In this document: piece by piece, positions 1 through 64,000 of the stretch
Numbering within the stretch: the first letter of the stretch is position 1
How the letters are laid out: each line of letters opens with the position of its first letter
Origin: Candidatus Bathyarchaeia archaeon
Lineage (GTDB): Archaea > Thermoproteota > Bathyarchaeia > Bathyarchaeales > Bathycorpusculaceae
Assembly (NCBI GenBank): GCA_050012255.1
Contig: JBEKHN010000002.1
Span: 144,118-208,117, forward strand
DNA: 64,000 nt
Reading direction: 5' to 3'
Translations under genes and position numbers: made by a program
Notes under the pieces: model-generated
Database searches by the model: none
What the model was told of the DNA's origin: nothing
The model's input: the letters and a program-made list of their open reading frames with translations, nothing else

Positions 1-1248
1 CATCGTCAGCCTTTCCAGACCTATTGCCCAACCTGCATGCGGCGGCATTCCATAATCAAAAGCTTGCAGGTGGTGCTTGAAGGCTCCTGGGCTCAGACCC
101 TTCTCTCTAAGCCGTTTCATGAGCAGGTCTTTTGAGGCTATTCTCGCACCGCCTGAAACGAGCTCCAACCAGCGCCACATCAGGTCGAAGCCTTCAGAGA
201 TTTCGGGGTTGTCGTCACGCGGCTTCGTGTAGAAGGCTCTTGTCCCTGTTGGCCAGTCAACTATGAAGTAGAAGTACGGATGAAGCTTGCCCAGCTTCCT
301 ATAGGCCGGTGTCGGTATGTCCTCTCCCCATGGAATCTCCATGCCTTCTCGTTTCAGTTCTTCGAGAACTTCAGAGTATCTTAATCGTTTGAAAGGAACG
401 TCCGGCACCTTCAAGCTGTGTTTCATCGTATGCAATTCCCTCTGACATTTTTCAGCGACGGTCCTGCAAACGTGCCGCATGAGTTGCTCAAGTATCTGCA
501 TTACATCTTCAGCTGTTGCGAAAGCCTGTTCGATGTCTATCGACACAAACTCGCTCAGGTGGCTCCGAGTATGCGACTCTTCAGCTCTGAAAAAGGGTCC
601 GATCTCGAAGACTTTTTCCAAGCTCATGACAAGCTCTTCTTTGTACAACTGCGGGCTTTGAGCGAGGTACGCTTTTCTGTCAAAGTAGTCAAGCTGAAAG
701 AGTGCAGAGCCTCCTTCTGTCGATGAGGCAATTATGCGAGGCGTGTGCACCTCTATGAAACCTCTTTCGAACAGGAAGCCTCTGATTGCTTCTACCGCGG
801 TGTGTTGAACCTTGAAGGCTGCAATGTTTTTTTCTCGGCACAGGTCCAGTGCTCGTGCTTCCAAGCAAGTTTCGATATTTGCTGGGGTCTTGCCACAAAT
901 GTCTATTGGCAACTCTCGCGTGGCCGTGCCCAGAATCTTGATGTCCTTCGGTAGGACTTCGACGCCTCTTTGCGTCATGTTAGTCTTCTTCACTGTTCCT
1001 TTCACGGCTACGCTGTAGCGCCTCTGCAGTCCGTCGGACTTCGATATGACTTCGCTGGGGGCCTTCTTCCGAAGGATGGTGACTTGAATCGTGCCTTCCC
1101 TGTCCTGCAATATTATGAAGCGAATTCCGCCCAAGTCTCTTATTTCCTGGACCCAACCGAAGAGGGTAACCTCTTGGCCATCGAGGTCAGGTTTAACGTC
1201 AGCAGAATAGTGTGTTCTGCGCCAATCATCAATGGAATCTAGTTTCAT
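1..1248 (-). CDS. aspS: aspartyl-tRNA synthetase (3' end runs off window)
   Basis: Manual translation: N-terminus MKLDSIDDWRRTHYS..GWVQEIRDLGGIRFIILQDREG (OB fold); motif 3 YGMPPHAGWAIGLERLTM in the same frame at the window edge. Confidence 0.93.
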   Translation of the reverse strand, partial: MKLDSIDDWRRTHYSADVKPDLDGQEVTLFGWVQEIRDLGGIRFIILQDREGTIQVTILRKKAPSEVISKSDGLQRRYSVAVKGTVKKTNMTQRGVEVLPKDIKILGTATRELPIDICGKTPANIETCLEARALDLCREKNIAAFKVQHTAVEAIRGFLFERGFIEVHTPRIIASSTEGGSALFQLDYFDRKAYLAQSPQLYKEELVMSLEKVFEIGPFFRAEESHTRSHLSEFVSIDIEQAFATAEDVMQILEQLMRHVCRTVAEKCQRELHTMKHSLKVPDVPFKRLRYSEVLEELKREGMEIPWGEDIPTPAYRKLGKLHPYFYFIVDWPTGTRAFYTKPRDDNPEISEGFDLMWRWLELVSGGARIASKDLLMKRLREKGLSPGAFKHHLQAFDYGMPPHAGWAIGLERLTM

Positions 1249-1269
1249 GAGAGCCCTTCACCGTGCTGC

Positions 1270-1779
1270 CTAGTCCGCAAACTCTACTCGCAACGTTATG
1301 TTGCGAACTCTACTGGCGATCTCCTTTAAAGCCTTTACATCAAAAGACGGGTGTGTCACACGTCTTCTTCGCAGAATAACTCGAGTTTCCATGCTTCCGT
1401 CTGGCAACCATATCGTGTTAATCGTCATTATGCTGATGGGGGCAAAAAGGTCTTCCAGAAATTTTCTGTCATCGACGCCGTACTCTAAAACACGAATGTT
1501 CTTGCCTGTCTCGTCGCCTATTGCTCTGACGATCTTCCCTCCGTAACCCAAGAGGCGTGGGACATCTCCGGGGCCAACGACTATGGCCAAGGTGCCGTCG
1601 GCATCGATTGCCTTGTGAAAGTATAAGTTTTGAAGAGAGGGGTACTTTTCCTCTAACGACATCAGTATACGGGCGATTTTCAGGTCAAGCTCGCTTATTT
1701 CTCCAGACTTTACTTTAGCTAAACACTTTTGGCACAGCATACCACTCTTTAGACAGAAGCTGCAAAGCCCCATCTTCAA
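1270..1779 (-). CDS. NusA-like KH-domain protein with N-terminal Cys cluster
   Basis: CxxCxKSGxLCxxC N-terminus; KH-like GYGGKIVRAI motif. Confidence 0.75.
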   Translation of the reverse strand: MKMGLCSFCLKSGMLCQKCLAKVKSGEISELDLKIARILMSLEEKYPSLQNLYFHKAIDADGTLAIVVGPGDVPRLLGYGGKIVRAIGDETGKNIRVLEYGVDDRKFLEDLFAPISIMTINTIWLPDGSMETRVILRRRRVTHPSFDVKALKEIASRVRNITLRVEFAD

Positions 1780-1845
1780 CTACAAAATCGCCCTCCGCGA
1801 ACAAAGGAGGGGCGGCGGAGCATTGAGACTAGCGAGAAACGATTC

Positions 1846-2124
1846 TTAGCGTTCAAGCGAGATCTCGATTGTGCTCACGTTTGAAGGCGAGCCACCCTCT
1901 TCTCTGGGTGCCATCTGCTGTGTTCCAATGCCAACATTTTTGACTTTTACGTCTGGCAGGAATCTGTGTCTGACGACTTCGACGACGTCGACTGCTCGAC
2001 TTATTGATCTCCCTCGTGCCTTGACGTTCACTTCCTTCGCTCCGCCGTGAAAGAGGGTTATGCATGCCAGTACATAGTTCATTACTGGCTTGTTTCCGAT
2101 CAGCACTGCGTTGCTTTCAGACAT
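1846..2124 (-). CDS. albA: DNA/RNA-binding protein Alba
   Basis: [25 protein letters not shown] and VSTIEI signatures. Confidence 0.95.
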
Positions 2125-2337
2125 TTTGTACCGCCCTACTCCTAGTTTTCATTTTTTCTGTAGGCTCGATAACCTTCCTTCTCGGCAGATAAATACATTA
2201 CGGTTTCAATTCGCAGTTGACAAAACGTCAAATCCCATCGCATTTGATCCAATTTGCCTCTGTCTTGCTAAAAACTTAAAAGAGAGCTACTATTGTAAAA
2301 CTCTAACTTAACAAACTACAACGATGAGGAACAGTGT

Positions 2338-2796
2338 TTGGAAGCGCTGACAAGACGGTCAATGCAGCTACTTCGAATGCTCTACGAAAGAGGCGAGTCC
2401 ACAAGCACCTATACGCTTCGCTTGAAGCAAGATGAACTGGCAAAACAGCTCGGCATAAGCAGGCAGGCCTTGAACGTTCATCTGAGAAAACTCAGGGATC
2501 TACGCTACATACGTACGGGCAGAGGCTTCATAGACGTGACAGACCGGGGATTAAGCGCGCTTGGAATATCCTCAACGCCCGCCTTCATACTGATCAAGGT
2601 TTCACCGCTCAAAAGGAGTTACGTGTACGAGAAAGTCAAGGAACTTGCCGTTCAAAGAGCGTTTAGAATCGCAGGAGACGTTGACGCACTTGCCGTGGTT
2701 GACAGGGAGAAGCTTGATGAAGTATTGAAAAAGCTGTCTTCTGTTGACGGTGTACAGGACACAAAGTCCTACGTCACGATAGAAGCCATAAGATGA
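2338..2796 (+). CDS. Lrp/AsnC family transcriptional regulator
   Basis: HTH ELAKQLGISRQALNVHLRKL plus RAM-like C-terminus IAGDVD..DGVQDTKSYV. Confidence 0.8.
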   Translation: MEALTRRSMQLLRMLYERGESTSTYTLRLKQDELAKQLGISRQALNVHLRKLRDLRYIRTGRGFIDVTDRGLSALGISSTPAFILIKVSPLKRSYVYEKVKELAVQRAFRIAGDVDALAVVDREKLDEVLKKLSSVDGVQDTKSYVTIEAIR

Positions 2797-2808
2797 GGGG
2801 GGCGAGGG

Positions 2809-3945
2809 TTGAAGCTTTATGAGTATGAAGCAAAAACCATTCTTGGGAAACACGGCATCACAACGCCTCAGGGCGGATTGGCGACGAGTGCGGACCAGGC
2901 TCGCGAAGTCGCCGCTAAGCTCAGGCTGCCAGTCGTGGTTAAGGCTCAAGTGTTAGTCGCTGGAAGAGGAAAGGCAGGCGGCATACTTTTTGTCCAGTCG
3001 GTTGAGGAGGCTGAAAGAGCAGCAGAAAAGCTGCTGAGCATGAAGATAAAGGAGATACCTGTCAAAAGCGTCTGGGTCGAGGAGAAAATTCAGGTTAAGA
3101 AAGAGCTTTACTTTGGCATAACAACTGACAGACTTAACCGATGCTACGTTGCTGTGGCTTCTTCACTGGGCGGCGTGGACATCGAGGAAGTAGCTTCGAA
3201 AACCCCTGAAAAAGTGGTGAAAACCTCCATAAACCCCCAGCTCGGTCTCCGCTCCTTTCAAACCAAAGAAATTGCAACGAAGATGGGTTACAGGGGCAAC
3301 CAGATATCTGACTTGGGAAAAACCCTCGAAAGACTTTACGCTGCTGGGTTGGAAAATGACGCTGAATTGATTGAGATGAACCCCTTGACGGAGACTGCGG
3401 AAGGGAATTTTGTGGCGGCGGACGCAAGGATCATCGTCGATGACAACGCATTGTTCAGGCATCAAGATTACAAGAAGAGGCTTCTGGAAGGCGAAAGCGA
3501 CCTTAGTCCACAGGAGACGGAAGCCATGAACAACGATCTGGCGTACGTTAGACTGGAAGGCAACATAGGCGTGATCGGCAACGGAGCAGGCCTCGTGATG
3601 GCGACACTGGACACGATCCAGTACTACGGGGGAAAACCAGCCAACTTCTTAGATGTCGGAGGCGGAGCGCCATCAGAAAAAACGGCCCTGGCGCTGAAAA
3701 TAGTGTTGTCTGATCCGCGGGTTAAGACACTCTTCATAAACATCCTAGGCGGGATCACGCGCTGTGACGAAGTTGCACGAGGCATACTTGAGGCGAAAGA
3801 GAAGGTCGGAGTAACCACGCCCATGGTGATCAGACTCGTAGGCACAAACGACGCGGAGGGCAAGCGAATACTGAAAGAGGCCGGGATCCACGTGCTAGAA
3901 AGCATGGAAGAGGCCGCTCGGCGAGTCGTTGAAATGTCCAAGTAG
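2809..3945 (+). CDS. sucC: succinyl-CoA ligase beta subunit
   Basis: [38 protein letters not shown]. Confidence 0.95.
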
Positions 3946-3959
3946 GGAGGCAACTGGCT

Positions 3960-4841
3960 TTGGCAATCATAATTGGCAAGAACACACGGGCAATCGTTCA
4001 AGGCATAACCGGATCTCAAGGAAGTTTCCACACTAAGCTCATGATCGACTGTGGAACAAGAATAGTTGCTGGCACCTCGCCTGGGAAGGGAGGATTGGAA
4101 GTGCACGGCGTTCCAGTCTACGATACCGTTGAGGAAGCCCAGGAAAAACGTCGTGCCAATGCTTCGATAATTTTTGTGCCGGCGCCGTTTGCAGCAGACG
4201 CAGCGCTTGAAGCGCTTGACAACGGTTTAAGAACGGTCGTGATAATTACCGAACACATCCCGATAAGAGACGCTATCGAAGTCATGGCCTATGCGAGTCA
4301 GAAGAAGGCTAGGATAATTGGTCCAAACACTCCTGGCATAATAACGCCTGGAGCCTGCAAGCTCGGCATCATGCCTTCACACATCTTCACGTCTGGCGGC
4401 GTGGGCATGGTTTCTAGGAGCGGCACCCTCACTTATGAGATAGCTGCCGGTTTGACGAGGAAAGGCTTAGGTCAGTCGACGTGTCTCGGTGTTGGGGGAG
4501 ACTCGATAACAGGGCTAAATTTCACAGACGCCCTGAAGATGTTCGGGAAGGACCCTGAAACAAGAGCTGTGGTTTTGATAGGTGAGATCGGCGGCAACCT
4601 TGAAGAGCTGGCGGCAAGTTACATTGCGACGGAGAAATACCCGAAACCCGTTGTAGCATTCGTTGCTGGTCGTTCGGCTCCGCCGGGAAAACGCATGGGC
4701 CATGCAGGTGCGATAGTTATGGGCAGAGCAGGAACAGCTGAAAGCAAGATTGAAGCTTTCAAGGAAGCCGGCGTTGCAGTCGCTGAGAAACCAGGTGACG
4801 TACCTGAACTGTTGGCAAAAAAGGTTGACATCAAAGAGTAG
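3960..4841 (+). CDS. sucD: succinyl-CoA ligase alpha subunit
   Basis: [26 protein letters not shown] phospho-His motif. Confidence 0.95.
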
Positions 4842-4921
4842 CCAATGTTGCCGCGGAGAACAAAAAGTATATTTGACACTGAACCGTGTGAGTGTTAACC
4901 TCCGAAAAGTGGGACAAGAAA

Positions 4922-5083
4922 ATGCCAATATTGGATCCGCTGAAGAAGGCACTGGCTCAGAAGCACAGGCTGTACATGAAAATATGCCGCGAATGCGGTG
5001 CAAGGAACGCTGCGACCGCGACAAAGTGTAGAAAGTGTCATGCAAAGAACCTGCGGTGGAAGAAAAGAGAAATCGTGAAGTAG
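4922..5083 (+). CDS. rpl40e: 50S ribosomal protein L40e
   Basis: KICRECGARNAATATKCRKC..LRWKK. Confidence 0.92.
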   Translation: MPILDPLKKALAQKHRLYMKICRECGARNAATATKCRKCHAKNLRWKKREIVK

Positions 5084-5105
5084 TCTTCGCCTGTATTCTG
5101 TTTTC

Positions 5106-5720
5106 TTACAGAACGTTGAACAGTGTTTCAATGTTAAAAACCGTGTTGGCGCATCCATTTTTTATCAGTGGAACGTGCTGGCCAACGACGTTCATGGCTT
5201 TCAACATGTCTCCTCCGAGTCTCACTTCTTCGCCGCAGGCGACTCCGACGACGCCTTCATACCGCTTGGCCTTTAGAATCTTTGGGATGCAAGAACCGCC
5301 TGGCAGGATGTAAACGTCATAGCCTTTCTTCTGGCCGAAGAGCACCGCTCTTCCTATGGGGCAGTCTGGTGAGCAGTGGGCGCATACGTAAGATGGGATG
5401 CTCGGGTCGAAGGACGCCCTGCATCTGTTGTCCATGAACTTCCTGGAGCAGTGAGGCAGGAACAAGGCTCTCCTTTTTGTTTGGACGAATTTTTCTCTTT
5501 CAATGAGGTTTCTTGCTTGTGTATCCATCAGGTCTTCTAGAAGGGTTACAGCGTCGTACAAGTTGAGGCCTGTTGCCTCTTCTATCTTGAATTTTCTTAT
5601 GATCTCTTGTGCCGTTTTGCTAACCTGTTTATGCATGCCCTTTTGATAGCTGGCCTTAGCTATCTCAGTGAAGAAGAAGCGCGGGATTTTTGAGAGATCA
5701 AACGTGAACTTGTATGGCAT
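5106..5720 (-). CDS. DUF116 family protein
   Basis: LFLPHC, CAHC..DCPIG, YILPGGS, VGVAC and C-terminal GC pattern. Confidence 0.75.
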   Translation of the reverse strand: MPYKFTFDLSKIPRFFFTEIAKASYQKGMHKQVSKTAQEIIRKFKIEEATGLNLYDAVTLLEDLMDTQARNLIEREKFVQTKRRALFLPHCSRKFMDNRCRASFDPSIPSYVCAHCSPDCPIGRAVLFGQKKGYDVYILPGGSCIPKILKAKRYEGVVGVACGEEVRLGGDMLKAMNVVGQHVPLIKNGCANTVFNIETLFNVL

Positions 5721-5803
5721 ACCCTAGCTTGTGGACAGACAAACCTTTAAGATTAACTATTGTATACTAGTCCAAAATTGAAGATATTCAAAGCTGCGGA
5801 GGT

Positions 5804-6202
5804 TTGGCGTTGCAAAGGTTAAGAAGAAGAAGAGAAGAAAAGAAATCGGATGTTGAACGTGAGGGGGAGGTTTCGGAACTTGAACAGCTTGCTGGGAACG
5901 ACAGGGAAACCTACGAAGCATTGTGTGCAACGATGTTTCTCGACCCTAGGAAGATCGAGACTTCTTTGAAGCAGGCTGCTGACAACGCTAAGAAGAGTGA
6001 AAAAGACGGGGATATGGCAAGGGCTGGGATGTGGTATGAGGTCGCTGGGGGGCTAGCGATCTACGAGGGAAACGTGAAGAAAGTCATCGAGCATTACGCT
6101 GATGCAGGAAGAGTCACAGGTCGACAATACGTGATATTGAAAAACCCTGAAAAAGCGGTGGCCGTTGCGCAAGAATATTACAAGAAGGTCCTGTTGGCTT
6201 AG
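5804..6202 (+). CDS. hypothetical helical protein
   Basis: 132-aa ORF with GGAGG SD-like sequence upstream. Confidence 0.6.
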   Translation: MALQRLRRRREEKKSDVEREGEVSELEQLAGNDRETYEALCATMFLDPRKIETSLKQAADNAKKSEKDGDMARAGMWYEVAGGLAIYEGNVKKVIEHYADAGRVTGRQYVILKNPEKAVAVAQEYYKKVLLA

Positions 6203-6251
6203 CCGCAGAAATATCTGGTCTTCAAGTCAAAAACCGTGAGTAGCGGTTTTT

Positions 6252-6677
6252 CTATTTTTCTTCTTCAGTATATCCCAAAAGGTCTCTAAGAGATCTCACT
6301 TCTTCTCTGAGCACACTCACTTCGCTTTCAAGGGCGTCCGCTCTAGACTCTGCAACTTTTCTCAAGTTTTCGATCTCGACCATGAGGTTTGCCCGTTCTG
6401 TTTCCAGAGTTTTTATCTTCTCGCGGAGATTCGTGAGCGTCTGCATGAGTTCTTCCTTGATGCCCTTAATTCTTCCTACCATATTTTTAATACTTGCTGT
6501 CTGTTGAATTTTCGTTTCATGTTCAACGGCCGATCTGAACCTAGCCTTGCAACTGGGACATTCGAATATGGCAGCAAGCTTGACTTCTTCACCTTTTTTC
6601 AAGGGCTTACGAGAGGGAATCGGCCAAGTCTTGACAGGCGCGGCCACTTCGCAGCCGCATTTTGGACAGTTGACCAA
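6252..6677 (-). CDS. Cren7-like zinc-ribbon domain fused to coiled coil
   Basis: CPKCG..PVKTW..IFECPSC..RFR followed by a heptad-rich C-terminus. Confidence 0.6.
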   Translation of the reverse strand: MVNCPKCGCEVAAPVKTWPIPSRKPLKKGEEVKLAAIFECPSCKARFRSAVEHETKIQQTASIKNMVGRIKGIKEELMQTLTNLREKIKTLETERANLMVEIENLRKVAESRADALESEVSVLREEVRSLRDLLGYTEEEK

Positions 6678-6778
6678 GCAGATTCCTCGTGTGATTTATG
6701 GCGTGCTGCGTCTAAAATCTGTTTTGCAGAAAAGCATGGAACGCGCTGTTGACGTTAAGAAAAAAGGGAGGGAGTGTG

Positions 6779-7753
6779 TTAGATGGTCATGTGGAACATT
6801 AGCCTTTCAACAAGCTCTTTGTACCTGTTTCGAATGGTGACCTCGGTTACCTGCGCTATCTCGGCTATTTCTCTCTGTGTTTTTCTTTCGCCGGTCAGTA
6901 CAGAGGCAATGTAACTTGCTGCTGCTGCGATGCCCGTGGGGCCTCGGCCTGAGGTCAGTTTGAGTTCTTTTGCTGCTCCTAGGATTTTGTGGGCGATCTC
7001 TTCGACCTTTCCTTGCATCGTTAGTTGATTTGAGAACTTTGTGATGTACTGGCTTGGTCTCACGGGCGGTATCGAATAGTTCAGTTCCTTGATTAGAAAG
7101 CGGTAGCTCCGTCCGACTTCCTTCTTGTTCACACTCGAAGCTTGTGCTATCTCCTCCAATGTTCTAGCCAGTGCACACTGTCTGCAGGCCAGATAGATTG
7201 CTGCTGCTGTTACGCCTTGAATGGACCTTCCTCTTATGAGCCTCTCTTTGACGGCCTTTCTGTAGATGACCGAAGCTGTTTCAAGAATGCTCTTGGGAAG
7301 GTTCAGGTTGTTGGCAATCTTTGTGATTTCGGACAATGCGAAAGCAAGGTTGCGTTCCGTCGCGTCTGAAACCCTTATGCGACGCTGCCATTTTCTGAGC
7401 CTGTAAACCTGTGCCTTCTGTCCTGGCGATAGGCTTTTCCCATAAACGTCTCTGTCGTGCCAATCAATCATCGTTGACAAGCCTTTGTCGTGAATAGTGT
7501 AGGTCAACGGTGCGCCTACCCTCGTTCTCTTGGCTCTTTGTTCATCGTCGAAAGCTCTCCACTCTGGTCCTCTGTCAGTTATCTTCGCAGCCAGGACGAA
7601 ACCGCAGTTCATACAAACGATTTCTGCACATTCATAATCGCGCATGAGCCTTGCGCTGTGGCATTCCGGACAGGTCTGGATCTTTACGTGCTCAGGGTTC
7701 TGCGGCGATGCGGATGAATCTGGGTTTGCCTGAGCTTCGTCGCTTTCATCCAT
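6779..7753 (-). CDS. tfb: transcription initiation factor IIB
   Basis: CPEC..CMNCG Zn ribbon, GPEWRAF, two cyclin repeats, [13 protein letters not shown]. Confidence 0.96.
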
Positions 7754-8003
7754 ACTTGTTTTTCTCCTTTCTCCTCCTTGAGGGGATTACGTAGACTGGT
7801 TTGTTGACTAATCTTTCAAGACCATGCATGGTGGGTCTTATTGCCACGTAAGGCGAGGACACTGGACCAAGTATGTCAAAAACCTTTCCGACGGGTTTTA
7901 GGTTTTCATCGACGACTGTTTCGCCAATCCTCGGAATGTTTTCAACCTTCGTTATCATGTTCCGACTTGGGCTTATGTGAAGGATTAGGCCTAGTCTCTG
8001 CAA
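7746..8003 (-). CDS. gar1: H/ACA RNP component Gar1
   Basis: [24 protein letters not shown]; gar1-tfb adjacency is common in archaea. Confidence 0.85.
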
Positions 8004-8394
8004 ATTTTAGTTTCCCCTCACGAAAAGCAAAATGCTTCAGCCAAGCAGCCTATTTAAACTTTTCTACGTTTAAATTTTAGGAACGCGGTCATTTTCTAAA
8101 AACTGGCCTGCAACAGCCGATTTTAACCTTGATTATGATCGAGATCTGGCAGAAATTTGACTTGCGCGTTCTAAATGTCAGCTTTTCATTGTCCAAGCGC
8201 GTGATTTGCGTGAAAACTTCTGAAGGGAAAGACTTGTTCGTCTATTGGTACGGCAAAACACTTTTTCTCGGCGCAAGGTGCCGGACTGGGTCGAGGCTTA
8301 TCATGAAAACACGTAGCAAAAGGTTACTTTGAGAGGTCGAAACCTTCATAAATAAGGACTGTTGATTAGACTGTGCATTTGAAGGGTGAGGCTT

Positions 8395-8775
8395 ATGTCC
8401 AAACCGTTTTATGTGAAGTTCGAGGTTTCGAAGGAACTTGCAGATGCGGCCTATGAAGCCCTGCAAATAGCCGCAAAAACAGGCGCTGTGAGGAAAGGCA
8501 CGAACGAAACGACGAAGGCTATTGAAAGAGCTCAGGCCAAGCTTGTGGTTGTGGCAGAGGATGTACAGCCGCCAGAGGTTGTCGCGCACTTGCCTCTTCT
8601 GTGCGAGGAAAGGAAGATTCCTTACATCTTCGTCCCGAGCAAGGAGAAGATAGGCAGCGCGATAGGCATTGATGTTCCTGCTGGGGCCGCAAGCATCGTC
8701 AAAGAAGGAGACGCCACGGGACTGGTCAAGGAGATAGTTGAAAGAATCGAGCAGGCCAAAAGAGGAGCAAAGTGA
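8395..8775 (+). CDS. rpl7ae: 50S ribosomal protein L7Ae
   Basis: [32 protein letters not shown]. Confidence 0.96.
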
Positions 8776-9005
8776 TGAGCAGAGAGGCAAGAGAGACTGA
8801 GCATATACAGCTTACCCCGGCCGAGGTAATTCAAGTCATCGGGCGCACAGGTGTGACGGGTGAAATCGCTCAGGTCAGAATACGAATTCTCGAAGGAAAA
8901 GACAAAGGGCGCATCATAACGCGCAACGTTAAAGGACCAGTTCGGGTTCAAGACGTTCTCATGCTCAGAGAAACTGAGAGGGAAGCAAAGAAGATCAGTA
9001 GATAA
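8775..9005 (+). CDS. rps28e: 30S ribosomal protein S28e
   Basis: [22 protein letters not shown]. Confidence 0.96.
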
Positions 9006-9027
9006 ATTCGAATCAGAATCGCAGGGG

Positions 9028-9234
9028 ATGCCCATCATGCCGAGACCTAGGAAATGCTCATTCTGCGGTAACGATTTCCCAGCGGGCACGGGCATGATGT
9101 ACGTCAAGAACGACGGGTCAGTCTTGTGGTTCTGCTCAAGCAAATGCAGAAAGAGCTCCTTGATGTTTGGAAGAGACGCGCGAAAGCTCAAATGGACAGC
9201 ATACTTCGGGAAGGAAGAAAAAGGAAAAGCCTAG
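9028..9234 (+). CDS. rpl24e: 50S ribosomal protein L24e
   Basis: [27 protein letters not shown]. Confidence 0.96.
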
Positions 9235-9313
9235 AATTCCATTCGTAAAGAAGACGCACTAACCTTTCAGCTTCAACTGTCTTTTTCGGACGAGAATCCT
9301 GAACTGGCTTGTT

Positions 9314-9438
9314 TGGTAGCGGGGGGTTGATTTGAACAACCGCTAGAGGCAGCTTGATCTAGCTGCTATCTCTGGGTCCCTCAGAGCATTCGAGCTCTTA
9401 TGAGCCCAGCGGGTTAATCCTGGCTACCCCACCCCGCT
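9314..9438 (-). tRNA. initiator tRNA-Met(CAT), encoded CCA, two introns: 9378-9398 (position 37/38) and 9343-9367 (position 47/48)
   Basis: Acceptor stem AGCGGGG/CCCCGCT (A1-U72), anticodon stem CTGGG/CCCAG, CAT anticodon at 9402-9400, T arm GGTTG-TTCAAAT-CAACC; both inserts form BHB motifs. Confidence 0.95.
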
Positions 9439-9568
9439 GCTTCTTTTATGCTGACGGGTTGCTCTCTTAAATCTTTTACCAAAAAGATTTGGCCTACAAG
9501 CAGAGTTTTCCGCCCTCCTTGAAGTCGCCTGGAAGACGGAAACGTTTTAGACTCGCAATGCTCACCTA

Positions 9569-10234
9569 TTGAGTTTGGTGCATCGAGGCTTGAACAAACC
9601 CTATCTCAGACAGACATCAAGTCCAACCCTTAAGAATCCGATTTTTGTGCAAGGTCTTCCCGGGTTCGGGAACGTTGGCAAGATTGCAGCTTACCTGTTG
9701 ATGAAGTTTTCTGGAGCGAAGCTTTTTGCCGAGCTGTATTCACCCTCCTTCCCAGACTATGTTTCAATCAATTCCAAGGGGATCTGTCATCTGCCGCGGT
9801 ACGAGTTCTACGCCGCACCTACAGAAAAAAATGATTTCATCATAATGACAGGTGACACGCAGCCCTCTTTCGACGATGTGGTCGCGCATTACGCGCTCTG
9901 CAGTGAAACGCTGGATTTCATCGAAAAGAGAGGTTGCAGCTTCCTTGTAACGCTGGGCGGAGCACCCGTTAAAGATGAGAAGGCACAGGTGTACGTGGCG
10001 GCAACTTCACCAAGAATTGCGTTGGAATTTATGGAGAAAGGCGCCGTGATTTACAGCAAGGGCAGGGTCGTCGGGGCTACAGGTCTCACGTTGGGGCTGG
10101 CAAAGGAGCGCGGCTTAGAAGGTGTGTGCTTGCTGGGGACAACGACGGGCTTCAGAGCAGACCGAGGCGCAGGTTTTGCCGTGTTCAAGTTTCTGATGAA
10201 GGCTCTGGGCAACGAGGTAAAGGAAGGGTTATAA
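9569..10234 (+). CDS. PAC2 family proteasome assembly chaperone-like protein
   Basis: GLPGFGNVGKIA, TGDTQP, TLGG, GVCLLG. Confidence 0.85.
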   Translation: MSLVHRGLNKPYLRQTSSPTLKNPIFVQGLPGFGNVGKIAAYLLMKFSGAKLFAELYSPSFPDYVSINSKGICHLPRYEFYAAPTEKNDFIIMTGDTQPSFDDVVAHYALCSETLDFIEKRGCSFLVTLGGAPVKDEKAQVYVAATSPRIALEFMEKGAVIYSKGRVVGATGLTLGLAKERGLEGVCLLGTTTGFRADRGAGFAVFKFLMKALGNEVKEGL

Positions 10235-10243
10235 GAGAAAACA

Positions 10244-10495
10244 TTGATTTTAAGTTTTCATCGAGGCGAGCGAAGGTTGACGGAACAAAAGCAGAAGGCA
10301 AAAGCTGGCTTCTTTAAGTCCAAGTACTGGAGAATGCTTCTCGTGCTTGTGATGGGTATCTTGCTGTTTGGAGCACCATACGCAACGTACATTTTGCACA
10401 CTCACTACACCATTTCAACGATCGCCGGGTTCGGAGCCGTCTTCCTAGGTTTGTTGCTGATGTGGTACCTGATTAGAACCAAAGTCATTTCCTGA
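10244..10495 (+). CDS. small two-TM membrane protein
   Basis: Two hydrophobic segments; start codon uncertain. Confidence 0.55.
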   Translation: MILSFHRGERRLTEQKQKAKAGFFKSKYWRMLLVLVMGILLFGAPYATYILHTHYTISTIAGFGAVFLGLLLMWYLIRTKVIS

Positions 10496-10508
10496 GTACA
10501 AGCTGTTT

Positions 10509-10567
10509 CTGCCTCAGATACCCTAGAGTACATCACCTTTTCAGACATTATGATTCGTCATCGGCAG
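10509..10567 (-). ncRNA. C/D-box guide sRNA
   Basis: Minus strand reads CTGCC-G-ATGACGA(C)-ATCATAATGT-CTGA(D')-AAAG-GTGATGT(C')-ACTCTAGGGTAT-CTGA(D)-GGCAG; 5-bp terminal stem; TATA-like TTTTTAAC about 22 nt upstream. Confidence 0.85.
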
Positions 10568-10689
10568 GTCTAAACGTGCGTGAGCCCTGTTAAAAATTGT
10601 TCGGTTGAAAGAGGTTAGCAAAACATATAGTCTAGCCAACGGCAATTACCTGTGTTGGACATTATTCTTTGAGCAAAGAGTGTGCAAAG

Positions 10690-11034
10690 ATGAGCCAAGA
10701 TGAGAAGAGCGCTTTGAAAACTGGGTTAACGCAGCCCGCAAAATTGGCTGATCTGGTCGCCTACCAGGAAGGTTCTGTCGTGAGTAGAACAATTGTCGAA
10801 AAGAAGTCGGGAACCGTTACGTTTTTCGCTTTTGATAAGGGAGAGGGACTGAGTGAGCATAAGGCACCATTTGATGCTTTGGTTTACGTTGTCGATGGAG
10901 AAGCAGAGGTCACGATTGCCGGCAAATCTTTTGTGCTGAAAGAGGGAGAGATGATCGTGATGCCGGCCAACAACACGCACGCCTTGAGGGCGACTCGAAG
11001 GTTTAAGATGCTCTTGGTGATGATCCGGACCTGA
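10690..11034 (+). CDS. cupin domain protein
   Basis: FAFDKGEGLSEH, VVDGEAEVTI, MPANNTHAL. Confidence 0.88.
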   Translation: MSQDEKSALKTGLTQPAKLADLVAYQEGSVVSRTIVEKKSGTVTFFAFDKGEGLSEHKAPFDALVYVVDGEAEVTIAGKSFVLKEGEMIVMPANNTHALRATRRFKMLLVMIRT

Positions 11035-11078
11035 GTATGCTTCAATATGCTCCTGCAGAGACACAAATTATATAAAAT

Positions 11079-11684
11079 ATGCTGAGAGATATACCAGTTA
11101 TGGAGAACGACAAAGAGAAAAAACTTGAAGAAATGGTTAAGAAAGGCAGAAGTTCAGCCAAGAGAACAACAATAATCCTTGAGAAAGATGAAAGAGAGTT
11201 CATCGACTCCTTGATCCGTGAGGGAAAGGAACCTGGTATCAAACCTCTCATCTCCAAGATGCTAGATGTCTACAGAAGCATGATGGTTTACGATTGGCGT
11301 TTTCCCGGCGAGTACTACTGCGGCATCAGCCGCATAGCCTTCGTGAATGTCGAACTGCTCAACATCCTGATCCAAAACACTCCGCGGGAGAAATGGCGCG
11401 AAATCGGCAGAACAATGGGTGAAGCTACAAGGGTGTCGATTGAAACCACTCTGGGAATACGAACACAGGACCGCGAGAAATGGTCAGATGTTTTCAAGCG
11501 GTTGCGAGTGCAGGGCTTTGGTGATTTCTATCTGAAGGACAAGTACCTTCTTATAAAAACGCCTTTCATTGGCGAATCTGAGATCTGGGCTGGCCTACTG
11601 GAGGGCTTGTTTGATATAGATTTGGACGTGAAAACCACTTCTTCTCCGTTGGTTTTCGAAATGATAGAAAAAGACACAAAATGA
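11079..11684 (+). CDS. hypothetical protein with possible N-terminal ribbon-helix-helix
   Basis: RTTIILEKDEREFIDSLIREG pattern; 201-aa ORF. Confidence 0.55.
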   Translation: MLRDIPVMENDKEKKLEEMVKKGRSSAKRTTIILEKDEREFIDSLIREGKEPGIKPLISKMLDVYRSMMVYDWRFPGEYYCGISRIAFVNVELLNILIQNTPREKWREIGRTMGEATRVSIETTLGIRTQDREKWSDVFKRLRVQGFGDFYLKDKYLLIKTPFIGESEIWAGLLEGLFDIDLDVKTTSSPLVFEMIEKDTK

Positions 11685-11744
11685 ACGAATAGATCTTATA
11701 CTTCATAAGCCAAGATTTGAAGGAAGGCTTGAGAGGAGAGTTAA

Positions 11745-12800
11745 ATGTCACTTCACGAAGCGATGCTTTACCAGAAGTTGGAGGACAAGAAAGTCAACTG
11801 CTACCTCTGTGCGAGAAGATGCCATATAAACGACGGAGGGACAGGCTTCTGTCTGGTAAGAAAGAACAATGGTGGCACTCTTTTTTCGCTCAACTATGCT
11901 AAAGCAATATCTGCTGGCGTGGATCCTGTGGAGAAGAAGCCGTTGGCACACTTCAACCCAGGAGCCTTGGTCATGTCCATCGCTACAGTGGGCTGCAACT
12001 TCCGCTGTCAGTTCTGCGACAACTGGATGATCAGCCAAGAGAAGGAGATAGCAGGCAACCCCCTTCCCCCTGAAGAGGTCGTCAAGGCTGCCAGAGACAA
12101 CGACTGTCAGGGAATAAGTTACACTTACACAGAGCCCACGATATTCTTCGAGTATGCTTACGACACGTCCAGGCTAGCACATGAAGTCGGGTTCTTCAAC
12201 ACGTTTGTGACAAACGGTTACATGACACCAGAGGCTGTAAAGACTATAGCACCATATTTAGATGCTGCAACCGTAGACTTCAAGGGCGGCGGAGACCCAG
12301 AATTCTACAAGACTTTTTCAGCTGTTCCTTCGGTTGCCCCCATTTTCGAGGCTCTGAAAGAGATGAGAAGGAACAACGTCCACGTTGAAATCACGAACCT
12401 AATCGTGCCGAAATCAGGAGATTCTCTAGAGAGAATAAAAGAGCTCGCAATTTGGATTAGAGACGGCATCGGCAAGGACACACCGTTCCACCTACTGCGT
12501 TTTCATCCTGACTATCAGTTAACCTCAATCCCCGCAACACCGATCGAAACATTGGAGAAGGCCTACATGACCGCGAAAGAAGCTGGACTAAACTACGTTT
12601 ACATTGGAAACGTGCCAGGGCATCCAAGCGAGAACACCTATTGTCCAAACTGCAACGAAATGCTGATCAAGCGGTACAGCTTCGCGGTCACGCGGTGGAA
12701 TCTGACCAAGGACATGCGCTGTCCCGTCTGCGGACAAAGTGTCCCGATCAAGGGCACACTGCACCCAAGCGGGCACTCGCTTCCCTACGCCCTCTTCTGA
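11745..12800 (+). CDS. amrS: AmmeMemoRadiSam system radical SAM enzyme
   Basis: DPVEKKPL, GCNFRCQFCDNW, YTYTEP, RFHPDY, YIGNV. Confidence 0.9.
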   Translation: MSLHEAMLYQKLEDKKVNCYLCARRCHINDGGTGFCLVRKNNGGTLFSLNYAKAISAGVDPVEKKPLAHFNPGALVMSIATVGCNFRCQFCDNWMISQEKEIAGNPLPPEEVVKAARDNDCQGISYTYTEPTIFFEYAYDTSRLAHEVGFFNTFVTNGYMTPEAVKTIAPYLDAATVDFKGGGDPEFYKTFSAVPSVAPIFEALKEMRRNNVHVEITNLIVPKSGDSLERIKELAIWIRDGIGKDTPFHLLRFHPDYQLTSIPATPIETLEKAYMTAKEAGLNYVYIGNVPGHPSENTYCPNCNEMLIKRYSFAVTRWNLTKDMRCPVCGQSVPIKGTLHPSGHSLPYALF

Positions 12801-12833
12801 CAAGTCCAAAGCGTTGAGTAAGACTGATTAGAA

Positions 12834-13925
12834 ATGTGGAGACTCCATCGCCCAGATGCCCTTGCCGTTCTCCGAGATGAATCAGCAAAGAAAAGTCTGG
12901 CCAGATACTTCGCCGTCATGCAGGATGAGAAGCCCGCAAAATTCATTATCGCCAAGAAGCTTTCGGCCGAATTCAGTGAAAAAGATTCAGCTAATACGCT
13001 CTGGCAAAAACACGCAAGCCTTACTCAGAAGTTTTGCGAAATCGAAAGAGAAATTGACCATGGCCACAAAAACGTGGCGAAGATGCCGACTCCAAGCAAA
13101 TCTTACCTTGACCTGAAAATTGAAATCGCAAACAGAATTCTGCTTTCCTGCCACTTTTGCACACGCAAGTGTCAGGTCAACAGGCTGAATGGGCAACTAG
13201 GCTATTGCCGATGCGGTTCAAAGATTACGGTTTCAAGCATTTTTGAGCACACGGGCGAAGAGCCTGAACTTGTGCCTTCGGGAACCGTTTTTACGATGGG
13301 CTGCACGATGCGCTGCAAGCACTGCCAAAACTGGACGATCTCTCAATGGGAGGAAACAGGCGAAGTCTACGAGCTGAACGCATTAGCCGAAGAGGTGAAG
13401 CAACTGCGCCTAAACGGTTGCAGGAACATCAATCTCGTAGGCGGAGAACCGACGCCTTGGCTTCAACAATGGCTCAGCACGTTCAAGCGTGTTGACATCA
13501 ACGTCCCGGTTGTCTGGAACTCAAACACGTACTACAGCCCAGAGACAGCCAATTTATTAGCAGGCTTTGCCGACGTTTACCTGTTAGATTTCAAATACGG
13601 ACCGGGAGATTGTGCAGAAAAGATCTCTGCCGCTCAGAGCTACTGGGAAGTTTGCACTTGCAATCACTTGGAGGGTAACAGATTCGGAGAACTCATAGCG
13701 CGCATCCTTGTCCTACCAAATCATCTGGAGTGCTGTGCAAAGCCGATCATCAATTGGATAGCCGAGAATCTGGGCGCTGACACGAGGGTCAACGTCATGT
13801 TCCAGTACAGACCGGAGTGGCGTGCGTGCGAGGTTCCAGACTTGCGTAGGAGGCTAACAAGCGCTGAGATGGACAGGGCTATTCAACTGGCCAGAGAGGC
13901 AAATCTGACAAACTTCATAACGTGA
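12834..13925 (+). CDS. radical SAM protein, PflX-like
   Basis: CHFCTRKCQVNR, HTGEEPELVPSGTVF, GCTMRCKHCQNW, QYRP. Confidence 0.85.
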   Translation: MWRLHRPDALAVLRDESAKKSLARYFAVMQDEKPAKFIIAKKLSAEFSEKDSANTLWQKHASLTQKFCEIEREIDHGHKNVAKMPTPSKSYLDLKIEIANRILLSCHFCTRKCQVNRLNGQLGYCRCGSKITVSSIFEHTGEEPELVPSGTVFTMGCTMRCKHCQNWTISQWEETGEVYELNALAEEVKQLRLNGCRNINLVGGEPTPWLQQWLSTFKRVDINVPVVWNSNTYYSPETANLLAGFADVYLLDFKYGPGDCAEKISAAQSYWEVCTCNHLEGNRFGELIARILVLPNHLECCAKPIINWIAENLGADTRVNVMFQYRPEWRACEVPDLRRRLTSAEMDRAIQLAREANLTNFIT

Positions 13926-13998
13926 AGTCCCTTCTTCGAGAGCGAAACGTATTTCTCAAGCTGCCCTCACTTCTAGACGCAGAAACGAGTGAACAAGA

Positions 13999-14205
13999 AT
14001 GCCATATTGTCCCGAATGTGGCGGCGAAATGCAGTACATGATAGCCACCAAGCACTACGTGTGCAAGAGCTGCGGGCTCTCTGTGACGCAGCAGGAACTG
14101 ATGGAACTGAGAGAAAAACTCAGACCCAACATGGAGTCTGAGGAAGAAGAGCGTCAGAAGCAGAAGAAAGAATACCTGAAATGGTACTTGAGCAAGAAGA
14201 AATAG
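13999..14205 (+). CDS. small zinc-ribbon protein
   Basis: CPECGG..CKSCG plus charged helical tail. Confidence 0.7.
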   Translation: MPYCPECGGEMQYMIATKHYVCKSCGLSVTQQELMELREKLRPNMESEEEERQKQKKEYLKWYLSKKK

Positions 14206-14299
14206 GACTAGCCCTCAGCTTTTCAAGACGAAAGCCAGCAAACAGCATAAAAGAATGAACGGCTTTTCAATGATCGCTCAAGCAGCGGAGAAGTCTTAA

Positions 14300-15133
14300 A
14301 TGAGCGTTAAGATGGAAATAATCTGCGTTGGCAACGAATTGTTGATCGGCAAAACCCTGAACACGAACGCTCAATGGCTAGCAAAGCGTGCCACCACTCT
14401 GGGAGTATTTGTGCACAGAATAACGGTCGTAGGCGACGACGTTAATGAAATTGCCAGCGCAATGCGCGAGTCTCTTAGACGCAAGCCACGTTTCATAATA
14501 ACAACGGGTGGACTCGGCCCGACTTTTGACGACAAAACGCTCGGAGGAATTGCCAAGGGCTTAAGGCAGAAGCTTGAAGTCAACGATGAAGCCCTGCAGA
14601 TGGTCAGAGGGAAATATGAAGCCCTTCTGAGGGAAGGCAGAATAGAGAAGGTTGAGCTGACCCCTGCAAGAGTTAAAATGGCAACGTTTCCAGAGAGTAC
14701 AAAACCGCTGCACAATTCTGTTGGCACCGCCCCAGGGATGATAGCGAGTGCTGATGGGACGTTCTTGATAGCCTTGCCCGGCGTTCCCCCGGAAATGGAG
14801 GCTATTTTTGAGGAGTCGGTAGTGCCCATGCTCAAGAGAGACGCGGGGAAATCTGCCTTTTTTGAGGCAAGCATCTATGTCAATGGCGTAATGGAGTCGA
14901 GCTTGGCGCCGCTGATCGATAAGGTTATGCATGAAAATCCTGATGTTTACATAAAATCGCATGTTTACACAAAGTCGCATCCACAGGTTGAAGGAAGAAG
15001 ATCCCATATAGAGCTTCACTTCTCCACAACGGCAGAGGACTCCAAGATCGCTAGGATCCGGTTGGGAAAGGCGATGACTCAGTTGTCAGAACTGATGCTG
15101 GAGAACGGCGGAAGAGTCAGCAAGGCGGCATAG
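14300..15133 (+). CDS. CinA-like molybdopterin-binding-domain protein
   Basis: GNELLIG, TGGLGPTFDD, GTAPG, LPGVPPEM. Confidence 0.88.
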   Translation: MSVKMEIICVGNELLIGKTLNTNAQWLAKRATTLGVFVHRITVVGDDVNEIASAMRESLRRKPRFIITTGGLGPTFDDKTLGGIAKGLRQKLEVNDEALQMVRGKYEALLREGRIEKVELTPARVKMATFPESTKPLHNSVGTAPGMIASADGTFLIALPGVPPEMEAIFEESVVPMLKRDAGKSAFFEASIYVNGVMESSLAPLIDKVMHENPDVYIKSHVYTKSHPQVEGRRSHIELHFSTTAEDSKIARIRLGKAMTQLSELMLENGGRVSKAA

Positions 15134-15140
15134 AGAGCGG

Positions 15141-15935
15141 GTGAACACAACGGTCGCAGATTATCACGTTCACACGAAGGCTTCGCCAGACGCTGAGGGA
15201 AGCATGAAAGAATACTTGAAAAAGGCTGAACAGAAGAAGATTGAAGAAGTAGGATTCTCAGATCACATTTTTCTGCAGCATCTTGACGGTTATTCAGATT
15301 TTCTCGTCAATGCAATGCCTGCTTACGTTCAAGACTTCTTGGCTTTCAAAAAGAAAGCAGAAATACCGGTCAAACTAGGCGTCGAAGTGGATTTCTTTCC
15401 CGACATAATTGAGAAAATGGGAGCCTTCATTCGCAAGTACCCTTTTGACTACGTGATAGGGTCTGTTCATGTGATTGGTGAATGGATAATTGACGAGCCT
15501 TCAACAAAAGATGAGTACTCAAGGAGAGACCCTTTCCAAACCTACGAGGAGTATTTCAGACTTGTCAGAGAAATGTGCGCATGCAGGCTGTTCGACGTTC
15601 TGGGCCATCCTGACCTGATCAAGATCTTTGGCACTAGGCCAGAGGAAGACCTGACCCAGATCTACGAGGACACTGCAGAGACGATTGCAGGGTCCGAGAT
15701 GTGTGCGGAGATTAATGCAAAGGGGTTGAATAGACCTTGTCGTGAGATCTATCCGGGTGAACAATTCTTGAAAATACTCCACGATCACGATGTTCCCATA
15801 GTCTTTGGTTCAGACGCCCATGAGCTGAACGACTTGGGGAAGAATCTTGAAGAGGCCGTGAGACTTGCCAAGAAGGTCGGCTATGCCGACGCGTGCAGAT
15901 TCAGATGCAGAGAGAAAGAACTCGTGAAGATCTGA
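15141..15935 (+). CDS. PHP-family histidinol-phosphatase-like protein
   Basis: DYHVH, FSDH, IGSVH, GHPDL, GSDAH. Confidence 0.85.
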   Translation: MNTTVADYHVHTKASPDAEGSMKEYLKKAEQKKIEEVGFSDHIFLQHLDGYSDFLVNAMPAYVQDFLAFKKKAEIPVKLGVEVDFFPDIIEKMGAFIRKYPFDYVIGSVHVIGEWIIDEPSTKDEYSRRDPFQTYEEYFRLVREMCACRLFDVLGHPDLIKIFGTRPEEDLTQIYEDTAETIAGSEMCAEINAKGLNRPCREIYPGEQFLKILHDHDVPIVFGSDAHELNDLGKNLEEAVRLAKKVGYADACRFRCREKELVKI

Positions 15936-16067
15936 TCAGCAAGAGGATAGCGAAACAGGAAGTCTTTGCCAAGAGATGTGGTCTTTGAACGGAAAAAGCC
16001 TATACTTGAAGATACCGGTTTGGCAGCTTAAGCACGTCATCAAAATGTGGATGGAGACCAGCGAAAC

Positions 16068-16829
16068 ATGTCTATGGTTTTCATAGTAGGAACTGCGGGG
16101 TCTGGAAAGTCTAGACTCACAGCCGCATTTGGCGATTGGCTGAAGCTGTCTAAACAGGACGTTGCAATCGTGAACTTGGATCCGGGAGTGTCTGTACTTC
16201 CATATTCGCCAGAAATCGATGTTCGCGACTACGTTGATGTTGGAAAATTGATGGAGGAGTATCAACTGGGTCCAAACGGCGCTCTGGTAATGGCCGCTGA
16301 CCTGGTTGCAGACCAGGTTGAAGAGATTTCGAAGGAGATTGAAGAGTTGCAGTCCGACATTGTTCTGGTCGACACCTCGGGACAGATGGAGTTGTTCGCT
16401 TTCCGGGCGAGTGGACCCTACATCGTTAACGAACTTACAAAGGGGCCGAGAGTAATAGTCTACTTGTTCGACGCAGTTTTTTCGGTCAACCCGCTTAACT
16501 ATGTTTCGAACCTTTTTCTCTCGTCAGCAGTCTACAACAGGTTTATGTTACCTCAATTGTATCTGCTTTCGAAATGCGACCTGCTTCCGAAAGAGGAGGT
16601 TAACAAGATCGTCGATTGGTCGACCAGCCAGGATGCTCTAGCCAACATCATCGAACAGAAACTTGAAGGGACAAGACGTTTACTGAGTAGAGGCGTGATG
16701 CAAGCGATTTACAAGCTCGGACTAAGGTTTCCTTTGATTCCTGTTTCAGCCAGCACGAACGAGGGAATAATAAACTTCAACACAGCCCTAGAACGCATCC
16801 TCGCCCAGGGTGACAAGTACACCTTTTAA
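16068..16829 (+). CDS. GPN-loop GTPase
   Basis: GTAGSGKS, NLDPG, LGPNG, DTSGQMELF. Confidence 0.9.
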   Translation: MSMVFIVGTAGSGKSRLTAAFGDWLKLSKQDVAIVNLDPGVSVLPYSPEIDVRDYVDVGKLMEEYQLGPNGALVMAADLVADQVEEISKEIEELQSDIVLVDTSGQMELFAFRASGPYIVNELTKGPRVIVYLFDAVFSVNPLNYVSNLFLSSAVYNRFMLPQLYLLSKCDLLPKEEVNKIVDWSTSQDALANIIEQKLEGTRRLLSRGVMQAIYKLGLRFPLIPVSASTNEGIINFNTALERILAQGDKYTF

Positions 16830-16891
16830 CCTTGTGCAAGATGGAGAAATGATTTCAGTCTTCGCTACGGAGCGCGCGCGGAAGAGCTTAC

Positions 16892-16932
16892 ACGTTTTGC
16901 ATATACGTTTTGCATATACGTTTTGCATATAC
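16892..16932. repeat. 13-bp perfect tandem repeat (ACGTTTTGCATAT) x3
   Basis: Read directly; intergenic between convergent genes, next to GCGCGCGCG at 16872-16880. Confidence 0.95.
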
Positions 16933-16990
16933 AGTTGGCGAGGATTGTTGAAAAGCGCGTGCTAAAATGGAGGAAGGCAAATGTGGACCT

Positions 16991-17419
16991 TTATCGGTTG
17001 ACTTTGGGGACATAATATTCTCTTACGATGCCCGCTGTCAGAGCAATTAGGCCTACTGCCAACAAATAGACCATTGGATAAATGAATATTGAGAGCATGG
17101 TTTGGTACGTTGCTCCTGACGGCAACTGTGGAGAGAAGAACACTGCAAGCCACATTATGACGAAAGTGACGATGCATCCAATTCCTAATCCCACAGAGAG
17201 TCCGTTGACAAAAATGTTCTTATCGCCTCTGTTGTTTTGCTCATCGTTGAGCTTGCCGGTTTCGCAAGGTGGTTCTTTTTCCTCTTTCACCGTTGCGATG
17301 GTCTCATCTTCAGGCTTCGGTTCCGTTTGTTCTTCTTCCCACTCTTGATCAGTGTCTTCTACCCATGGCTCCTCATGATTCTTCAATTCTTGTTGGGGAG
17401 CTTGATCTTTAGCCTCCAT
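16991..17419 (-). CDS. membrane protein with acidic N-terminus
   Basis: E/D-rich N-terminus and two TM helices. Confidence 0.65.
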   Translation of the reverse strand: MEAKDQAPQQELKNHEEPWVEDTDQEWEEEQTEPKPEDETIATVKEEKEPPCETGKLNDEQNNRGDKNIFVNGLSVGLGIGCIVTFVIMWLAVFFSPQLPSGATYQTMLSIFIYPMVYLLAVGLIALTAGIVREYYVPKVNR

Positions 17420-17521
17420 ACTGTTCGCCTTGGTTCTTGTTCTGGTCCATGCACTAATAAGACTATTCGATTCGAGATTTTGACGTAGAATAAGAATTCA
17501 GAATACGCAGGAGTGAAAGGG

Positions 17522-17785
17522 TTATTTTGAGATGAGTTTGGGCGTGAGCTGTTCTATAGCGGTTTTCAGTTTGTTCCATTCGTCCAGGTTTCTCACGTTG
17601 AACTTGTGTTTTCTTTTCCATGCGTCCTCTTTTTTTTGCCACAGGTACAGGCCGATTGACCGTTTTCCATACGATTCGAAGATGACAGCTGCCTCCCACC
17701 ATTTCTGGCTCTTGAAAAGAGTGACGTAGTCAACGACTTTATAGAAGTCGGATATGGGTAGTTTTTCCTCTGTGCCTTCGGTCAT
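17522..17785 (-). CDS. hypothetical protein
   Basis: 87-aa Trp/Lys-rich ORF with TATA-like TTTAAAT upstream. Confidence 0.65.
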   Translation of the reverse strand: MTEGTEEKLPISDFYKVVDYVTLFKSQKWWEAAVIFESYGKRSIGLYLWQKKEDAWKRKHKFNVRNLDEWNKLKTAIEQLTPKLISK

Positions 17786-17961
17786 GATATTTCAACCCGT
17801 CCTTGATAAGGTCTTGTTTTTGGCATTTAAACGTTTCAACGGCAGGCATCAGGTTTTTCAGCGCGTGGTGTGGCCTCATAATCCGATGGGTTTGTTGCCT
17901 GTTGACGGCGATGAGTACAGGTACGTCATAGCGCAGGTTAGAAAGTAGGAAGGCTGAGTTG

Positions 17962-19077
17962 TCATGTGTGGTTAGCGTTGATGTTCTTTTTTGCCATCAC
18001 ATAGAGGGGGATTAGCAGAAGTGTGATGGCTCCCAAGAGTATGAAATAGCTCACGTAGCTGGCTTGTGGGATTAGAAAGTACGTGGGGGCTAGGTTCATG
18101 ACTCTTCCAACCATGAGGCCGGTTTCCATCATAACCAGGATGCTCGCGTAATATTCTTTGCCAAAGGAGTCTCCGTAGTGGGCGAACCATGAGATTCGGA
18201 AGGCGTTTGCAAAGCCTGAGAGCACTGATAGGATTATGATGTGCTCTGTTGATGACGCGAATCCTATTCCGAAGTACCATGTTGCGCTGAGTGTTGTGCC
18301 GATTACGGCGAATTCGATGCGAGTTCTCTTTACGTCTGAGGCCCAGTTGACGGAGAATGTGATTGCTGAGATCATGACGCCTGTGACTGTTAATACTAGT
18401 CCCATGTTCAACACTGTTCCAGAGATGTTGTAAACGAAGAATGGGTAGGCCAGCCAATAGGATTCGGTCGCGGCAGAAATTACAAACGTTGCGAGGAAAA
18501 TGGCGAACGTCTTGTCTCTGGGCAGTGAGAATTTGTTTTCTTCAGGTTTGTAGTGAATTCGAGTTGAAAGGAGAAATGCGATGAAGTATAGAGCGACGCA
18601 GGTTGCAAAGAGCGACGTGAAACTGAATCTTTCGATGACTAAGCCGCCTGTTGCGGGGCCTACGATGCTTGCAAGGGATGGAATTATCGTGGAGAAGAGG
18701 CCTATCGTTCGGGCTCGGGTTTTTGTTTCGCTCATTCTGAACAGGAGGAGGTTGAAGCTTGGCCAGAACGTTGCAAGGCTCGTGCCGTAAGCGAATCCGA
18801 GGATCACTGGGTTTCTGGTGTAGATCAGAGCGATGAAGAAAAGCATGCTCGTGAATATTCCAAGGCTCATCACGCGTTCAAAATTCTTCGCGGTTTTCAG
18901 GAGTGCAATTGGGAGTAGGCCCAGTATCAGGAACGTGAACAGTAGCAATGCACATATCTCTGGCACGCCAAGTCCCTGGTCTTTGTAGTATATTGGCAAA
19001 AAGCTGCCTGTGAGGTTGCTTGTGAGAAAGAATAGAATCACAACTGCAGCCAGCGTCTTCGTGGAGTTGTTTTGCAC
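17962..19077 (-). CDS. MFS transporter
   Basis: About 12 hydrophobic segments; ASIVGPATGG motif. Confidence 0.8.
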   Translation of the reverse strand: MQNNSTKTLAAVVILFFLTSNLTGSFLPIYYKDQGLGVPEICALLLFTFLILGLLPIALLKTAKNFERVMSLGIFTSMLFFIALIYTRNPVILGFAYGTSLATFWPSFNLLLFRMSETKTRARTIGLFSTIIPSLASIVGPATGGLVIERFSFTSLFATCVALYFIAFLLSTRIHYKPEENKFSLPRDKTFAIFLATFVISAATESYWLAYPFFVYNISGTVLNMGLVLTVTGVMISAITFSVNWASDVKRTRIEFAVIGTTLSATWYFGIGFASSTEHIIILSVLSGFANAFRISWFAHYGDSFGKEYYASILVMMETGLMVGRVMNLAPTYFLIPQASYVSYFILLGAITLLLIPLYVMAKKNINANHT

Positions 19078-19302
19078 TATTCACGCCCTCAAGGACTCAT
19101 TCTTCGGCAATAACGGAACATGGGTTAAATAACAATTGTTTCAGGTAGCCAGCGTTTCATCATTCTCAATGAAGAAATCAAAGGTTTTTGATGTAAGTAT
19201 GAAAGGCACGATCGCAGATTGATGGCTGCTAAGCATTCCTTCCAAGATGTTGTTTGAGAAATTCAGTTTCAAGCTTGCGTCTGAGCTGGTGACATTATGG
19301 TG

Positions 19303-20511
19303 TTAGCAAGGCGGTATTTTTCCTTCGGCCAATTCCATGCAGAATTTCTGTATGTTTTCAAGTTCATCGTCTAGAACTTCGTTTATTTTGTGTCTGACCC
19401 TGTCTATGTTGTTGTTCCCCTTCATTATGACTTGTGCAGCTGCGATAGCTGGGTGGTCTATGGGGCCTCCTATCTTGCTTAGCAGCCAAATGTAGACTTC
19501 CTCCAGTTCTTCAACCTCTTTGTACACGTGCTCAGCTGTTCTGAAAGTTAGGAAGTTGTAGATTTTTCCCACGTGGCTCACCGGGTTTTTTCCTGCTGCG
19601 GCCTCTGAGCAGAACGGTCTGTTGAGCGATACCAGGCCGTTGACACGGTTTCCTCTGCCCACCTGTCCTGAGTCGCCGCTGTCTGCGCTTGTGCCTAACA
19701 CCGTGAGGTACAACCCTCCTAGGCCTCTTCCTTTCACGTCCAGAGTGTTCAGCTGCGCGTCCACTGAGTCGAAGTCCGTGTTAACTGCCACGTACTTGTT
19801 GATTTCCTCAGCGACCCTTTCCTTCTTTTCGAAGTAGTCTTCTTCGCTGCTTATGTAGCGGTCGACGAACGCCATTGCAACCGTGAGGTTGAGGTCGTTG
19901 CGGTTTCTGAAGGCCATGACTTTCACGTCTTCGCCCGACTCGGGAAAGCGCTTCTTGAACGGCTCTGAGTTCACGTATCTTTCAGTTTCTAGAACTATCT
20001 TCTCTGTTCTTGTCATAGGCGCGTAGCCCACCGCGGCTGACGTGTCGTTGGCGCCCAGCACTTTGCCTTTTCGTTTGAAAATGTCAGTCAGTCCGACTGA
20101 GCCGGGCTTCAGTTCTACCTGGTATTTCACGTGCTCTTCGGGGTCGACGAAGCGCATGTTCTCCTTGAACCAGTTCTGGGCAGCTTTTACAGCTATTTCG
20201 CCGACGTCGATCGTTTGGCCGTCGATTCTGGACGTTGCTCTGTCACCCAGCACGAAGAGTATCGGCTGCTTGATGATGCCGCCGTTGAACCTTGGCTCGG
20301 TTTCTCCGGCGACGAGCAGTGACTTGTCAACATTATGGTGAAGTATAGCCCCTGCTTTTTCCATGTACACTTTGCTGAGGCTGATCGATATCCGGTCGGC
20401 CACTGCGTCGCAGATGTAGTCGGGGTGTCCGACGCCTTTCCTTTCAACTATCTCTAGGCGTTGTTTCTCAAGGGGTGTCTGTTTCAAGTCTTCTACGATT
20501 ATGTTTCGCAT
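19303..20511 (-). CDS. mat: archaeal S-adenosylmethionine synthetase
   Basis: ERKGVGHPD, ANDTS, GEDVKVM, GRGNRVNG, AGKNPVSHVGK. Confidence 0.95.
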   Translation of the reverse strand: MRNIIVEDLKQTPLEKQRLEIVERKGVGHPDYICDAVADRISISLSKVYMEKAGAILHHNVDKSLLVAGETEPRFNGGIIKQPILFVLGDRATSRIDGQTIDVGEIAVKAAQNWFKENMRFVDPEEHVKYQVELKPGSVGLTDIFKRKGKVLGANDTSAAVGYAPMTRTEKIVLETERYVNSEPFKKRFPESGEDVKVMAFRNRNDLNLTVAMAFVDRYISSEEDYFEKKERVAEEINKYVAVNTDFDSVDAQLNTLDVKGRGLGGLYLTVLGTSADSGDSGQVGRGNRVNGLVSLNRPFCSEAAAGKNPVSHVGKIYNFLTFRTAEHVYKEVEELEEVYIWLLSKIGGPIDHPAIAAAQVIMKGNNNIDRVRHKINEVLDDELENIQKFCMELAEGKIPPC

Positions 20512-20607
20512 TGTGAGTCTCCTTTCTGCGAAGTTTACGCTGTATGGTTGCGATAAATATATATTTTACTGTATGATTCATAAGTTAAAATAACTGGTGG
20601 TTATTTC

Positions 20608-21141
20608 ATGTTAGTAACGGGCAGCTCTATAAGAGAGTTAAGGATTAAAGCAGGTCTCACTCAGAAAACGCTTGCGGCACTAGTCGGCGTTTCTCAAGCG
20701 CACATAGCGAAGATAGAAAGGGGTAAGGTTGATCCTCGGCTCTCAACCGTCAACCGGATCTTGGGCGTTCTCAAGCCTGGGCAGGAAAGAAAATGTAGAG
20801 ACGTCATGACCAAGGGCGTGATCTTCGCCAAATATAACGAAGTCATTCTGAAGGCTAGTGAAATCATGGTTAGAAACGCTGTTTCACAACTTCCCGTGCT
20901 TGATGGAAGCAGAGTTGTAGGAACCGTAACAGAGCAGGGCATAGTGCGAAACTTGAGGTCGAGCTTGGCAAGCGAGAAAGTCAGCAAGGTTATGGACCCG
21001 CCTATGCCTGAGGTACGAGAAGACACGAGCATAGAAGCTGTTCGTGCGATGCTGGACAAAAGTCCAGGCGTGCTGGTTAGAAAGGGTGGAGAAGCAGTGG
21101 GCATAATAACGCGGTCAGACCTGTTGAAGACGATTTGTTGA
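20608..21141 (+). CDS. XRE HTH plus CBS-pair regulator
   Basis: GLTQKTLA..VSQAHIAKIE..DPRLST, followed by CBS domains. Confidence 0.88.
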   Translation: MLVTGSSIRELRIKAGLTQKTLAALVGVSQAHIAKIERGKVDPRLSTVNRILGVLKPGQERKCRDVMTKGVIFAKYNEVILKASEIMVRNAVSQLPVLDGSRVVGTVTEQGIVRNLRSSLASEKVSKVMDPPMPEVREDTSIEAVRAMLDKSPGVLVRKGGEAVGIITRSDLLKTIC

Positions 21142-21156
21142 CAAGTTGAGTCAGGC

Positions 21157-22542
21157 TTAGAATCCCGCTTTCACCACGTCGCGTGGCTTCATAAGCTCTC
21201 TCAGAACTATCGTTGCATAAGAACCACGGTATAGTGTGAAATCCACTTTTATCGCGCGGCTTTGAGGGTCGCCCGCGTCGTCAGATACGTCGTTCAACGT
21301 GAAATCTAGCAGTGGAGCCGTGATAGCTCGCAGTTGTCCTCTCGAACCCATCTCCTGCATGGCTGGAACCTTGAAGTCATGGGGAGAAACGCCTTCTTCT
21401 TCGAGTATTCTGCTCTCGATTTCTCCCTGAACCCCCTGCGACGTGTGTTGTCTGAAGCCGATGAGTGGAATGGCCAGTCGCACTTTCCCGTTTCGAACTG
21501 TACCGTTTATTTCTGCAAGATTCTCAGAGCTTGCTGTTCTATACATTGTCGGCAATGGCACTCCAGACTTTTCAACGTTTACGACGTAGTCCCCAACTTC
21601 GGCCGCGTTCAGCGGAAGGCCATCCTTGATTCTGCTGCTCAGGAACCTGTTGAAGAGATAAGACTGGTACGCCTGAATGAAGAGTTCCAGAAGTTTGGTG
21701 GGCAGTCTCTTAAACGCCGCGGCAAAATCGCGGGGTTTTTCAGCTAGGCTTCTCAGCATCATGCGTTCGTACCGTAGCTGTTTTGGGTAACTTTTGAATG
21801 CTTGTTTGAAGTCTTGCGTTGCTTGCAACTCTTGACGTGCTTGTCTTGACTCGGGATGTTCATAGGGGCTCGATTTCGCCAAGAACAACATTGCTGCCCT
21901 CTTGAGGTTTCCCTTGACAAAGCCTTTTCCGACTAGATGAGTTATGGAGCGGGTTGTTCCGAAGCGCTGATGCCCAAAGAAGTTTGGAATTCCTCCGAGC
22001 CCGCGAAGCTCTTCCATGGTCTTCGCAGTTCTTATCTCGATAACGGTTTTGGGATGCTTTACATTTTTGATCCTTACTTGGAAACTGTTTCCGAGAAGAT
22101 AGTAAGAGGAAAGTCCAGTTCGCAAATAGCCTATGGGGCGTACTTCTATGTCCTTGAGGCGGAGCTTCTGAACGTCTTCAATTGCGACATCTTCGATCGT
22201 AACATGTTGGGCAGTTACGGCTTTTGCATCTTTTATGCCGGCGATTTGAATCTGCGTTGTGTGTATGCCTAATTGTTGGGTCACGTTTCGGAGGGCTATG
22301 AACGTGTCCCAGTTTCGCTTGAACAAGACGCATAATAGATAACGATTTTTGACTGAAGAGGATCCAAGTACTGTTTGCTCAGTGTTTCCCTCAGACCTGT
22401 TTACTTCTGCCTTGGATCCATCAACTAGGAGTTCCTCAACCACAAAGTCCTCGGCACTCTGTCTGATTGTTCCGCCGATTCCTGGAGAGCGTGTTGCATA
22501 AACTTCTATTCCAATCGATCTCTCCAAACCTGGAACAAGCAA
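21157..22542 (-). CDS. truD: tRNA pseudouridine(13) synthase
   Basis: EDFVVEE, AGIKDAKAVTAQ, PNFFGHQRFG, GSYATIVLRE. Confidence 0.93.
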   Translation of the reverse strand: MLVPGLERSIGIEVYATRSPGIGGTIRQSAEDFVVEELLVDGSKAEVNRSEGNTEQTVLGSSSVKNRYLLCVLFKRNWDTFIALRNVTQQLGIHTTQIQIAGIKDAKAVTAQHVTIEDVAIEDVQKLRLKDIEVRPIGYLRTGLSSYYLLGNSFQVRIKNVKHPKTVIEIRTAKTMEELRGLGGIPNFFGHQRFGTTRSITHLVGKGFVKGNLKRAAMLFLAKSSPYEHPESRQARQELQATQDFKQAFKSYPKQLRYERMMLRSLAEKPRDFAAAFKRLPTKLLELFIQAYQSYLFNRFLSSRIKDGLPLNAAEVGDYVVNVEKSGVPLPTMYRTASSENLAEINGTVRNGKVRLAIPLIGFRQHTSQGVQGEIESRILEEEGVSPHDFKVPAMQEMGSRGQLRAITAPLLDFTLNDVSDDAGDPQSRAIKVDFTLYRGSYATIVLRELMKPRDVVKAGF

Positions 22543-22555
22543 TGTCTGCGCCTGC

Positions 22556-22918
22556 TCAAAGAAGCCGGAGTGCGCCCGTTATTCTATCTATCTTTTCTAC
22601 AGGTGCAGGACCAATTCCCAGACATGTAACGGTTCCAGGCGGAATTTCTGTGAGGCCCCTATCAACTATCAACGCGCATGGCAAACCAGACTCTTTGGCC
22701 TGCATTTCCAGTTCAGCCATTGCTTTCTCATTCTTTACCTTGACCGCGATCTTGCATTGTCCTTCTTCAAGCCAGTCTTCAAACCATTTGCTGCGATGTT
22801 TACGCGCCTGTTCCGCTGCCGAAACCGCGGCGTGTCCAGCCTGAGCCGCCGTCTTGCCCCTGCTCAACTTCAGGTCGGACCGGAAGACAATGACCTGTTT
22901 GTAGCGAAATTCAGACAT
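22556..22918 (-). CDS. pth2: peptidyl-tRNA hydrolase 2
   Basis: GKTAAQAGHA, DRGLTEIPPGT, GIGPAP. Confidence 0.93.
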   Translation of the reverse strand: MSEFRYKQVIVFRSDLKLSRGKTAAQAGHAAVSAAEQARKHRSKWFEDWLEEGQCKIAVKVKNEKAMAELEMQAKESGLPCALIVDRGLTEIPPGTVTCLGIGPAPVEKIDRITGALRLL

Positions 22919-22959
22919 GCTTCCCTTTACCATTCCTATCAGTCTACGCTTCAAAGATT

Positions 22960-24186
22960 TTAAAGGTTCGCAAAAAAGCCCGTCAAGAAGAAATAGCTAA
23001 GAGCGGCCAGTGCGCGAGGGCTCCGCAGGAGATGCAAAAGCGTTCTTCCCTGAAAGTCTATGTCCTCCACTTTCTGAAGAGTTTTGTTCAAAGCGAGTCT
23101 TGTGCACAATCCGATTAGCCCGTCAAGTCTTCTGTCAGACATAGCGTCGAGCGTTTTCCTCATTCTGACCATCATCTTCGCGTCGAACCCTAAGGTTTCA
23201 TCGCATCGGCTTCCGTAAGCGCTTAGGGACTTTGAGGAAAAGTCGTCTTGGCGAATAGCCTCGTGCGCAACTTCAGCACCGACTGCTGCGCATGTCATCC
23301 CGAAGATGACGCCTCCCCCCGTAGTGGATTTCACCTGTGAGGCTGCGTCTCCGACTGCTAGGAATCCGTTTGAATAGGCTTTTGGTATTGGACCTCCCAA
23401 TGTTATCGGGTGAGCCGTGATTTTGTCGATTTTTGCCTTGAGCAGTTTCTTTGAGGCCACGGGATGCTTGGCCACCAGCTTTTGCAGAAGCTCCTTTGGG
23501 TTTCTGGCCTTTGCTGCAAGTCCAACCTTTGCCTTCCCATCCTTCTTCGGTATCAGCCACGCGTAGAAGCCGGGAGCATAATCTGCTCCCAGGAAAACCT
23601 CAACCGTGTCGAGCTGTGTGTCCCTGACGTCTTCAGCTTCCGCCTCGACGCCGTTGACTAGCATACGCTGGCTGGGCCCTCGCAGACCTGTTTGCCTGAG
23701 TATTCTTGAGGATATTCCTTCAGCGTCTATGACCATCTTGGCCTGCCTGTGCTCGGTTTTGCCTTGCCGTTTTATCGTTGCCCCCTTCACGATGCCATCC
23801 TTGACCATCAGACTTTCAACTCTTGAGTCTAAGCAGTACTCTGCTCCTGCGTCCTGTGCTCTTTCTGCAAGGTACTTCTCAAAGAGGGCACGGTCGACCA
23901 CGCAGGTCACGGGCGAAGCAAAGTGGACCAAGAATTTTTTGCCAGTCGGCGAATAGAAAGCAGCGCCTCGAAAAGTGTTCTCAACGATTTCTACGGGAAG
24001 AGGGTGAATCCTCAGACGTTTAAGACCTCGTATGCTGAGGTGGCCGGCGCAGTGGGAGGGAAGGCCTATTTCGCTGTGCTCTTCATACACGCTGACGTTG
24101 ATGCCTAGTCTTGCAAGTTTCAAGGCTGCGAAGGAGCCAGACGGGCCGCCTCCAACCACTATTACGTCTGCAACTTCCTTCATCAA
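22960..24186 (-). CDS. geranylgeranyl reductase family FAD oxidoreductase
   Basis: GGGPSG, CAG, YAWLIP, VGDAA..TTGGG. Confidence 0.85.
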   Translation of the reverse strand: MMKEVADVIVVGGGPSGSFAALKLARLGINVSVYEEHSEIGLPSHCAGHLSIRGLKRLRIHPLPVEIVENTFRGAAFYSPTGKKFLVHFASPVTCVVDRALFEKYLAERAQDAGAEYCLDSRVESLMVKDGIVKGATIKRQGKTEHRQAKMVIDAEGISSRILRQTGLRGPSQRMLVNGVEAEAEDVRDTQLDTVEVFLGADYAPGFYAWLIPKKDGKAKVGLAAKARNPKELLQKLVAKHPVASKKLLKAKIDKITAHPITLGGPIPKAYSNGFLAVGDAASQVKSTTGGGVIFGMTCAAVGAEVAHEAIRQDDFSSKSLSAYGSRCDETLGFDAKMMVRMRKTLDAMSDRRLDGLIGLCTRLALNKTLQKVEDIDFQGRTLLHLLRSPRALAALSYFFLTGFFANL

Positions 24187-24221
24187 GATTTCAGCCAGAT
24201 GTTTCCGCGCGGACTCGCAGC

Positions 24222-24461
24222 TTACGCTATCAGTTCAACCCGTCTCTTCCCGCGAGCCATAGAAGTCATACGGACTTTTCCGCTGATTTCTAGCCGCATC
24301 AATATTTCGTTGAAGTCTTTGAAGCCTAAGTCTTTAAACTCTTCAATCAGCGCGTCAAAGAGTTCTGCGTCGGTCAGGCTTCCCTTCTTCTCCAAAAGGT
24401 CGAGTAGGACGAAGTATGCGGGATGAGTTTTCCACGTCTTAGTCGGCATCGGCATGTGCAC
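24222..24461 (-). CDS. small winged-helix-like protein downstream of cdc48
   Basis: LTDAELFD..FNEILMRLEISGKV. Confidence 0.6.
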   Translation of the reverse strand: MHMPMPTKTWKTHPAYFVLLDLLEKKGSLTDAELFDALIEEFKDLGFKDFNEILMRLEISGKVRMTSMARGKRRVELIA

Positions 24462-24467
24462 ACTCGC

Positions 24468-26639
24468 CTACGCAACTGGTGTCGCAGGTTTCTGCACTTG
24501 TCTGGCTTGCTGCATGAAGCCCTTGTACCATTTCTCCATGTCCGGTGTTGTTGAAGGTCCGATGCGTTTCCTTGCTTCTTCGAAGTCTCTGACGGTGACT
24601 TCCTTAGTATTTATGTCTCTTCTTAAAGCAATCATCGCCGCCTCACGGCAGAGGGCTTCTATGTCAGCGCCTGAATAGTTCCTTGAGTTGGATGCTAAAG
24701 CCTTCGCGTCCACATCTTTTGCCAACGGCATGTTCTTCGTGTAGATCTTGAAAATCTGGATCTTGCTCTCTTCATCGGGTTCAGGAACGTATATCAGCCT
24801 GTCGAATCTTCCGGGACGGAGCACCGCTGGGTCTACCATGTCAGGCCTGTTCGTTGCAGCGATGACAACTATATCTTCCAGAGTGACCATACCGTCCATT
24901 TCGGTTAGAAGTTGGCTTATGACCCTTTCGCTAACACCGCTGTCGCCGAAACCCAGACCTCGGCGCGGCAGGAGAGAGTCAACTTCGTCGAAGAAGATCA
25001 CTGCTGGAGCAGCCATCCTGGCTTTTCTGAAGACTTCTCTTATCGCCTTCTCTGATTCTCCAACCCATTTGGAAAAGATTTCGGGGCCTTTGATCGTTAT
25101 GAAGTTGGCTGCGCTCTCAGTCGCCACAGCCTTCCCTAAAAGTGTTTTGCCGCAGCCTGGCGGTCCAAGGAGCAGGATACCCTTAGGCGGTTTTATGCCG
25201 AGCCTACTGAAGATTTCAGGGTTTTTCAGCGGCCATTCGACCGCTTCTTTGAGGTCCTCTTTGACTTCTCCGAGTCCTCCTATGTCATCCCAGTGAACTG
25301 TGGGGATTTCTATGTACACTTCGCGCATGGCTGTCGGTGTTATCTCTTTGTACGCGTTGATGAAGTCGTCCATGGTCACTTCCATTTTCTCCAGCACGCT
25401 TGGCGGTATACGTTCTTCTTCAAGGTTTATCTGTGGCAAGTATCTGCGCAGTGACTTCATCGCTGTCTCTCTGCCCAGAGCTGAAAGGTCGGCGCCCGTG
25501 TATCCATGGGTGATTTCAGAAAGTTTCTTCAGATCAACGTCTTCGGCCAGCGGCATTCCTCTAGTGTGGATCTGGATGATCTCGTACCTTCCCGGCTTGT
25601 CGGGAACACCTATCTCGATCTCTCTGTCAAACCTGCCGGGTCTGCGAAGTGCTGGGTCGAGGGCGCCAGGCCTGTTTGTTGCGCCTATCACTATCACGTT
25701 TCCTCTTCCAGACAGACCGTCCATGAGCGCTAGAAGCTGGGCGACCACGCGTCTTTCAACTTCCCCTGTGACTTCCTCTCGTTTAGGTGCAATGGCGTCC
25801 AGTTCATCGATGAAGATTATGCTTGGGGCGTTCTGCTGCGCCTGCTGAAAGATCTCCCTCAGCCTGGCTTCTGACTCTCCGTAGAACTTGCTCATGATTT
25901 CGGGTCCGTTTATGGAGAAAAAGTTGGCTTCTGACTCGTTTGCCACAGCTCTAGCCAAAAGAGTCTTGCCGCAGCCTGGAGGTCCGTGGAGCAGAACACC
26001 TTTCGGAGGTTCTATTCCGAGTCTCTGGAAAAGTTCAGGGTGCCTCAAAGGAAGTTCAACCATTTCCCGCACCCTTTGCATCTCCTCGTGTAGTCCTCCA
26101 ACGTCTTCATAAGTTGTCCTAGGCAGTCCTTTTCCTTCAGGTGCAGGTTCGTTGAGTATTGTGAGTTTTGTCTCTGCCGTGACTTTCACTATCCCATGTG
26201 GACGGGTTTTCGTGGTTGTGAACGGTATAGCATGCCCAAGCATCATCACAAGGGTCGTGTCACCCTCTACAAGTGTCCTTTCCATCAAGCGGTTCTTCAC
26301 AAAATTCGTGAAGTCCTCGTCAACGTTCAGTCTCATGTCGACTGGCGCAAGAGCGATGCTTAGGGCAGGCTTGACCTTGGCTGCCCGAACGATTACGTAC
26401 TCGTTGATGGCCACTCCGGCGTTCTTGCGTGTGAACCCATCTATACGTAGCAGGTCTCGGTTTTGGTCTTCGCTGTAGGCTGGCCAGGCTATGGCTGAGG
26501 TTGTTCTCTTGCCGCAGATCTCTACCACATCGCCAGCTGATATGCCGAGCTTCTGCATCGTTTTTTGGTCAATACGGGCTATGCCCCTGCCTACGTCTCT
26601 CTGTCTTGCGTCTCCGACACGTAACTGTATCTCACTCAA
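24468..26639 (-). CDS. cdc48: CDC48/p97 family AAA ATPase
   Basis: N-domain [10 protein letters not shown]; two GPPGCGKT Walker A motifs; two RPGRFDR motifs. Confidence 0.96.
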
Positions 26640-26732
26640 GAAAAATCCTCCCCATAATGTGGTACGTTCGAAACACAATGGCTTTCGGATATAAATGTAT
26701 TGAGCATAAATGTTTTAAGCAACCGTTGAGGG

Positions 26733-27008
26733 CTACCTGCTCGTTCTTCTGACCATGAGGGTCGTTACCTGGCTTATGCCGTCTATCGTCTCAACCTTCT
26801 TCTCAAATTCTTCGAGCAGGCCAGTCTTGTCTTCTGGGAATTTGACCTGCACTAGAAGGGCCTTTAAACCGTAAGCAACGAGTTCCTCGCCATACCCGTG
26901 TACAGATGCAGACTCAGGCAGGTTGCTCTCAATCTTCTTCTTCATAGGACTGAAGTCTGAAATTATGTCGCTTGGAAAAATCTTGTACGTGACGACGACA
27001 AAACCCAT
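26733..27008 (-). CDS. ef1b: translation elongation factor 1-beta
   Basis: KIFP..VAYGLKAL; usual order after the Zn-ribbon gene. Confidence 0.85.
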   Translation of the reverse strand: MGFVVVTYKIFPSDIISDFSPMKKKIESNLPESASVHGYGEELVAYGLKALLVQVKFPEDKTGLLEEFEKKVETIDGISQVTTLMVRRTSR

Positions 27009-27031
27009 CTTAAAGTCTCCTCTTCCCCATT

Positions 27032-27220
27032 CTATGGGCCGATCAAACCGCACTTTGGACATTTGTACGGGCGTCCGAACTTTCTGCACTTGCCACACCG
27101 TTTTATCTGAATCTCCCCGCAGCTTGGGCAGAGGAATTTAGTGGCTTCAGCCCCAGGAGGTATCGGTTTGCCACAGCTCGAACATGAGACTAAGATCAGT
27201 GTTGACGTTTTTTCAGTCAT
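27032..27220 (-). CDS. zinc-ribbon protein (DUF1610-type)
   Basis: CSSCG..FLCPSCG..RCGKCR..YKCPKCG..GP. Confidence 0.88.
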
Positions 27221-27335
27221 GCCGAATGTCCTCGTGAATGGTTCTCTAATCGCGAGACTTCCTTATATCTTATATGTCTCGGTCTTAGCAACTTTATTAT
27301 TTCAGTTATCGCCAATATTGACGAGGGGCCATTTT

Positions 27336-28370
27336 TTGGGCGTAGACCTTCGCGACCTTGTCCCGAAAACGACTGTCAGGCTTGAGGACCTGAGCGGAAA
27401 AGCCATTGCCATAGACGCGTACAACGCGTTATACCAGTTTTTAGCCATAATCCGTCAGCCAGACGGTACTCCTTTGAAGGACAGTTCCGGCAGAGTCACG
27501 AGTCATCTCAGCGGTCTGCTATACAGAACGAGCAACTTGGTGGAGTTGGGCACAAAGCCGATCTACGTTTTTGACGGAGCGCCGCCAGCGCTTAAGGAAG
27601 TTGAAATCAAGAGGCGAAGAAAGGTGAAAGAAGAGGCGATGGTGCGGTATGAGCGGGCCTTAAAGGAGGGTAAGACTGAAGAAGCGCGCATGTACGCCCA
27701 AGTGACGTCGCAGTTGAAGGACTACATGGCGGAGGACAGCAAGAACCTGCTGGGTTTGATGGGAATCCCATGGATTCAAGCGCCAAGTGAAGGTGAGGCC
27801 CAAGCGGCCCACTTGACCAAGAAGGGGGCAGCAGACTACTGCGCAAGCCAGGATTATGATAGCCTACTGTTCGGTGCTCCAAGGTTCGTCAGAAACGTGA
27901 CCATTTCAGGGCGGAGAAAGCTTCCCAGCAAGAACGTATACGTCGAAGTTGTTCCTGAAGTAGTCGAGCTGGAGCAGGTTCTCAAGGAGTGTGGGATAAC
28001 TTACGAGCAGCTAGTCGATGTTGGAATACTGATCGGAACGGACTTCAACCCGGACGGAATCAAGGGTTTAGGGCCGAAAACTGCTTTAAAACTGATAAAG
28101 GAACATGGAACCCTTGAAAATGCCATTCAAAACATCAAGAACGCGGAGTTTCCAGTTGAACCTCAAAGAATCAGGGAGATTTTTCTGCACCCAACAGTAA
28201 CTGACGACTACAGGATCGAGTGGAAGGAACCTGACGTCGAGGCTGTGGTGAATTTCATTTGTAGGGGAAGAGATTTCTCAGAGGACCGTGTTCGGAAAGC
28301 TTTACAAAAGATGCAGAGAGGAATCACTCAGGAAAAGGGAAAGACAACTCTGGAGAAATGGTTCGGGTAA
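27336..28370 (+). CDS. fen: flap endonuclease 1
   Basis: DAYNALYQFL, APSEGEAQ, SQDYDSLLFG, GTDFN, PIP-like TTLEKWF; TTG start at 27336. Confidence 0.96.
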   Translation: MGVDLRDLVPKTTVRLEDLSGKAIAIDAYNALYQFLAIIRQPDGTPLKDSSGRVTSHLSGLLYRTSNLVELGTKPIYVFDGAPPALKEVEIKRRRKVKEEAMVRYERALKEGKTEEARMYAQVTSQLKDYMAEDSKNLLGLMGIPWIQAPSEGEAQAAHLTKKGAADYCASQDYDSLLFGAPRFVRNVTISGRRKLPSKNVYVEVVPEVVELEQVLKECGITYEQLVDVGILIGTDFNPDGIKGLGPKTALKLIKEHGTLENAIQNIKNAEFPVEPQRIREIFLHPTVTDDYRIEWKEPDVEAVVNFICRGRDFSEDRVRKALQKMQRGITQEKGKTTLEKWFG

Positions 28371-28447
28371 TTCATCGGCCACAGCCGAGTGTACAGCGTC
28401 GGAAATCTTTAATTATGAACCCGTTATAGTATGCATCCTCTTCAGAA

Positions 28448-29761
28448 ATGGTGATGTCTATGGAGAAGGATCAGATAGCTCTGCCAATAGACGAGTTTCC
28501 CACTAAATGGTACAACATTGCGCCAGACTTGCCTGAGCCGCTTCCTCCGCCGAAGGAGCCTGAAACTGGGCCTTCGAGGATGGATTTCTTGGGCAGAACC
28601 ATGATTAAGGAGTGTCTCGGACAGGAAATGTCCAATCAAAGCTGGATCACTATACCTGAAGAAATCCGTGAGCTCTACATTCACATGGGAAGGCCCAGGC
28701 CGCTTTATAGGGCCAAACGTTTGGAGAAGCGTCTCGGCTTGAAGAAGGTCAAGCTCTATTATAAACGCGAGGACTTGTCTCCGACGGGTTCGCACAAGAC
28801 TAACACTGCGATTGCTCAGGCTTACTATGCGCTTAAGGAGGGAAAAACAACCTTGAGCACTGAAACAGGTGCGGGACAGTGGGGTACAGCGCTTGCTTAC
28901 GCTGCGCAGCTCTTAGAGCTCAAATGTGTGGTTTTCTGGGTTAAGTCCGTCTTCGACTGGAAGGCTGACCGCAGGGTTTTGATGAATCTCTTAGGCGCAA
29001 AGGTCTATTCCTCTCCAAGCAAACAAACCAAGTTTGGCAGCGATTTTCTTTCAAAAAACCCGAACAGCCCGGGCTCGCTTGGTATAGCAATATCGGAGGG
29101 ACTGGAGTATGCAGAGACGCATGATGATACTGTTTACTGTCTGGGCTCGGTTTTGAATCACGTTATGACTCAGCAGTCAGTGATAGGGTTGGAGACGATC
29201 AAACAGTTTGACATGATCGATGAGAAACCAGACTTGATCGTCGGCTGTCTGGGCGGCGGCTCTAACTTCAGCGGAATCGCACTTCCATTCATCGGCGAAG
29301 TTTTGAAAGGAAAAAGAGAATGCGACTTCTTGGCAGCCCAGTCGATGGCGGCTCCTAACCTTGTGAAGGGAGAATACAGGTATGATTTTGGTGATGTCGC
29401 TGAATACACGCCGCTCCTGAAGATGTACACTTTGGGTCACAAAGCTGATATGACCCCGATTAAAGCAGACGGGTTGCGGTACCATGCGGCTGGTCCAATC
29501 GTGAGCCTGCTGAGAAAGCATAATATTGTCAAAGCCGTGGCCTATCCTGCTGACGAGAAGTCAATCTTTGAAGCGGCTAAACTTTTCCTTCAGGCTGAGG
29601 GTTGGTTAGCCGCTCCAGAATCCAGCTATGCAGTCCGCGCCAGTATTGATGAGGCTGTTAATGCTGAAAAGGCTGGCGAAGAGAAAACGATCTGCATGAA
29701 CATAAGCGGACATGGGTGGCTGGATTTGGAGGCGTACAAGGAAAAGCTAGAAATTTCATAA
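28448..29761 (+). CDS. trpB2: TrpB2-type tryptophan synthase beta-like PLP enzyme
   Basis: WYNI, SPTGSHKTN, TETGAGQWG, GSVLNHV, GGGSN, GLRYH, ISGHG. Confidence 0.92.
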   Translation: MVMSMEKDQIALPIDEFPTKWYNIAPDLPEPLPPPKEPETGPSRMDFLGRTMIKECLGQEMSNQSWITIPEEIRELYIHMGRPRPLYRAKRLEKRLGLKKVKLYYKREDLSPTGSHKTNTAIAQAYYALKEGKTTLSTETGAGQWGTALAYAAQLLELKCVVFWVKSVFDWKADRRVLMNLLGAKVYSSPSKQTKFGSDFLSKNPNSPGSLGIAISEGLEYAETHDDTVYCLGSVLNHVMTQQSVIGLETIKQFDMIDEKPDLIVGCLGGGSNFSGIALPFIGEVLKGKRECDFLAAQSMAAPNLVKGEYRYDFGDVAEYTPLLKMYTLGHKADMTPIKADGLRYHAAGPIVSLLRKHNIVKAVAYPADEKSIFEAAKLFLQAEGWLAAPESSYAVRASIDEAVNAEKAGEEKTICMNISGHGWLDLEAYKEKLEIS

Positions 29762-29773
29762 ACGGCGATTCTA

Positions 29774-30497
29774 TCAGAATCTGTGGCCGTACTTTCCAGT
29801 CAATGGCACAAATGCTACGCCACCGAGATTTTCTTCCTTGATTTCTCCGTCGCTCGTCTTATTAATTTTGATCAGGTTTTGGAATAGAGACAGGCTGCCG
29901 ACTGGAATCAGCATGATTCCTGTGGGTTTCAACTGTTCGATTAGCACTTTAGGAACGTCAGGTGCAGCTGCTGTCACAAGGATTCTGTCGTACGGAGCCT
30001 TTTCAGGGTAGCCTGCTGAACCGTCGGCGTGAATTATCGTCACTCGGTCGCCGTACCCGCAGTTCATGATGTTCTTTCGGGCGAATTCGGCCAGACCTTG
30101 CACAATTTCAACGGTGTACACGTGTCCCCACTCGCTTCGCGGCGCAGTTTTCGGCGCGATCAGCTCAGAAATTGTGGCGGCGTGCCAGCCTGAACCTGCT
30201 CCGACCTCTAAGACTTTGAGTCCGATCTCCAACTGCAGGGCTTCATTCATTATTGAAACCATGTCTCGCCTAGCCGGCAACGAGGCCTTGGCTATGTGGC
30301 GCAGAAGCCGTCTGCCCGAAGCCTATTGGAAGAGGCGTATCGACAGCACCGTAAGACCGGATGTTTTCGGGAAGGAACTTTTCACGCGGCACTTTACGCA
30401 TCGTCTCAATAACCTTCGGAGAGCGGAGAACTGCTTCCTTAATCAGGTTCTGAATGAGCTTTTCCCATTCGTTTTCTTCCACTTGAAGCACCGACAT
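29774..30497 (-). CDS. pcm: protein-L-isoaspartate O-methyltransferase, two exons (30497-30296 and 30264-29774), 230 aa if spliced
   Basis: Upstream ORF VPREKF..PLPIGFGQTASAPH and downstream MVSIM..VLEVGAGSGW..APYDRI..FVPL are in different frames; removing 31 nt joins them. Confidence 0.9.
30265..30295 (-). other. 31-nt BHB intron in pcm mRNA
   Basis: Central helix CGCC/GGCG, bulges AC^A and AG^A, intron helix TAGCC/GGCTA, exon helix TG/CA. Confidence 0.85.
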
Positions 30498-30594
30498 AAA
30501 CAGTGGCCGAGTTGGTTATTAACATATTTGAATTTGAGAATAAGATGTTAAATAACAAACCCAGCCTAAAGATTAGACGCTAGCAGGAAGCGTT

Positions 30595-31035
30595 TTGAGC
30601 CGAAAAGAAAAAGCTGATTCGAACGCTGAAGAGCTGAGCAAGAAACTAGACCAGATAATTCACAGACTCGACCTTCTAGAAGAGTTGATCCTTGAAAAGC
30701 CAGAGTATGAGGGCTTAGCGGCATCTTTGCGTTTGACAAAAATGGGCATAGGCATGTATGGTGAGCCATTGAAGATTGCTTCTCGTCTAAAAAACGCTGA
30801 GACATACCTACGTCTAAGAGCCATTGCCCAAGACGAGATTTCACGGTGCATCGTTCAGGCATTGGCTGTGAAAGGAGCCTTGAATGTTTCCGCTATAACA
30901 CGGCAGGTGGCTTCAATGAGGGGAAAGGCAAGCAGACGCATAGTGCGTGACAGGCTGAAAAGGCTCGTAGAGCAGCGGGTTTTGTTAAAGACAGGCGGTC
31001 GGGTTCCCACTTACGAGTTGGTTGAAAAGGGTTGA
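30595..31035 (+). CDS. winged-helix protein
   Basis: C-terminal LNVSAITRQV..ASRRIVRDRLKRL. Confidence 0.65.
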   Translation: MSRKEKADSNAEELSKKLDQIIHRLDLLEELILEKPEYEGLAASLRLTKMGIGMYGEPLKIASRLKNAETYLRLRAIAQDEISRCIVQALAVKGALNVSAITRQVASMRGKASRRIVRDRLKRLVEQRVLLKTGGRVPTYELVEKG

Positions 31036-31110
31036 TCACCGACTGGTCACTTTTGCACAGAACACCTAACTATTGTGACCACTCCTTTGTCAGCTTAAGG
31101 TGAGCAAGAA

Positions 31111-31299
31111 ATGAGAAATGGATACCTGCGCAATATGAGCAGAAGAAACAACATGTTAACTCCTTCAGGAGAACAGGGTGCGAGTTCATCTAGAACAGTC
31201 GGAGCAGTTCCTTCAAGGTCGACAAAACCAGTAAACAGAGATGAAATCACGCTGGAAGACGTTTGGGCACGTTCACGATTTCACTGTAATCTTGTGTAA
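31111..31299 (+). CDS. possible small protein
   Basis: AGGTGA SD-like sequence upstream; fills the gap between co-oriented genes. Confidence 0.35.
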   Translation: MRNGYLRNMSRRNNMLTPSGEQGASSSRTVGAVPSRSTKPVNRDEITLEDVWARSRFHCNLV

Positions 31300-31321
31300 A
31301 CTATCTGGGAGGTGAAAGAAA

Positions 31322-31711
31322 ATGGTTGATGATGAAAAGGAGCGTGAAAAGAGGCGTGAGCAGAGTCCGGAGAACATCAAAGAAATACTAGGCGTGGTCT
31401 CTGCAGAAGTCCCGTCGCTGATCAAGAACATACTTGGCTCGGTTTTCTCCGAAGAAGCAGGAAGGAGCATGGGCAAGGCGGCAGCTGCATATTACAAGGA
31501 ACTGAAGAACGGCGGACTGCCTGAACCTGTGGCTGTCAAGTTGACTGAAGACTACATGCGAACTTTCACAAGTTTAGGCGATATGCTCAGAGGCGCTGGC
31601 AGAGGCAGATGGTCCGGAAAGGCTGGAGAAGACATAGGCGAAGAGATCGAAAGAAAAATCCGCGAAGGACTTGAGAAAAGAAGAAAAGAGGAAGAGGAGG
31701 AAGAAGAATAA
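31322..31711 (+). CDS. hypothetical helical protein
   Basis: GGAGGTGA SD; FSEEAGRSMGKAAAAYYKEL. Confidence 0.7.
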   Translation: MVDDEKEREKRREQSPENIKEILGVVSAEVPSLIKNILGSVFSEEAGRSMGKAAAAYYKELKNGGLPEPVAVKLTEDYMRTFTSLGDMLRGAGRGRWSGKAGEDIGEEIERKIREGLEKRRKEEEEEEE

Positions 31712-31748
31712 CTTTCCCTCTTCTCTTTGTCTAACATGGTGATGAAGC

Positions 31749-32006
31749 TTGAGCGTTTCGTCGGTTTTCACAGAATTGTTCAAGTCATCTCCGCACTTGG
31801 CTCGAATGTCACTGCAACTTTTCTACGCGTATCTCACCTTAGGGAGTCGAGTGCGAAAGACCAGAAGGGCCTTTGAGGAAGAGCTTGTTCTCTCAGGAAT
31901 GTCGAAAGTCGATGCCGAACGCATAAGCGCATGCTATGAAGAGCTCAAAAACAACATAACAAGCATGTTGAAGAAGGGAGTTGCGCGCAGTCTTGAGCAA
32001 CGATAA
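31749..32006 (+). CDS. hypothetical protein
   Basis: GGTGA SD; operonic with the previous gene. Confidence 0.6.
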   Translation: MSVSSVFTELFKSSPHLARMSLQLFYAYLTLGSRVRKTRRAFEEELVLSGMSKVDAERISACYEELKNNITSMLKKGVARSLEQR

Positions 32007-32040
32007 GAGCTCAGGTTCTGCGCGCTTAATTTTGCATTGC

Positions 32041-33870
32041 TTATTTTACGGTTACTGATTTTGCTAGGTTTCTCGGTTTGTCCGGGTTGTGGCCTCTTTC
32101 GAGGGCCATGTAATAAGCTAAGAGTTGAAGTGGAACTACGAAGGGTATGGGTGACAACACTTCGGGGATGCCGTTGGGGACTTCGATGTAGTCGTCGGCG
32201 AGCTTTTTGATTTCTTCGTCGTCTTCTTCCAGGATGGCGATTATCGAGGCGTCTCTAGCTTTCATCTCCATTATGTTGCCAATCAACGTTTTGTGCGTTT
32301 CATCCTTTGGACAAATGAAGACTACTGGGAAGCCGGGCTCAATTAGGCTGATTGGTCCATGCTTGCTTTCCCCTGCTGGGAAAGCTATGGCGGGCACGTA
32401 GGCTATTTCCATAAGTTTGAGTCTGCCCTCGTAAGCTGTGGCGGTGCTTATTCCGCGGCCGAGGAAAAAGAAAGTTTTTGAATCCTTGTACTTTTTCGCG
32501 ATCTGTTTTATCTTTCCTTCCTGTTTCTGGATTATTTCCTCAACAGTGTCTGGGATTTTGTTCAGTTTTTCCTCTAGGAAGTCCATTTCGTCTTGTGAAA
32601 CCTTGCCTCTCTTCTTTGCAAGTCGTAGTGCTAGTTGAGCCATGACTGAAAGTTGTGATGTGAACGTTTTCGTCGCTGCCACACCTATTTCTGGTCCTGA
32701 CTGTTGTCCGATGTACACTCTTGATACCCTTGTTAAGGTTGAGCCGATTGTGTTGGTTAATCCGAGGATCGTTCCTGCTCTTTGGCGGGCAGCGTTGACG
32801 GAGGCCAGGGTGTCCGCTGTTTCGCCGGATTGGCTGACCGCGAGGATGGTGCTGTCTATGTTCACTGATTTGCCGCATTGTTCAACAAACTCTGAGGCTA
32901 TGATCGGATAGCTTGGAAGGAAAGCGAGTTTGGAGAACATGTAGGATGATGCAAGACACGCGTGGTAGGATGTTCCGCAAGCTACGAGGTAAACGTCGCG
33001 GGCTCGGTCAAGAAAAGTTGACATCAGGTCAGCGTAGTGCTCCTGCACCCTGAGCGTGTTCCGCAGGCAGTCTGGCTGTTCATGAATCTCCTTTATCATA
33101 AAATGCGGATAACCCTGTTTAACCGCCATCTCAGGTGTCCACTCGATGATCTTGGGCTCGCGGACAACGACTCGTGAGTCTGCTATTTTCTTGATCGCAA
33201 CGTTTCCCAGAGAGAGCGTAACGAGTTCTCCATCGTCAACTATGATTGCCTTGTTGGTCAGCGGCAGAAACGCCGGGATGTCTGAGGCGAAGTACACGGC
33301 TTTTTCATTGACTCCGACGACGAGCGGGCTTTCGTTTCGGGCGCACACTATCTTGTCAGGTTCCTTCGATGAGATGACCGCGATGGAGTATGATCCTTGA
33401 AGTTTCTTCACGGCTTCGAGAACGGCTTCAGCGAGGCTCAGAGAGGAATTGTTCTTGAGGATTTCTTCGATAAGATGAGGAATGATTTCTGTGTCGGTTT
33501 TAGACTTGAAAACGTGGCCGTGATTCTCAAGTTCAAGCCTCAGCTCAGCAAAATTCTCTATGATCCCGTTGTGGACGACAGCTATCTGTCCGCTGCAGTC
33601 AACGTGGGGGTGAGCGTTCACCTGTAACGGTGCGCCGTGGGTTGCCCATCTCGTGTGTCCAACGCCGAGGCTTCCCGGCAGATCATCCAGGTTGTGCACC
33701 ATGTGGACTTCGTCTATTTTTCCCTGGTCTTTCTTTAAGTAGAGTCTTCCTTCATGTATAGTGGCTTCTCCAACCGAGTCGTAGCCCCGGTATTCGAGTC
33801 TTTTCAGCGCCGCGTGAATGACGGGTGCAGCGGCTTCGTCTTTGAGAATGCAGCCGAATATTCCGCACAT
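32041..33870 (-). CDS. glmS: glutamine--fructose-6-phosphate transaminase
   Basis: MCGIFG, LEYRGYDS, HTRWATHG, SQSGETADT, PRNLAKSVTV. Confidence 0.97.
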   Translation of the reverse strand: MCGIFGCILKDEAAAPVIHAALKRLEYRGYDSVGEATIHEGRLYLKKDQGKIDEVHMVHNLDDLPGSLGVGHTRWATHGAPLQVNAHPHVDCSGQIAVVHNGIIENFAELRLELENHGHVFKSKTDTEIIPHLIEEILKNNSSLSLAEAVLEAVKKLQGSYSIAVISSKEPDKIVCARNESPLVVGVNEKAVYFASDIPAFLPLTNKAIIVDDGELVTLSLGNVAIKKIADSRVVVREPKIIEWTPEMAVKQGYPHFMIKEIHEQPDCLRNTLRVQEHYADLMSTFLDRARDVYLVACGTSYHACLASSYMFSKLAFLPSYPIIASEFVEQCGKSVNIDSTILAVSQSGETADTLASVNAARQRAGTILGLTNTIGSTLTRVSRVYIGQQSGPEIGVAATKTFTSQLSVMAQLALRLAKKRGKVSQDEMDFLEEKLNKIPDTVEEIIQKQEGKIKQIAKKYKDSKTFFFLGRGISTATAYEGRLKLMEIAYVPAIAFPAGESKHGPISLIEPGFPVVFICPKDETHKTLIGNIMEMKARDASIIAILEEDDEEIKKLADDYIEVPNGIPEVLSPIPFVVPLQLLAYYMALERGHNPDKPRNLAKSVTVK

Positions 33871-34082
33871 CTTTGGTCCTCATCTGTTTGCAGTGAGGCT
33901 ATTCGAACCGTTTTTGCGCTAATAAGCATTGTTAATAAGTAAATCTGAGCCCTAAAAGAAATTTCTGATACGTTTCTCATGTTACAACATGGTTGGTTCA
34001 CTTAACCGCCATCGTTTTTCCTTCAGCATTAAAAAAAATGTTATAAGGGTGATCTTTTTCTTCACTACACCAAGGGACAACC

Positions 34083-35048
34083 TTGCAGAAGAAACTGTTG
34101 TTACAAGAAGATGGGAAGACACAGAAGGTCAAGGAGATCACAGTACTCGACGACCCACAAAAGTTGAAGATGATTCTGAACAAGCTGAGCTGGAAGATTC
34201 TGGAGATGCTTTCTGAAAAAGAGATGTACCCGCTGGAAATAGCTAAGGCCCTCAAAGTTCACGAGCAGAAGGTGTACTACCACATAAGAAAATTGGAGAA
34301 GGCGGGAGCGATAACGGTCGTCAGGCAAGAGGAAAAGAAAGGAGCCACCGCTAAATATTTCAGAACAGTCTCTCCTGCTTTCGGGATCGAGCTTCCTCAA
34401 GGTTATACGCCGATAAAGAAGCTCTCTCTCTTGGGCATGGAGGGGCAGATCCAGAAATTCTTCCGAGAATTCATTAGGAAGGATAGCTCTTTCGAAGGCA
34501 AGATAGTTGTGGGCAGCCCAACGCCCCATGGGCCATTCAAGACGAGCGCGCGAGACGGACATTACGCTTCTCATCTCGCCTTCTTTTTAGGCCAGTTTGT
34601 GAGGATGCCTGACGAATTTGCGATAAAACTTGACGTTGACGTCAAGGCTGAAAAGGAAGAAAAGAACAACCTGGTTCTTGTGGGCGGACCCGGCACAAAC
34701 CTGCTTACCCAAGAGGTGAACGAGTACTTGCCGATAAGGTTCGACATGCGGCACTCGGAGGAGGGCTTCATGTTCGGGGGCTTGGTGTCCAAGAGAACAT
34801 CTCTCGTTTACACCGCCGATAATGTTGGTTTGGTCGCGAAAATCGTGAATCCCTGGGACAAGGAAAAGCGGGTCATAGTCCTAGCCGGAAACAAAGCGGT
34901 TGGCACGAAAGCCTGTGTCCTAGCCTTGACGAATTTTTGGAAAAAAACCTTGGAAAACTACAAGGGTGACGAGACTTTTGCCAAGGTTATTCAGGGCTTT
35001 GACTTGGATGGCGACGGAAAAGTTGACTCGATAGAGGTTCTTGAGTAA
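34083..35048 (+). CDS. ArsR-like HTH regulator with C-terminal alpha/beta domain
   Basis: YPLEIAKAL..EQKVYYHIRKL; GSPTPHGP, VGGPGTN, DLDGDG. Confidence 0.75.
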   Translation: MQKKLLLQEDGKTQKVKEITVLDDPQKLKMILNKLSWKILEMLSEKEMYPLEIAKALKVHEQKVYYHIRKLEKAGAITVVRQEEKKGATAKYFRTVSPAFGIELPQGYTPIKKLSLLGMEGQIQKFFREFIRKDSSFEGKIVVGSPTPHGPFKTSARDGHYASHLAFFLGQFVRMPDEFAIKLDVDVKAEKEEKNNLVLVGGPGTNLLTQEVNEYLPIRFDMRHSEEGFMFGGLVSKRTSLVYTADNVGLVAKIVNPWDKEKRVIVLAGNKAVGTKACVLALTNFWKKTLENYKGDETFAKVIQGFDLDGDGKVDSIEVLE

Positions 35049-35505
35049 CTTGTATCCCGTCGAATTGAAAGAGGTTATCCTTGCACGTGGACACAAGAAC
35101 ATCTCGGCCACGCATGAGACAACGATTGAAATCACGAAAGAAGCGCACTTGTCAGAAAGTGGCGATTGTATCATCGCTGTGTCGGCGGACAAAGCATTAG
35201 GTGACTTGAGTTCCGAGTTCAAAAAGAACTTGCTGAAGGATCACGCTGGTATCACTATTTCAGTCGACGCAGGAGGAGTCACCGAAACCCTAAGCGCCCA
35301 TGGGAGCTCTCGCCTGATTCTAACCCACCCGACTGACATTGTTGTGAGGAAGAGCAGTTACGTCTGCAGCCGAACATTAGCGATTCATGCAGACAAGTCA
35401 GCATGCGAACTTTCAAGAGATCTTGCTAAGAAATTGAAAAACAGCAAGCAGAATGTGAGAATAACACTGACCATGAAAATCTACCGCGCTTTTTGCGAAC
35501 GTTGA
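35041..35505 (+). CDS. DUF371 family protein
   Basis: ARGHKNISATH.TTIEITKE, GDCII, RKSSY. Confidence 0.88.
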   Translation: MSNLYPVELKEVILARGHKNISATHETTIEITKEAHLSESGDCIIAVSADKALGDLSSEFKKNLLKDHAGITISVDAGGVTETLSAHGSSRLILTHPTDIVVRKSSYVCSRTLAIHADKSACELSRDLAKKLKNSKQNVRITLTMKIYRAFCER

Positions 35506-35529
35506 CGCTTTATCAGGACACAACAAGGT

Positions 35530-36618
35530 CTAACATATGTTTACGTCTAGGACAGCTTGCCATTCGTACGGTGCTGTCTCTCGAACCATCCTTGAGAACG
35601 GGACTTCTGTGACTTTTCTTCCAGTTTTTTCAACAGCTTCTGCAAGGCGGAGCTTTGTTGCTTCTAACGGGTTGGACACGCTGACAAAACTGTAAAAGTG
35701 TATCATGCCTCCCTCGGGCTTGAGGGCTCTGCAGGCTGCGTCGACAAATTCGATTGCTTTTTCGGGCAGGTTCATAATCACACGGTCTGCGACGCCCATG
35801 ACCTTTTCGTCAACGACGTGTCTCGCGTCTCCCAAGAAAGGATGAACTTCGCCCACCGCCCTGTTGAGCCTGATGTTCTTTTTGAGATATTCAAAAGCGT
35901 GGGGATTCGCGTCTATCGCGTAGACTTTCACGTTTTGATGGGTTTTGGCTATGAGTATGGCGAAGGGGCCGACTCCCGCAAACATGTCTACTATCGTTTC
36001 GTTTTCCTTAACGAGAGAGGCTACTCTTTTGTGCTCATATGAGAGACGGGGCGAAAAATAGGCCTTGGCGACGTCGACTGAGTATTGGCAGCCGAACTCT
36101 CTGTGGACAGTCTCGGTTTTCTGTTGTCCACCTATGACGCTGAATTCTCTCAATCGGTAGGTTCCGCTGACAGCGCCAGCTTTTGCCAGCACGGTCCGTA
36201 CGTTCTTGTTCGTTTTGAGAATTGCTTCACCTATGATCTTTTTGTACGCGTCTAACTCTTGAGGGACCTCGATTATCGCTATGTCCCCCACGAAATCCGC
36301 GGCGTGCGACAGACTGGTCAACAGGTGAGGAGGCAATTCGGTTGAAAGCACTTCTGTCAACGATGGTCTTTGTTTCTTTCTTTCTTGGAGTGTACATGTT
36401 AGAATTTGGAATGTCACTCCATTTTCTCTGAGAGTCTTCAAAGTATCCTCTTGAGGTTGGCTGATGAGTGGAATGTACAGGAAATCTTCGTCTCTCTGAA
36501 CTTCAAATTTCTTATCGACGGCCCTCGCTTCATTTGCCAGAGCTAATGCTTTTTCGCCTTGTTTTTTCGGAACTCTTAAACATCTGACTTTTTTCGGCAT
36601 TTCGTCACGCAGGCTCAA
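35530..36618 (-). CDS. trm5: Trm5/Taw22-family tRNA methyltransferase
   Basis: VGDIA, YFSPRL, DMFAGVGPF, DRVIMNLP. Confidence 0.85.
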   Translation of the reverse strand: MSLRDEMPKKVRCLRVPKKQGEKALALANEARAVDKKFEVQRDEDFLYIPLISQPQEDTLKTLRENGVTFQILTCTLQERKKQRPSLTEVLSTELPPHLLTSLSHAADFVGDIAIIEVPQELDAYKKIIGEAILKTNKNVRTVLAKAGAVSGTYRLREFSVIGGQQKTETVHREFGCQYSVDVAKAYFSPRLSYEHKRVASLVKENETIVDMFAGVGPFAILIAKTHQNVKVYAIDANPHAFEYLKKNIRLNRAVGEVHPFLGDARHVVDEKVMGVADRVIMNLPEKAIEFVDAACRALKPEGGMIHFYSFVSVSNPLEATKLRLAEAVEKTGRKVTEVPFSRMVRETAPYEWQAVLDVNIC

Positions 36619-37403
36619 TTTTCTCGTGTTGCCGTGATGATTGTATAGAACAGGGTTAATCCAGTGTCTGTGAGGACGTATTGCTCCTTTGCTTCTTTGC
36701 TGGCCGCGTGCACGTATCTGCGAAGTGCTTCGGGCTTGATGGCAAAGTATTTTCCTTTGTCCTCGATCAGCGCGTCGTAGGTCTTTTTGTATGCGATGGT
36801 TTTCATCCTGAACACGTGGAATCCGTGAGTTTCGAGCAGTCTCTTCGTTTCTGAAGCTTTGTAGTATCTTTTGTGCGCCCTAGATATCGTTCTCTCCAGC
36901 GTTTCGAAGAAATCTTCCTTGTCAGCTTCGTGTGGAGACAGATCGCCGTACACGAAGGTGCCTCCTTCTTTGAGCAATTGTCCATAGTCTTCTAGCGTCT
37001 TTTCCTGGTCTTCGAAGTAATGCATAGTGCTCATGCACAGTATTCCATCGAAAGCTTCGGCAACGAAGGGTAGGTGTTCAGCATCCCCCAAGATCAGTTC
37101 TGAATGCTGTCTGTAACCGAGGAGCTTGTTTGTCGCATTGTTCAGCATTTCTCTTGTTAAGTCAAGCCCCACGAAACTGGGTCTGATCTTTTCGAGCAGG
37201 GGCTTCGCGTTTCTTCCGCTTCCGACGCCCACTTCTAGCAGAAGCCTGTTCCCAAAACCTGTGAAAGCGTTGAGCACTTCGTCAAGTATTTCAGCTCCAA
37301 AACCGTTTTCAGATTTCCAAGTCCTGCTCTTCTGCTGGTCGTAATCTTTAGCCCTAATAGAATAATATCTCTGGACCGTCTTTTTGCGGGTGCTGTCGGC
37401 CAT
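36615..37403 (-). CDS. class I SAM-dependent methyltransferase
   Basis: LEVGVGSG, GDAEHLPF, LKEGG. Confidence 0.85.
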   Translation of the reverse strand: MADSTRKKTVQRYYSIRAKDYDQQKSRTWKSENGFGAEILDEVLNAFTGFGNRLLLEVGVGSGRNAKPLLEKIRPSFVGLDLTREMLNNATNKLLGYRQHSELILGDAEHLPFVAEAFDGILCMSTMHYFEDQEKTLEDYGQLLKEGGTFVYGDLSPHEADKEDFFETLERTISRAHKRYYKASETKRLLETHGFHVFRMKTIAYKKTYDALIEDKGKYFAIKPEALRRYVHAASKEAKEQYVLTDTGLTLFYTIITATREN

Positions 37404-37412
37404 GTGGTCTCT

Positions 37413-38450
37413 TCACTCTTTTTTTTCTACCTTGTAAAGCCCGTTCACCTTTTCAACGTTGAACCTAGCGTTCAGGATTTGTTCGGTAACCCAGATGTTT
37501 GTTTCTAAGTGTTCTGAAACTGCCCGCGTGAAGTAGATCGAGTTTCCTTTGGCCAGGGCTACGTATGGGATGAGCAGATCGGCCAAGTGCACGTCAACCG
37601 TGGGCTTGGCAGAAATCTCCGCGTAGAGTTTCTGGGCAGCCTCCTCGCCGACTTTTTCGCTTGTCTTCTTCAGTTCACCAATCGCGTCAGCTCCCAACAC
37701 CGTACCTGTGTCAGTTTCGGCCCACAACACCATTGAGCTGCCCTTCTGCAGGGGGTTTGACGTGTCGTTTACTGCTTGAATCTCTGTTGCGTAGCCTTTT
37801 TCTCTCAGGTAGTCTTTTGCAGCCTTTGCTTGTCTTTCAGCCACTTTCCTCTCGGCTAAGAATGTGCAGACTGATACTCCTTTGATGGCTTTTATCTTGC
37901 CGAATGTTTCCATGTGTAAAGGTCTGAGTGACTCTGCAGGCTTCACTGTTGCCGTTACTTCGCCGTTTCCTTTTGGATAGTAGCCGTACTTGTGGACCTT
38001 CAGAGTTGCTTCCAAACCCATGCGGCAGAGAGTTGGCAAGAGGATGAAGCGCATGTAATTTGTTGTCGGCGCGTTTGAAACGTCGGTTCCACCCTTGGAA
38101 ACGTGCAGGACAACGGTGCATTTGGCATAAGCACAGATCGGCAACACGGTCATCAAGAGCATCGGTATGCTTCCAGCGGTGCCGATTTCTGCCTCGATCT
38201 TGCCGCCTTCAACTTCTCTAGGCTTAAACCAGAGTTCGCGGGAATCAATTCTTGCGCCTTCGAGTTCAGCGTTGCACAGTTTTGCGGCTGTCAAGACTGC
38301 TTCCAAGTGTTGGGGTTTCAAACCTGGCTGAGGCCTGTTGTGTCTGACGTTGTAGATGTGAAGCGGTTGCCCCGTTATGGCTGCCAAAGCGACGGACAGT
38401 CTGAGGATCGTGCCGCTTCCTCCTTTCTTGCTACCGTCAACTTCGATCAA
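37413..38450 (-). CDS. rtcA: RNA 3'-terminal phosphate cyclase
   Basis: IEVDGS..ILR, RPQPGLKPQH, TAGS, GGTDV, GYYPKG, DVHLAD. Confidence 0.92.
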   Translation of the reverse strand: MIEVDGSKKGGSGTILRLSVALAAITGQPLHIYNVRHNRPQPGLKPQHLEAVLTAAKLCNAELEGARIDSRELWFKPREVEGGKIEAEIGTAGSIPMLLMTVLPICAYAKCTVVLHVSKGGTDVSNAPTTNYMRFILLPTLCRMGLEATLKVHKYGYYPKGNGEVTATVKPAESLRPLHMETFGKIKAIKGVSVCTFLAERKVAERQAKAAKDYLREKGYATEIQAVNDTSNPLQKGSSMVLWAETDTGTVLGADAIGELKKTSEKVGEEAAQKLYAEISAKPTVDVHLADLLIPYVALAKGNSIYFTRAVSEHLETNIWVTEQILNARFNVEKVNGLYKVEKKE

Positions 38451-38544
38451 GTATGCTCTGTGCGCCTCTCTTTCGGCTTGTGAGAAGAGTCGGAAACAAT
38501 TAATAAATGGGTGAAGTATTAAGGATTTGGAGGATTGAAGGCTT

Positions 38545-38973
38545 ATGAGTACGGATAAAGCGAAGGTGGACAACCTGACCAGGAGAGTTGACGAACTCGT
38601 CGTGATCTTGAGCGGTATCGCGGAGGACTTGAGGCAGGTGTCCGCTTCGTTGAAGTCGCTGTCCGTTCAACAGATCACACAGCCTGTGGCTGCGCCGCCG
38701 CCTCTATCACTGGGCCAATCTCCGACTGTCGCCGGGGCGCCTCGGGCAGCCGAGAAGTCGAAGGCCATGGAGGACCTGCGGACGATGTTCCCTGAAGACT
38801 TGGAAAACCTGTTGAACTTTGAGGAAAAAGACGATTACATCATCATCAAGCCGCGGCAGTTCTTGGGTTCTGACAACTTCTCAAAAATCGCCTCTGTCGT
38901 GCGTCAAGCTGGAGGAGAATACATCAGTGCCGGAAAAGCGTCGCACTTCAGAGTGCCTAGACAGAGGACTTGA
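38545..38973 (+). CDS. hypothetical protein
   Basis: Coiled N-terminus, Pro/Ala linker, compact C-terminal domain GGEYISAGK..HFRVP. Confidence 0.65.
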   Translation: MSTDKAKVDNLTRRVDELVVILSGIAEDLRQVSASLKSLSVQQITQPVAAPPPLSLGQSPTVAGAPRAAEKSKAMEDLRTMFPEDLENLLNFEEKDDYIIIKPRQFLGSDNFSKIASVVRQAGGEYISAGKASHFRVPRQRT

Positions 38974-39006
38974 ACACACTCTTTCCTCAGCATGTGAAAG
39001 CGTCTG

Positions 39007-39282
39007 CTAATATCTTATTTCAAAATCGTTGAACTCGCCTGTGTAAGGCTCCCAAGCAACTTTTATCACCGCGACTCTTGCCGTCGGAGGACCTCGCTTG
39101 CAGAACTCTACGAGTTGCTTCACGTCTTGTTCTTCACCTTCAAAAACAGCTTCAACCCTGTCATCCGGTAGGTTACAGATCCAGCCGTTCACGTGATGTT
39201 TTCTCGCCTCGTACCTTGCTTCTGACCTGTAGAACACGCCTTGCACTCTGCCTCCCACGAACACGTGCGCCCTGATTCTCAT
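39007..39282 (-). CDS. acyP: acylphosphatase
   Basis: GRVQGVFYR, GWICN, GPPTARV. Confidence 0.92.
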   Translation of the reverse strand: MRIRAHVFVGGRVQGVFYRSEARYEARKHHVNGWICNLPDDRVEAVFEGEEQDVKQLVEFCKRGPPTARVAVIKVAWEPYTGEFNDFEIRY

Positions 39283-39395
39283 CGCTTCTCCCTGCGGAAG
39301 CTTTTCACTTAAACTCATCTCTCTGCCTTGTAAACGTGTTGTTTCAGCACTTGTTTTAAAAGATGTCCGTTCGACCGTGATCTTGGTGAGCGTGC

Positions 39396-39731
39396 ATGCT
39401 TGAGAACTGTAACGGGAAATTGTTTGTTTACGCCTCGAGTTTTGCGTCTCGCGAAAAACGCTTGAAGCCCGTAAAGGTTGCTACAGAGAAGATGGCTAAA
39501 CATCTGAAGCTGAGTTTCGAAGTCAAGACCTTCACGAAGAAGTTTGAGCCGATTTACGTTTACTACAAGAACGGTGAAGAGGAGCCTATTCCTATCTATT
39601 GCGTAGGCGAGGAGCAGTCAAGCATCGAAGACATTTGCATGAGGTTGAGGAACATGATGTTTGTCTTGTCTTTCCATCCGAAGCATTCAGCTTTGAGGCA
39701 GAGAAGGAAAGAGATCATGCAGTTTTCGTGA
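39396..39731 (+). CDS. hypothetical protein
   Basis: GGTGA SD; 111-aa ORF. Confidence 0.6.
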   Translation: MLENCNGKLFVYASSFASREKRLKPVKVATEKMAKHLKLSFEVKTFTKKFEPIYVYYKNGEEEPIPIYCVGEEQSSIEDICMRLRNMMFVLSFHPKHSALRQRRKEIMQFS

Positions 39732-40041
39732 ACTTCAGGCTTTGATTTTCAAGGTTTATGTCGTATATCTGGTTAACGTCAAAGTCTATGCCTAAGGTCT
39801 CATACTCTTGTTCTGTTAGAAACAGGATTATTTTTGGAATTGCGAAATCCACTCTTCCGGGAAACATCGGCATCTGCTGCTGCAGGGCTTGAAGCACGTC
39901 TTGGACAACCTTGGCTTCTTCTGTTTGAGGTCTGACTGTGAAGTGGGGAACTTGTCGGTCTTCGATCAGCTCTATTCGTTTTCCAAGGTTACCGTCCGGG
40001 TCATGGATGGACTCAATCTTCTGCACTCTTACGCGAAACAT
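39715..40041 (-). CDS. arcadin-1-like protein
   Basis: DPDG..KRIELIE..PKIILFLTEQE..DVNQIYDI resembles Pyrobaculum arcadin-1 (from memory). Confidence 0.65.
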   Translation of the reverse strand: MFRVRVQKIESIHDPDGNLGKRIELIEDRQVPHFTVRPQTEEAKVVQDVLQALQQQMPMFPGRVDFAIPKIILFLTEQEYETLGIDFDVNQIYDINLENQSLKFTKTA

Positions 40042-40107
40042 GGTCTGTCACCACTGAAGAGGCTCAAGGAGCTTTATAGATTTCGGAAGTGTCTCCAACG
40101 TTCTGAC

Positions 40108-41037
40108 TCAGTCTGTGGAATCGTGCGGAAACGACTCATCCAGTCTTGACTGAATTTTGACCTCTTTCGGTTCGGAAACATGTTCTACTACCTCCTGCAG
40201 TTTGCGAAGAAGTCTGAGCTGTTGCTGGATCTTTTCTTCGTCTCTAGTCGGTAATTCTAGGACTTTCGGAGTGTCCTCAAACCTCTTGTCTCTAACGATG
40301 GCATGAAAAACTTGCAATCCTAATTTTCCTTCTCCTATGGCCATGTGTCGGTCGATTCTGCATCCTAAGTCTCCTTTCGAATCGTTCACGTGCAGCATCT
40401 TGAGCTTGTCCTTTCCCACCTTCGCGTCAAATTCCTTCAAAACGTTCTCGTATCCTTGATAGCCTCGGATGTCGTATCCCGCGGCGAAAACATGGCACGT
40501 GTCAAGGCAGACGTCTAGTGAATGGCTCTTTTCCACGCGTTTTATGATTTCTGCCAGTTCCTCAAAGCGTGAACCAATGGTCGTGCCCTGACCAGCCATA
40601 GTCTCCAGAAGAATCATGGCGTGTGAAGCCTTGGCACCGTTGAAAACTTCGTTTAACGCGTCGACCGTTCGACCGATCCCAACCTTCTTGCCAAGTCTGC
40701 CGAAATATCCAGGGTGCATCACTAAAAGCTGAATTCCCAGCTGATCAGCAATTGACAATTCAGTGGCCAGCCTAGTTTTTGAGTTTTGCCAGATTGCATC
40801 GGTTGGCGCGGCTGGATTTACTATGAGGGGGACATGTGCGATGACCTGTTTGACGCTGCTTGATTGCCAGGCTGTCCTAAAACTAAGAGTTTCTTCGGGT
40901 GATAATTCCCGAGTTTTCCACGTGCGAGACAGGGTGATGTAGGTTTGTGCACATTCGCAACCCCACCTTTCTGCATATGCAAATAGTGTTGACAGGCCAC
41001 CTTTACCGGGGTGAGCAGGAACGTTTGATCCAATCAT
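40108..41037 (-). CDS. nfo: endonuclease IV
   Basis: HPG, LETMAGQG, DTCHVFAAGYD, HVNDSK, DRH. Confidence 0.9.
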   Translation of the reverse strand: MIGSNVPAHPGKGGLSTLFAYAERWGCECAQTYITLSRTWKTRELSPEETLSFRTAWQSSSVKQVIAHVPLIVNPAAPTDAIWQNSKTRLATELSIADQLGIQLLVMHPGYFGRLGKKVGIGRTVDALNEVFNGAKASHAMILLETMAGQGTTIGSRFEELAEIIKRVEKSHSLDVCLDTCHVFAAGYDIRGYQGYENVLKEFDAKVGKDKLKMLHVNDSKGDLGCRIDRHMAIGEGKLGLQVFHAIVRDKRFEDTPKVLELPTRDEEKIQQQLRLLRKLQEVVEHVSEPKEVKIQSRLDESFPHDSTD

Positions 41038-41286
41038 CTTCTCACTAGGTGTTTACTCGTGTAGCAAGGCCGTGCAACTCTTATGATTTTTCTCACTTCT
41101 GCGGTCGTATTTGCAACGAGCCTCTTTGAGTCAAAGGTCCTGCAAAGCCCTGCCCCCCAAGCTGTTAACTGCTTTGCTGTTTTAAGCTTGTGCAGTGTGA
41201 GCCTTGGCAATTCCCAGCTAGCTCTCTCATGATTCTAGACTGGTGCGCGCGGGCAGAAAGACATAATAGTTCTTTGAAGCCACGGT

Positions 41287-41574
41287 ATGATGAAAACAAT
41301 GAAAACAAACATTGACGTCCTAATGGTCATTCTTCTTGTGATCTTCGTAGGGAGCCTAGTCGGGCTGATAATCTATGGCGAGGTGTGGCGCATCAACCTC
41401 TCGATGACTGACACACACATTGAAAACTTCGATCCAGAGCGCACGCGAAACGCTTTCATATTGTCAGTTGTCTGTATTGCGTCTGGGGGGTCCACGTTGT
41501 ATATACTTGTTACGAGGTTCTCGCAGGAAGAAGAAAAGAAAAAGGTCTCTGCCTCCGGCGCCACCCATGAATGA
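41287..41574 (+). CDS. small two-TM membrane protein
   Basis: Two hydrophobic segments. Confidence 0.55.
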   Translation: MMKTMKTNIDVLMVILLVIFVGSLVGLIIYGEVWRINLSMTDTHIENFDPERTRNAFILSVVCIASGGSTLYILVTRFSQEEEKKKVSASGATHE

Positions 41575-41718
41575 AACACCGTGTTTCTGCTGTCTGCGGT
41601 CGCACAGGGAAACTTCGCAAACGACTGGAGGGCTAGCAAGTGTCAAAAACAGCGTTTGACTTTGTGAAATTTTATATTCGCTGCATGTTATATGCTTAAC
41701 ATGTCTGGGGGAAGTGGC

Positions 41719-41871
41719 GTGAAACTTGTAACCGTATTATTGCCCGAAGCTTATTTGGAAGGTTTAGATGAGCTTGTGAGAGCTAACATGTATCCGAGCA
41801 GAAGTTCAGCTATACGGTCTTCGGTGAGGGATCTGCTGAAGAAAGAGCTTTGGGAAAGACGCGGAAGATGA
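41719..41871 (+). CDS. ribbon-helix-helix protein, CdrS-like (absent from ORF track)
   Basis: Manual translation MKLVTVLLPEAYLEGLDELVRANMYPSRSSAIRSSVRDLLKKELWERRGR; TATA-like TTTATA upstream. Confidence 0.85.
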   Translation: MKLVTVLLPEAYLEGLDELVRANMYPSRSSAIRSSVRDLLKKELWERRGR

Positions 41872-42527
41872 AGCTTTGCAGCGGAAGGAAACTTCAATAC
41901 ACAATTCCTCTGCCCGCAAGACTCATCAGTTTTCTCAGAGGTAAGTCGGTAAAAACTGTCTTGGAACTCGGCTGTGGTTATGGCAGAGCCTGCTTTTTCT
42001 TGCATGAGAACGGTCTTTGCGTCGCAGGCGTTGACTTAGACAAGGCACAAGTCGGATTGGCTTTACAGGAAGCAAAATCGCGGAGGATTCACGATGGACT
42101 AGACTTTGTGGTCAACGATGCTGGAAATCTGTGTTTCCCAGACTCCTCTTTTGACGCGGTCACGATGCTAGGAGTCCTCACTCTGGTTCCAAAAGCCGAA
42201 AGGCCGAGAATAATGAACGAAGTTGAAAGAGTCCTAAAACAAGTGGGCTACGTCTTCATCGAAGAGTTTGGCCGAACATGGGAGAATCCAGTTTACAGGA
42301 AGAGATACAAGGAGGACTTGAAGGTCACCGGTGAATTGGGCACAATCACACTTAGGGACGACACTGGCAGGGTTCTGCATTTTGCACATCACTTCACCCG
42401 CAGAGAGCTGCTCAGTCTTCTCAGAGGCTTCCAAATTGTCAGTTTCGAAAAAGAGGTTTTCACAAGCTATTATCACAGAAACTGGGTCAAAGGAAACATC
42501 ATACTGGCCCAGAAACAGCGAAAATAG
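41868..42527 (+). CDS. class I SAM-dependent methyltransferase
   Basis: VLELGCGYG, FPDSSFD; ATGA overlap with the RHH gene. Confidence 0.85.
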   Translation: MKLCSGRKLQYTIPLPARLISFLRGKSVKTVLELGCGYGRACFFLHENGLCVAGVDLDKAQVGLALQEAKSRRIHDGLDFVVNDAGNLCFPDSSFDAVTMLGVLTLVPKAERPRIMNEVERVLKQVGYVFIEEFGRTWENPVYRKRYKEDLKVTGELGTITLRDDTGRVLHFAHHFTRRELLSLLRGFQIVSFEKEVFTSYYHRNWVKGNIILAQKQRK

Positions 42528-42574
42528 GTTTTCTGCATCAAAATGGCTTTGTGTAGGCTCCACTTATTATAACG

Positions 42575-43351
42575 TCAGTAGCTAGGTTTTCCTAGGTCTC
42601 TCACTTTCTTGGCTGTTTCCGCAGGGTTTTCTGCGAGTGTTATCTCTCTTCCCACGATCAGATAGCGCGCGCCAGCCTTGATGGCCGGTCGAACCGTTGC
42701 ACCTTGAGCTCCTATTCCAGGTGAGTATATTGGAACCTTTTCTCCCAGTATTTCGTGTACTTCTTTTATCTTCTCAGGGTATGTTGCGCCCACAACTGCG
42801 CCGTCTGCGTCGTATTTCAGAGCTTTTTTTGCGAAGTATATGTACTGAAACGTTTTCGTGCCGCTTTCAGTTTCGATTATTGTTTGCCCGTAGCCTTCAG
42901 CTGCGGCTTTGTGACTCATGTAGACGAGGAGGATCACCCCGCGGCCCAGTCGGCGTGCAACATCGAAGATGGGTTTCAACCCTTCTTCCCACCCTATGAA
43001 TGGGTTGGCTATTAGGGCATCGAAGCCCGCGGCATAGTAGTACTCAGCGATAACTTGGTTCGTGGCGCCGATGTCATTCGCCTTGCAGTCCATTATTGTC
43101 ATCAATCCGACATCGTGAGCCTTTCTGACAAGTTTTTCAACACCGTTAAACGTGCCCAGAGGAAGGACTAGGTGATGGTTGAATTTAACAGCGCAAATAT
43201 ATGCTTGCACAGTGTCCAGAACGTGTTCTGCCTTCATGGAAAGGGCCCTTCGGTTTTTTGGGTTTTCAAACGGAAAGTCAAAAGCCAAAACGACGTTGGA
43301 TTCCTTTTCTCTTGCTTTCTTTTCCATCTTGGCACGGAAAGACAAACTCAA
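42575..43351 (-). CDS. pyrF: orotidine-5'-phosphate decarboxylase
   Basis: DCKANDIGAT, MSH, VVGAT, SPGIGAQG, IVGR. Confidence 0.9.
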   Translation of the reverse strand: MSLSFRAKMEKKAREKESNVVLAFDFPFENPKNRRALSMKAEHVLDTVQAYICAVKFNHHLVLPLGTFNGVEKLVRKAHDVGLMTIMDCKANDIGATNQVIAEYYYAAGFDALIANPFIGWEEGLKPIFDVARRLGRGVILLVYMSHKAAAEGYGQTIIETESGTKTFQYIYFAKKALKYDADGAVVGATYPEKIKEVHEILGEKVPIYSPGIGAQGATVRPAIKAGARYLIVGREITLAENPAETAKKVRDLGKPSY

Positions 43352-43419
43352 ACGCCTCTCTCTACTTGGTGATAAGACTAAAAACTCTTTTGCTTCCTAC
43401 ACTTGCCCAACTGTTGTTC

Positions 43420-44004
43420 TTAGCTCATGTCTAAATCCTTCAGCGAAAGCTCTTGTTCTAGAGCCGACAGGAAAGCCATGGTTCTCGCGTATCTTTCCTT
43501 CGCAATTCTCTTAGCCGTAACGGTGTTTAGCAGATTATAGATGGGCTTCAATTCTTCAAAGCAGTCTTTCACAACGGTTTCAAAAGGTCTCTTGCCTAAC
43601 CAGTGGAATACTCTGGCAACGCCCGACGCTCCTAGCAGGTCGATTTTGTCAGCGTCCCAAACAATCTTCTCTTCCAGTGTTTCCAGCTTGTCTCTGAACG
43701 GAAGCGCGTGATGCAACACTATCCTCACGACTCTGTCACTCTTCTCATGAGGATAGTCTGTTCCGCTTAGAATCTCGCTTGCGAGTCTTGCTCCCGTTTC
43801 GTTGTGCGGTTCACCGACCGTTCGCCCTATATCGTGTAAGATGGCTCCTATCTGTACCAATTTGACATCTGCTTTTTCGCTCTTGGCTAAGAAAGTTGCA
43901 ATTCTGAAGACTCGATCAACGTGGGAGTAGGAGTGAACGGTCCCTTCCAGTGGAGCCATCTTCTCTTTAACGGTGATTGTCAAAGAATCTATCAATGGTC
44001 GCAT
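43420..44004 (-). CDS. HD-domain phosphohydrolase
   Basis: HSYSHVDRV, LHDIGR, DADKID. Confidence 0.88.
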   Translation of the reverse strand: MRPLIDSLTITVKEKMAPLEGTVHSYSHVDRVFRIATFLAKSEKADVKLVQIGAILHDIGRTVGEPHNETGARLASEILSGTDYPHEKSDRVVRIVLHHALPFRDKLETLEEKIVWDADKIDLLGASGVARVFHWLGKRPFETVVKDCFEELKPIYNLLNTVTAKRIAKERYARTMAFLSALEQELSLKDLDMS

Positions 44005-44090
44005 GTTATCACGGCGATTTGTGGTGTGTTTTCTACACTAAATTTAAAAGTTAAACCTTATAAAACATAAAGTAAAAAATCGCACACCGA

Positions 44091-44534
44091 GTGGCACGCA
44101 TGAAACCTCAACCAGTGTTGAGCAGTGAGTTGCGCAAACTCGTTGAATCTCGCATGAAGAGCAATCTAGAGGGGATAGAGCAAACGCTACAACAGATATT
44201 CGGAGCTCAGAAGCTCGGCCTGGAAGAATTGAGGGAAACAATAAAAGGACTTGAGGAGAGCTTCGACCTTCTGTCTCAGAAATGGAACCTCCAGATCCTC
44301 TACATACTATTCCTCAGAGAGACCACGGGGTTCGGCGAGCTGAAGAAGATTCTGAGGGCGAACTCTCGCACCTTATCGGACAAACTTAAAATGCTCAACC
44401 AGAATAGATACATCAGGAGGTCAGTGAACGAAGGTCCGCCTCTGAGAGTAGGATACTCGCTTACAACAAAGGGCCGCAATACAGTTCTTCTCGCACTGCC
44501 TTTTCTTTACTATTCCAGCAGCAACCTGACATGA
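44091..44534 (+). CDS. HxlR family winged-helix regulator
   Basis: KWNLQIL..FGEL..SRTLS..PPLRVGYSLT.KG. Confidence 0.85.
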   Translation: MARMKPQPVLSSELRKLVESRMKSNLEGIEQTLQQIFGAQKLGLEELRETIKGLEESFDLLSQKWNLQILYILFLRETTGFGELKKILRANSRTLSDKLKMLNQNRYIRRSVNEGPPLRVGYSLTTKGRNTVLLALPFLYYSSSNLT

Positions 44535-44618
44535 GAAATTAACAATTCTCCACATCGACTCCATTGCGTTTGGCGTCTGAGAAAAGGATATCAATGAAAA
44601 ACCTGCGGATTATGTACC

Positions 44619-45167
44619 ATGGTGAAATATGTCTATCTTTCTGAAAACAAACTTGGCGAAGAACAAAGACTTTGCATCGGTTTGTTAATGAAAGAATGTT
44701 TTGGTCATGTCGATCCTATAGAAGCTAGAGACTGTTTTTGTGCCGAGAGTTTTGCAAGGATTCTTGCCTGCAGTAATGGGAAGCTTATTGGACATTTGAG
44801 GCTGTTCAAAAGAAGAGTCGAGTTTGAAAAAAGAGAGGTCATTCTTGGAGGTATTGGGGGAGTCTGTGTGTCAGAGAGCATGAGAGAAAGGGGAATTGCA
44901 ACAAGGTTAGTTAGAAAAGGTCTTCAAGTTCTTAAACATGAGAAGGTTGACATCGCCTGCCTCAACGCTGACCTGTCAAGGGCTGGCGACAAGTTTTACG
45001 AAAAGCTAGGATTCACCTTGATGAATAGAAAAATATCCTTCGAGGACATAGGTGGAAGGCTGAGATACGATGACGGAACAATGTTCATTCCAGTTTGCTC
45101 AAAAGAGATCTATCAACGCATAATGGATGGCAAGAAAACCTTTCATTACGGAAGAGGTTATTGGTAG
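44619..45167 (+). CDS. GNAT acetyltransferase
   Basis: GGVCV..RERGIA, FYEKLGF. Confidence 0.82.
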   Translation: MVKYVYLSENKLGEEQRLCIGLLMKECFGHVDPIEARDCFCAESFARILACSNGKLIGHLRLFKRRVEFEKREVILGGIGGVCVSESMRERGIATRLVRKGLQVLKHEKVDIACLNADLSRAGDKFYEKLGFTLMNRKISFEDIGGRLRYDDGTMFIPVCSKEIYQRIMDGKKTFHYGRGYW

Positions 45168-45203
45168 AGTCTCTGTTGTTACTTTGGTTGCTGAATGGTC
45201 TTT

Positions 45204-45899
45204 TTATTCAGAATTGTTTTGAAATACTTCGGCAGCTTCGATTTTTCCTCCTGAGCACTGTTTGATTAGTGACAATGCTGCTGCTACAGCCTCTCTCAGC
45301 CCGTTCCGCAATATCCCTGGAGCACCATATCCGACTATGACTACATTTCGTGTTTCAATCATAATCTTTGTGTGGTCAGAATCGCGGTAAGGATAGATGC
45401 TAAGGACCTGTTTTCTATCTGTTAAAACAAGAATCTTTCCCGTCAAAGAGATCGGTGCTTTCAAGCCAATTCCAGTGAAGGCTTCACCGTTTCTGGCAAA
45501 ACGAACTTGAAACGGTGGAGCTATGCAGTCACGGTCGAATCCGCTCATTGGAACCATAGTTTTCACAGATGCCAGATTGTAAGCGTCCACAACCGTGGAT
45601 ATGTTTGGAAGCTCGTCACCACGCAAGACTCTTCGAACTAAGGCTTCACCAGCGGGCCTTGTCTTCGTTGGGTCAATGCCAAGCTTCCAATAAAAGTCCC
45701 GATAGTCTCTCACAGTCGAGTCATCTTTCAGGTCCACAATGTTATATTTGCTTCTGACCTCTTCGTACAGGATTTTCTTGAGTTGCCGGAGCTGCTCGTT
45801 GTCTTTTCGTGCAGTAACACCGTTGATCAGTCCTATACAGATCGCAAGTTGGGATAACTTTTCAGAGACTTCAGGGCTCCAGTTAACGTCTATTTGCAT
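45204..45899 (-). CDS. B3/4 domain protein
   Basis: GIDPTKTRPAGEAL, VVDAYN, YPYRDS. Confidence 0.85.
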   Translation of the reverse strand: MQIDVNWSPEVSEKLSQLAICIGLINGVTARKDNEQLRQLKKILYEEVRSKYNIVDLKDDSTVRDYRDFYWKLGIDPTKTRPAGEALVRRVLRGDELPNISTVVDAYNLASVKTMVPMSGFDRDCIAPPFQVRFARNGEAFTGIGLKAPISLTGKILVLTDRKQVLSIYPYRDSDHTKIMIETRNVVIVGYGAPGILRNGLREAVAAALSLIKQCSGGKIEAAEVFQNNSE

Positions 45900-45978
45900 T
45901 TTCGTGCACCATTCAGTTCTTATTTTGGCCTCTGCATACTTAATAGCTTCAAGCAGAATCTCAACCAAAGGCTAAGAA

Positions 45979-46872
45979 ATGATCGGTGAGCTTGCGGCGT
46001 TGGGCGCTGCTATCAGTTGGACAGTGTCAGCATTATTCTATGGAAAAGCGCTGCAACAGGCTAGGCCGATCTCTGCAAACATCATTCGCCTGACGTTGAC
46101 AGGCTCGATTTTGCTCTTGTTCCTCGTTTTTTTAGGCAAACTCACATTCTTGACTGATTTACCTATAGAAGTCGTTGCCATCTCAGCCGTCAGTGGCATA
46201 ATTGGTCTGGGCTTAGGTGACACTTTATATCTGGTGAGTCTGAGCCGAATAGGCGTTGCACGAGCTGTTCCGATAACCTGCGTTTATCCATTGTTCAGCC
46301 TTGTATGGGCTGTTTTCCTCGTAGGTGAGCCGATCACTTGGGCCGTTGTCCTCGGGGCCGTCGTCATAGTTGGCGGGATATGGTTTCTTGGCCAGGGCAT
46401 CCATGCAGGCGAAGTTGATACAAAGAAGAAACCGTTGGTCATTGGCATGATCTTCGCCCTTCTAACTGCCATAGTGTGGTCCGTTAGTATCGCAATGATG
46501 GATATCGCAGTGAGAGAAACGCCGGACCTGAACCACGCTTTGGCCATCAACACGATGAGAGTGATCGCAATTGCGGCCTTTTTATTCGCGGCTTCTCCTC
46601 TGCTCGATCGGAAACTGGGCTTTCTGAAGGTGCCGAAGAAAACCGTGATGGCCTTGGTTGCTGGCGGAATCGTCGCACTGGGTCTCGGATGGTTTTTCCT
46701 GGCGTACAGTTTCGTGGAGATTGCACAATCTCGGGCTGTTCCAATATCTTCAACGACCCCCCTCTTTTCGACGCTAGCCAGTGTTTTCCTGTTGCGTGAA
46801 AAAGCCACTGCCCGAACTGCTCTTGGATCGATAATGATCGTGGTTGGAATTTTCCTAGTCTTTCTAGCATAA
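45979..46872 (+). CDS. DMT/EamA family transporter
   Basis: About 10 TM segments in two repeats. Confidence 0.85.
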   Translation: MIGELAALGAAISWTVSALFYGKALQQARPISANIIRLTLTGSILLLFLVFLGKLTFLTDLPIEVVAISAVSGIIGLGLGDTLYLVSLSRIGVARAVPITCVYPLFSLVWAVFLVGEPITWAVVLGAVVIVGGIWFLGQGIHAGEVDTKKKPLVIGMIFALLTAIVWSVSIAMMDIAVRETPDLNHALAINTMRVIAIAAFLFAASPLLDRKLGFLKVPKKTVMALVAGGIVALGLGWFFLAYSFVEIAQSRAVPISSTTPLFSTLASVFLLREKATARTALGSIMIVVGIFLVFLA

Positions 46873-46960
46873 AACCGTTCTTTTCTGAAACCGTGTATAG
46901 CTTTTTATAGTGCGTGCCGTTCTAAGGGGGAACTTGGCGGATTTGCAAGGTAGAGATTGA

Positions 46961-47734
46961 ATGTCGGCGTCTCCGAGCGCTCGCGAGTCGGTTCTGGCCC
47001 GAAGAATCGCTGGCGAGATAATTCTCTCAAGCAAGCCTGGAGCTACTATGCGGAAGTGGCGTGAACTTTTCGCTATTTCACAGATGAGACTTTCAGACAA
47101 GATGGTGGTTTCATCATCAGTGATCAGCGACTACGAAAATGGCAGGCGGCCGAGTCCAGGAGCAAGGTTTGTGAGAAGATTTGTTTGGGCCTTGCTGAAA
47201 ATCGATGAAGAACGTGGAAGTCGTTTCACACACGAGTTTGCCAAACTGACGAGTTCGCCGAGTAACGCCATAATAGACCTTCGCGAATTCCCACTGCCCG
47301 TGCGCGTAGAGCATCTGTGCAAAGCCATCGAGGGCAAAGTCGTGGCATGCATGGACAGATACGTTAGAGAGATTAACGGTTACACTGTTGTGGACAGCAA
47401 GAGGGCTGTTGAAACGCTTTCAGGGCTGGAGTTCTCTCAACTCTTCGGTGTCACAACCGAGCGGGCGTTGATATTCACAAACATAGAAGATGGCATTTCT
47501 CCCATGCTCATCGTGCGGGTCAGTAGTTTGAAGCCGCGCGTTGTGATCTTTCACGGTACCCAGCCGGACGAGTATTCGATACGGTTGGCGGAGTATGATG
47601 GCATCCCGCTCATATACTCCGGCCTTTCAAGTGTTGAGCGTCTGGTGAAATCTTTGAGAAAACTGTATCACATCGCCCTTCGCAGAAAGCTAGGCAGATC
47701 GGCACGTCCGCCGCCTCCACAAGTAAGCGCATAA
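46961..47734 (+). CDS. archaeal XRE-HTH regulator
   Basis: IAGEIILS.KPG..RKWRE.F, SVISDYE.GRR.SPG, GYTVVDS. Confidence 0.82.
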   Translation: MSASPSARESVLARRIAGEIILSSKPGATMRKWRELFAISQMRLSDKMVVSSSVISDYENGRRPSPGARFVRRFVWALLKIDEERGSRFTHEFAKLTSSPSNAIIDLREFPLPVRVEHLCKAIEGKVVACMDRYVREINGYTVVDSKRAVETLSGLEFSQLFGVTTERALIFTNIEDGISPMLIVRVSSLKPRVVIFHGTQPDEYSIRLAEYDGIPLIYSGLSSVERLVKSLRKLYHIALRRKLGRSARPPPPQVSA

Positions 47735-47766
47735 GAACCGTTCAGATCTTGACAACATAAAATCTG

Positions 47767-48399
47767 CTAAGAAATTGAAGGGCTGACAAGTCCCCTTTTC
47801 AAAAACTCGTCTTTTATCCGCTGGAAGTCTTCCTCCAACTGTTTCTTGTATCGCGCGCTGTATAGAGCTGCCGCAGGGTGAAAGGTCGGGAAGACTGCAA
47901 CCTTCAAGCGAAGAATAGATGTTTCATAAACCTTGCCCCGCGCCTGCGTTATGCTGCGGAAGGTTAACCTTGCTTTTGAGAGAATATATGCGGTTGAATG
48001 GTTGCCAAGAGTGACGATGAATCTTGGTTGGATAATGCCTATTTGCCTGTTCAAGTAAGGTGTGCAGGTTTCGATTTCACTGGGCCTAGGGTCACGATTT
48101 CTGGGGGGCCTGCACTTCACAACATTAGTGATGAAAACGTCTGCTCTTGAGAACCCGATTTCGGAGAGTAGAGTTTCTAAAAACTTTCCTGCTGCACCAA
48201 CGAAAGGTTCGCCCTTCAAGTCTTCTGATCGACCCGGAGCCTCTCCGATGAACAGCACTGGGCTTTCAGGATTGCCAACTCCTGGGACAGTCTTTTTGCG
48301 GCCTTTCCAAAGGTCGCACTTGATGCAAACCACGACTTCTGCAGCCACAGCGTCTAGAAGATGTTTGTTAGACAAGATGAGGCCTTCTGGCATCCTCAC
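47767..48399 (-). CDS. udg: family 4 uracil-DNA glycosylase
   Basis: CIKC, GEAPG, PFVG, KCRPP.NR, HPAA. Confidence 0.92.
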   Translation of the reverse strand: MRMPEGLILSNKHLLDAVAAEVVVCIKCDLWKGRKKTVPGVGNPESPVLFIGEAPGRSEDLKGEPFVGAAGKFLETLLSEIGFSRADVFITNVVKCRPPRNRDPRPSEIETCTPYLNRQIGIIQPRFIVTLGNHSTAYILSKARLTFRSITQARGKVYETSILRLKVAVFPTFHPAAALYSARYKKQLEEDFQRIKDEFLKRGLVSPSIS

Positions 48400-48428
48400 T
48401 GTTCCACGAATCTGTCAGAGGCCATTGC

Positions 48429-48731
48429 TCAGCACAGGTGTTTTAGGGCGTCAGCTCCTTTCATGCCTACTTCGACGCCTAGGCTTTTGGCCTTAGAGGT
48501 CACTGCTTTGACCTGTCCGTTGAGCACGTCATCAAAAGTCTTCACTCCGCTCACGACTGCCGCGGCTACGCCTAGTTTTTCAGCTGATTCGACGTTCAGG
48601 AAGCCGCACATGACGAAGCCTTTTTCGGCGGTGATGAGAAGAAGTGGTGGGCTATCAGGGAGATCTGTGCGGAGGCCCAAGCAACTCTTGCCGTCAACCT
48701 TAACCGTCATGATGCTTATCATGGCGAACAC
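48429..48731 (-). CDS. YunC/DUF1805 family protein
   Basis: KGFVMCGFLN, VSGVKTFDD, GMKG. Confidence 0.82.
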   Translation of the reverse strand: MFAMISIMTVKVDGKSCLGLRTDLPDSPPLLLITAEKGFVMCGFLNVESAEKLGVAAAVVSGVKTFDDVLNGQVKAVTSKAKSLGVEVGMKGADALKHLC

Positions 48732-48793
48732 CTTTTAACTGCACACATAACATATCCACGCTTAAATAAGAATCGCTGGAGAAACACCTGCCA

Positions 48794-49414
48794 ATGCTGA
48801 CGAGGCTGAAGCAGAAGATTCAATCCATGCTGGCGACTGAAGCAAGAATCGCACACAGAATCGGCCTCACGCCCAACAGGATAACCGTTCTCGGCGCTTT
48901 CCTAGCTTTCCTGTCAGCTTTTGTCTACGCAAAATGGCCAGCGAACCCCCTTCTTCTCTTGCTTGCAACCGTTCTGCTTTTGCTTTCAGGGTTCTGCGAC
49001 GCCTTGGACGGCGTGGTTGCCCGGTTGTTTGAAGAAACGACAGTGTTCGGTGGTTTTCTGGATTCTCTGCTCGACAGATACGCTGACGCTGCTGTATATG
49101 TGGGCATAGGTTTCGGAGGGCTGTGCAATCTCTATTGGGGTTTGACGGCGGCGATAATAGGTTCGTTGCTGGTGAGCTACAGTCGGGCCAGAGCCGAGGC
49201 TGCGGGATTGAAAATGGAATCGATCGGTCTTGCGGAGAGAGCGGAACGTGTGTTAATACTTGCCGTTGCAAGTCTAGTGGCGATGTTCTGGCAACCTACC
49301 ATGGTGATGAACGTGGCGATAATATTCCTTGCAGTGCTCACAAACCTGACGGTCTTGCAGAGAAGCCTCTACGTTTACGGCAAATCAAAGAAAAAAGTAT
49401 TGAGTGAAAACTAG
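48794..49414 (+). CDS. CDP-alcohol phosphatidyltransferase (archaetidylinositol-phosphate synthase-like)
   Basis: TPNRIT, DALDGVVAR..GGFLDSLLDR, VSYSRARAE. Confidence 0.88.
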   Translation: MLTRLKQKIQSMLATEARIAHRIGLTPNRITVLGAFLAFLSAFVYAKWPANPLLLLLATVLLLLSGFCDALDGVVARLFEETTVFGGFLDSLLDRYADAAVYVGIGFGGLCNLYWGLTAAIIGSLLVSYSRARAEAAGLKMESIGLAERAERVLILAVASLVAMFWQPTMVMNVAIIFLAVLTNLTVLQRSLYVYGKSKKKVLSEN

Positions 49415-49704
49415 AATCTTCTCGGTCGCGTGCGAATCCGTCGTTCGTTCTCTGCCCTTACCTTCACGACACCACGATGCACTGCACACGACACGCAATA
49501 GTACTTGGTCGTGGATGGACTCTCAATGTACGTGCCTTTCTGGCGTAGCTCCTTCGCCAGTTGATAATCAACGATGGAGTGTCTCCTGGTCACTTTCTTA
49601 GCCTTGTCACGGGGCACCATCGACCCGCAACTTGCACATTGAACGACACCGCTGCTGCCCTTACCGCCCTTTGACCTTCCGCGGCTCTTTCGTTTGAACG
49701 GCAA
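49411..49704 (-). CDS. rps26e: 30S ribosomal protein S26e
   Basis: KRKSRGR, CASCG..VPRDKA, YCVSCAVH. Confidence 0.95.
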   Translation of the reverse strand: MPFKRKSRGRSKGGKGSSGVVQCASCGSMVPRDKAKKVTRRHSIVDYQLAKELRQKGTYIESPSTTKYYCVSCAVHRGVVKVRAENERRIRTRPRRF

Positions 49705-49829
49705 CTTTTTCTTACTCCTACACTTCCTTTAAGCAAACAATCTGGTTTGCTGCTTTATATATCTGTCCCAACTCCAATTTCAAGACGCCGAGAAATCTTT
49801 TTACGTGTACAACGCTAGAAAGTGTCTCC

Positions 49830-50882
49830 ATGCGAAGAAATCGTGTTTTCCTGCTGTCCTCCTCAATCGTGCTTCTCGCTTTGGCCTTGACCTTTTCAAA
49901 TGTGAAGACAGGCCGCTCTGCGGTTGCAGCATCTGATTCGAAGGTTACGGTGCACTTCATCGACGTTGGTCAGGGTGACTCAATTCTGATTGACGCATCA
50001 GGCGTGGAAGTACTGGTAGATGGTGGTCCAACAGCGGCAGGTAACACGGTGTTGAGCTATCTTGGGGGTTTGGACGTGACGCACATCAGTTTGATGGTGG
50101 CTACTCACATGCACGAGGACCACATAGGAGGGCTGATCACCGTTTTGAGTTCAGCTATTCAGGTGGACGAAGTAATCATCAACAATGAATCGGACACCAC
50201 ACCGACATACACGCAGTTCATGACGCTCGCCAAAAGCCACACCCTCGTCGCGGCTCAGCGGGGACAAGTCTACAGCCTAACGGCAACGGCGAGCCTGACC
50301 GTGTTCAACCCGGTTCAGCCGCTTCAATTCACCGATCAAAACGAAAACAGCGTCGTAATGAAACTCCAAGCAGGCCAAACAAGCTTCCTGCTGGAAGGAG
50401 ACGCAAGCTCAGGCGCCGAGCAAAGCATGATCAGCTCCGGACTGAACCTGCGCAGCAACGTTTTGAAAGTCGGCCATCACGGAAGCGCATACGCTACATC
50501 AGACGCATTTCTCAACAGCGTCCAACCAACGTATGCCGTGATAAGCTGCGGGCTTAACAATCCTTACGGACACCCAGCCCCAGAAACAGTGCAAAGACTC
50601 CTCAACCACAACGTCACAGCATACGGTACCTACAGGTCAGGAACAATAATAGCAACAACAGATGGCACAACAATAACATTCCTTGACAGTCCAAATCCCA
50701 TCGCAGAATTCCCAACGATCCTCATGCCATCAATGCTGATACTAGTGGTCCTGTCAGCAACAATTCTGTTCCGGAAGAAATATCCCATTCATTCTCAGAA
50801 GCCCGTGGAAAGAAGTTTTCAGTCTCGCAAAACGATGCGATATTGTGGAACACAGGATGCCAGGTCGCCGGGGTTTAGCTGA
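49830..50882 (+). CDS. secreted ComEC/Rec2-like metallo-beta-lactamase-fold hydrolase with C-terminal membrane anchor
   Basis: Signal peptide, DVGQGD, THMHEDHIGG, KVGHHGS, YGHP; IAEFP-TM-RKK is PEF-CTERM-like. Confidence 0.85.
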   Translation: MRRNRVFLLSSSIVLLALALTFSNVKTGRSAVAASDSKVTVHFIDVGQGDSILIDASGVEVLVDGGPTAAGNTVLSYLGGLDVTHISLMVATHMHEDHIGGLITVLSSAIQVDEVIINNESDTTPTYTQFMTLAKSHTLVAAQRGQVYSLTATASLTVFNPVQPLQFTDQNENSVVMKLQAGQTSFLLEGDASSGAEQSMISSGLNLRSNVLKVGHHGSAYATSDAFLNSVQPTYAVISCGLNNPYGHPAPETVQRLLNHNVTAYGTYRSGTIIATTDGTTITFLDSPNPIAEFPTILMPSMLILVVLSATILFRKKYPIHSQKPVERSFQSRKTMRYCGTQDARSPGFS

Positions 50883-50888
50883 AGCGAA

Positions 50889-51779
50889 TCAGATGTCCTT
50901 TCTTAACTTCAGAATCGACGCGATGTTCGCTTTCTTGTCGATTCTCGGGACGATTTTTCCGGTGGAAGATGTGAACAGTGTTGTGACCCCTGGGCCGTGA
51001 CCGGCTATGACGCAGTTTGTGTGCACTGTGATGCCGACTGAGATCGCGCCTTGTTTGTATATCCTTCCGAAGGTGTGGTCTGCGTCAATTATGGCAACGA
51101 GGTCTCCTAGCCTCAGGTCGCCGAGGCCAAACTGTTTCCTCACTTTTTCATCGAAGAGCTGAATGTCATAGTCTCCGGAATAAGTCTGGTTGGCGCCGAG
51201 TCCTGAGCCCATGATAGCGGCTGGAACGATGTGAGTGACCGGAACCTCCAGCTTGTCACCTTTCAATCTGGGTTTCATCGCTGTCAGAAACTTAGGGTCC
51301 AAATTCATCACCGTGACGTGAGGAGCGTCTAACAGTTGGAGGCCAACTCCGAAAGCTTTGACGAGAAACTTGTCCCCGATCACAAGTTTGTCCATGACGT
51401 CGGGCTGAACATCGACTAGCACGTGTTCTATGCCGCCATGCTTGCCCGTGACAACTCCTTTTGAACCCTTGGCGTCGCCACTTATTATCGCGGCCTCGTT
51501 CCCAACGCATGAGAGCACGTTGAAGGCGGCGTTTGCGCCTTGTCCAAAGCGCGGGTCGTTCTCTCTGTTTTCAACGCTTACTCCCGGTTCAACATGATCG
51601 GCTTGCCATCCTGAGGCCGGGTCGCCTACCCTGATGTTGTAGGTGATTCCTCCGACGCCTGGCAAAACTACCGGGTTGCCTTGGGCAGTGATCCTGTAGA
51701 CGTCTCTTCCGAACACGGGGCTCACTACTTCGCCGACGACCGAGATCTTCACTAACTTGTCCTCGTTGGTTCTCAGCAT
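50889..51779 (-). CDS. DUF4438 family protein
   Basis: GGITYN, DHVEPG, CVGN, GKHGG, GSGLG, GDYDI, GHGPG. Confidence 0.8.
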   Translation of the reverse strand: MLRTNEDKLVKISVVGEVVSPVFGRDVYRITAQGNPVVLPGVGGITYNIRVGDPASGWQADHVEPGVSVENRENDPRFGQGANAAFNVLSCVGNEAAIISGDAKGSKGVVTGKHGGIEHVLVDVQPDVMDKLVIGDKFLVKAFGVGLQLLDAPHVTVMNLDPKFLTAMKPRLKGDKLEVPVTHIVPAAIMGSGLGANQTYSGDYDIQLFDEKVRKQFGLGDLRLGDLVAIIDADHTFGRIYKQGAISVGITVHTNCVIAGHGPGVTTLFTSSTGKIVPRIDKKANIASILKLRKDI

Positions 51780-51899
51780 TCAGCATCCCCCATTAGAGTA
51801 GGTCCTTTGAAGGGCGGAAACTAATAAAACTTGGCCTCAACGGTTCTGTGAAGTCTTAGGTTGACAAGGGCCCTTCGAAAAATCGGATGATGACCGTTT

Positions 51900-52115
51900 T
51901 CATCTTTCCTGTGTTGTTTTTCCCCAACCTATTCCGTTCCAAATTCTTTCGTGGAAATAGTAGGCTATCGTTGTATAGATATTGCTAATAACCGCAAATC
52001 CCAACGCTGCATCAAGTCTGCCAGTAAGAATGTAGATCACTGTTACGTCTAACACAACAATCGTGAGCCTGTAGGTGAGCGACTTCACTATTGATCTTGA
52101 ATGTTTTTCCTGCAA
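51900..52115 (-). CDS. DUF2061 membrane protein
   Basis: RSIVKSLTYR..YYFHERIW. Confidence 0.82.
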   Translation of the reverse strand: MQEKHSRSIVKSLTYRLTIVVLDVTVIYILTGRLDAALGFAVISNIYTTIAYYFHERIWNGIGWGKTTQER

Positions 52116-52467
52116 TCTGAATCCCCTACTAGTTAGACAGCTTCAGATAACGACGTTATATCTCTTTCAGAAATAGGGGGTTCTGTTAACTTTGGTCAGG
52201 TGACTCTGCCAAAAGGGCCCTATGTGGAGTGCGATTCTTCTTTTGATGATTCAGATTTGCCTTATCAAAGGAGACACACAAAGTATCAACGTAGACAAGC
52301 TCGACGATCCTCTCAGTCCATTCAAGGCCCTGGCAGTGACCAGGACCGCCTCGGCCCAAATTGTGACGTGCGAATGGAATACGGTAAGTTTTAAATTTGG
52401 GGCTTTCTTTTGAGTTCAGTGAAGCCAAACCTTAATAGTGGCATGCATTATTTACGTGGCGAGAACC

Positions 52468-53052
52468 ATGGCTGAGATTGGACTAAGGTCTAAAATGCTG
52501 GTCAAAGACGTCATGAGTAGCCCAGCGGTTACTGTGGAGGAAAATGCTCCTGCTAACAAAGTTGCGGAACTCATGGTTAAACACGAGTATGGATGCATAA
52601 TAGTGACAACCAAGCAGGCAAAGCCGATGGGAATAATAACTGAGCGAGATCTTGTTGTAAGAGTCTTGGCTAAGAACGCCAAGCCAGACACCGTCAGGGC
52701 CAAGGGCATCATGACTTCTCCGCTGATGACGATAGAACCAGACGCAACGATAAGCGAGGCAGCCAAGAGAATGAGCAAATTGAACATCAGACGTCTGGGA
52801 GTCATGTACAAGGGACAGCTTGAAGGGATAATATCGAGCAAAGACGTCTTGGCCGTCATGCCTGAACTCTTAGAGACAATACAAGAGAAAGCCATGCTAG
52901 AAGGTGAAAACATGGCTGAAGAAGCACAGAAGGAATCGGCACCCCTCGCCGGATACTGCGACCACTGCGGAGTCTGGTCTGACAGCTTGACAGAAGTCAA
53001 CGGCGAATTCCTCTGCGAGGACTGCAAGGTTGAACTGGAAAGTGAGGAGTGA
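52468..53052 (+). CDS. CBS-pair protein with C-terminal Zn finger
   Basis: GIITERD; GYCDHCG..LCEDC. Confidence 0.88.
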   Translation: MAEIGLRSKMLVKDVMSSPAVTVEENAPANKVAELMVKHEYGCIIVTTKQAKPMGIITERDLVVRVLAKNAKPDTVRAKGIMTSPLMTIEPDATISEAAKRMSKLNIRRLGVMYKGQLEGIISSKDVLAVMPELLETIQEKAMLEGENMAEEAQKESAPLAGYCDHCGVWSDSLTEVNGEFLCEDCKVELESEE

Positions 53053-53849
53053 GAGGAGATCTTTTGCGTGTCAAGGAGATCATGGATCAGAAGCACCCAT
53101 CGATCTATGAAGATGAGCTCGCCACGAAAGCACGCGCGATAATGAGAGATTTTGACCTGAGGATTCTTCCAGTAACCGATAAGAACAAGATGCTTTTGGG
53201 AAAAGTTTCGCGTCGCGACGTGATGACCATTTCGTCATCTGTGTCGCCGATCACCGTGAAAGGTATTATGACGCCTGCAAAGCACATCGCAACGGTTGAG
53301 GATGAGGTAACTTCAACGTTTAGAGCTATGCTTCGAGTGGATGTTTGGCATTCACCCGTTGTCGCTTCAGCCGAGGACAAAACCTACAGGGGAGTCGTAG
53401 GGTTAGACAGCTTCATTGAATCACTGATGAAAACGAGTCCTGACCGATTTGTGAAGGACGTTTCCGAAATCATGACCACAAAGGTTGTGACATGCTCTCC
53501 AGAAGACGAGATTGATGATATCTGGCGCCTCATGACAGAAACGCGGCTCGCAGGATTGCCGGTTGTTAGGAATGGCAAGCTCGTAGGCATCGTCACGCAG
53601 AAAGACCTTCTTGAATCTGGAGCCATGCTGCCGACCTTCGAGTCTAAAAAAGGACGCTTTAGAGACTCGCCAAAAATATCTTCCGTAATGAATACAAACG
53701 TGGTTTCTGTTGAGCCTTCGACAAAGGTGATCAGAGTTGCTAGAGTCATGGTTTCCAAAGATGTTGGAAGGATCCCCGTGACTGACAAGAACCGGAAACT
53801 GCTCGGCATTGTGGATCGAGAAGACGTTGCAAGACTGATTGTCAGGTGA
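53049..53849 (+). CDS. four-CBS-domain protein
   Basis: Repeated CBS motifs LPVT, GIVTQKD, GIVDRED. Confidence 0.88.
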   Translation: MRGDLLRVKEIMDQKHPSIYEDELATKARAIMRDFDLRILPVTDKNKMLLGKVSRRDVMTISSSVSPITVKGIMTPAKHIATVEDEVTSTFRAMLRVDVWHSPVVASAEDKTYRGVVGLDSFIESLMKTSPDRFVKDVSEIMTTKVVTCSPEDEIDDIWRLMTETRLAGLPVVRNGKLVGIVTQKDLLESGAMLPTFESKKGRFRDSPKISSVMNTNVVSVEPSTKVIRVARVMVSKDVGRIPVTDKNRKLLGIVDREDVARLIVR

Positions 53850-53861
53850 GCGTGAGCGCAA

Positions 53862-54770
53862 TTGAGTAGAGAAGGCTACAGAAGAAGGCTGCGGGGAACA
53901 GGCCCCTTGGACTTGAAGACTCATCCCTCGAAGAAACGTGAAGGGGAAATACTTACAGTTGCAAAAAGCCCCGTTGTAATGGTTGCTCCAACTACGCCCA
54001 TATATGACGCGGCTCAAAAAATGGCGAAAGAAGGATTCCGCCGGCTACCCATAGCTAACCCTGGAACCAAATACCTGGAGGGAATCGTGACAGCCACGGA
54101 CATAGTCGACTACCTCGGCGGTGGGCAAAAATTTGAGATAATCCAGCATAGGTACGGTGGAAACTTCTTCAAGGCCATAAACGAGCAGATCCGGCTCATA
54201 ATGACTCAGAAAGTCATTTCAATCACGACTGAAGCAAAGATAGGTGAAGCAATCGAGAAGATGAAGGAATCAAACCTCGGCGGCTTGCCCGTAGTGGATG
54301 AAAAAAATAGCGTAAAAGCCATAGTGACCGAGCGTGACATCGCGGTTCTCTTCGCCGACCGAACGAGCGGCGTAACGGTTGCTCAACTCATGTCGGAGAA
54401 CGTGGTCACGGCTTTGCCCAAGACTACGATATTTGAGGCTGAAAAAACCATGGTGACGCAGGGGTTCAGAAGGTTGCCAATAATCTCTGACAGCAAGCTC
54501 ATCGGCATAGTGACGGCCATGGACATCATCCGCTTCTTCGGTTGCGGAGAAGTCTTCAGCCACTTACGATCTGGGGCAATAATCCAAGTTTTAAACACGC
54601 CTGCGCTTGAGATAGCGACAAAGAACGTTTCAACCGTAGACCCCGAAACCGATGTGGGTCAAGCTGCAAAGATCATGAGGGAGAAGGACATAGGAGCCGT
54701 GCCCGTTGTCAAGAACGGAGCGCTCGTCGGCATATTCACAGAAAGAGACTTCTTCAAAATAATCGAATAG
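53862..54770 (+). CDS. four-CBS-domain protein
   Basis: GFRRLP twice, GIVT.TD, GIFTERD. Confidence 0.88.
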   Translation: MSREGYRRRLRGTGPLDLKTHPSKKREGEILTVAKSPVVMVAPTTPIYDAAQKMAKEGFRRLPIANPGTKYLEGIVTATDIVDYLGGGQKFEIIQHRYGGNFFKAINEQIRLIMTQKVISITTEAKIGEAIEKMKESNLGGLPVVDEKNSVKAIVTERDIAVLFADRTSGVTVAQLMSENVVTALPKTTIFEAEKTMVTQGFRRLPIISDSKLIGIVTAMDIIRFFGCGEVFSHLRSGAIIQVLNTPALEIATKNVSTVDPETDVGQAAKIMREKDIGAVPVVKNGALVGIFTERDFFKIIE

Positions 54771-54896
54771 CGCGTTGCTGTTTGCAATTTCCATTTAGAT
54801 GTTCACGGGTCTACCCCATCGAGCCTAATCATGCTGTTTAGCGGCGTGCGGTTCCATTATTCTTCAGAAAAACAAAAAGTGGTTGTTGCGGCATTG

Positions 54897-55790
54897 TTAC
54901 TCAGAATTGTTACGGGTGACTGACAGAACCGTAGATTTCAATTTAGCGCGCTTTTCAACAACTTTCATCAAGAGGTATGTTAAACCTGCTCCGGCAATAG
55001 AGATTCCGGGCAATGCAACGGTTGCGACGTTCAACGCTTCTGTAACGGCCGTTTCATTTGTCGAGATTTCCGTGCGGACATCATAAATGGACGTGAATGT
55101 GCTAGTCATGCCAGGTGGAATAATGCCGCTGATAGTGTCTTGGGAACTGAAACGAACCGAGAATAGATAGTTTCCCGGGGCAAGCTTTGTTGACTTGTCT
55201 ACAAACGTTCCATCGACAAACCCTGGGGGAATCGTTCGCAAAGGGTAAACCCAGGAGGAATCGTTAGCAAAGAGTCTGGAGCTGTTTAAGTCGATTACAC
55301 ATGATCCCTCAGACCAGAACCCCATCCCTGGACCGATTGTAAATGGCAGTTGCCCAGTATTGTCTGCGAAAAATATCGTCTTGTTTTCAAATGACAACGT
55401 CAGGTTTATCCTGTAGTCCTGGGTCACCCACCCAAAGAGCGTCCCCTCACCAAAGTACACCCCTACACGAAGGCTTTCAGCTCGATCGCTAACATTGAAT
55501 GCATAAGTCTTCGTCGCCCTAGATGAACCGTTATAAGTAAGGTCACTTGTCTCTTCAGTTGAAAAAGGTTCACCATAAAATGCCTTGCTACCGATAACAC
55601 GGACAGTTCCGTTGTAGTCGAGCACCCTGAAAAAACCCTCCATTCTCGCAGTGTTGCCAGCGCTGTTTGTCATCACCAATGCACCAGGGAATACGTACAG
55701 GCCGACAATAAAAACGATCAGACCAACGACGCAAGCAGCAACAAATGCGCTTCTTTCACGCAAAAGACATTTCACCCAATGACAGTGCAC
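54897..55790 (-). CDS. hypothetical membrane-anchored extracellular protein
   Basis: N- and C-terminal TM segments; beta-rich core with several N-x-S/T sequons. Confidence 0.6.
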   Translation of the reverse strand: MHCHWVKCLLRERSAFVAACVVGLIVFIVGLYVFPGALVMTNSAGNTARMEGFFRVLDYNGTVRVIGSKAFYGEPFSTEETSDLTYNGSSRATKTYAFNVSDRAESLRVGVYFGEGTLFGWVTQDYRINLTLSFENKTIFFADNTGQLPFTIGPGMGFWSEGSCVIDLNSSRLFANDSSWVYPLRTIPPGFVDGTFVDKSTKLAPGNYLFSVRFSSQDTISGIIPPGMTSTFTSIYDVRTEISTNETAVTEALNVATVALPGISIAGAGLTYLLMKVVEKRAKLKSTVLSVTRNNSE

Positions 55791-56206
55791 TCAGAGATGG
55801 AAGCATTCATTAAACCACAATATATAGTCTTGGTAATTCAGGGTGTTCGGAGCGCCGACGTATCCGTTGTCGTTACAATTCATTGTGAAATGTACAACAT
55901 TTGACAGGTCTAAAATTCTCACCTCAGTTGAGTAAGACTGCCGGGCCAGCGTCTCCTCTTTCCATGCACATGCGCATTAGAATAATGCCCCGAAAGATGC
56001 CGACGAATTCTTCTCAGAAGGACATGCAGACCTTCATGGGTCCTGAGATAACAACGCGTACTGTTGAGTCCATATTTTCACCCGGCATTCAAAAGTAGTA
56101 GACCATCTGAAAAGTCTAAAAAGAATATCACAATTTCTCATGGAAACGACAAATGCCTAAATAAGATCCAGTAATGCAAGCTAAGTAATCAGGAGAAACA
56201 GGTAAC

Positions 56207-57346
56207 ATGGTCAAACCAGGCACTTATTTCTGGTCAGGAAACGAAGCCTGCGTTGAAGCAGCAATAATCGCTGGTTGCAGATTCTTCGCTGGATACCCAA
56301 TATCACCCTCAAACGAGATACTTGAACGCCTCTCAGAACGCCTACCGCAGGTTGACGGCATATTCCTGCAGATGGAAGACGAGCTGGCTTCGATAGGCGC
56401 GGTTATGGGCGCCAGCTGGGCAGGGAAGAAGGCTATGACGGCCACTTCTGGACCGGGCTTCAGCCTGATGCAGGAGACTATAGGCTGGGGCTTCATGACT
56501 GAAACCCCGTGTGTGATAGTTGATGTTCAAAGAGTTGGACCTGGCACTGGACAGGCAACCAAGTGCGGTCAAGGAGACGTAATGCAAGCACGTTGGGGAA
56601 CTCACGGTGACTACGCGGCAATCGCGCTTTCGCCTAACTCGGTGCAAGAGATGTTCGAACTTACGGTGAGAGCTTTCAACTTGGCTGAAAAGTATCGCAC
56701 GCCCGTGATCCTGTTGGCAGACGAGACCATAGCTCATTTGAGGGAGCAGGCAACTGTGCCGCGACTTAAGCAAATAAAAATATTTGACCGAAAAAAACCA
56801 GGACCCAAGGACAGAGCTTTCTTCGGCTCAGAAGAAGTTGCGCCGATGCCATCGGTAGGCGAAGGCTTCAACGTCGCTGTTACAGCTTCGACCCACGACG
56901 AGTATGGTGTTCGATTTACACAGGACCCGCTTGTTCACAGAAGAATGTTAAGCAAACTTAATGCCAAGATAAACGATCACGCAGACGACATCGTTGAAGT
57001 GGAAGACTACAACGTTGACGATTGCAAGGTTGGCATAGTCTCCTACGGCTGCACGTCCCGCGCTGTCTACGAGGCTACTGAACGGGCAGAAGCTGAAGGA
57101 ACGAGCACAGGCTACGTCAGACTGAAGACAATCTGGCCTTTTCCAGACAAGGCTGTCAAACGACTCGCTGAAAGTGCTGAAAGAATAATCGTTCCAGAGA
57201 TGAACCTTGGGCAAATCAGCCGCGAAGTTCAAAGAGTTGCGTGCAACGCAGAGGTCATTCCGCTGAACAAGATCGGCGGAGGAGAACTTATCACGCCTGA
57301 AGAGTTACTGACCAAGATTCTGGAAGGAGGAAAGCAAAGTGGCTGA
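56207..57346 (+). CDS. 2-oxoacid:ferredoxin oxidoreductase alpha subunit
   Basis: GNEA, FAGYPISP, TATSGPG, QRVGPGTG, EMNLGQ. Confidence 0.92.
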   Translation: MVKPGTYFWSGNEACVEAAIIAGCRFFAGYPISPSNEILERLSERLPQVDGIFLQMEDELASIGAVMGASWAGKKAMTATSGPGFSLMQETIGWGFMTETPCVIVDVQRVGPGTGQATKCGQGDVMQARWGTHGDYAAIALSPNSVQEMFELTVRAFNLAEKYRTPVILLADETIAHLREQATVPRLKQIKIFDRKKPGPKDRAFFGSEEVAPMPSVGEGFNVAVTASTHDEYGVRFTQDPLVHRRMLSKLNAKINDHADDIVEVEDYNVDDCKVGIVSYGCTSRAVYEATERAEAEGTSTGYVRLKTIWPFPDKAVKRLAESAERIIVPEMNLGQISREVQRVACNAEVIPLNKIGGGELITPEELLTKILEGGKQSG

Positions 57347-58178
57347 AGCATTCTCACCTCGAAAGTACATGAGAGACTTAAGATTGCCCTTCTGCGCAGG
57401 CTGCGGACTTTTTTCACTCAGTGACGCTTTTCTCAGAGCCGTGCACGAGCTGGGCCACGAAGACCTGACCGGCTTCTGTTTCACAAGCGGCATAGGCTGC
57501 TCCTCATGGATTCCTTCGCCCTATTTTGAAGCCGATTCGGTCCACACACTTCATGGAAGAAGCATACCGCCCGCCACCAGCATAAAACTCATACGCCCAG
57601 ACCTGAACGTCGTGGTCTTCGGCGGCGACGGAGACATAGTCGGCATAGGCCTAAGCCACTTCCTACACGCAGCGAGGAGAAACACCGATATCCTCGTCAT
57701 AATGGGCAACAACATGGTTTACGGAATGACAGGCGGCCAAGTAGCCCCCACAACACCCTTCAAAACGCGGACGACAACCACGCCGTACGGAAGCTTTGAG
57801 TATCCAATAGATGCGGCGAAGCTCGCAGTTGCGGCTGGAGCGGCATACTCCGCGCGATGGACAACCGCACATTTGCACGAATTAGTAGAGTCAATCAAAA
57901 AAGCATTGCAGATGCAAGGTTTCAGGTTCATCGAAGTTGTGACCCACTGCCCAACAGCCTACGGGAGGAGAGCAGGATTCAAAAACATCGCAGAAATGCT
58001 CAAGCACTTCAAAGAAAACGCCGTCACAGTTCAGCAAGCTGAAAAGATGAGTCCTGAAGAGCTTGAAGCGAAAATAGTCGTCGGAGAATTCGTTACAAGA
58101 AGACGCCCAACACTGGTTGAAACAGTATATGCCGTGATTAAGGAGGCAAAGGAAAACGGCGATCAAAAAAGAGATTAG
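57339..58178 (+). CDS. 2-oxoacid:ferredoxin oxidoreductase beta subunit
   Basis: CAGCG, SGIGCS, HGR, GDGD..NN..YGMTGGQ, CPT. Confidence 0.92.
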   Translation: MAEAFSPRKYMRDLRLPFCAGCGLFSLSDAFLRAVHELGHEDLTGFCFTSGIGCSSWIPSPYFEADSVHTLHGRSIPPATSIKLIRPDLNVVVFGGDGDIVGIGLSHFLHAARRNTDILVIMGNNMVYGMTGGQVAPTTPFKTRTTTTPYGSFEYPIDAAKLAVAAGAAYSARWTTAHLHELVESIKKALQMQGFRFIEVVTHCPTAYGRRAGFKNIAEMLKHFKENAVTVQQAEKMSPEELEAKIVVGEFVTRRRPTLVETVYAVIKEAKENGDQKRD

Positions 58179-58683
58179 AATAGGCGGAAGCGGCGGGCAA
58201 GGCATAGTCTTGGCCGCCCAAATATTGGGCAAGGCCGCAGTCCTAGATGGGAAAAATGCGTTACAAACGCAGACATACGGCGCCGAAGCAAGAGGAAGCC
58301 TTGCCACGAGCGAAGTCATAATCTCAGACAACAAAATAGGGTTCCCAGCAGTCAGAAGACCCGACGTACTAGTGGCTATGAGTCAGGAAGCGCTTGACAG
58401 GCTACTCAAGGATTTGAAGGAGAACGGAACGCTGATAATTGACAGTTCCAACGTGACCAAGATACCCGAATCAAAGGCAAGGGTCTACAGGTTTCCGATA
58501 ACAGAAACGGCGAAGAAAACTTTCGGAGAAGCCATGTACGCTAACATGGTTATGCTTGGAGCTTTAATAAGGATGACCAGACTGGTCACGGTTCAATCAA
58601 TGGAAAAAACGATAAGAGAAAATGTCTCAGCAAAGACTGTGGAAACCAACATCAACGCCTTTAGAAGAGGATTACAACTCTAA
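58156..58683 (+). CDS. 2-oxoacid:ferredoxin oxidoreductase gamma subunit (apparent ACG start)
   Basis: Frame extends 5' of the ORF-track start to include EIRIGGSGGQG; YGAEARG, NMVMLGA. Confidence 0.85.
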   Translation, partial: TAIKKEIRIGGSGGQGIVLAAQILGKAAVLDGKNALQTQTYGAEARGSLATSEVIISDNKIGFPAVRRPDVLVAMSQEALDRLLKDLKENGTLIIDSSNVTKIPESKARVYRFPITETAKKTFGEAMYANMVMLGALIRMTRLVTVQSMEKTIRENVSAKTVETNINAFRRGLQL

Positions 58684-58775
58684 TTTTGGCGCGCGCAAAA
58701 CAGACACGTTCTTGGCATGTGCGAAGAGTATATGTTTGTTGGCTGCCATATTGTGAATGTTCTTGCCGGGGTTGA

Positions 58776-59693
58776 TTGATGTCTGAACAACCACTTGATT
58801 TTGATCCGCGGGATTGGCACAATGTCCAAGCAGCGGACGAGATGGATGTATCCAGATATTTCGAGTATGATGATGACGCGATCTTCCAATTGAGGAAATG
58901 GCTCAGGCTGGATCAGGCTGCTCCCAAGACCATAGTGGAAATAGGATGTGGAGGCGGATACTTCACTGGAAAGCTTGTTGCGATGGCTTCTGCATTGAAG
59001 GAGATTTGGGCAGTCGAGCCTGACGATGTTCTAAGAGAGTATGCGTCGCGGAAATTCTCTTCTCTGGTCAAATTCCTGAAGGGTACTGCGGAGAAGATAC
59101 CGTTGTCTGAGGAATTCGCCGACCTGACAGTCTGCCACATCGTGCTCAGCAACCTACCTGATGTACCTCGAGCTGTGGCTGAAATGGCCCGGGTGACAAA
59201 AAAAGACGGAATAGTTGCTGCGATAGAGCCCGGCGAAAGCCGAATGCACTATTCGCCTGATCCTAAATTGAATGAGATGGAAGAGAAAGTGTTGCAGGCA
59301 TACGGAAAAGGCATCTGGGACCTGCGGACCAGACTATTTGACTTTTCAAAGGATTTGAAAAAGAAAAACGCTCGGTACCCAGAGGTGTTCAATAATTGTG
59401 GTCTGCGCAACGTAGAGGTACATGGTTTGCTTTCTGTCTTCTTACTCAGCGATCCTCGTAGAGATGCTACGGAAATTCTTGGCTGGCTCAAGAAGCGGGT
59501 ATTTCTTTTCGAAAGAGACTGGGATCGTACAAAAGTCATCCTTCAGCGCGGAGGGCTCGGAGGGCATGATATCCAAGCATATTTTGAGGCTGAGAAAGCG
59601 TATCTAGGCAATTTGATCGAGCATCCCGAGCAGATCTCCAAGACCCATGAGTTACAAACGTATTCGCGTACAGTAACCATTGGATTCAAATGA
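58776..59693 (+). CDS. class I SAM-dependent methyltransferase
   Basis: VEIGCGGG, GTAEKIPL, EMARVTK.DG. Confidence 0.85.
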   Translation: MMSEQPLDFDPRDWHNVQAADEMDVSRYFEYDDDAIFQLRKWLRLDQAAPKTIVEIGCGGGYFTGKLVAMASALKEIWAVEPDDVLREYASRKFSSLVKFLKGTAEKIPLSEEFADLTVCHIVLSNLPDVPRAVAEMARVTKKDGIVAAIEPGESRMHYSPDPKLNEMEEKVLQAYGKGIWDLRTRLFDFSKDLKKKNARYPEVFNNCGLRNVEVHGLLSVFLLSDPRRDATEILGWLKKRVFLFERDWDRTKVILQRGGLGGHDIQAYFEAEKAYLGNLIEHPEQISKTHELQTYSRTVTIGFK

Positions 59694-59955
59694 GGAAAAT
59701 GAAGGGATCTGAGCCAAGCGCGCGCACCAAGGAAATGGGTGTAATCTAAGCTCCAGGAACTCATTCCTAAAGGTTTGAAACTTCATTCGCTGCGTCTACT
59801 GTTCCATTCTTCGCTAGGCAGGTTCAGGTTCTGGATTCTGTTGGTACTTGTTTAGATTCATCAAGGTTCATCCAATGGGTTTCGTTTCCTCACTTTTCAA
59901 CACGACTAAATCGCAAGAGAAAAGCTCTTTGCCTTGATAACCGTCACGTACCGTA

Positions 59956-60483
59956 ATGACTCCGGCGAATTGTGACCATCGTATGAGAGTGCGAATCAGG
60001 CAAGTGAAGGATGAAGAGGTTCCGGCAATCCTTAGATGGCTAGAGGACCCTCCCTTCCGTTCCGAGTTTCTGGCATTCGGCAGAGATTCGGATTCAGTGG
60101 TAATTGAGAAGTTAGGAGACGTGGTTCACGGTAAGGAGGAGGCAAGTTATCTAGCGATCGAACGAATAATGGATTCAAAGCTTATCGGCTTAGTTTTCTC
60201 CCACAAAGTTCCCAATTTTCATTACTTCGAAGTGGGGTTCTACGTTGTTCCTCAGGAGAGAAGCAAGGGCTACGGTACGAAAGCGATGAGATTACTCTTG
60301 GAGCACATCTTTGAAAAGCGATCAGTTAAGACGATTGTGGCTGGAACGTCTTCTCTTAACGTAGCATCGCAGAAGGCCTTGCTGAAAGCTGGGTTCAAAA
60401 AAGTTGGGACGCTCAAGAAGACACTTTTCAGGAATGGTTTGTGGGAGGATTCGATAATCTACCAAGTCACGAGCGATGAGTGA
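59956..60483 (+). CDS. RimJ/RimL-type GNAT acetyltransferase
   Basis: EVGF..KGYGT, NVASQKALLKAGF, RNGLWED. Confidence 0.85.
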   Translation: MTPANCDHRMRVRIRQVKDEEVPAILRWLEDPPFRSEFLAFGRDSDSVVIEKLGDVVHGKEEASYLAIERIMDSKLIGLVFSHKVPNFHYFEVGFYVVPQERSKGYGTKAMRLLLEHIFEKRSVKTIVAGTSSLNVASQKALLKAGFKKVGTLKKTLFRNGLWEDSIIYQVTSDE

Positions 60484-60542
60484 GGTTTAGAAGGTTCGCT
60501 GAAGAAGGAAAAAGGTTCTCAAATCCTCTAACAGGGCGCGCG

Positions 60543-60734
60543 CTGAGCAAGATTGATGTCGAATACGGTCTTGATGATATGTTGAAGTTCAGAGACAACG
60601 TTTTCGTTCTTTTCTATGCTTCACAGTGTCCTTTTTCACAGAGGTTCTTGCCAATTTTTGAAAAGTTCGCTCAAGGCAAAGCGCAGAGTTGTCTACGCGT
60701 TAAAACTGACGATAAGGCAAGTCTCTGCGAGAAA
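60543..60734 (+). pseudogene. thioredoxin-like fragment, C-terminal half missing
   Basis: VFVLFYASQCPFSQRFLPIFEK..DDKASLCEK, then similarity ends at GCGCGCGCG with no cis-Pro strand. Confidence 0.7.
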
Positions 60735-60743
60735 GCGCGCGCG

Positions 60744-60844
60744 TTAAGGCTGACGTTGTCGATCGCTACGCTGACTGCCAAGAATCCTGGTGCAATCACA
60801 GTTGGAATAACCGTGATTGTTGGCAGTGCTTTCTTTAGGTTCAT
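60744..60844 (-). pseudogene. N-terminal signal-peptide-like fragment
   Basis: GGAAGTGA SD-like, then MNLKKALPTITVIPTVIAPGFLAVSVAIDNVSLN running into the GC repeat. Confidence 0.4.
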
Positions 60845-60909
60845 TCAGTCACTTCCTATGTTGTTTTGAAAAGAAAGAAGACCTAGCTCTGTTTCGAGGG
60901 AATTGGCGC

Positions 60910-61150
60910 GCCCTTGGGAACACTTTTATTTAGGAACCCCTCAGCCTTGGATGGGTTTCCCGGTTCAATCCAACAAATGCAACTGGTGCCTGTCAGTTTG
61001 CTACAGGGTTGAATCGTTGGGAACCCTCTCCTTCCTTTTGAGGAAAGGTGCAGGAGTAAAGTTTGCCTAGCTTGGGGACATTTAAGAAAGTTGCCACCTA
61101 GAAAGAGTCCTTGGTAACAGGATATGCTCTGCAAGTTGCCTGTACCTAAG
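60910..61150 (+). ncRNA. candidate multi-stem structured RNA
   Basis: 19-bp stem 60953-61026 with G-U pairs, hairpin 61028-61056, GTAA-capped stem 61104-61130. Confidence 0.45.
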
Positions 61151-61195
61151 TCACTTCTCTGAGCGCGCGCTATTTATCATATCGAGCCAAAGTAG

Positions 61196-61762
61196 TCATG
61201 ATTTAGGGAACTGTTCTTTCAGATATGGACAGTTCTTGTCTTCAACACGATCATAATATCCTATCTCCCAATCTTTTGGACTCAATAGGCCGTATTCTGT
61301 GCAACCAAGCATCCACGACATAACGTGCGCTATTTCGACTCTTTCATTTGACTTGAAGTAGCGCTTCTTGACCATTTGGAGGACTAGTTTGCTCATTTTG
61401 GCTAGGAAGTCACAGAATTCGGCGAACTTTCTTGGTCCAAACTCATCAATTCTTTTCTTAGGAGACTAGGCAACATATTTTTCAAAGGGATGGTTAACGC
61501 CTGGATCGACAACAAACTTGTCTTCAAATAGCAAACTTCCGAGCTTGTAAGCAATCTTACTCCTAATCACTTCTTTGACTCTGGGCTCTACTTAAACACG
61601 GTAACTGAAGACAGCTTCATCATCCATGCGGTTTCTAATCAAGAAGTGCTGATTCTTTACACCTTCACCATCCTTCATGAAAGCATAGAAATCGACGAGG
61701 ACGCTCCTTATGTTGTCTTGCTTACATTTGAAAACAGTTACACACCAATCATTACTTTCCAT
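61196..61762 (-). pseudogene. hypothetical protein gene with two in-frame stops
   Basis: ORFs 61592-61810 and 61196-61396 share one frame, interrupted by TAA at 61592-61594 and TAG at 61466-61468. Confidence 0.7.
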
Positions 61763-62022
61763 AGCAGACATCACTCTATCTTCGAATTTCTTACTATAAA
61801 ACGCTAGCACTCACGCTTGAACCTAAGAAGACCAAGAGGGTCTTTGCAAAAATCTGGCATAGAACGCTTTTCATACAGTTCACCCATACACTAACACCCT
61901 AAAAAACAAAAAGCTACTTGAGTGTTTATTGGGCCACTTACCTTGCAGGGGGGAGGTAGCCTTGACCTTATGGTTAAATATGTGGCCAGTCAAGATAACA
62001 TTCTGATTAGGGGAGGAAGTGA

Positions 62023-62151
62023 ATGCAGGAAAGGGCTAGGCGAAAGTGTAAAGCTTGTGGAAACCTGTTCATGCCAGACAATGATTTTCAAGGCTTCTGC
62101 TCAGACAGGTGCTACCACGTTTTCAGAGGAGAAATAAAACCAAGTGCCTAG
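62023..62151 (+). CDS. 42-aa zinc-finger microprotein (absent from ORF track)
   Basis: MQERARRKCKACGNLFMPDNDFQGFCSDRCYHVFRGEIKPSA; GGAGG SD, TTAAATA upstream. Confidence 0.65.
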   Translation: MQERARRKCKACGNLFMPDNDFQGFCSDRCYHVFRGEIKPSA

Positions 62152-62554
62152 CATAATCTAGCCTTTCACGCACATTTAGAGGCAGCTCCTCTAGACGATT
62201 TTAGCGCGCAAATACAAGGAGTTTATCAAGAAATAACAAGCTCTAGCTTCTATCTTCGCTCTCTAACCACTCTTCTGTTTTGTCTCAAATCTATTCACCT
62301 TTTTTTAGAGTGCTTACGATGAATCTTTCGAGTTTTTCTATTACTTCGCTTATAAGTCATTTTTCAATCTTCTTTGTTTTCTTATTTCATTATTCCGACG
62401 ATTATCTTGTAGAATGTTGTATTGTCCATAGTGCTTAATAATTATTCGCGCGCGCTCGAAGACGAATTCAGGGGATTGGAAGAGCAATCGATCGATCGCA
62501 AGGAAAGAACTGGCGTATGATGTTATGCATTAGGACGCGCACCACAATTGAGAA

Positions 62555-62647
62555 CTATTTCTTTAGTCGCTTCTCCTTATGTTTTCTTCTTTTTTCTTCT
62601 CTTTCCTTTTTAGTCATTGGTTTCTTCTTGGTGGCTCCAGTGCTCAA
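62555..62647 (-). CDS. 30-aa basic microprotein (absent from ORF track)
   Basis: GGTGA SD, TTG start, MSTGATKKKPMTKKEREEKRRKHKEKRLKK. Confidence 0.45.
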   Translation of the reverse strand: MSTGATKKKPMTKKEREEKRRKHKEKRLKK

Positions 62648-62783
62648 CGCAATCACCACACTCAAGTAATCAGAATAGGGAATTAAGTTTTTGCGGCTTA
62701 ACTAAAAGTTTCTAAGATTAGCCAGTCGTCTTTAGGTTCCCATCTCTTCTTTCTACACTTGCTTGCCTTCTCGCGCGCGCTAA

Positions 62784-62936
62784 AAAACAGCAAAATTCAG
62801 GATTAATTTTGAAGGCGAGACCTACTACTTCTGCTCCGCGAGTTGCAAAGAAAAATTCAAACGCCATCCAAAGAAGTTCATTGAACAATTTACGTTCTAT
62901 GGAAGTCTACTCATTAAATCTGCGTGCGCATTCTAA
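62784..62936 (+). pseudogene. YHS/TRASH domain fragment lacking its N-terminus
   Basis: KTAKFRINFEGETYYFCSASCKEKFKRHPKKF; the usual DPVCGM start is absent, and upstream lies GCGCGCGC-TAA. Confidence 0.75.
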
Positions 62937-63361
62937 GAACACAGCTGTAACAGTCAAACCTAACTGTGCAACACGGAGACCATCAGCGGCTTCACCAGAA
63001 TATCATCTGCTTTAATGTAAAAGCGTCCCGAAAATGTGGGAAAAAAAGAGAGTGACCTATCGCTGTTAGCTCTCTATTTAGTTTTCTTTTTACTTCCTTT
63101 TTCTTCTTTCCGGTCGGACTTTTGGACAGGATGCGACCTCAAATCCACAGTTATCAGCGCGCGCTCCTCACACTCACAAATGCAACGGCTTCTTTATCGC
63201 AAAACTATCAAAGGACAAAATCTAAACAGAAATCAAGAGCGAGGAGGAAGCGGGCAAGCGAACTCTCACAAACATGCCCACTCCAGACCATAAAAAGACT
63301 CGCGAACTCAACACTCAGGCAGTAGCCAAGAAAAGGTTTCCCCTTCTCTGCACTCACTTCT

Positions 63362-63568
63362 TTGCTTCAAACGAATGTCCAAGGGTTTAAACGCGAATTT
63401 GCAGAGTATTTGGGCGCAAAGCATGCAATTTGTATCTCAAACGGCACAATATCCCTTGAAATAGCTCTGTTAGCTATGGGTATAGGTAAGAGTGATGAGG
63501 TCATCACTTCGCCTTGCGCATTCGTTGTCGTTCCAATAAGGTGTGTGTTAGAAAAATCTTCACTGTAG
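63362..63568 (+). pseudogene. DegT/DnrJ/EryC1/StrS aminotransferase fragment
   Basis: FKREFAEYLGAKHAICISNGTISLEIALLAMGIG..DEVIT only. Confidence 0.75.
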
Positions 63569-63659
63569 TACACTACAACTAGGGATTAACAAAACGCGCA
63601 TGCTCATTTTTGCAACAACTTGCAAGAGATCATGATTTGACTGAATGTGTATGCGTCAG

Positions 63660-63806
63660 CTAATGAAGTTGATAGTTTATTTTTCCTTTTTCATTCACTT
63701 TAGATATGATTATGGTGAATTGTGCACCTTTGCCAGGAATGACATTTTCTTCTATGGTCCAACCGTAAAATTCCGTAATCTGGATCAGGTAGAGTCCGTA
63801 GTCTGA
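63660..63806 (-). pseudogene. histidine kinase HATPase C-terminal fragment
   Basis: YGLYLIQITEFYGWTIEENVIPGKGAQFTIII..NYQLH*, beginning directly at the (GC)5 repeat. Confidence 0.75.
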
Positions 63807-63884
63807 GCGCGCGCGCTAAATTAAAAAGGTGACAAAACTTCTATATATATTAGGTGTCTAAGCTTGAACTAGGGGAGATCGAAT

Positions 63885-64000
63885 ATGAAACCTGAACATT
63901 ATAAACCGATAAGGAAAGAAAAGCCCAAACGAAAAGGCAAGATTAGTGCGCGCAAAAGTCGAATGCTTGCAGCGGCTCAGAATGGAAACCTATTACTTCT
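63885..64000 (+). CDS. basic small ORF running off window
   Basis: TATATATA box and GGGGAG SD upstream; MKPEHYKPIRKEKPKRKGK. Confidence 0.35.
   Translation, partial: MKPEHYKPIRKEKPKRKGKISARKSRMLAAAQNGNLLL

Follow-up and report, generated by a model that had tools for sequence, protein, structure and literature searches.

The window, a stretch of 64,000 nucleotides from a Candidatus Bathyarchaeia archaeon within the 2.35-Mb assembly G000, carries a pcm gene whose coding sequence is split into two frames. This raises the question of whether the gene is broken or whether its two pieces are still expressed as one protein, and at which level they would be joined. An earlier reading of the same stretch, made from its letters without database searches (the sequence-only reading), had proposed that pcm holds an intron of the bulge-helix-bulge (BHB) type. 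We found that the minus-strand segment 30295-30265 is very probably an archaeal BHB intron in the pcm coding sequence, removed at the RNA level by the tRNA splicing machinery. This explanation is supported by the conservation of the site, insert lengths that vary without regard to frame, covariation between exon and intron, and the exact junctions of intron-less relatives. An RNA contig with the predicted joint adds to this, as do the EndA and RtcB genes and the cbf5 intron of the genome.

A 31-nt insert splits pcm into two frames

We located the two pieces of pcm and the elements of the predicted BHB motif in the window. Exon 1 runs from the ATG at 30497 to the first letter of the His59 codon. 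When each bulge is cut behind its second nucleotide, 30295-30265 (31 nt) is taken out, and the joined exons (202 + 491 nt) then amount to 231 codons including the stop, which gives a 230-aa protein-L-isoaspartate O-methyltransferase (PIMT) with the junction SAPH/MV. The claim that removal of these 31 nt restores SAPHMV and 230 aa is thus borne out by the coordinates, as it is by the continuity of the Pfam match and by the junctions of intron-less genes described below. Without splicing, the ORF list gives an N-terminal piece of 75 aa (30270..30497) that stops at the intronic TAG (30272-30270), just as the sequence-only reading had stated, and a C-terminal piece of 162 aa in another frame (29774..30280).

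Table 1 Features of pcm and its predicted BHB intron in the window (positions are those of the window, written in the direction of the minus strand).
Feature	Position	Strand	Description
pcm exon 1	30497-30296	minus	202 nt; Pfam PCMT profile 3-63; NCBIfam pimt 6-67
Predicted BHB intron	30295-30265	minus	31 nt; TAG in frame at 30272-30270 when unspliced
pcm exon 2	30264-29774	minus	491 nt; stop codon 29776-29774; Pfam PCMT profile 61-208
Central 4-bp helix, 5' strand	C30301-C30298	minus	exonic, in the Ala-Pro codons; pairs with 30270-30267
Central 4-bp helix, 3' strand	G30270-G30267	minus	intronic
5' bulge ACA	A30297-A30295	minus	5' splice site after 30296
Intron stem, 5' arm	30294-30290	minus	pairs with 30275-30271; reproduced by the MFE fold
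Intron stem, 3' arm	30275-30271	minus	pairs with 30294-30290
3' bulge AGA	A30266-A30264	minus	3' splice site after 30265
Exon-exon helix, weak, 2 bp	30263-30262 (CA)	minus	C30263-A30262 with U30303-G30302

We scored the two pieces singly against protein families. The Pfam profile PF01135 (PCMT, cut-off 20.3 bits) matched the N piece with 51.1 bits (profile positions 3-63) and the C piece with 145.3 bits (61-208), while the NCBIfam pimt model gave 51.9 and 137.0 bits, both below its 159-bit cut-off. Since the coverage of PCMT runs from 3-63 to 61-208, no part of the pcm protein sequence is missing and the 31 nt were inserted. An Rfam search of 30100-30450 matched no family. The gene is convergent with a 437-aa ORF (28448-29761, plus strand) that resembles, from reading its translation, the pyridoxal-phosphate-dependent tryptophan synthase beta chain; 12 nt separate the two stop codons.

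We then folded the insert region as a single sequence. The minimum-free-energy (MFE) fold recovered the intron stem and all but one of the four central pairs, the C at the start of that helix being taken by a competing upstream hairpin. The intron can also form an apical 3-bp stem. Compared with shuffled sequences, the fold of the pcm insert region was unremarkable (z = -0.64; 52 of 200 shuffles fold equally well), so that one sequence alone is no proof of the motif.

The same site is interrupted across Bathyarchaeia and in other classes

To compare the locus with its relatives, we searched for pcm at the level of the order (own genus, family and order) and found a true pcm in 38 of 41 genomes; in the remaining three (G010, G028 and G031) the matches were paralogous methyltransferases only. 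Using the protein of an intact relative as the tblastn query, 24 of these 38 genes were found to be interrupted, and every break was located at SAPH/M. Seven had an in-frame insert with stops and 17, including that of the window, were split in two frames, while 14 were uninterrupted. Among the nearest 80 public Bathyarchaeia loci, 64 were interrupted at the same site and 16 were not; the intron started with ATGG in 3 of the 64. In intron-less relatives the junction reads exactly as predicted for the spliced pcm.

The interruption was also observed at larger distances. In a sample of the class comprising 141 genomes, 124 had a pcm at E <= 1e-25 and about 30 of these were interrupted, G158 standing outside the sequence check for this count. 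The interrupted genes of this sample include families f20 and f35, which belong to other orders and were checked on fetched sequence. In other classes of the phylum, 14 of 85 pcm-bearing genomes, from families f43, f45, f56 and f60, were interrupted at the identical site. Separately, within the window's own family, the genus g33 yielded no pcm at E <= 1e-25 with this query in five sampled genomes that are 95-100% complete. The gene may be missing from this genus, or may have diverged strongly.

Exon and intron covary in 116 distinct inserts

The 155 loci that we parsed amount to 137 distinct sequences, of which 116 contain an insert and 21 lack one; the locus L159, a divergent second copy in the genome G236 without the Met anchor, was left out. 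The ratio of 116 to 21 is not a prevalence, as the class and phylum samples contributed interrupted genes only. The inserts were 21-57 nt long. Most of them (98 of 116) shift the frame, and the other 18 are in frame but contain a stop in 18 of 18 cases. In-silico splicing restored SAPH/M in all 116.

The central 4-bp helix was fully paired in 116 of 116 sequences, at fixed offsets from both splice sites. The sequence-only reading had proposed aligning pcm from relatives for an insert at the same site with covarying BHB pairs, and the alignment shows both. Three types of central helix were found: CGCC/GGCG (99 sequences), CACC/GGTG (14) and CGCC/GGTG (3), the last being a G-U intermediate. The CACC/GGTG type is a double compensatory change in which a synonymous site of the exon is coupled to the intron. 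This site is the third position of the Ala codon, which pairs with the intron. With the intron, the Ala codon was GCG in 102 genes and GCA in 14, the A always occurring with the compensating intron letter, whereas the 21 genes without the intron had GCA (11), GCG (6), GCT (3) and GCC (1). The third letter of the Pro codon is the first nucleotide of the 5' bulge. This codon was CCA in 108 and CCT in 8 intron-bearing genes, while intron-less genes used all four codons. The exonic synonymous sites are constrained only in intron-bearing genes.

We measured the covariation against two controls. In a set of 24 sequences, 86.9% of the cells were paired, compared to 73.5% after shuffling and 24-40% when the partners were slid; in the set of 116 sequences, the values were 88.7%, 76.8% and 23-44%. 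Cells changed on both sides numbered 62 against 21.6 in the shuffled data (24 sequences) and 210 against 53.4 (116 sequences). The observed pairing or double-change values were matched by 0 of 500 shuffles in either set. Covariation was found at all seven tested pairs of the intron stem, and 100% of the cells of the central helix were paired (116 sequences). At least three contiguous base pairs of the intron stem were present in 114 of 116. Without guidance, RNAalifold predicted the central helix, the 5' 3-nt bulge and the intron stem. The 5' bulge was ACA (103), TCT (7), ACT (5) or TCA (1), and the 3' bulge AAA (74), AGA (16), ATA (13), ACA (11) or TTA (2).

The motif had been described in the sequence-only reading as a canonical BHB. 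This holds for the 4-bp helix, the 3-nt bulges and the intron stem but not for the exon-exon helix, in which only a G-C pair is invariant (116 of 116) and the second, U-A pair is present in 42 of 116, leaving a single contiguous pair in 74. The exon-exon helix was also absent from the RNAalifold consensus. Its weakness indicates that the motif is not of the strict hBHBh' form but of the relaxed type that two-subunit endonucleases process. The interior of the intron was conserved neither in sequence nor in length. In families f35 (L136-L139) and f20 (L130-L135), for example, the pcm introns range from 21-22 nt, with a 4-5-bp stem, a loop of 3-7 nt and the bulges ACT and TTA, up to 47-57 nt with long GC-rich stems, and supply naturally occurring substrates of graded size.

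An RNA contig lacks the predicted intron

One RNA run, the peat metatranscriptome X1 (Logan contigs), shares words with the region, and we aligned its contigs on 28400-31100. Contig 7 (316 nt) covers 30053-30263 and 30295-30399 and skips 31 nt, as predicted for the splice; the position of the joint is ambiguous by 1 nt because both bulges end in A. In the bin 30220-30310 the depth of 3.58 is accounted for by contig 7 alone (5.43 x 60/91), which means that no intron-containing X1 contig aligned there.

The contig is identical to the window at 305 of 316 positions (11 mismatches). When the same 316 nt are compared between the window and other genomes, the intron-bearing congeners G001 and G007 match at 309 of 316 positions, against 267 of 316 for the nearest intron-less pcm (G003). 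On the neighbouring trpB-like gene, the identity of the X1 contigs is no more than about 92-93%, indicating that the X1 organism is related to the window strain but is not that strain. Judged from these identities, contig 7 most likely derives from an intron-bearing relative, the evidence leaning well to that side. An unsampled intron-less relative is the less likely source, and is conceivable because the intron has been lost within the genus. A joint matching the spliced junction that the sequence-only reading had suggested looking for in RNA was seen, skipping precisely the predicted 31 nt, but in a single assembled contig and from a related organism.

The genome encodes the splicing machinery and a BHB intron in cbf5

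We searched G000 for the enzymes that would process such an intron. Two EndA paralogs of 185 aa and 189 aa were found (G000:C2:43759-44004 and C13:19989-20243), each with N- and C-terminal endonuclease domains. The 185-aa protein aligns to the C-terminal (catalytic) repeat of NF006795, a two-repeat EndA model, and the 189-aa protein to the N-terminal (structural) repeat, with weak matches to 'subunit beta'. By eye, a Tyr/His/Lys pattern occurs only in the 185-aa protein, and we take this triad to be its catalytic residues. As far as these alignments go, the pair fits the two-subunit (alpha-beta) type. According to the accessible part of PMC5829648, non-canonical introns are cut only by the alpha-beta and epsilon types of endonuclease. 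RtcB is encoded in one copy (C13:40946-42256).

ARAGORN predicted introns in 17 of 45 tRNA genes of G000. Several of them are located at non-canonical positions, and one predicted intron of 506 nt may be a false call.

A 22-nt BHB intron also splits the cbf5 gene of G000 (G000:C18:1895-1916; locus L129, minus strand, about 1789-1810). Its motif is of the textbook form: exon helix and central helix have 4 bp each, the stem has 3 bp, and both bulges are 3 nt long. The intron lies between letters 1 and 2 of the catalytic Asp codon, which is also the position of the crenarchaeal cbf5 intron in the portion of Yokobori 2009 (PMC2738675) that was available. This shows that mRNA splicing of this type is already in the repertoire of the organism. 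In a class sample of 101 genomes, 77 had a TruB_N match. In about 27 of them the match begins at profile position 11-17 and the frame measures about 260-290 aa, and in about 9 it extends over the entire profile but contains stops. The cbf5 intron seems to be common in Bathyarchaeia, beyond the orders described in the available portion of PMC2738675.

How the interruption is bridged

In the sequence of events that we propose, pcm would be transcribed with its insert included. The 4-bp central helix would arise in the pre-mRNA by pairing between the Ala-Pro codons of the exon and the 3' end of the intron, and the intron stem would close the structure. A two-subunit EndA of the alpha/beta type would presumably cut after nucleotide 2 of each 3-nt bulge, in keeping with the rule that EndA cleaves between bulge residues 2 and 3 (PMC2738675, available in part), and RtcB would then ligate the exons and probably circularise the intron. 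The product would be an mRNA for the 230-aa PIMT, while unspliced RNA would yield the 75-aa truncated product.

We weighed four other explanations against this one. The split frame, the stop after 75 aa in unspliced RNA and the insignificant fold of the single sequence are also what would be expected if a random 31-nt insertion had inactivated pcm and made it a pseudogene, or if the insert were an assembly or sequencing artefact. Against this, 116 distinct sequences, assembled independently, all carry an interruption at this site, with inserts of 21-57 nt that share a conserved, covarying structure, and the flanking coding sequence is intact and conserved with Pfam coverage continuous over the break, so that an inactivated or misassembled gene has practically no probability left. 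Another way to obtain the full protein would be to keep the insert in the mRNA and have the ribosome pass over it, by bypassing (hopping) or programmed frameshifting. Known bypass elements combine a stable hairpin with a stop codon shortly behind the break, a combination that pcm shares. However, the shifts required are too varied (28, 29, 30, 31, 32, 34 ... nt, and 21-57 overall), no matched pair of take-off and landing codons restores SAPH/MV, what is conserved is the 4-bp helix and its two 3-nt bulges, at a fixed distance from the junctions, and the X1 RNA contig lacks the 31 nt. We therefore consider translation across the insert very improbable. The same low likelihood attaches to the assembly of two polypeptides without splicing, the N fragment of 75 aa and a C fragment whose translation would begin at Met60. 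An ATG (Met60) does stand 2 nt past the 3' splice site in every sequence, but two separate polypeptides would leave the covarying helix-bulge geometry and the coupling between Ala codon and intron unexplained, the break lies inside the most conserved PIMT motif, and the X1 contig joins the exons.

The insert could also be removed from the RNA by another nuclease and ligase, or by self-cleavage, in place of EndA and RtcB, and the weak exon helix, which deviates from the strict motif, would be in line with this. Yet the geometry is exactly that of the EndA rule, with the cut between bulge residues 2 and 3 (PMC2738675, excerpts), and the EndA pair of the genome fits the two-subunit type, where, in the accessible part of PMC5829648, alpha-beta and epsilon enzymes alone cut non-canonical introns. 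A ribozyme intron, moreover, would not fit into inserts of 21-57 nt, and the Rfam search matched no family. Removal by such other activities thus appears highly unlikely, and excision of the insert as a BHB intron by EndA and RtcB is the explanation that we follow below.

A search of the genome for further introns

We screened the 2.35-Mb assembly structure-first, combining BHB geometry with fused open frames and using shifted junctions as decoys. The screen returned 1169 candidates compared to 1102-1192 for the decoys, 146 compared to 142-158 after a codon-usage filter, and 79 compared to 63-92 for introns of at most 60 nt. The sequence-only reading had recommended scanning the other frameshifted genes of the genome for BHB motifs. 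Our screen recovered pcm and cbf5 but performed no better than the decoys, and among the candidates open to the Pfam test described next it yielded no further case. We checked the 77 other short candidates for Pfam continuity over the junction: 27 had hits on both pieces, none of them continuous, and these 27 were adjacent genes or paralogs. In the remaining 50, one piece had no Pfam hit, which placed them outside the continuity test.

We rejected two individual candidates. One, a diphthamide-synthase-like gene, can be read without interruption in a different frame. A gene for an MBL-fold hydrolase (G000:C14:18224-18259; loci L257 and L280) has the same length as its counterparts in G001 and G007 and carries an in-frame TGA in G000 where G007 has CGA and G001 has CCA. 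The TGA is a nonsense codon, due to a decaying gene or a base error, and not an intron.

The pcm intron compared with known systems

A cbf5 pre-mRNA intron of Crenarchaeota was reportedly described by Watanabe in 2002. In the parts of Yokobori 2009 (PMC2738675) available to us, the cbf5 intron resembles that of pcm in several respects: it is a short BHB intron in a coding sequence and lies in the most conserved motif, one of the two strands of the central helix is formed by exon nucleotides, the interior varies, the intron has been lost precisely in some lineages, and it is linked to a hetero-oligomeric EndA. The two genes differ in their products, a protein repair methyltransferase and a pseudouridine synthase, and the host range of the pcm intron is different and wider, covering Bathyarchaeia and four families of other classes. 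The exon-exon helix of pcm is also much weaker than the 4 bp of the cbf5 motif in G000. The BHB intron of HVO_1309 in Haloferax volcanii, as far as it is described in the accessible sections of Schwarz 2020 (PMC7714728), is like pcm an mRNA substrate of the tRNA splicing endonuclease, but it is located in the 5' UTR and interrupts no reading frame.

The BHB introns of archaeal tRNAs and rRNAs have the same 3-nt bulges and 4-bp helix and are presumably processed by the same enzymes, whereas in pcm the host is an mRNA, with no tRNA body to aid recognition and with a reading frame to preserve. In eukaryotes, HAC1 and XBP1 undergo unconventional mRNA splicing by IRE1 and a tRNA ligase or RtcB, in which the nuclease senses stress and the splicing is regulatory. 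As in pcm, an intron that changes the frame is removed from an mRNA by an endonuclease and a tRNA-type ligase, without a spliceosome. The pcm case differs in being archaeal and in being known here without a regulatory role.

In the accessible sections of Schwarz 2020 (PMC7714728), cbf5 is the only other BHB intron reported besides the 5'-UTR case, and it has been cited there and elsewhere for more than 20 years as the sole archaeal protein-coding gene with a splicing-endonuclease intron. The references in the available part of PMC12397907, which reach up to 2025, include nothing beyond cbf5, and those that the corresponding part of Yokobori (PMC2738675) mentions, for a rudivirus and for Sulfolobus, are predictions without confirmation. 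Our literature search, in which most subscription journals lay outside the full-text search, returned no report of a pcm intron and no paper combining isoaspartate or isoaspartyl with BHB or splicing endonuclease. It likewise returned no BHB intron in a Bathyarchaeota coding sequence, which is to be read as not found in print and not as never printed. On this basis, pcm appears to be the second protein-coding gene with an intron of the kind so far known from cbf5.

A second case means that mRNA splicing by the tRNA machinery is more than a curiosity of one gene. The pcm intron offers far more natural variation, with 116 distinct alleles that include compensatory changes between exon and intron, and it occurs in abundant uncultured lineages. 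With minimal inserts of 21-57 nt and a weak exon helix, its alleles offer a natural series of substrates for studies of relaxed-motif recognition by two-subunit endonucleases. In many genomes, gene-calling software presumably splits pcm into two entries or marks it as a pseudogene, and metabolic reconstructions would be biased as a result. Both coding-sequence introns, in pcm and cbf5, are located in invariant active-site motifs whose codons provide half of the recognition helix. This shared placement points to a rule on which sites can retain such introns and could guide the search for others.

Evolution of the pcm intron

We constructed a FastTree tree of 173 pcm proteins, consisting of the 137 distinct sequences and 36 intron-less genes of other families, with the junction columns excluded and one long outgroup row as the root. 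All but one of the intron-bearing genes (115 of 116) fell into one group of 142 rows with a support of 96, and the exception is a long branch. The intron state changed at least 15 times on the tree, with six changes forced by well-supported branches, compared to a mean of 48 for shuffled labels; as the sample is enriched for interrupted genes, these counts show clustering and repeated change and not rate or direction. Within the genus, the intron is kept in the window, G001 and G007 and is absent from seven others.

From the tree, the intron is probably old, with a single origin and repeated precise losses. One old gain followed by repeated precise losses has likewise been proposed for the cbf5 intron. 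Because the interior is unconserved in sequence and length, a function of the excised RNA is unlikely, and the repeated loss argues that the intron is dispensable.

The sequence-only reading had also suggested that splicing might act as a regulatory switch. This idea found no support, given the unconserved interior and the precise loss of the intron on several occasions. We regard it as unlikely that the single-origin intron has been kept across classes because it is used, with splicing by EndA and RtcB gating the production of PIMT. If this were true, the gating could couple PIMT to the state of tRNA processing or RNA repair under stress or dormancy, and pcm would be an archaeal counterpart of HAC1/XBP1-type conditional splicing. 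More relaxed mRNA introns would then be hidden in the split 'pseudogenes' of uncultured archaea.

A genome from another class, G236, carries two copies of pcm (loci L160 and L159). One copy is BHB-split at the usual site, and the second is divergent, with 38% identity and two internal stops.

What the first reader, a model, noticed from the sequence alone, without database searches (positions are those of the whole stretch)
58689..63953. Gene mosaic whose segments are joined at GCGCGCGC palindromes
Seen: nine GCGCGCGC octamers in about 5.1 kb of AT-richer DNA, versus two found by eye in the preceding 58.6 kb. An independent-base estimate gives roughly one per few hundred kb. They lie just after intact genes (58689, 59718, 60536, 61163) or exactly at breakpoints of fragments: thioredoxin (60735), YHS (62773) and histidine kinase (63807). 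Flanks are partly shared: TCTGAGCGCGCGC(GC)TA occurs at both 61158 and 63802, and GCGCGCTAAA recurs. No integrase or transposase is visible. Inference: either a cassette acquisition/shuffling system using a short palindromic core site, or a repair process leaving (GC)n filler at deletion junctions (alternating CG is also Z-DNA prone). I know of no described archaeal system matching this.
Basis: partly seen in the sequence, partly recalled or inferred. Interest (0 to 1): 0.85.

Follow-up and report, generated by a model that had tools for sequence, protein, structure and literature searches.

The report
Transposon-end scars at gene-fragment junctions
The short palindrome GCGCGCGC, the commonest eight-letter word in this uncultivated archaeon's genome, sits where DNA segments were gained, lost or cut, and most likely derives from the ends of one family of jumping genes.

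Summary
Nine (GC)4-5 tracts lie in window 58689-63816 and two in the other 58.6 kb; shuffles expect 0.94. It is a genome-wide trait, not a local system. GCGCGCGC is the most frequent 8-mer in this 2.35 Mb Bathyarchaeia genome (434 copies) and in a complete sister genome, G001 (464). By a crude gene call, 344 of 393 tracts are non-coding. Flanks are random except A before and T after.

Against G001 (92.5% identity), tracts sit at synteny breaks. Both flanks align at 37 of 389 tracts, against 776 of 2000 random non-coding positions. In 32 clean cases an untemplated (A)GCGCGCGC(T) replaces 36-3289 bp, truncating real genes.

A likely source exists outside the window: a ~1.08 kb IS5-like insertion sequence (DUF772 + DDE_Tnp_1) and its MITEs, whose inverted repeats start with GCGCGC. 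At three loci, and at two of the window's own tracts in another population, element and (GC)4 alternate at one position.

Best reading (about 0.5): scars of these element ends, joined by an encoded Ku/LigD pathway. A landing-pad role or a transposon-independent repair filler is not excluded. It is not an integron-like system.

The parts
58689..58696 (.). GCGCGCGC tract starting 6 nt after the stop of the POR-gamma gene. Synteny with four genus genomes ends here.
   Evidence: PF01558 for 58210-58683. G001, G007, G003 and G004 each carry different DNA right after the stop codon, and none has the tract.
58685..59947 (+). 1.26 kb segment with an intact SAM-methyltransferase ORF (58776-59693) and the tract at 59718-59725. 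Absent from sister genome G001, which has 1.14 kb of other DNA here.
   Evidence: Methyltransf_11, E 4.8e-17.
59948..61172 (+). Block shared with G001 at 93.8% identity. It holds the GNAT ORF (59956-60483), tracts at 60536-60543 and 60735-60742 (both kept in G001), a weak thioredoxin-like ORF (60480-60869), and a ~135 bp repeat at 60919-61052 preceded by GGCGCGCC.
   Evidence: The repeat has copies at C2:395-502 and C20:32065-32199, each with a (GC)3-4 tract at its left edge.
61158..61172 (.). Left copy of the 15-nt direct repeat TCTGA-GCGCGCGC-TA. G001's undivided site reads TCTGAGCGGGCGCTAAATT. In metagenome run X3 a contig runs from this tract into a TIR-like sequence.
   Evidence: table 7: loose end at 61168 reads TGGCTTGTCCCTAAATTCGGCAA, which matches the TIRs of related elements.
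61173..63801 (.). 2.6 kb present here and missing at this site in G001. It is a mosaic of a stop-ridden pseudogene (61196-61810, minus strand), a 257 bp module (61953-62209) ending in GCGCGC, tracts at 62448 and 63157, and gene fragments.
   Evidence: 61953-62209 is 91% identical to C33:1484-1739, with a tract at the end of homology in both copies. 63165-63255 is 97% identical to C33:6143-6235, with homology starting right after the 63157 tract.
62773..62780 (.). Tract at the 5' truncation point of a YHS-domain fragment (62784-62933). In run X3 a contig continues from here into another TIR-like sequence.
   Evidence: YHS profile 13-46 of 47. table 7: loose end at 62780 reads GCGCCAGCTCGTTGCTAAATCG...; compare the TIRs of L187, L199 and L206.
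63362..63568 (+). Internal fragment of a DegT/DnrJ/EryC1 aminotransferase gene.
   Evidence: profile 25-75 of 360, E 1.6e-15.
63670..63806 (-). C-terminal fragment of a histidine kinase (HATPase_c part), cut off exactly at the tract.
   Evidence: 73% nucleotide identity to C5:53757-53863; homology ends at TGAGC next to the tract. (the C5 ORF is PAS + HATPase_c 302-402). Pfam on the fragment itself found nothing.
63802..63818 (.). Right copy of the direct repeat, TCTGA-GCGCGCGCGC-TA. DNA to its right is again syntenic with G001. Other populations join the same right flank to other left partners at this tract.
   Evidence: loose ends at 63811 and 63824; joints 62771>63808 (X2) and 63155>63806 (X4).

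Best explanation
The (GC)4-5 tracts (consensus A-GCGCGCGC-T) are the end signature of one family of cut-and-paste elements. The family is a ~1.08 kb IS5-like insertion sequence encoding a 329-aa DUF772 + DDE_Tnp_1 transposase, plus its 150-290 bp MITE derivatives. Their terminal inverted repeats begin with GCGCGC.

Proposed mechanism:
1. An element end carries GCGCGC to a new site.
2. When the element is lost, a few terminal bases of each end stay behind and are joined, giving 8 (less often 10) alternating G/C. The sharp cap at 10 nt and the G...C register fit this.
3. The break is healed by the organism's own Ku/LigD end-joining operon.
4. The same elements cause or accompany adjacent deletions, replacements and the arrival of foreign segments. 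The scars therefore end up at homology breakpoints and at the cut ends of gene fragments.
5. They persist only in dispensable DNA. This gives a non-coding, low-GC, island-clustered distribution.
6. The scars may then be re-used as landing sites.

On this reading the window's last 5.3 kb is a decaying variable island at a contig end that has been hit repeatedly.

SHOWN: genome-wide abundance and non-coding bias; untemplated tract at deletion junctions; coincidence with synteny breaks; existence, ends and spread of the IS/MITE family; element and tract alternating at the same position; the NHEJ operon.

INFERRED: that the tract is produced by loss of the element rather than being its target; how many bases each end leaves; the link between element activity and the large deletions.
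For: ABUNDANCE AND SHAPE OF THE TRACT
- GCGCGCGC ranks first of all 8-mers: 434 copies, next word 287. In G001 it has 464 copies.
- Non-coding DNA holds 371 copies against 5-62 expected from Markov orders 1-3.
- Tract lengths: 6 nt 355, 7 nt 171, 8 nt 201, 9 nt 123, 10 nt 63, 11 nt or more 6. GCGCGCGC 176 against CGCGCGCG 25.

THE ELEMENT FAMILY
- 98 TIR ends in G000 + G001; 78 have GCGCGC as their outermost bases, and 63 of those 78 are preceded by A.
- Complete ~1.08 kb copy at L180:889-1968 and an intact 329-aa ORF at L176, with DDE_Tnp_1 E 7e-25 and DUF772 E 1e-10.
- Relatives at 40-74% identity in other Bathyarchaeia families also have TIRs starting with GCGCGC next to varied flanks: 12 of the 14 loci where a TIR was found, out of 20 examined.
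- 6-7 nt tracts are often element termini (124 of 1052 sides adjoin recurrent families). Tracts of 8 nt or more rarely are (23 of 786).

ELEMENT AND TRACT AT THE SAME POSITION
- C3:43056: MITE in G000; TA-GCGCGCGC-TA in G001 and G010; a decayed 8-mer in G007.
- C3:176079 and C1:141572.
- G003 locus L244 against G001.
- Window positions 61168 and 62780, where run X3 contigs continue into TIR-like sequence.

JUNCTIONS
- Both flanks align in 37 of 389 tracts against 776 of 2000 controls; one-sided 159 of 389 against 427 of 2000.
- 32 clean replacements of 36-3289 bp by untemplated (A)(GC)3-5(T).
- The DUF996 domain (residues 2-141) spans a junction at about residue 120, so the long allele is ancestral there.
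- Truncated YHS, DegT and HATPase_c in the window.

ASSOCIATION
- 5-kb bins with a TIR hold 1.51 tracts against 0.75 in other bins.
- Across 301 class genomes, those with the transposase have a median of 16.2 tracts per Mb against 5.0. Of the 15 genomes at 100 per Mb or more, 9 have it, against 57 of 301 overall (not corrected for phylogeny or GC).

END JOINING
- LigD Prim-Pol, Ku and ligase + phosphoesterase lie in one row at G000:C10.
Against: - No element or TIR lies in the window itself, allowing up to 3 mismatches. The link rests on the rest of the genome and on run X3.
- No locus showed all three states (untouched, occupied, scar). At C3:43056 three genomes have the tract and only one has the MITE. 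Insertion into a pre-existing tract is therefore at least as parsimonious there.
- A simple insertion-excision cycle should leave the same flanks as intact elements. TA precedes 44 of 78 element ends. By my count, both sides are TA in about 6 of 15 paired MITEs. Only 4-8% of 8-mers have TA on both sides, and the two sides are statistically independent.
- In most of the 32 replacement events the long allele carries neither an element nor a tract. At least two steps, or an aberrant one-step event, must be assumed.
- Four pure insertions add 6-15 nt with no clear target duplication.
- 393 tracts stand against roughly 35 elements.
- 31 of 57 genomes with the transposase have fewer than 20 tracts per Mb. 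6 of 15 tract-rich genomes, and all 10 genomes of family f31, show no transposase at E <= 1e-20. MAGs often lose repeats, so this is weak either way.
- Hairpin-type DDE transposases of the IS4 group leave no element bases on the donor (recalled). This family's cleavage pattern is unknown.
- At the UbiA locus G001 and G007 share the short allele, so polarity by parsimony is unclear there.
Confidence: 0.5

Rival explanations
1. Landing pad. The 8-mer exists for another reason. The IS5-like family merely targets it (for example a 4-bp staggered cut in the middle of GCGCGCGC, which would also give GCGCGC on both sides of the element) and excises precisely. The tract's own origin is then a separate process.
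For: - At every polymorphic site with a clean element-free allele, that allele has the tract, never an untouched site: C3:43056 in G001, G010 and (decayed) G007, L244, C3:176079 and C1:141572.
- Tract length beside elements (6, sometimes 7 or 8) equals the free tract length (8, 9, 10) minus 2 on each comparison seen.
- Two different element subfamilies sit at two of the window's nine tracts in run X3.
- Recalled: IS5-group elements make 4-bp duplications of a palindromic target, PIF/Harbinger MITEs excise precisely, and some IS families target REP repeats.
Against: - It leaves the abundance of the tract unexplained (371 non-coding copies against 5-62 expected), as well as its untemplated appearance at deletion junctions.
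- 14 of 30 element ends with a mapped outer flank face DNA with no GC tract in the other genome. Those sites are one-sided, so this is not decisive.
- Related elements in genomes with few 8-mers still carry GCGCGC at both ends, for example G247 with 12 copies.
Confidence: 0.2
2. Repair filler. Double-strand breaks of any origin are resected by 0-3 kb. They are then joined after a self-complementary alternating G/C stretch is added or copied at the ends, for example by the encoded LigD primase-polymerase with Ku and ligase. The transposon ends resemble it only because the elements evolved in that setting.
For: - The tract is untemplated at 32 junctions, with deleted lengths forming a continuum from 36 to 3289 bp. 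There are also small replacements of 8-17 nt and four pure insertions.
- The two flanks are independent.
- A complete LigD Prim-Pol / Ku / ligase + phosphoesterase operon exists, and Ku is found in 5 of 5 genus genomes searched.
- A self-complementary tail would let any two ends pair (inference).
Against: - Ku does not track the tract across the class. All 25 Ku-positive genomes of family f35 have 4-31 copies, and 9 of the 15 richest genomes have no Ku hit.
- No known end-joining polymerase writes a fixed 8-10 nt sequence (recalled).
- The G...C register, the A/T flanks and the identity with the first six bases of the TIRs would all be coincidence.
Confidence: 0.15
3. Dedicated site-specific cassette system (integron-like). 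A recombinase exchanges segments between GCGCGCGC core sites.
For: - The 2.6 kb segment at 61173-63801 is flanked by a 15-nt direct repeat containing the tract.
- Metagenome contigs join pairs of tract sites: 62771>63808, 63155>63806.
- A few insertions have tracts at both ends (7 of 20).
- 9-15 tyrosine-recombinase hits per genome.
Against: - Flanks carry no further conserved sequence or structure.
- Most long alleles have no tract at their junctions. Conservative site-specific recombination cannot create a site.
- 13 of 20 simple insertions have a tract at one end only.
- No recombinase gene lies in or next to the island.
- Joints between two tracts are also what microhomology-mediated deletion would give.
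Confidence: 0.05
4. HIP1-like highly iterated palindrome. It spreads by biased nucleotide substitution or repair linked to a GCGC-type methyltransferase, or is kept by selection as a protein-binding signal.
For: - It is an octameric palindrome and the most frequent 8-mer.
- About 20 aligned sites differ from the tract by one or two substitutions in the other genome.
- C5-methyltransferase genes are present in G000.
Against: - 344 of 393 tracts are non-coding, unlike HIP1 (recalled).
- Only 37 of 389 sites are alignable at all. Turnover is mostly by indels and replacement.
- A C5-methyltransferase was found in only 2 of 5 genus genomes, although 10 of 10 genus relatives show the tract.
Confidence: 0.04

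Closest known systems
HIP1 (GCGATCGC), the highly iterated palindrome of cyanobacteria (recalled; search listing only)
   Same: An 8-bp GC-rich palindrome that is the most over-represented octamer of a genome. It was reported at the borders of a deletion, and its origin is unexplained.
   Different: HIP1 is common inside genes and is said to spread by substitution (recalled). Here 344 of 393 copies are non-coding and turnover is by insertion or replacement. Here a transposon family shares the sequence at its ends.
Excision footprints of eukaryotic cut-and-paste transposons (Tc1/mariner, Sleeping Beauty, P element; recalled)
   Same: A few terminal bases of both inverted repeats are left at the donor site and joined by NHEJ. 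Scars mark former insertion sites.
   Different: Those scars are flanked by the duplicated target on both sides. Here TA flanks both sides of only 4-8% of 8-mers. Footprints are not known as a genome's top oligomer, nor from IS5-like elements in archaea. My searches found no such report.
IS5 family insertion sequences and their MITEs; eukaryotic PIF/Harbinger with mPing (recalled; abstract of PMC2836001 seen in the listing)
   Same: A DDE transposase of about 330 aa with DUF772 + DDE_Tnp_1, an element of about 1.1 kb, short TIRs, many MITE derivatives and a short target duplication.
   Different: NCBIfam scores are far below the cut-offs of the IS5 and IS1182 models. The TIRs start with a palindromic GCGCGC. 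The duplication (TA?) is not settled.
REP/REPIN elements with RAYT transposases, and IS elements that target REPs (recalled)
   Same: Hundreds of short extragenic palindromes, which may serve as insertion sites for particular IS families.
   Different: REPs are 20-40 nt imperfect hairpins moved by Y1 transposases. Here the unit is 8-10 nt with random flanks, and no Y1_Tnp gene was found in 5 genus genomes.
Integron gene cassettes with attC sites (recalled)
   Same: Arrays of short segments, some with one intact gene followed by the repeat.
   Different: There is no attC structure, no adjacent integrase and no fixed orientation. The repeat appears de novo at deletion junctions.
Bacterial and archaeal Ku/LigD non-homologous end joining (recalled, e.g. 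Mycobacterium, Methanocella)
   Same: The operon with Prim-Pol, Ku, ligase and phosphoesterase is present. The junctions show deletions with short untemplated insertions.
   Different: Known NHEJ fillers are short and variable, not a fixed palindrome.

Membership tests
IS5-like insertion sequence with MITEs | DDE transposase of the DDE_Tnp_1 type with an N-terminal DUF772 | tested here: met
   L176 329-aa ORF, PF01609 E 7.2e-25 (profile 5-198 of 200), PF05598 E 1.2e-10. NCBIfam IS1182 and IS5 models match only below their cut-offs, on a broken copy.
IS5-like insertion sequence with MITEs | Terminal inverted repeats bounding the element; short non-autonomous copies with the same ends | tested here: met
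   98 ends; 18 pairs in G000 and 3 in G001, most spanning 151-286 bp; a full copy of about 1084 bp.
IS5-like insertion sequence with MITEs | Direct target-site duplication of fixed length | tested here: inconclusive
   TA precedes 44 of 78 ends. About 6 of 15 pairs have TA on both sides, by my count. Several pairs have unequal flanks. No collinear untouched site was found.
Transposon excision footprint | The same site occupied by the element in one genome and carrying only terminal element bases in another | tested here: met
   C3:43056; L244; C3:176079 and C1:141572; window 61168 and 62780 against run X3.
Transposon excision footprint | An untouched allele (no element, no remnant) at that same site in a third genome, fixing the order of events | tested here: not met
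   At C3:43056 all four genomes have the element, the tract or a decayed tract. The 14 tract-free alleles are one-sided.
Transposon excision footprint | Remnant flanked on both sides by the duplicated target | tested here: not met
   TA on both sides of 4% (G000) and 8% (G001) of 8-mers. The two sides are independent.
HIP1-type highly iterated palindrome | Octameric palindrome that is the most frequent 8-mer | tested here: met
HIP1-type highly iterated palindrome | Abundant within coding sequence; propagation by nucleotide substitution (features recalled) | tested here: not met
   49 of 393 tracts lie fully inside predicted genes. Gains and losses are mostly indels or replacements.
Integron / attC cassette array | attC: 50-150 bp imperfect inverted repeat with conserved core sites (recalled) | tested here: not met
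   Flank composition is at background beyond positions -1 and +1.
Integron / attC cassette array | Integron integrase gene next to the array | tested here: not met
   No recombinase ORF in 57000-64000. The window ends at the contig end, so DNA beyond it is unseen. Tyrosine recombinases exist elsewhere in the genome.
REP/RAYT system | Y1 (IS200-like) transposase in the genome | tested here: not met
   PF01797 found in 0 of 5 genus genomes. The control search found it in 6 of 14 reference genomes.
Ku/LigD NHEJ | Ku, ATP-dependent ligase, Prim-Pol and phosphoesterase domains | tested here: met
   LigD_Prim-Pol E 7e-84; Ku E 2e-40; DNA_ligase_A_M + A_C + LigD_N in adjacent ORFs of L267. That this pathway makes the junctions was not tested.

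The most novel reading that the evidence does not exclude
Bathyarchaeia seal chromosome breaks by writing a fixed self-complementary tag, (A)GCGCGCGC(T), onto the ends before ligation. This would be a new, sequence-specific end-joining route (Ku/LigD-dependent or not). It would delete genes, leave a readable scar at every repair site, and make that scar the commonest word of the genome. The IS5-like elements would have adopted the tag as their ends or as their landing site.
Probability: 0.12. Interest if true: 0.9.

Novelty: new variant of a known kind. Interest (0 to 1): 0.62.

Why it matters
- It offers a concrete, testable origin for a hyper-abundant short palindrome. That question has stayed open for cyanobacterial HIP1.
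- If the scar reading holds, these genomes keep a written record of hundreds of past transposon visits and the deletions that came with them. This is unusual for prokaryotes, where donor sites are rarely re-joined. The presence of a full Ku/LigD operon would explain why it can happen here.
- It shows how gene loss and island turnover proceed in a widespread, uncultivated archaeal class. Only 37 of 389 tract sites are alignable between genomes that are 92.5% identical.
- In practice the tracts and their MITEs mark where MAG assemblies break and where strain-level variation sits.
- A transposase that leaves, or targets, a fixed 8-bp palindrome could be useful as a tool.

Tried and rejected
- MITE or larger repeat around the tract: rejected. 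Flank positions -15 to -2 and +2 to +15 are at background.
- Microsatellite slippage: rejected. Lengths stop sharply at 10 nt and one register dominates.
- Promoter or terminator signal: density is similar in tandem, divergent and convergent spacers (0.67, 0.62 and 0.82 per kb). There is only a small excess within 10 nt of stop codons, 18 against 6 near starts.
- IS630/Tc1-mariner transposase, suggested by the TA flanks: PF13358 in 0 of 5 genomes. PF01359 also in 0 of 5, but that control found nothing anywhere, so it says nothing.
- Structured RNA in 58000-64000: no Rfam match at E <= 0.1.
- TIR in the window: none with up to 3 mismatches.
- Genus-specific trait: my first sample suggested it. 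The class survey showed hundreds of copies in several other families, so this was dropped.
- Composite-transposon excision with TA targets as the cause of the large deletions: the long alleles show no TA at their junctions.
- 4-bp GCGC target duplication from untouched GCGC sites: pure insertions add 6-15 nt, not 4.
- Ku as the determinant: not supported across the class.
- More polymorphic MITE sites from G003 and G007: 21 ends were examined and 1 was informative.
- Segments bounded by tracts on both sides: a minority, 7 of 20 simple insertions.
- Assembly artefact: unlikely. G001 is a single-contig genome with the same trait. Contigs of other runs bridge 59718 (X2), 60536 and 60735 (X2, X3, X4), 62448 (X3), 62773 (X2) and 63807 (X4). 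Among the rows shown, 58689 and 63157 are bridged only by X1 or by no run. X1 may be the source sample and the table was cut, so nothing follows from that.
- Literature: searches (listings and abstracts; passages of PMC13343696) gave nothing on this tract or on IS footprints in Bathyarchaeia. Supplements were not opened.

Full report
OBSERVATION

GCGCGCGC occurs 12 times in the window, counting overlaps. Ten of these matches (nine tracts) lie between 58689 and 63816, and two lie in the preceding 58.6 kb. Dinucleotide-preserving shuffles give a mean of 0.94 and at most 4. The last 6 kb has 41-47% GC. The window is G000:C2:144118-208117, so it ends at a contig end.

Pfam confirms several intact genes:
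- a pyruvate:ferredoxin oxidoreductase gamma gene ending at 58683;
- a SAM-methyltransferase gene (58776-59693);
- a GNAT gene (59956-60483).

It also confirms fragments:
- a YHS domain lacking its first 12 profile positions, starting 4 nt after the 62773 tract;
- a 51-residue piece of a DegT aminotransferase.

The minus-strand fragment that ends at 63806 has no Pfam hit of its own. It is 73% identical to part of a PAS + HATPase_c gene on contig C5, and the homology stops at the tract. The thioredoxin assignment rests on a sub-threshold hit only. The shared flank TCTGA-(GC)4-5-TA at 61158 and 63802 is real.

IT IS A GENOME-WIDE TRAIT

In the whole 2.35 Mb assembly GCGCGCGC is the most frequent of all 8-mers: 434 copies, with the next word at 287.

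Alternating G/C tracts have an odd length distribution: 355 of 6 nt, 171 of 7, 201 of 8, 123 of 9, 63 of 10 and only 6 longer. The register starting with G and ending with C dominates, 176 against 25 for exact 8-mers.

Fifteen positions on either side are at background composition, except A at -1 (245 of 393) and T at +1 (222 of 393). There is no larger repeat around the tract.

With a crude gene caller of my own (79% coding), 344 of 393 tracts are not fully inside a gene. That is 0.71 per kb of non-coding DNA against 0.026 per kb of coding DNA. Density is similar in tandem, divergent and convergent spacers. Non-coding DNA holds 371 copies against 5, 15 and 62 expected from Markov orders 1-3.

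Tracts are over-dispersed, favour low-GC bins, and pile up at contig ends and on small contigs. The finding's region is one of about thirty such hot bins. By my arithmetic, its density is roughly three times the non-coding average.

COMPARISON WITH RELATIVES

The organism is a member of the Bathyarchaeia, judged from the record titles of close homologues. Ten of ten genus relatives have 7-114 copies of AGCGCGCGCT against 0-4 of the reversed control.

One relative, G001, is a single-contig genome. I fetched it whole. It has 464 copies, again the top 8-mer, and aligns to G000 over 1.51 Mb at 92.5% identity.

In the window:
- Synteny with G001 runs to 58684 and stops at the stop codon. G001, G007, G003 and G004 all differ from there on.
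- The methyltransferase segment 58685-59947 is replaced by other DNA in G001.
- 59948-61172 is shared.
- 61173-63801 is absent from G001, whose undivided site reads TCTGAGCGGGCGCTAAATT.
- 63802-64000 is shared again.

Genome-wide:
- Both 200-nt flanks of a tract align collinearly in G001 for 37 of 389 tracts, against 776 of 2000 random non-coding positions.
- Only one flank aligns for 159 of 389, against 427 of 2000.
- Among one-sided sites the homology ends within 5 nt of the tract in 56 of 159, against 98 of 427 controls.

THE TRACT IS NEW MATERIAL AT JUNCTIONS

In 12 (G000) + 20 (G001) clean cases both flanks run up to the tract, and the other genome has 36-3289 bp in its place.

Extending exact matches from both sides leaves an untemplated core. 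It is mostly (A)(GC)3-5(T), for example AGCGCGCGCT three times and GCGCGCGC twice. It is shorter where the long allele happens to offer GC or GCGC.

Most long alleles carry no tract at either junction, and their junctions show no TA preference.

Real genes are cut. A DUF996 domain (residues 2-141) spans a junction at about residue 120. A cohesin-domain protein loses its first ~343 of 394 residues. A UbiA gene is almost exactly removed.

For DUF996, and for the window's truncated YHS, DegT and HATPase_c, the longer form must be the older one. At the UbiA locus G001 and G007 share the same short allele, so simple parsimony is unclear there.

Smaller events also exist:
- four pure insertions of 6-15 nt;
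- several replacements of 8-17 nt;
- about 20 sites where the other genome has a one- or two-base variant.

A TRANSPOSON FAMILY WITH THE SAME SEQUENCE AT ITS ENDS

One 'insertion' turned out to be a 174-bp MITE with 45-nt inverted repeats. A search for its core found 98 ends in G000 + G001. Of these, 78 have GCGCGC as the outermost six bases. TA precedes that hexamer in 44 of the 78, and A precedes it in 63.

Most copies are 150-290 bp MITEs of several subfamilies. At least eight G000 contig ends lie inside them.

The autonomous form is about 1.08 kb. There is a complete copy in G001 (L180:889-1968, two overlapping ORFs), an intact 329-aa ORF in G009 (L176) and a broken copy in G000:C24. The protein has DUF772 and a full DDE_Tnp_1 domain. 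NCBIfam places a broken copy nearest IS1182 and IS5, far below their cut-offs.

Relatives of the transposase occur in 57 of 301 Bathyarchaeia genomes. A TIR was found at 14 of 20 loci examined. In 12 of those 14 the TIR begins with GCGCGC (or GCGCGCC) next to unrelated flanks, although the rest of the TIR differs. The hexamer is therefore a conserved feature of the element ends.

In G000, tracts of 6-7 nt often adjoin recurrent TIR families (124 of 1052 sides). Tracts of 8 nt or more rarely do (23 of 786). Bins with a TIR hold twice as many long tracts (1.51 against 0.75).

ELEMENT AND TRACT ALTERNATE AT ONE POSITION

- At C3:43056 G000 has TA-GCGCGC-[MITE]-GCGCGC-TA. G001 and G010 have TA-GCGCGCGC-TA. 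G007 has TA-TCGCGAGC-TA.
- A G003 MITE end corresponds to CGCGCGCGC in G001.
- Two more G000 ends face 9-nt tracts in G001. At one of them (C3:176079) G001's two flanks lie 6.6 kb apart (my subtraction of the two G001 coordinates), each beside a tract, where G000 has only a MITE.
- Most relevant to the finding: contigs of an independent metagenome run (X3), laid on the window, follow the window up to 61168 and 62780. They then continue with TGGCTTGTCCCTAAATTC... and GCGCCAGCTCGTTGCTAAATCG.... These are TIRs of two subfamilies seen (table 7).
- The same laying shows contigs that join pairs of tract sites: 62771>63808 in X2, 63155>63806 in X4 and 63164>63662 in X3. It also shows other left partners at 63807.

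WHAT I COULD NOT SETTLE

Whether the long tract is what the element leaves or what it lands in. No locus showed untouched, occupied and scarred states together.

Of 30 element ends with a mapped outer flank:
- 7 are shared between the genomes;
- 4 face a tract of 8 nt or more;
- 4 face 6-7 nt;
- 1 faces 4-5 nt;
- 14 face DNA without a tract.

The 14 tract-free sites are one-sided, just as most tract sites are, so they do not prove free choice of target.

Against a simple insertion-excision cycle, TA flanks both sides of only 4-8% of 8-mers, and the two sides are independent.

Against a pure landing-pad role, nothing else explains where hundreds of untemplated copies come from.

Across the class the transposase and tract density go together only loosely: medians 16.2 against 5.0 per Mb, Spearman 0.33, and 9 of the 15 richest genomes have the transposase. 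This was not corrected for phylogeny, GC content or the loss of repeats from MAGs.

OTHER ENZYMES

- The genome has a complete end-joining operon: LigD Prim-Pol, Ku, and ligase with phosphoesterase, in adjacent ORFs. This could heal excision breaks or write fillers.
- Ku occurs in 73 of 301 class genomes and does not track the tract. All 25 Ku-positive f35 genomes have at most 31 copies, and 9 of the 15 richest genomes have no Ku hit.
- Tyrosine recombinases are numerous, 9-15 hits per genome.
- Y1 transposases were not found.
- C5-methyltransferases are in 2 of 5 genomes.

VERDICT

The pattern is not a local cassette machine. It is the local face of a genome-wide, class-wide association between (GC)4-5 tracts, structural turnover of dispensable DNA, and an IS5-like IS/MITE family with GCGCGC ends.

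I put about 0.5 on 'scars of element ends', 0.2 on 'landing pads with another origin', 0.15 on a transposon-independent repair filler, and the rest on site-specific recombination, a HIP1-like process or other causes.

I found no description of this in the papers I could search. Those were listings, abstracts and passages only, with no supplements.

Noticed in passing
G000:C10:11503-14555 (locus L267:4-3055): A complete Ku/LigD-type end-joining operon in an archaeon: LigD Prim-Pol (287 aa), Ku (306 aa), and ligase + 3'-phosphoesterase (464 aa). Ku is present in 5 of 5 genus genomes searched and in 73 of 301 Bathyarchaeia genomes, concentrated in families f1, f24 and f35.
   Followed up: partly
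window 54772-56063: A 1.29 kb stretch that G001 lacks; G001 has about 94 bp of unrelated sequence there. It has no GC tract at either junction, so not every indel in this genome carries the tract.
   Followed up: no
window 60919-61052: A ~135 bp repeat with copies at C2:395-502 and C20:32065-32199 at 92-93% identity. All three copies have a (GC)3-4 tract at the left edge, and one copy is truncated on the right by another tract. It has very high summed contig depth in four metagenome runs (bin 60892-61075). No Rfam match.
   Followed up: partly
window 62023-62151: A 42-aa four-cysteine ORF with a weak NinG-like hit (E 5.5e-4, below cut-off). It lies inside a 257 bp module that recurs at C33:1484-1739 and, inverted, in G001 (L013:9105-9360), each time ending at a tract.
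   Followed up: no
window 61196-61810 (minus strand): A pseudogene broken by stops, with 66-67% identical paralogues at C2:2239-2782 and C5:58918-59475. No Pfam family for its two largest open pieces.
   Followed up: no
G001 locus L013:4354-4375: Where the window has its first tract, right after the POR-gamma stop, G001 carries a different perfect 14-nt palindrome, CTAGCGTACGCTAG.
   Followed up: no
G000 contigs C23 (5' end) and C24 (5' end): Both contigs start in a head-to-tail repeat of about 36 nt with no spacers, in reverse-complement orientation to each other. This is probably one unresolved tandem array.
   Followed up: no
G000:C34:~2760-2830 and similar places: A recurrent composite unit: GCGCGC + 25 nt of a TIR (TGGCTTGTCCCTAAATTCGCTGATA) + a 9-nt tract + another repeat (TAAGAGCATATACG...). 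It is seen at five or more places, so some long tracts are internal parts of repeated units.
   Followed up: no
Class survey, handles G099, G107, G134, G081 (family f31): Genomes with 100-601 GCGCGCGC copies but no hit to the IS5-like transposase at E <= 1e-20 in any of 10 f31 genomes. These are a good test set for separating the tract from this element family.
   Followed up: no
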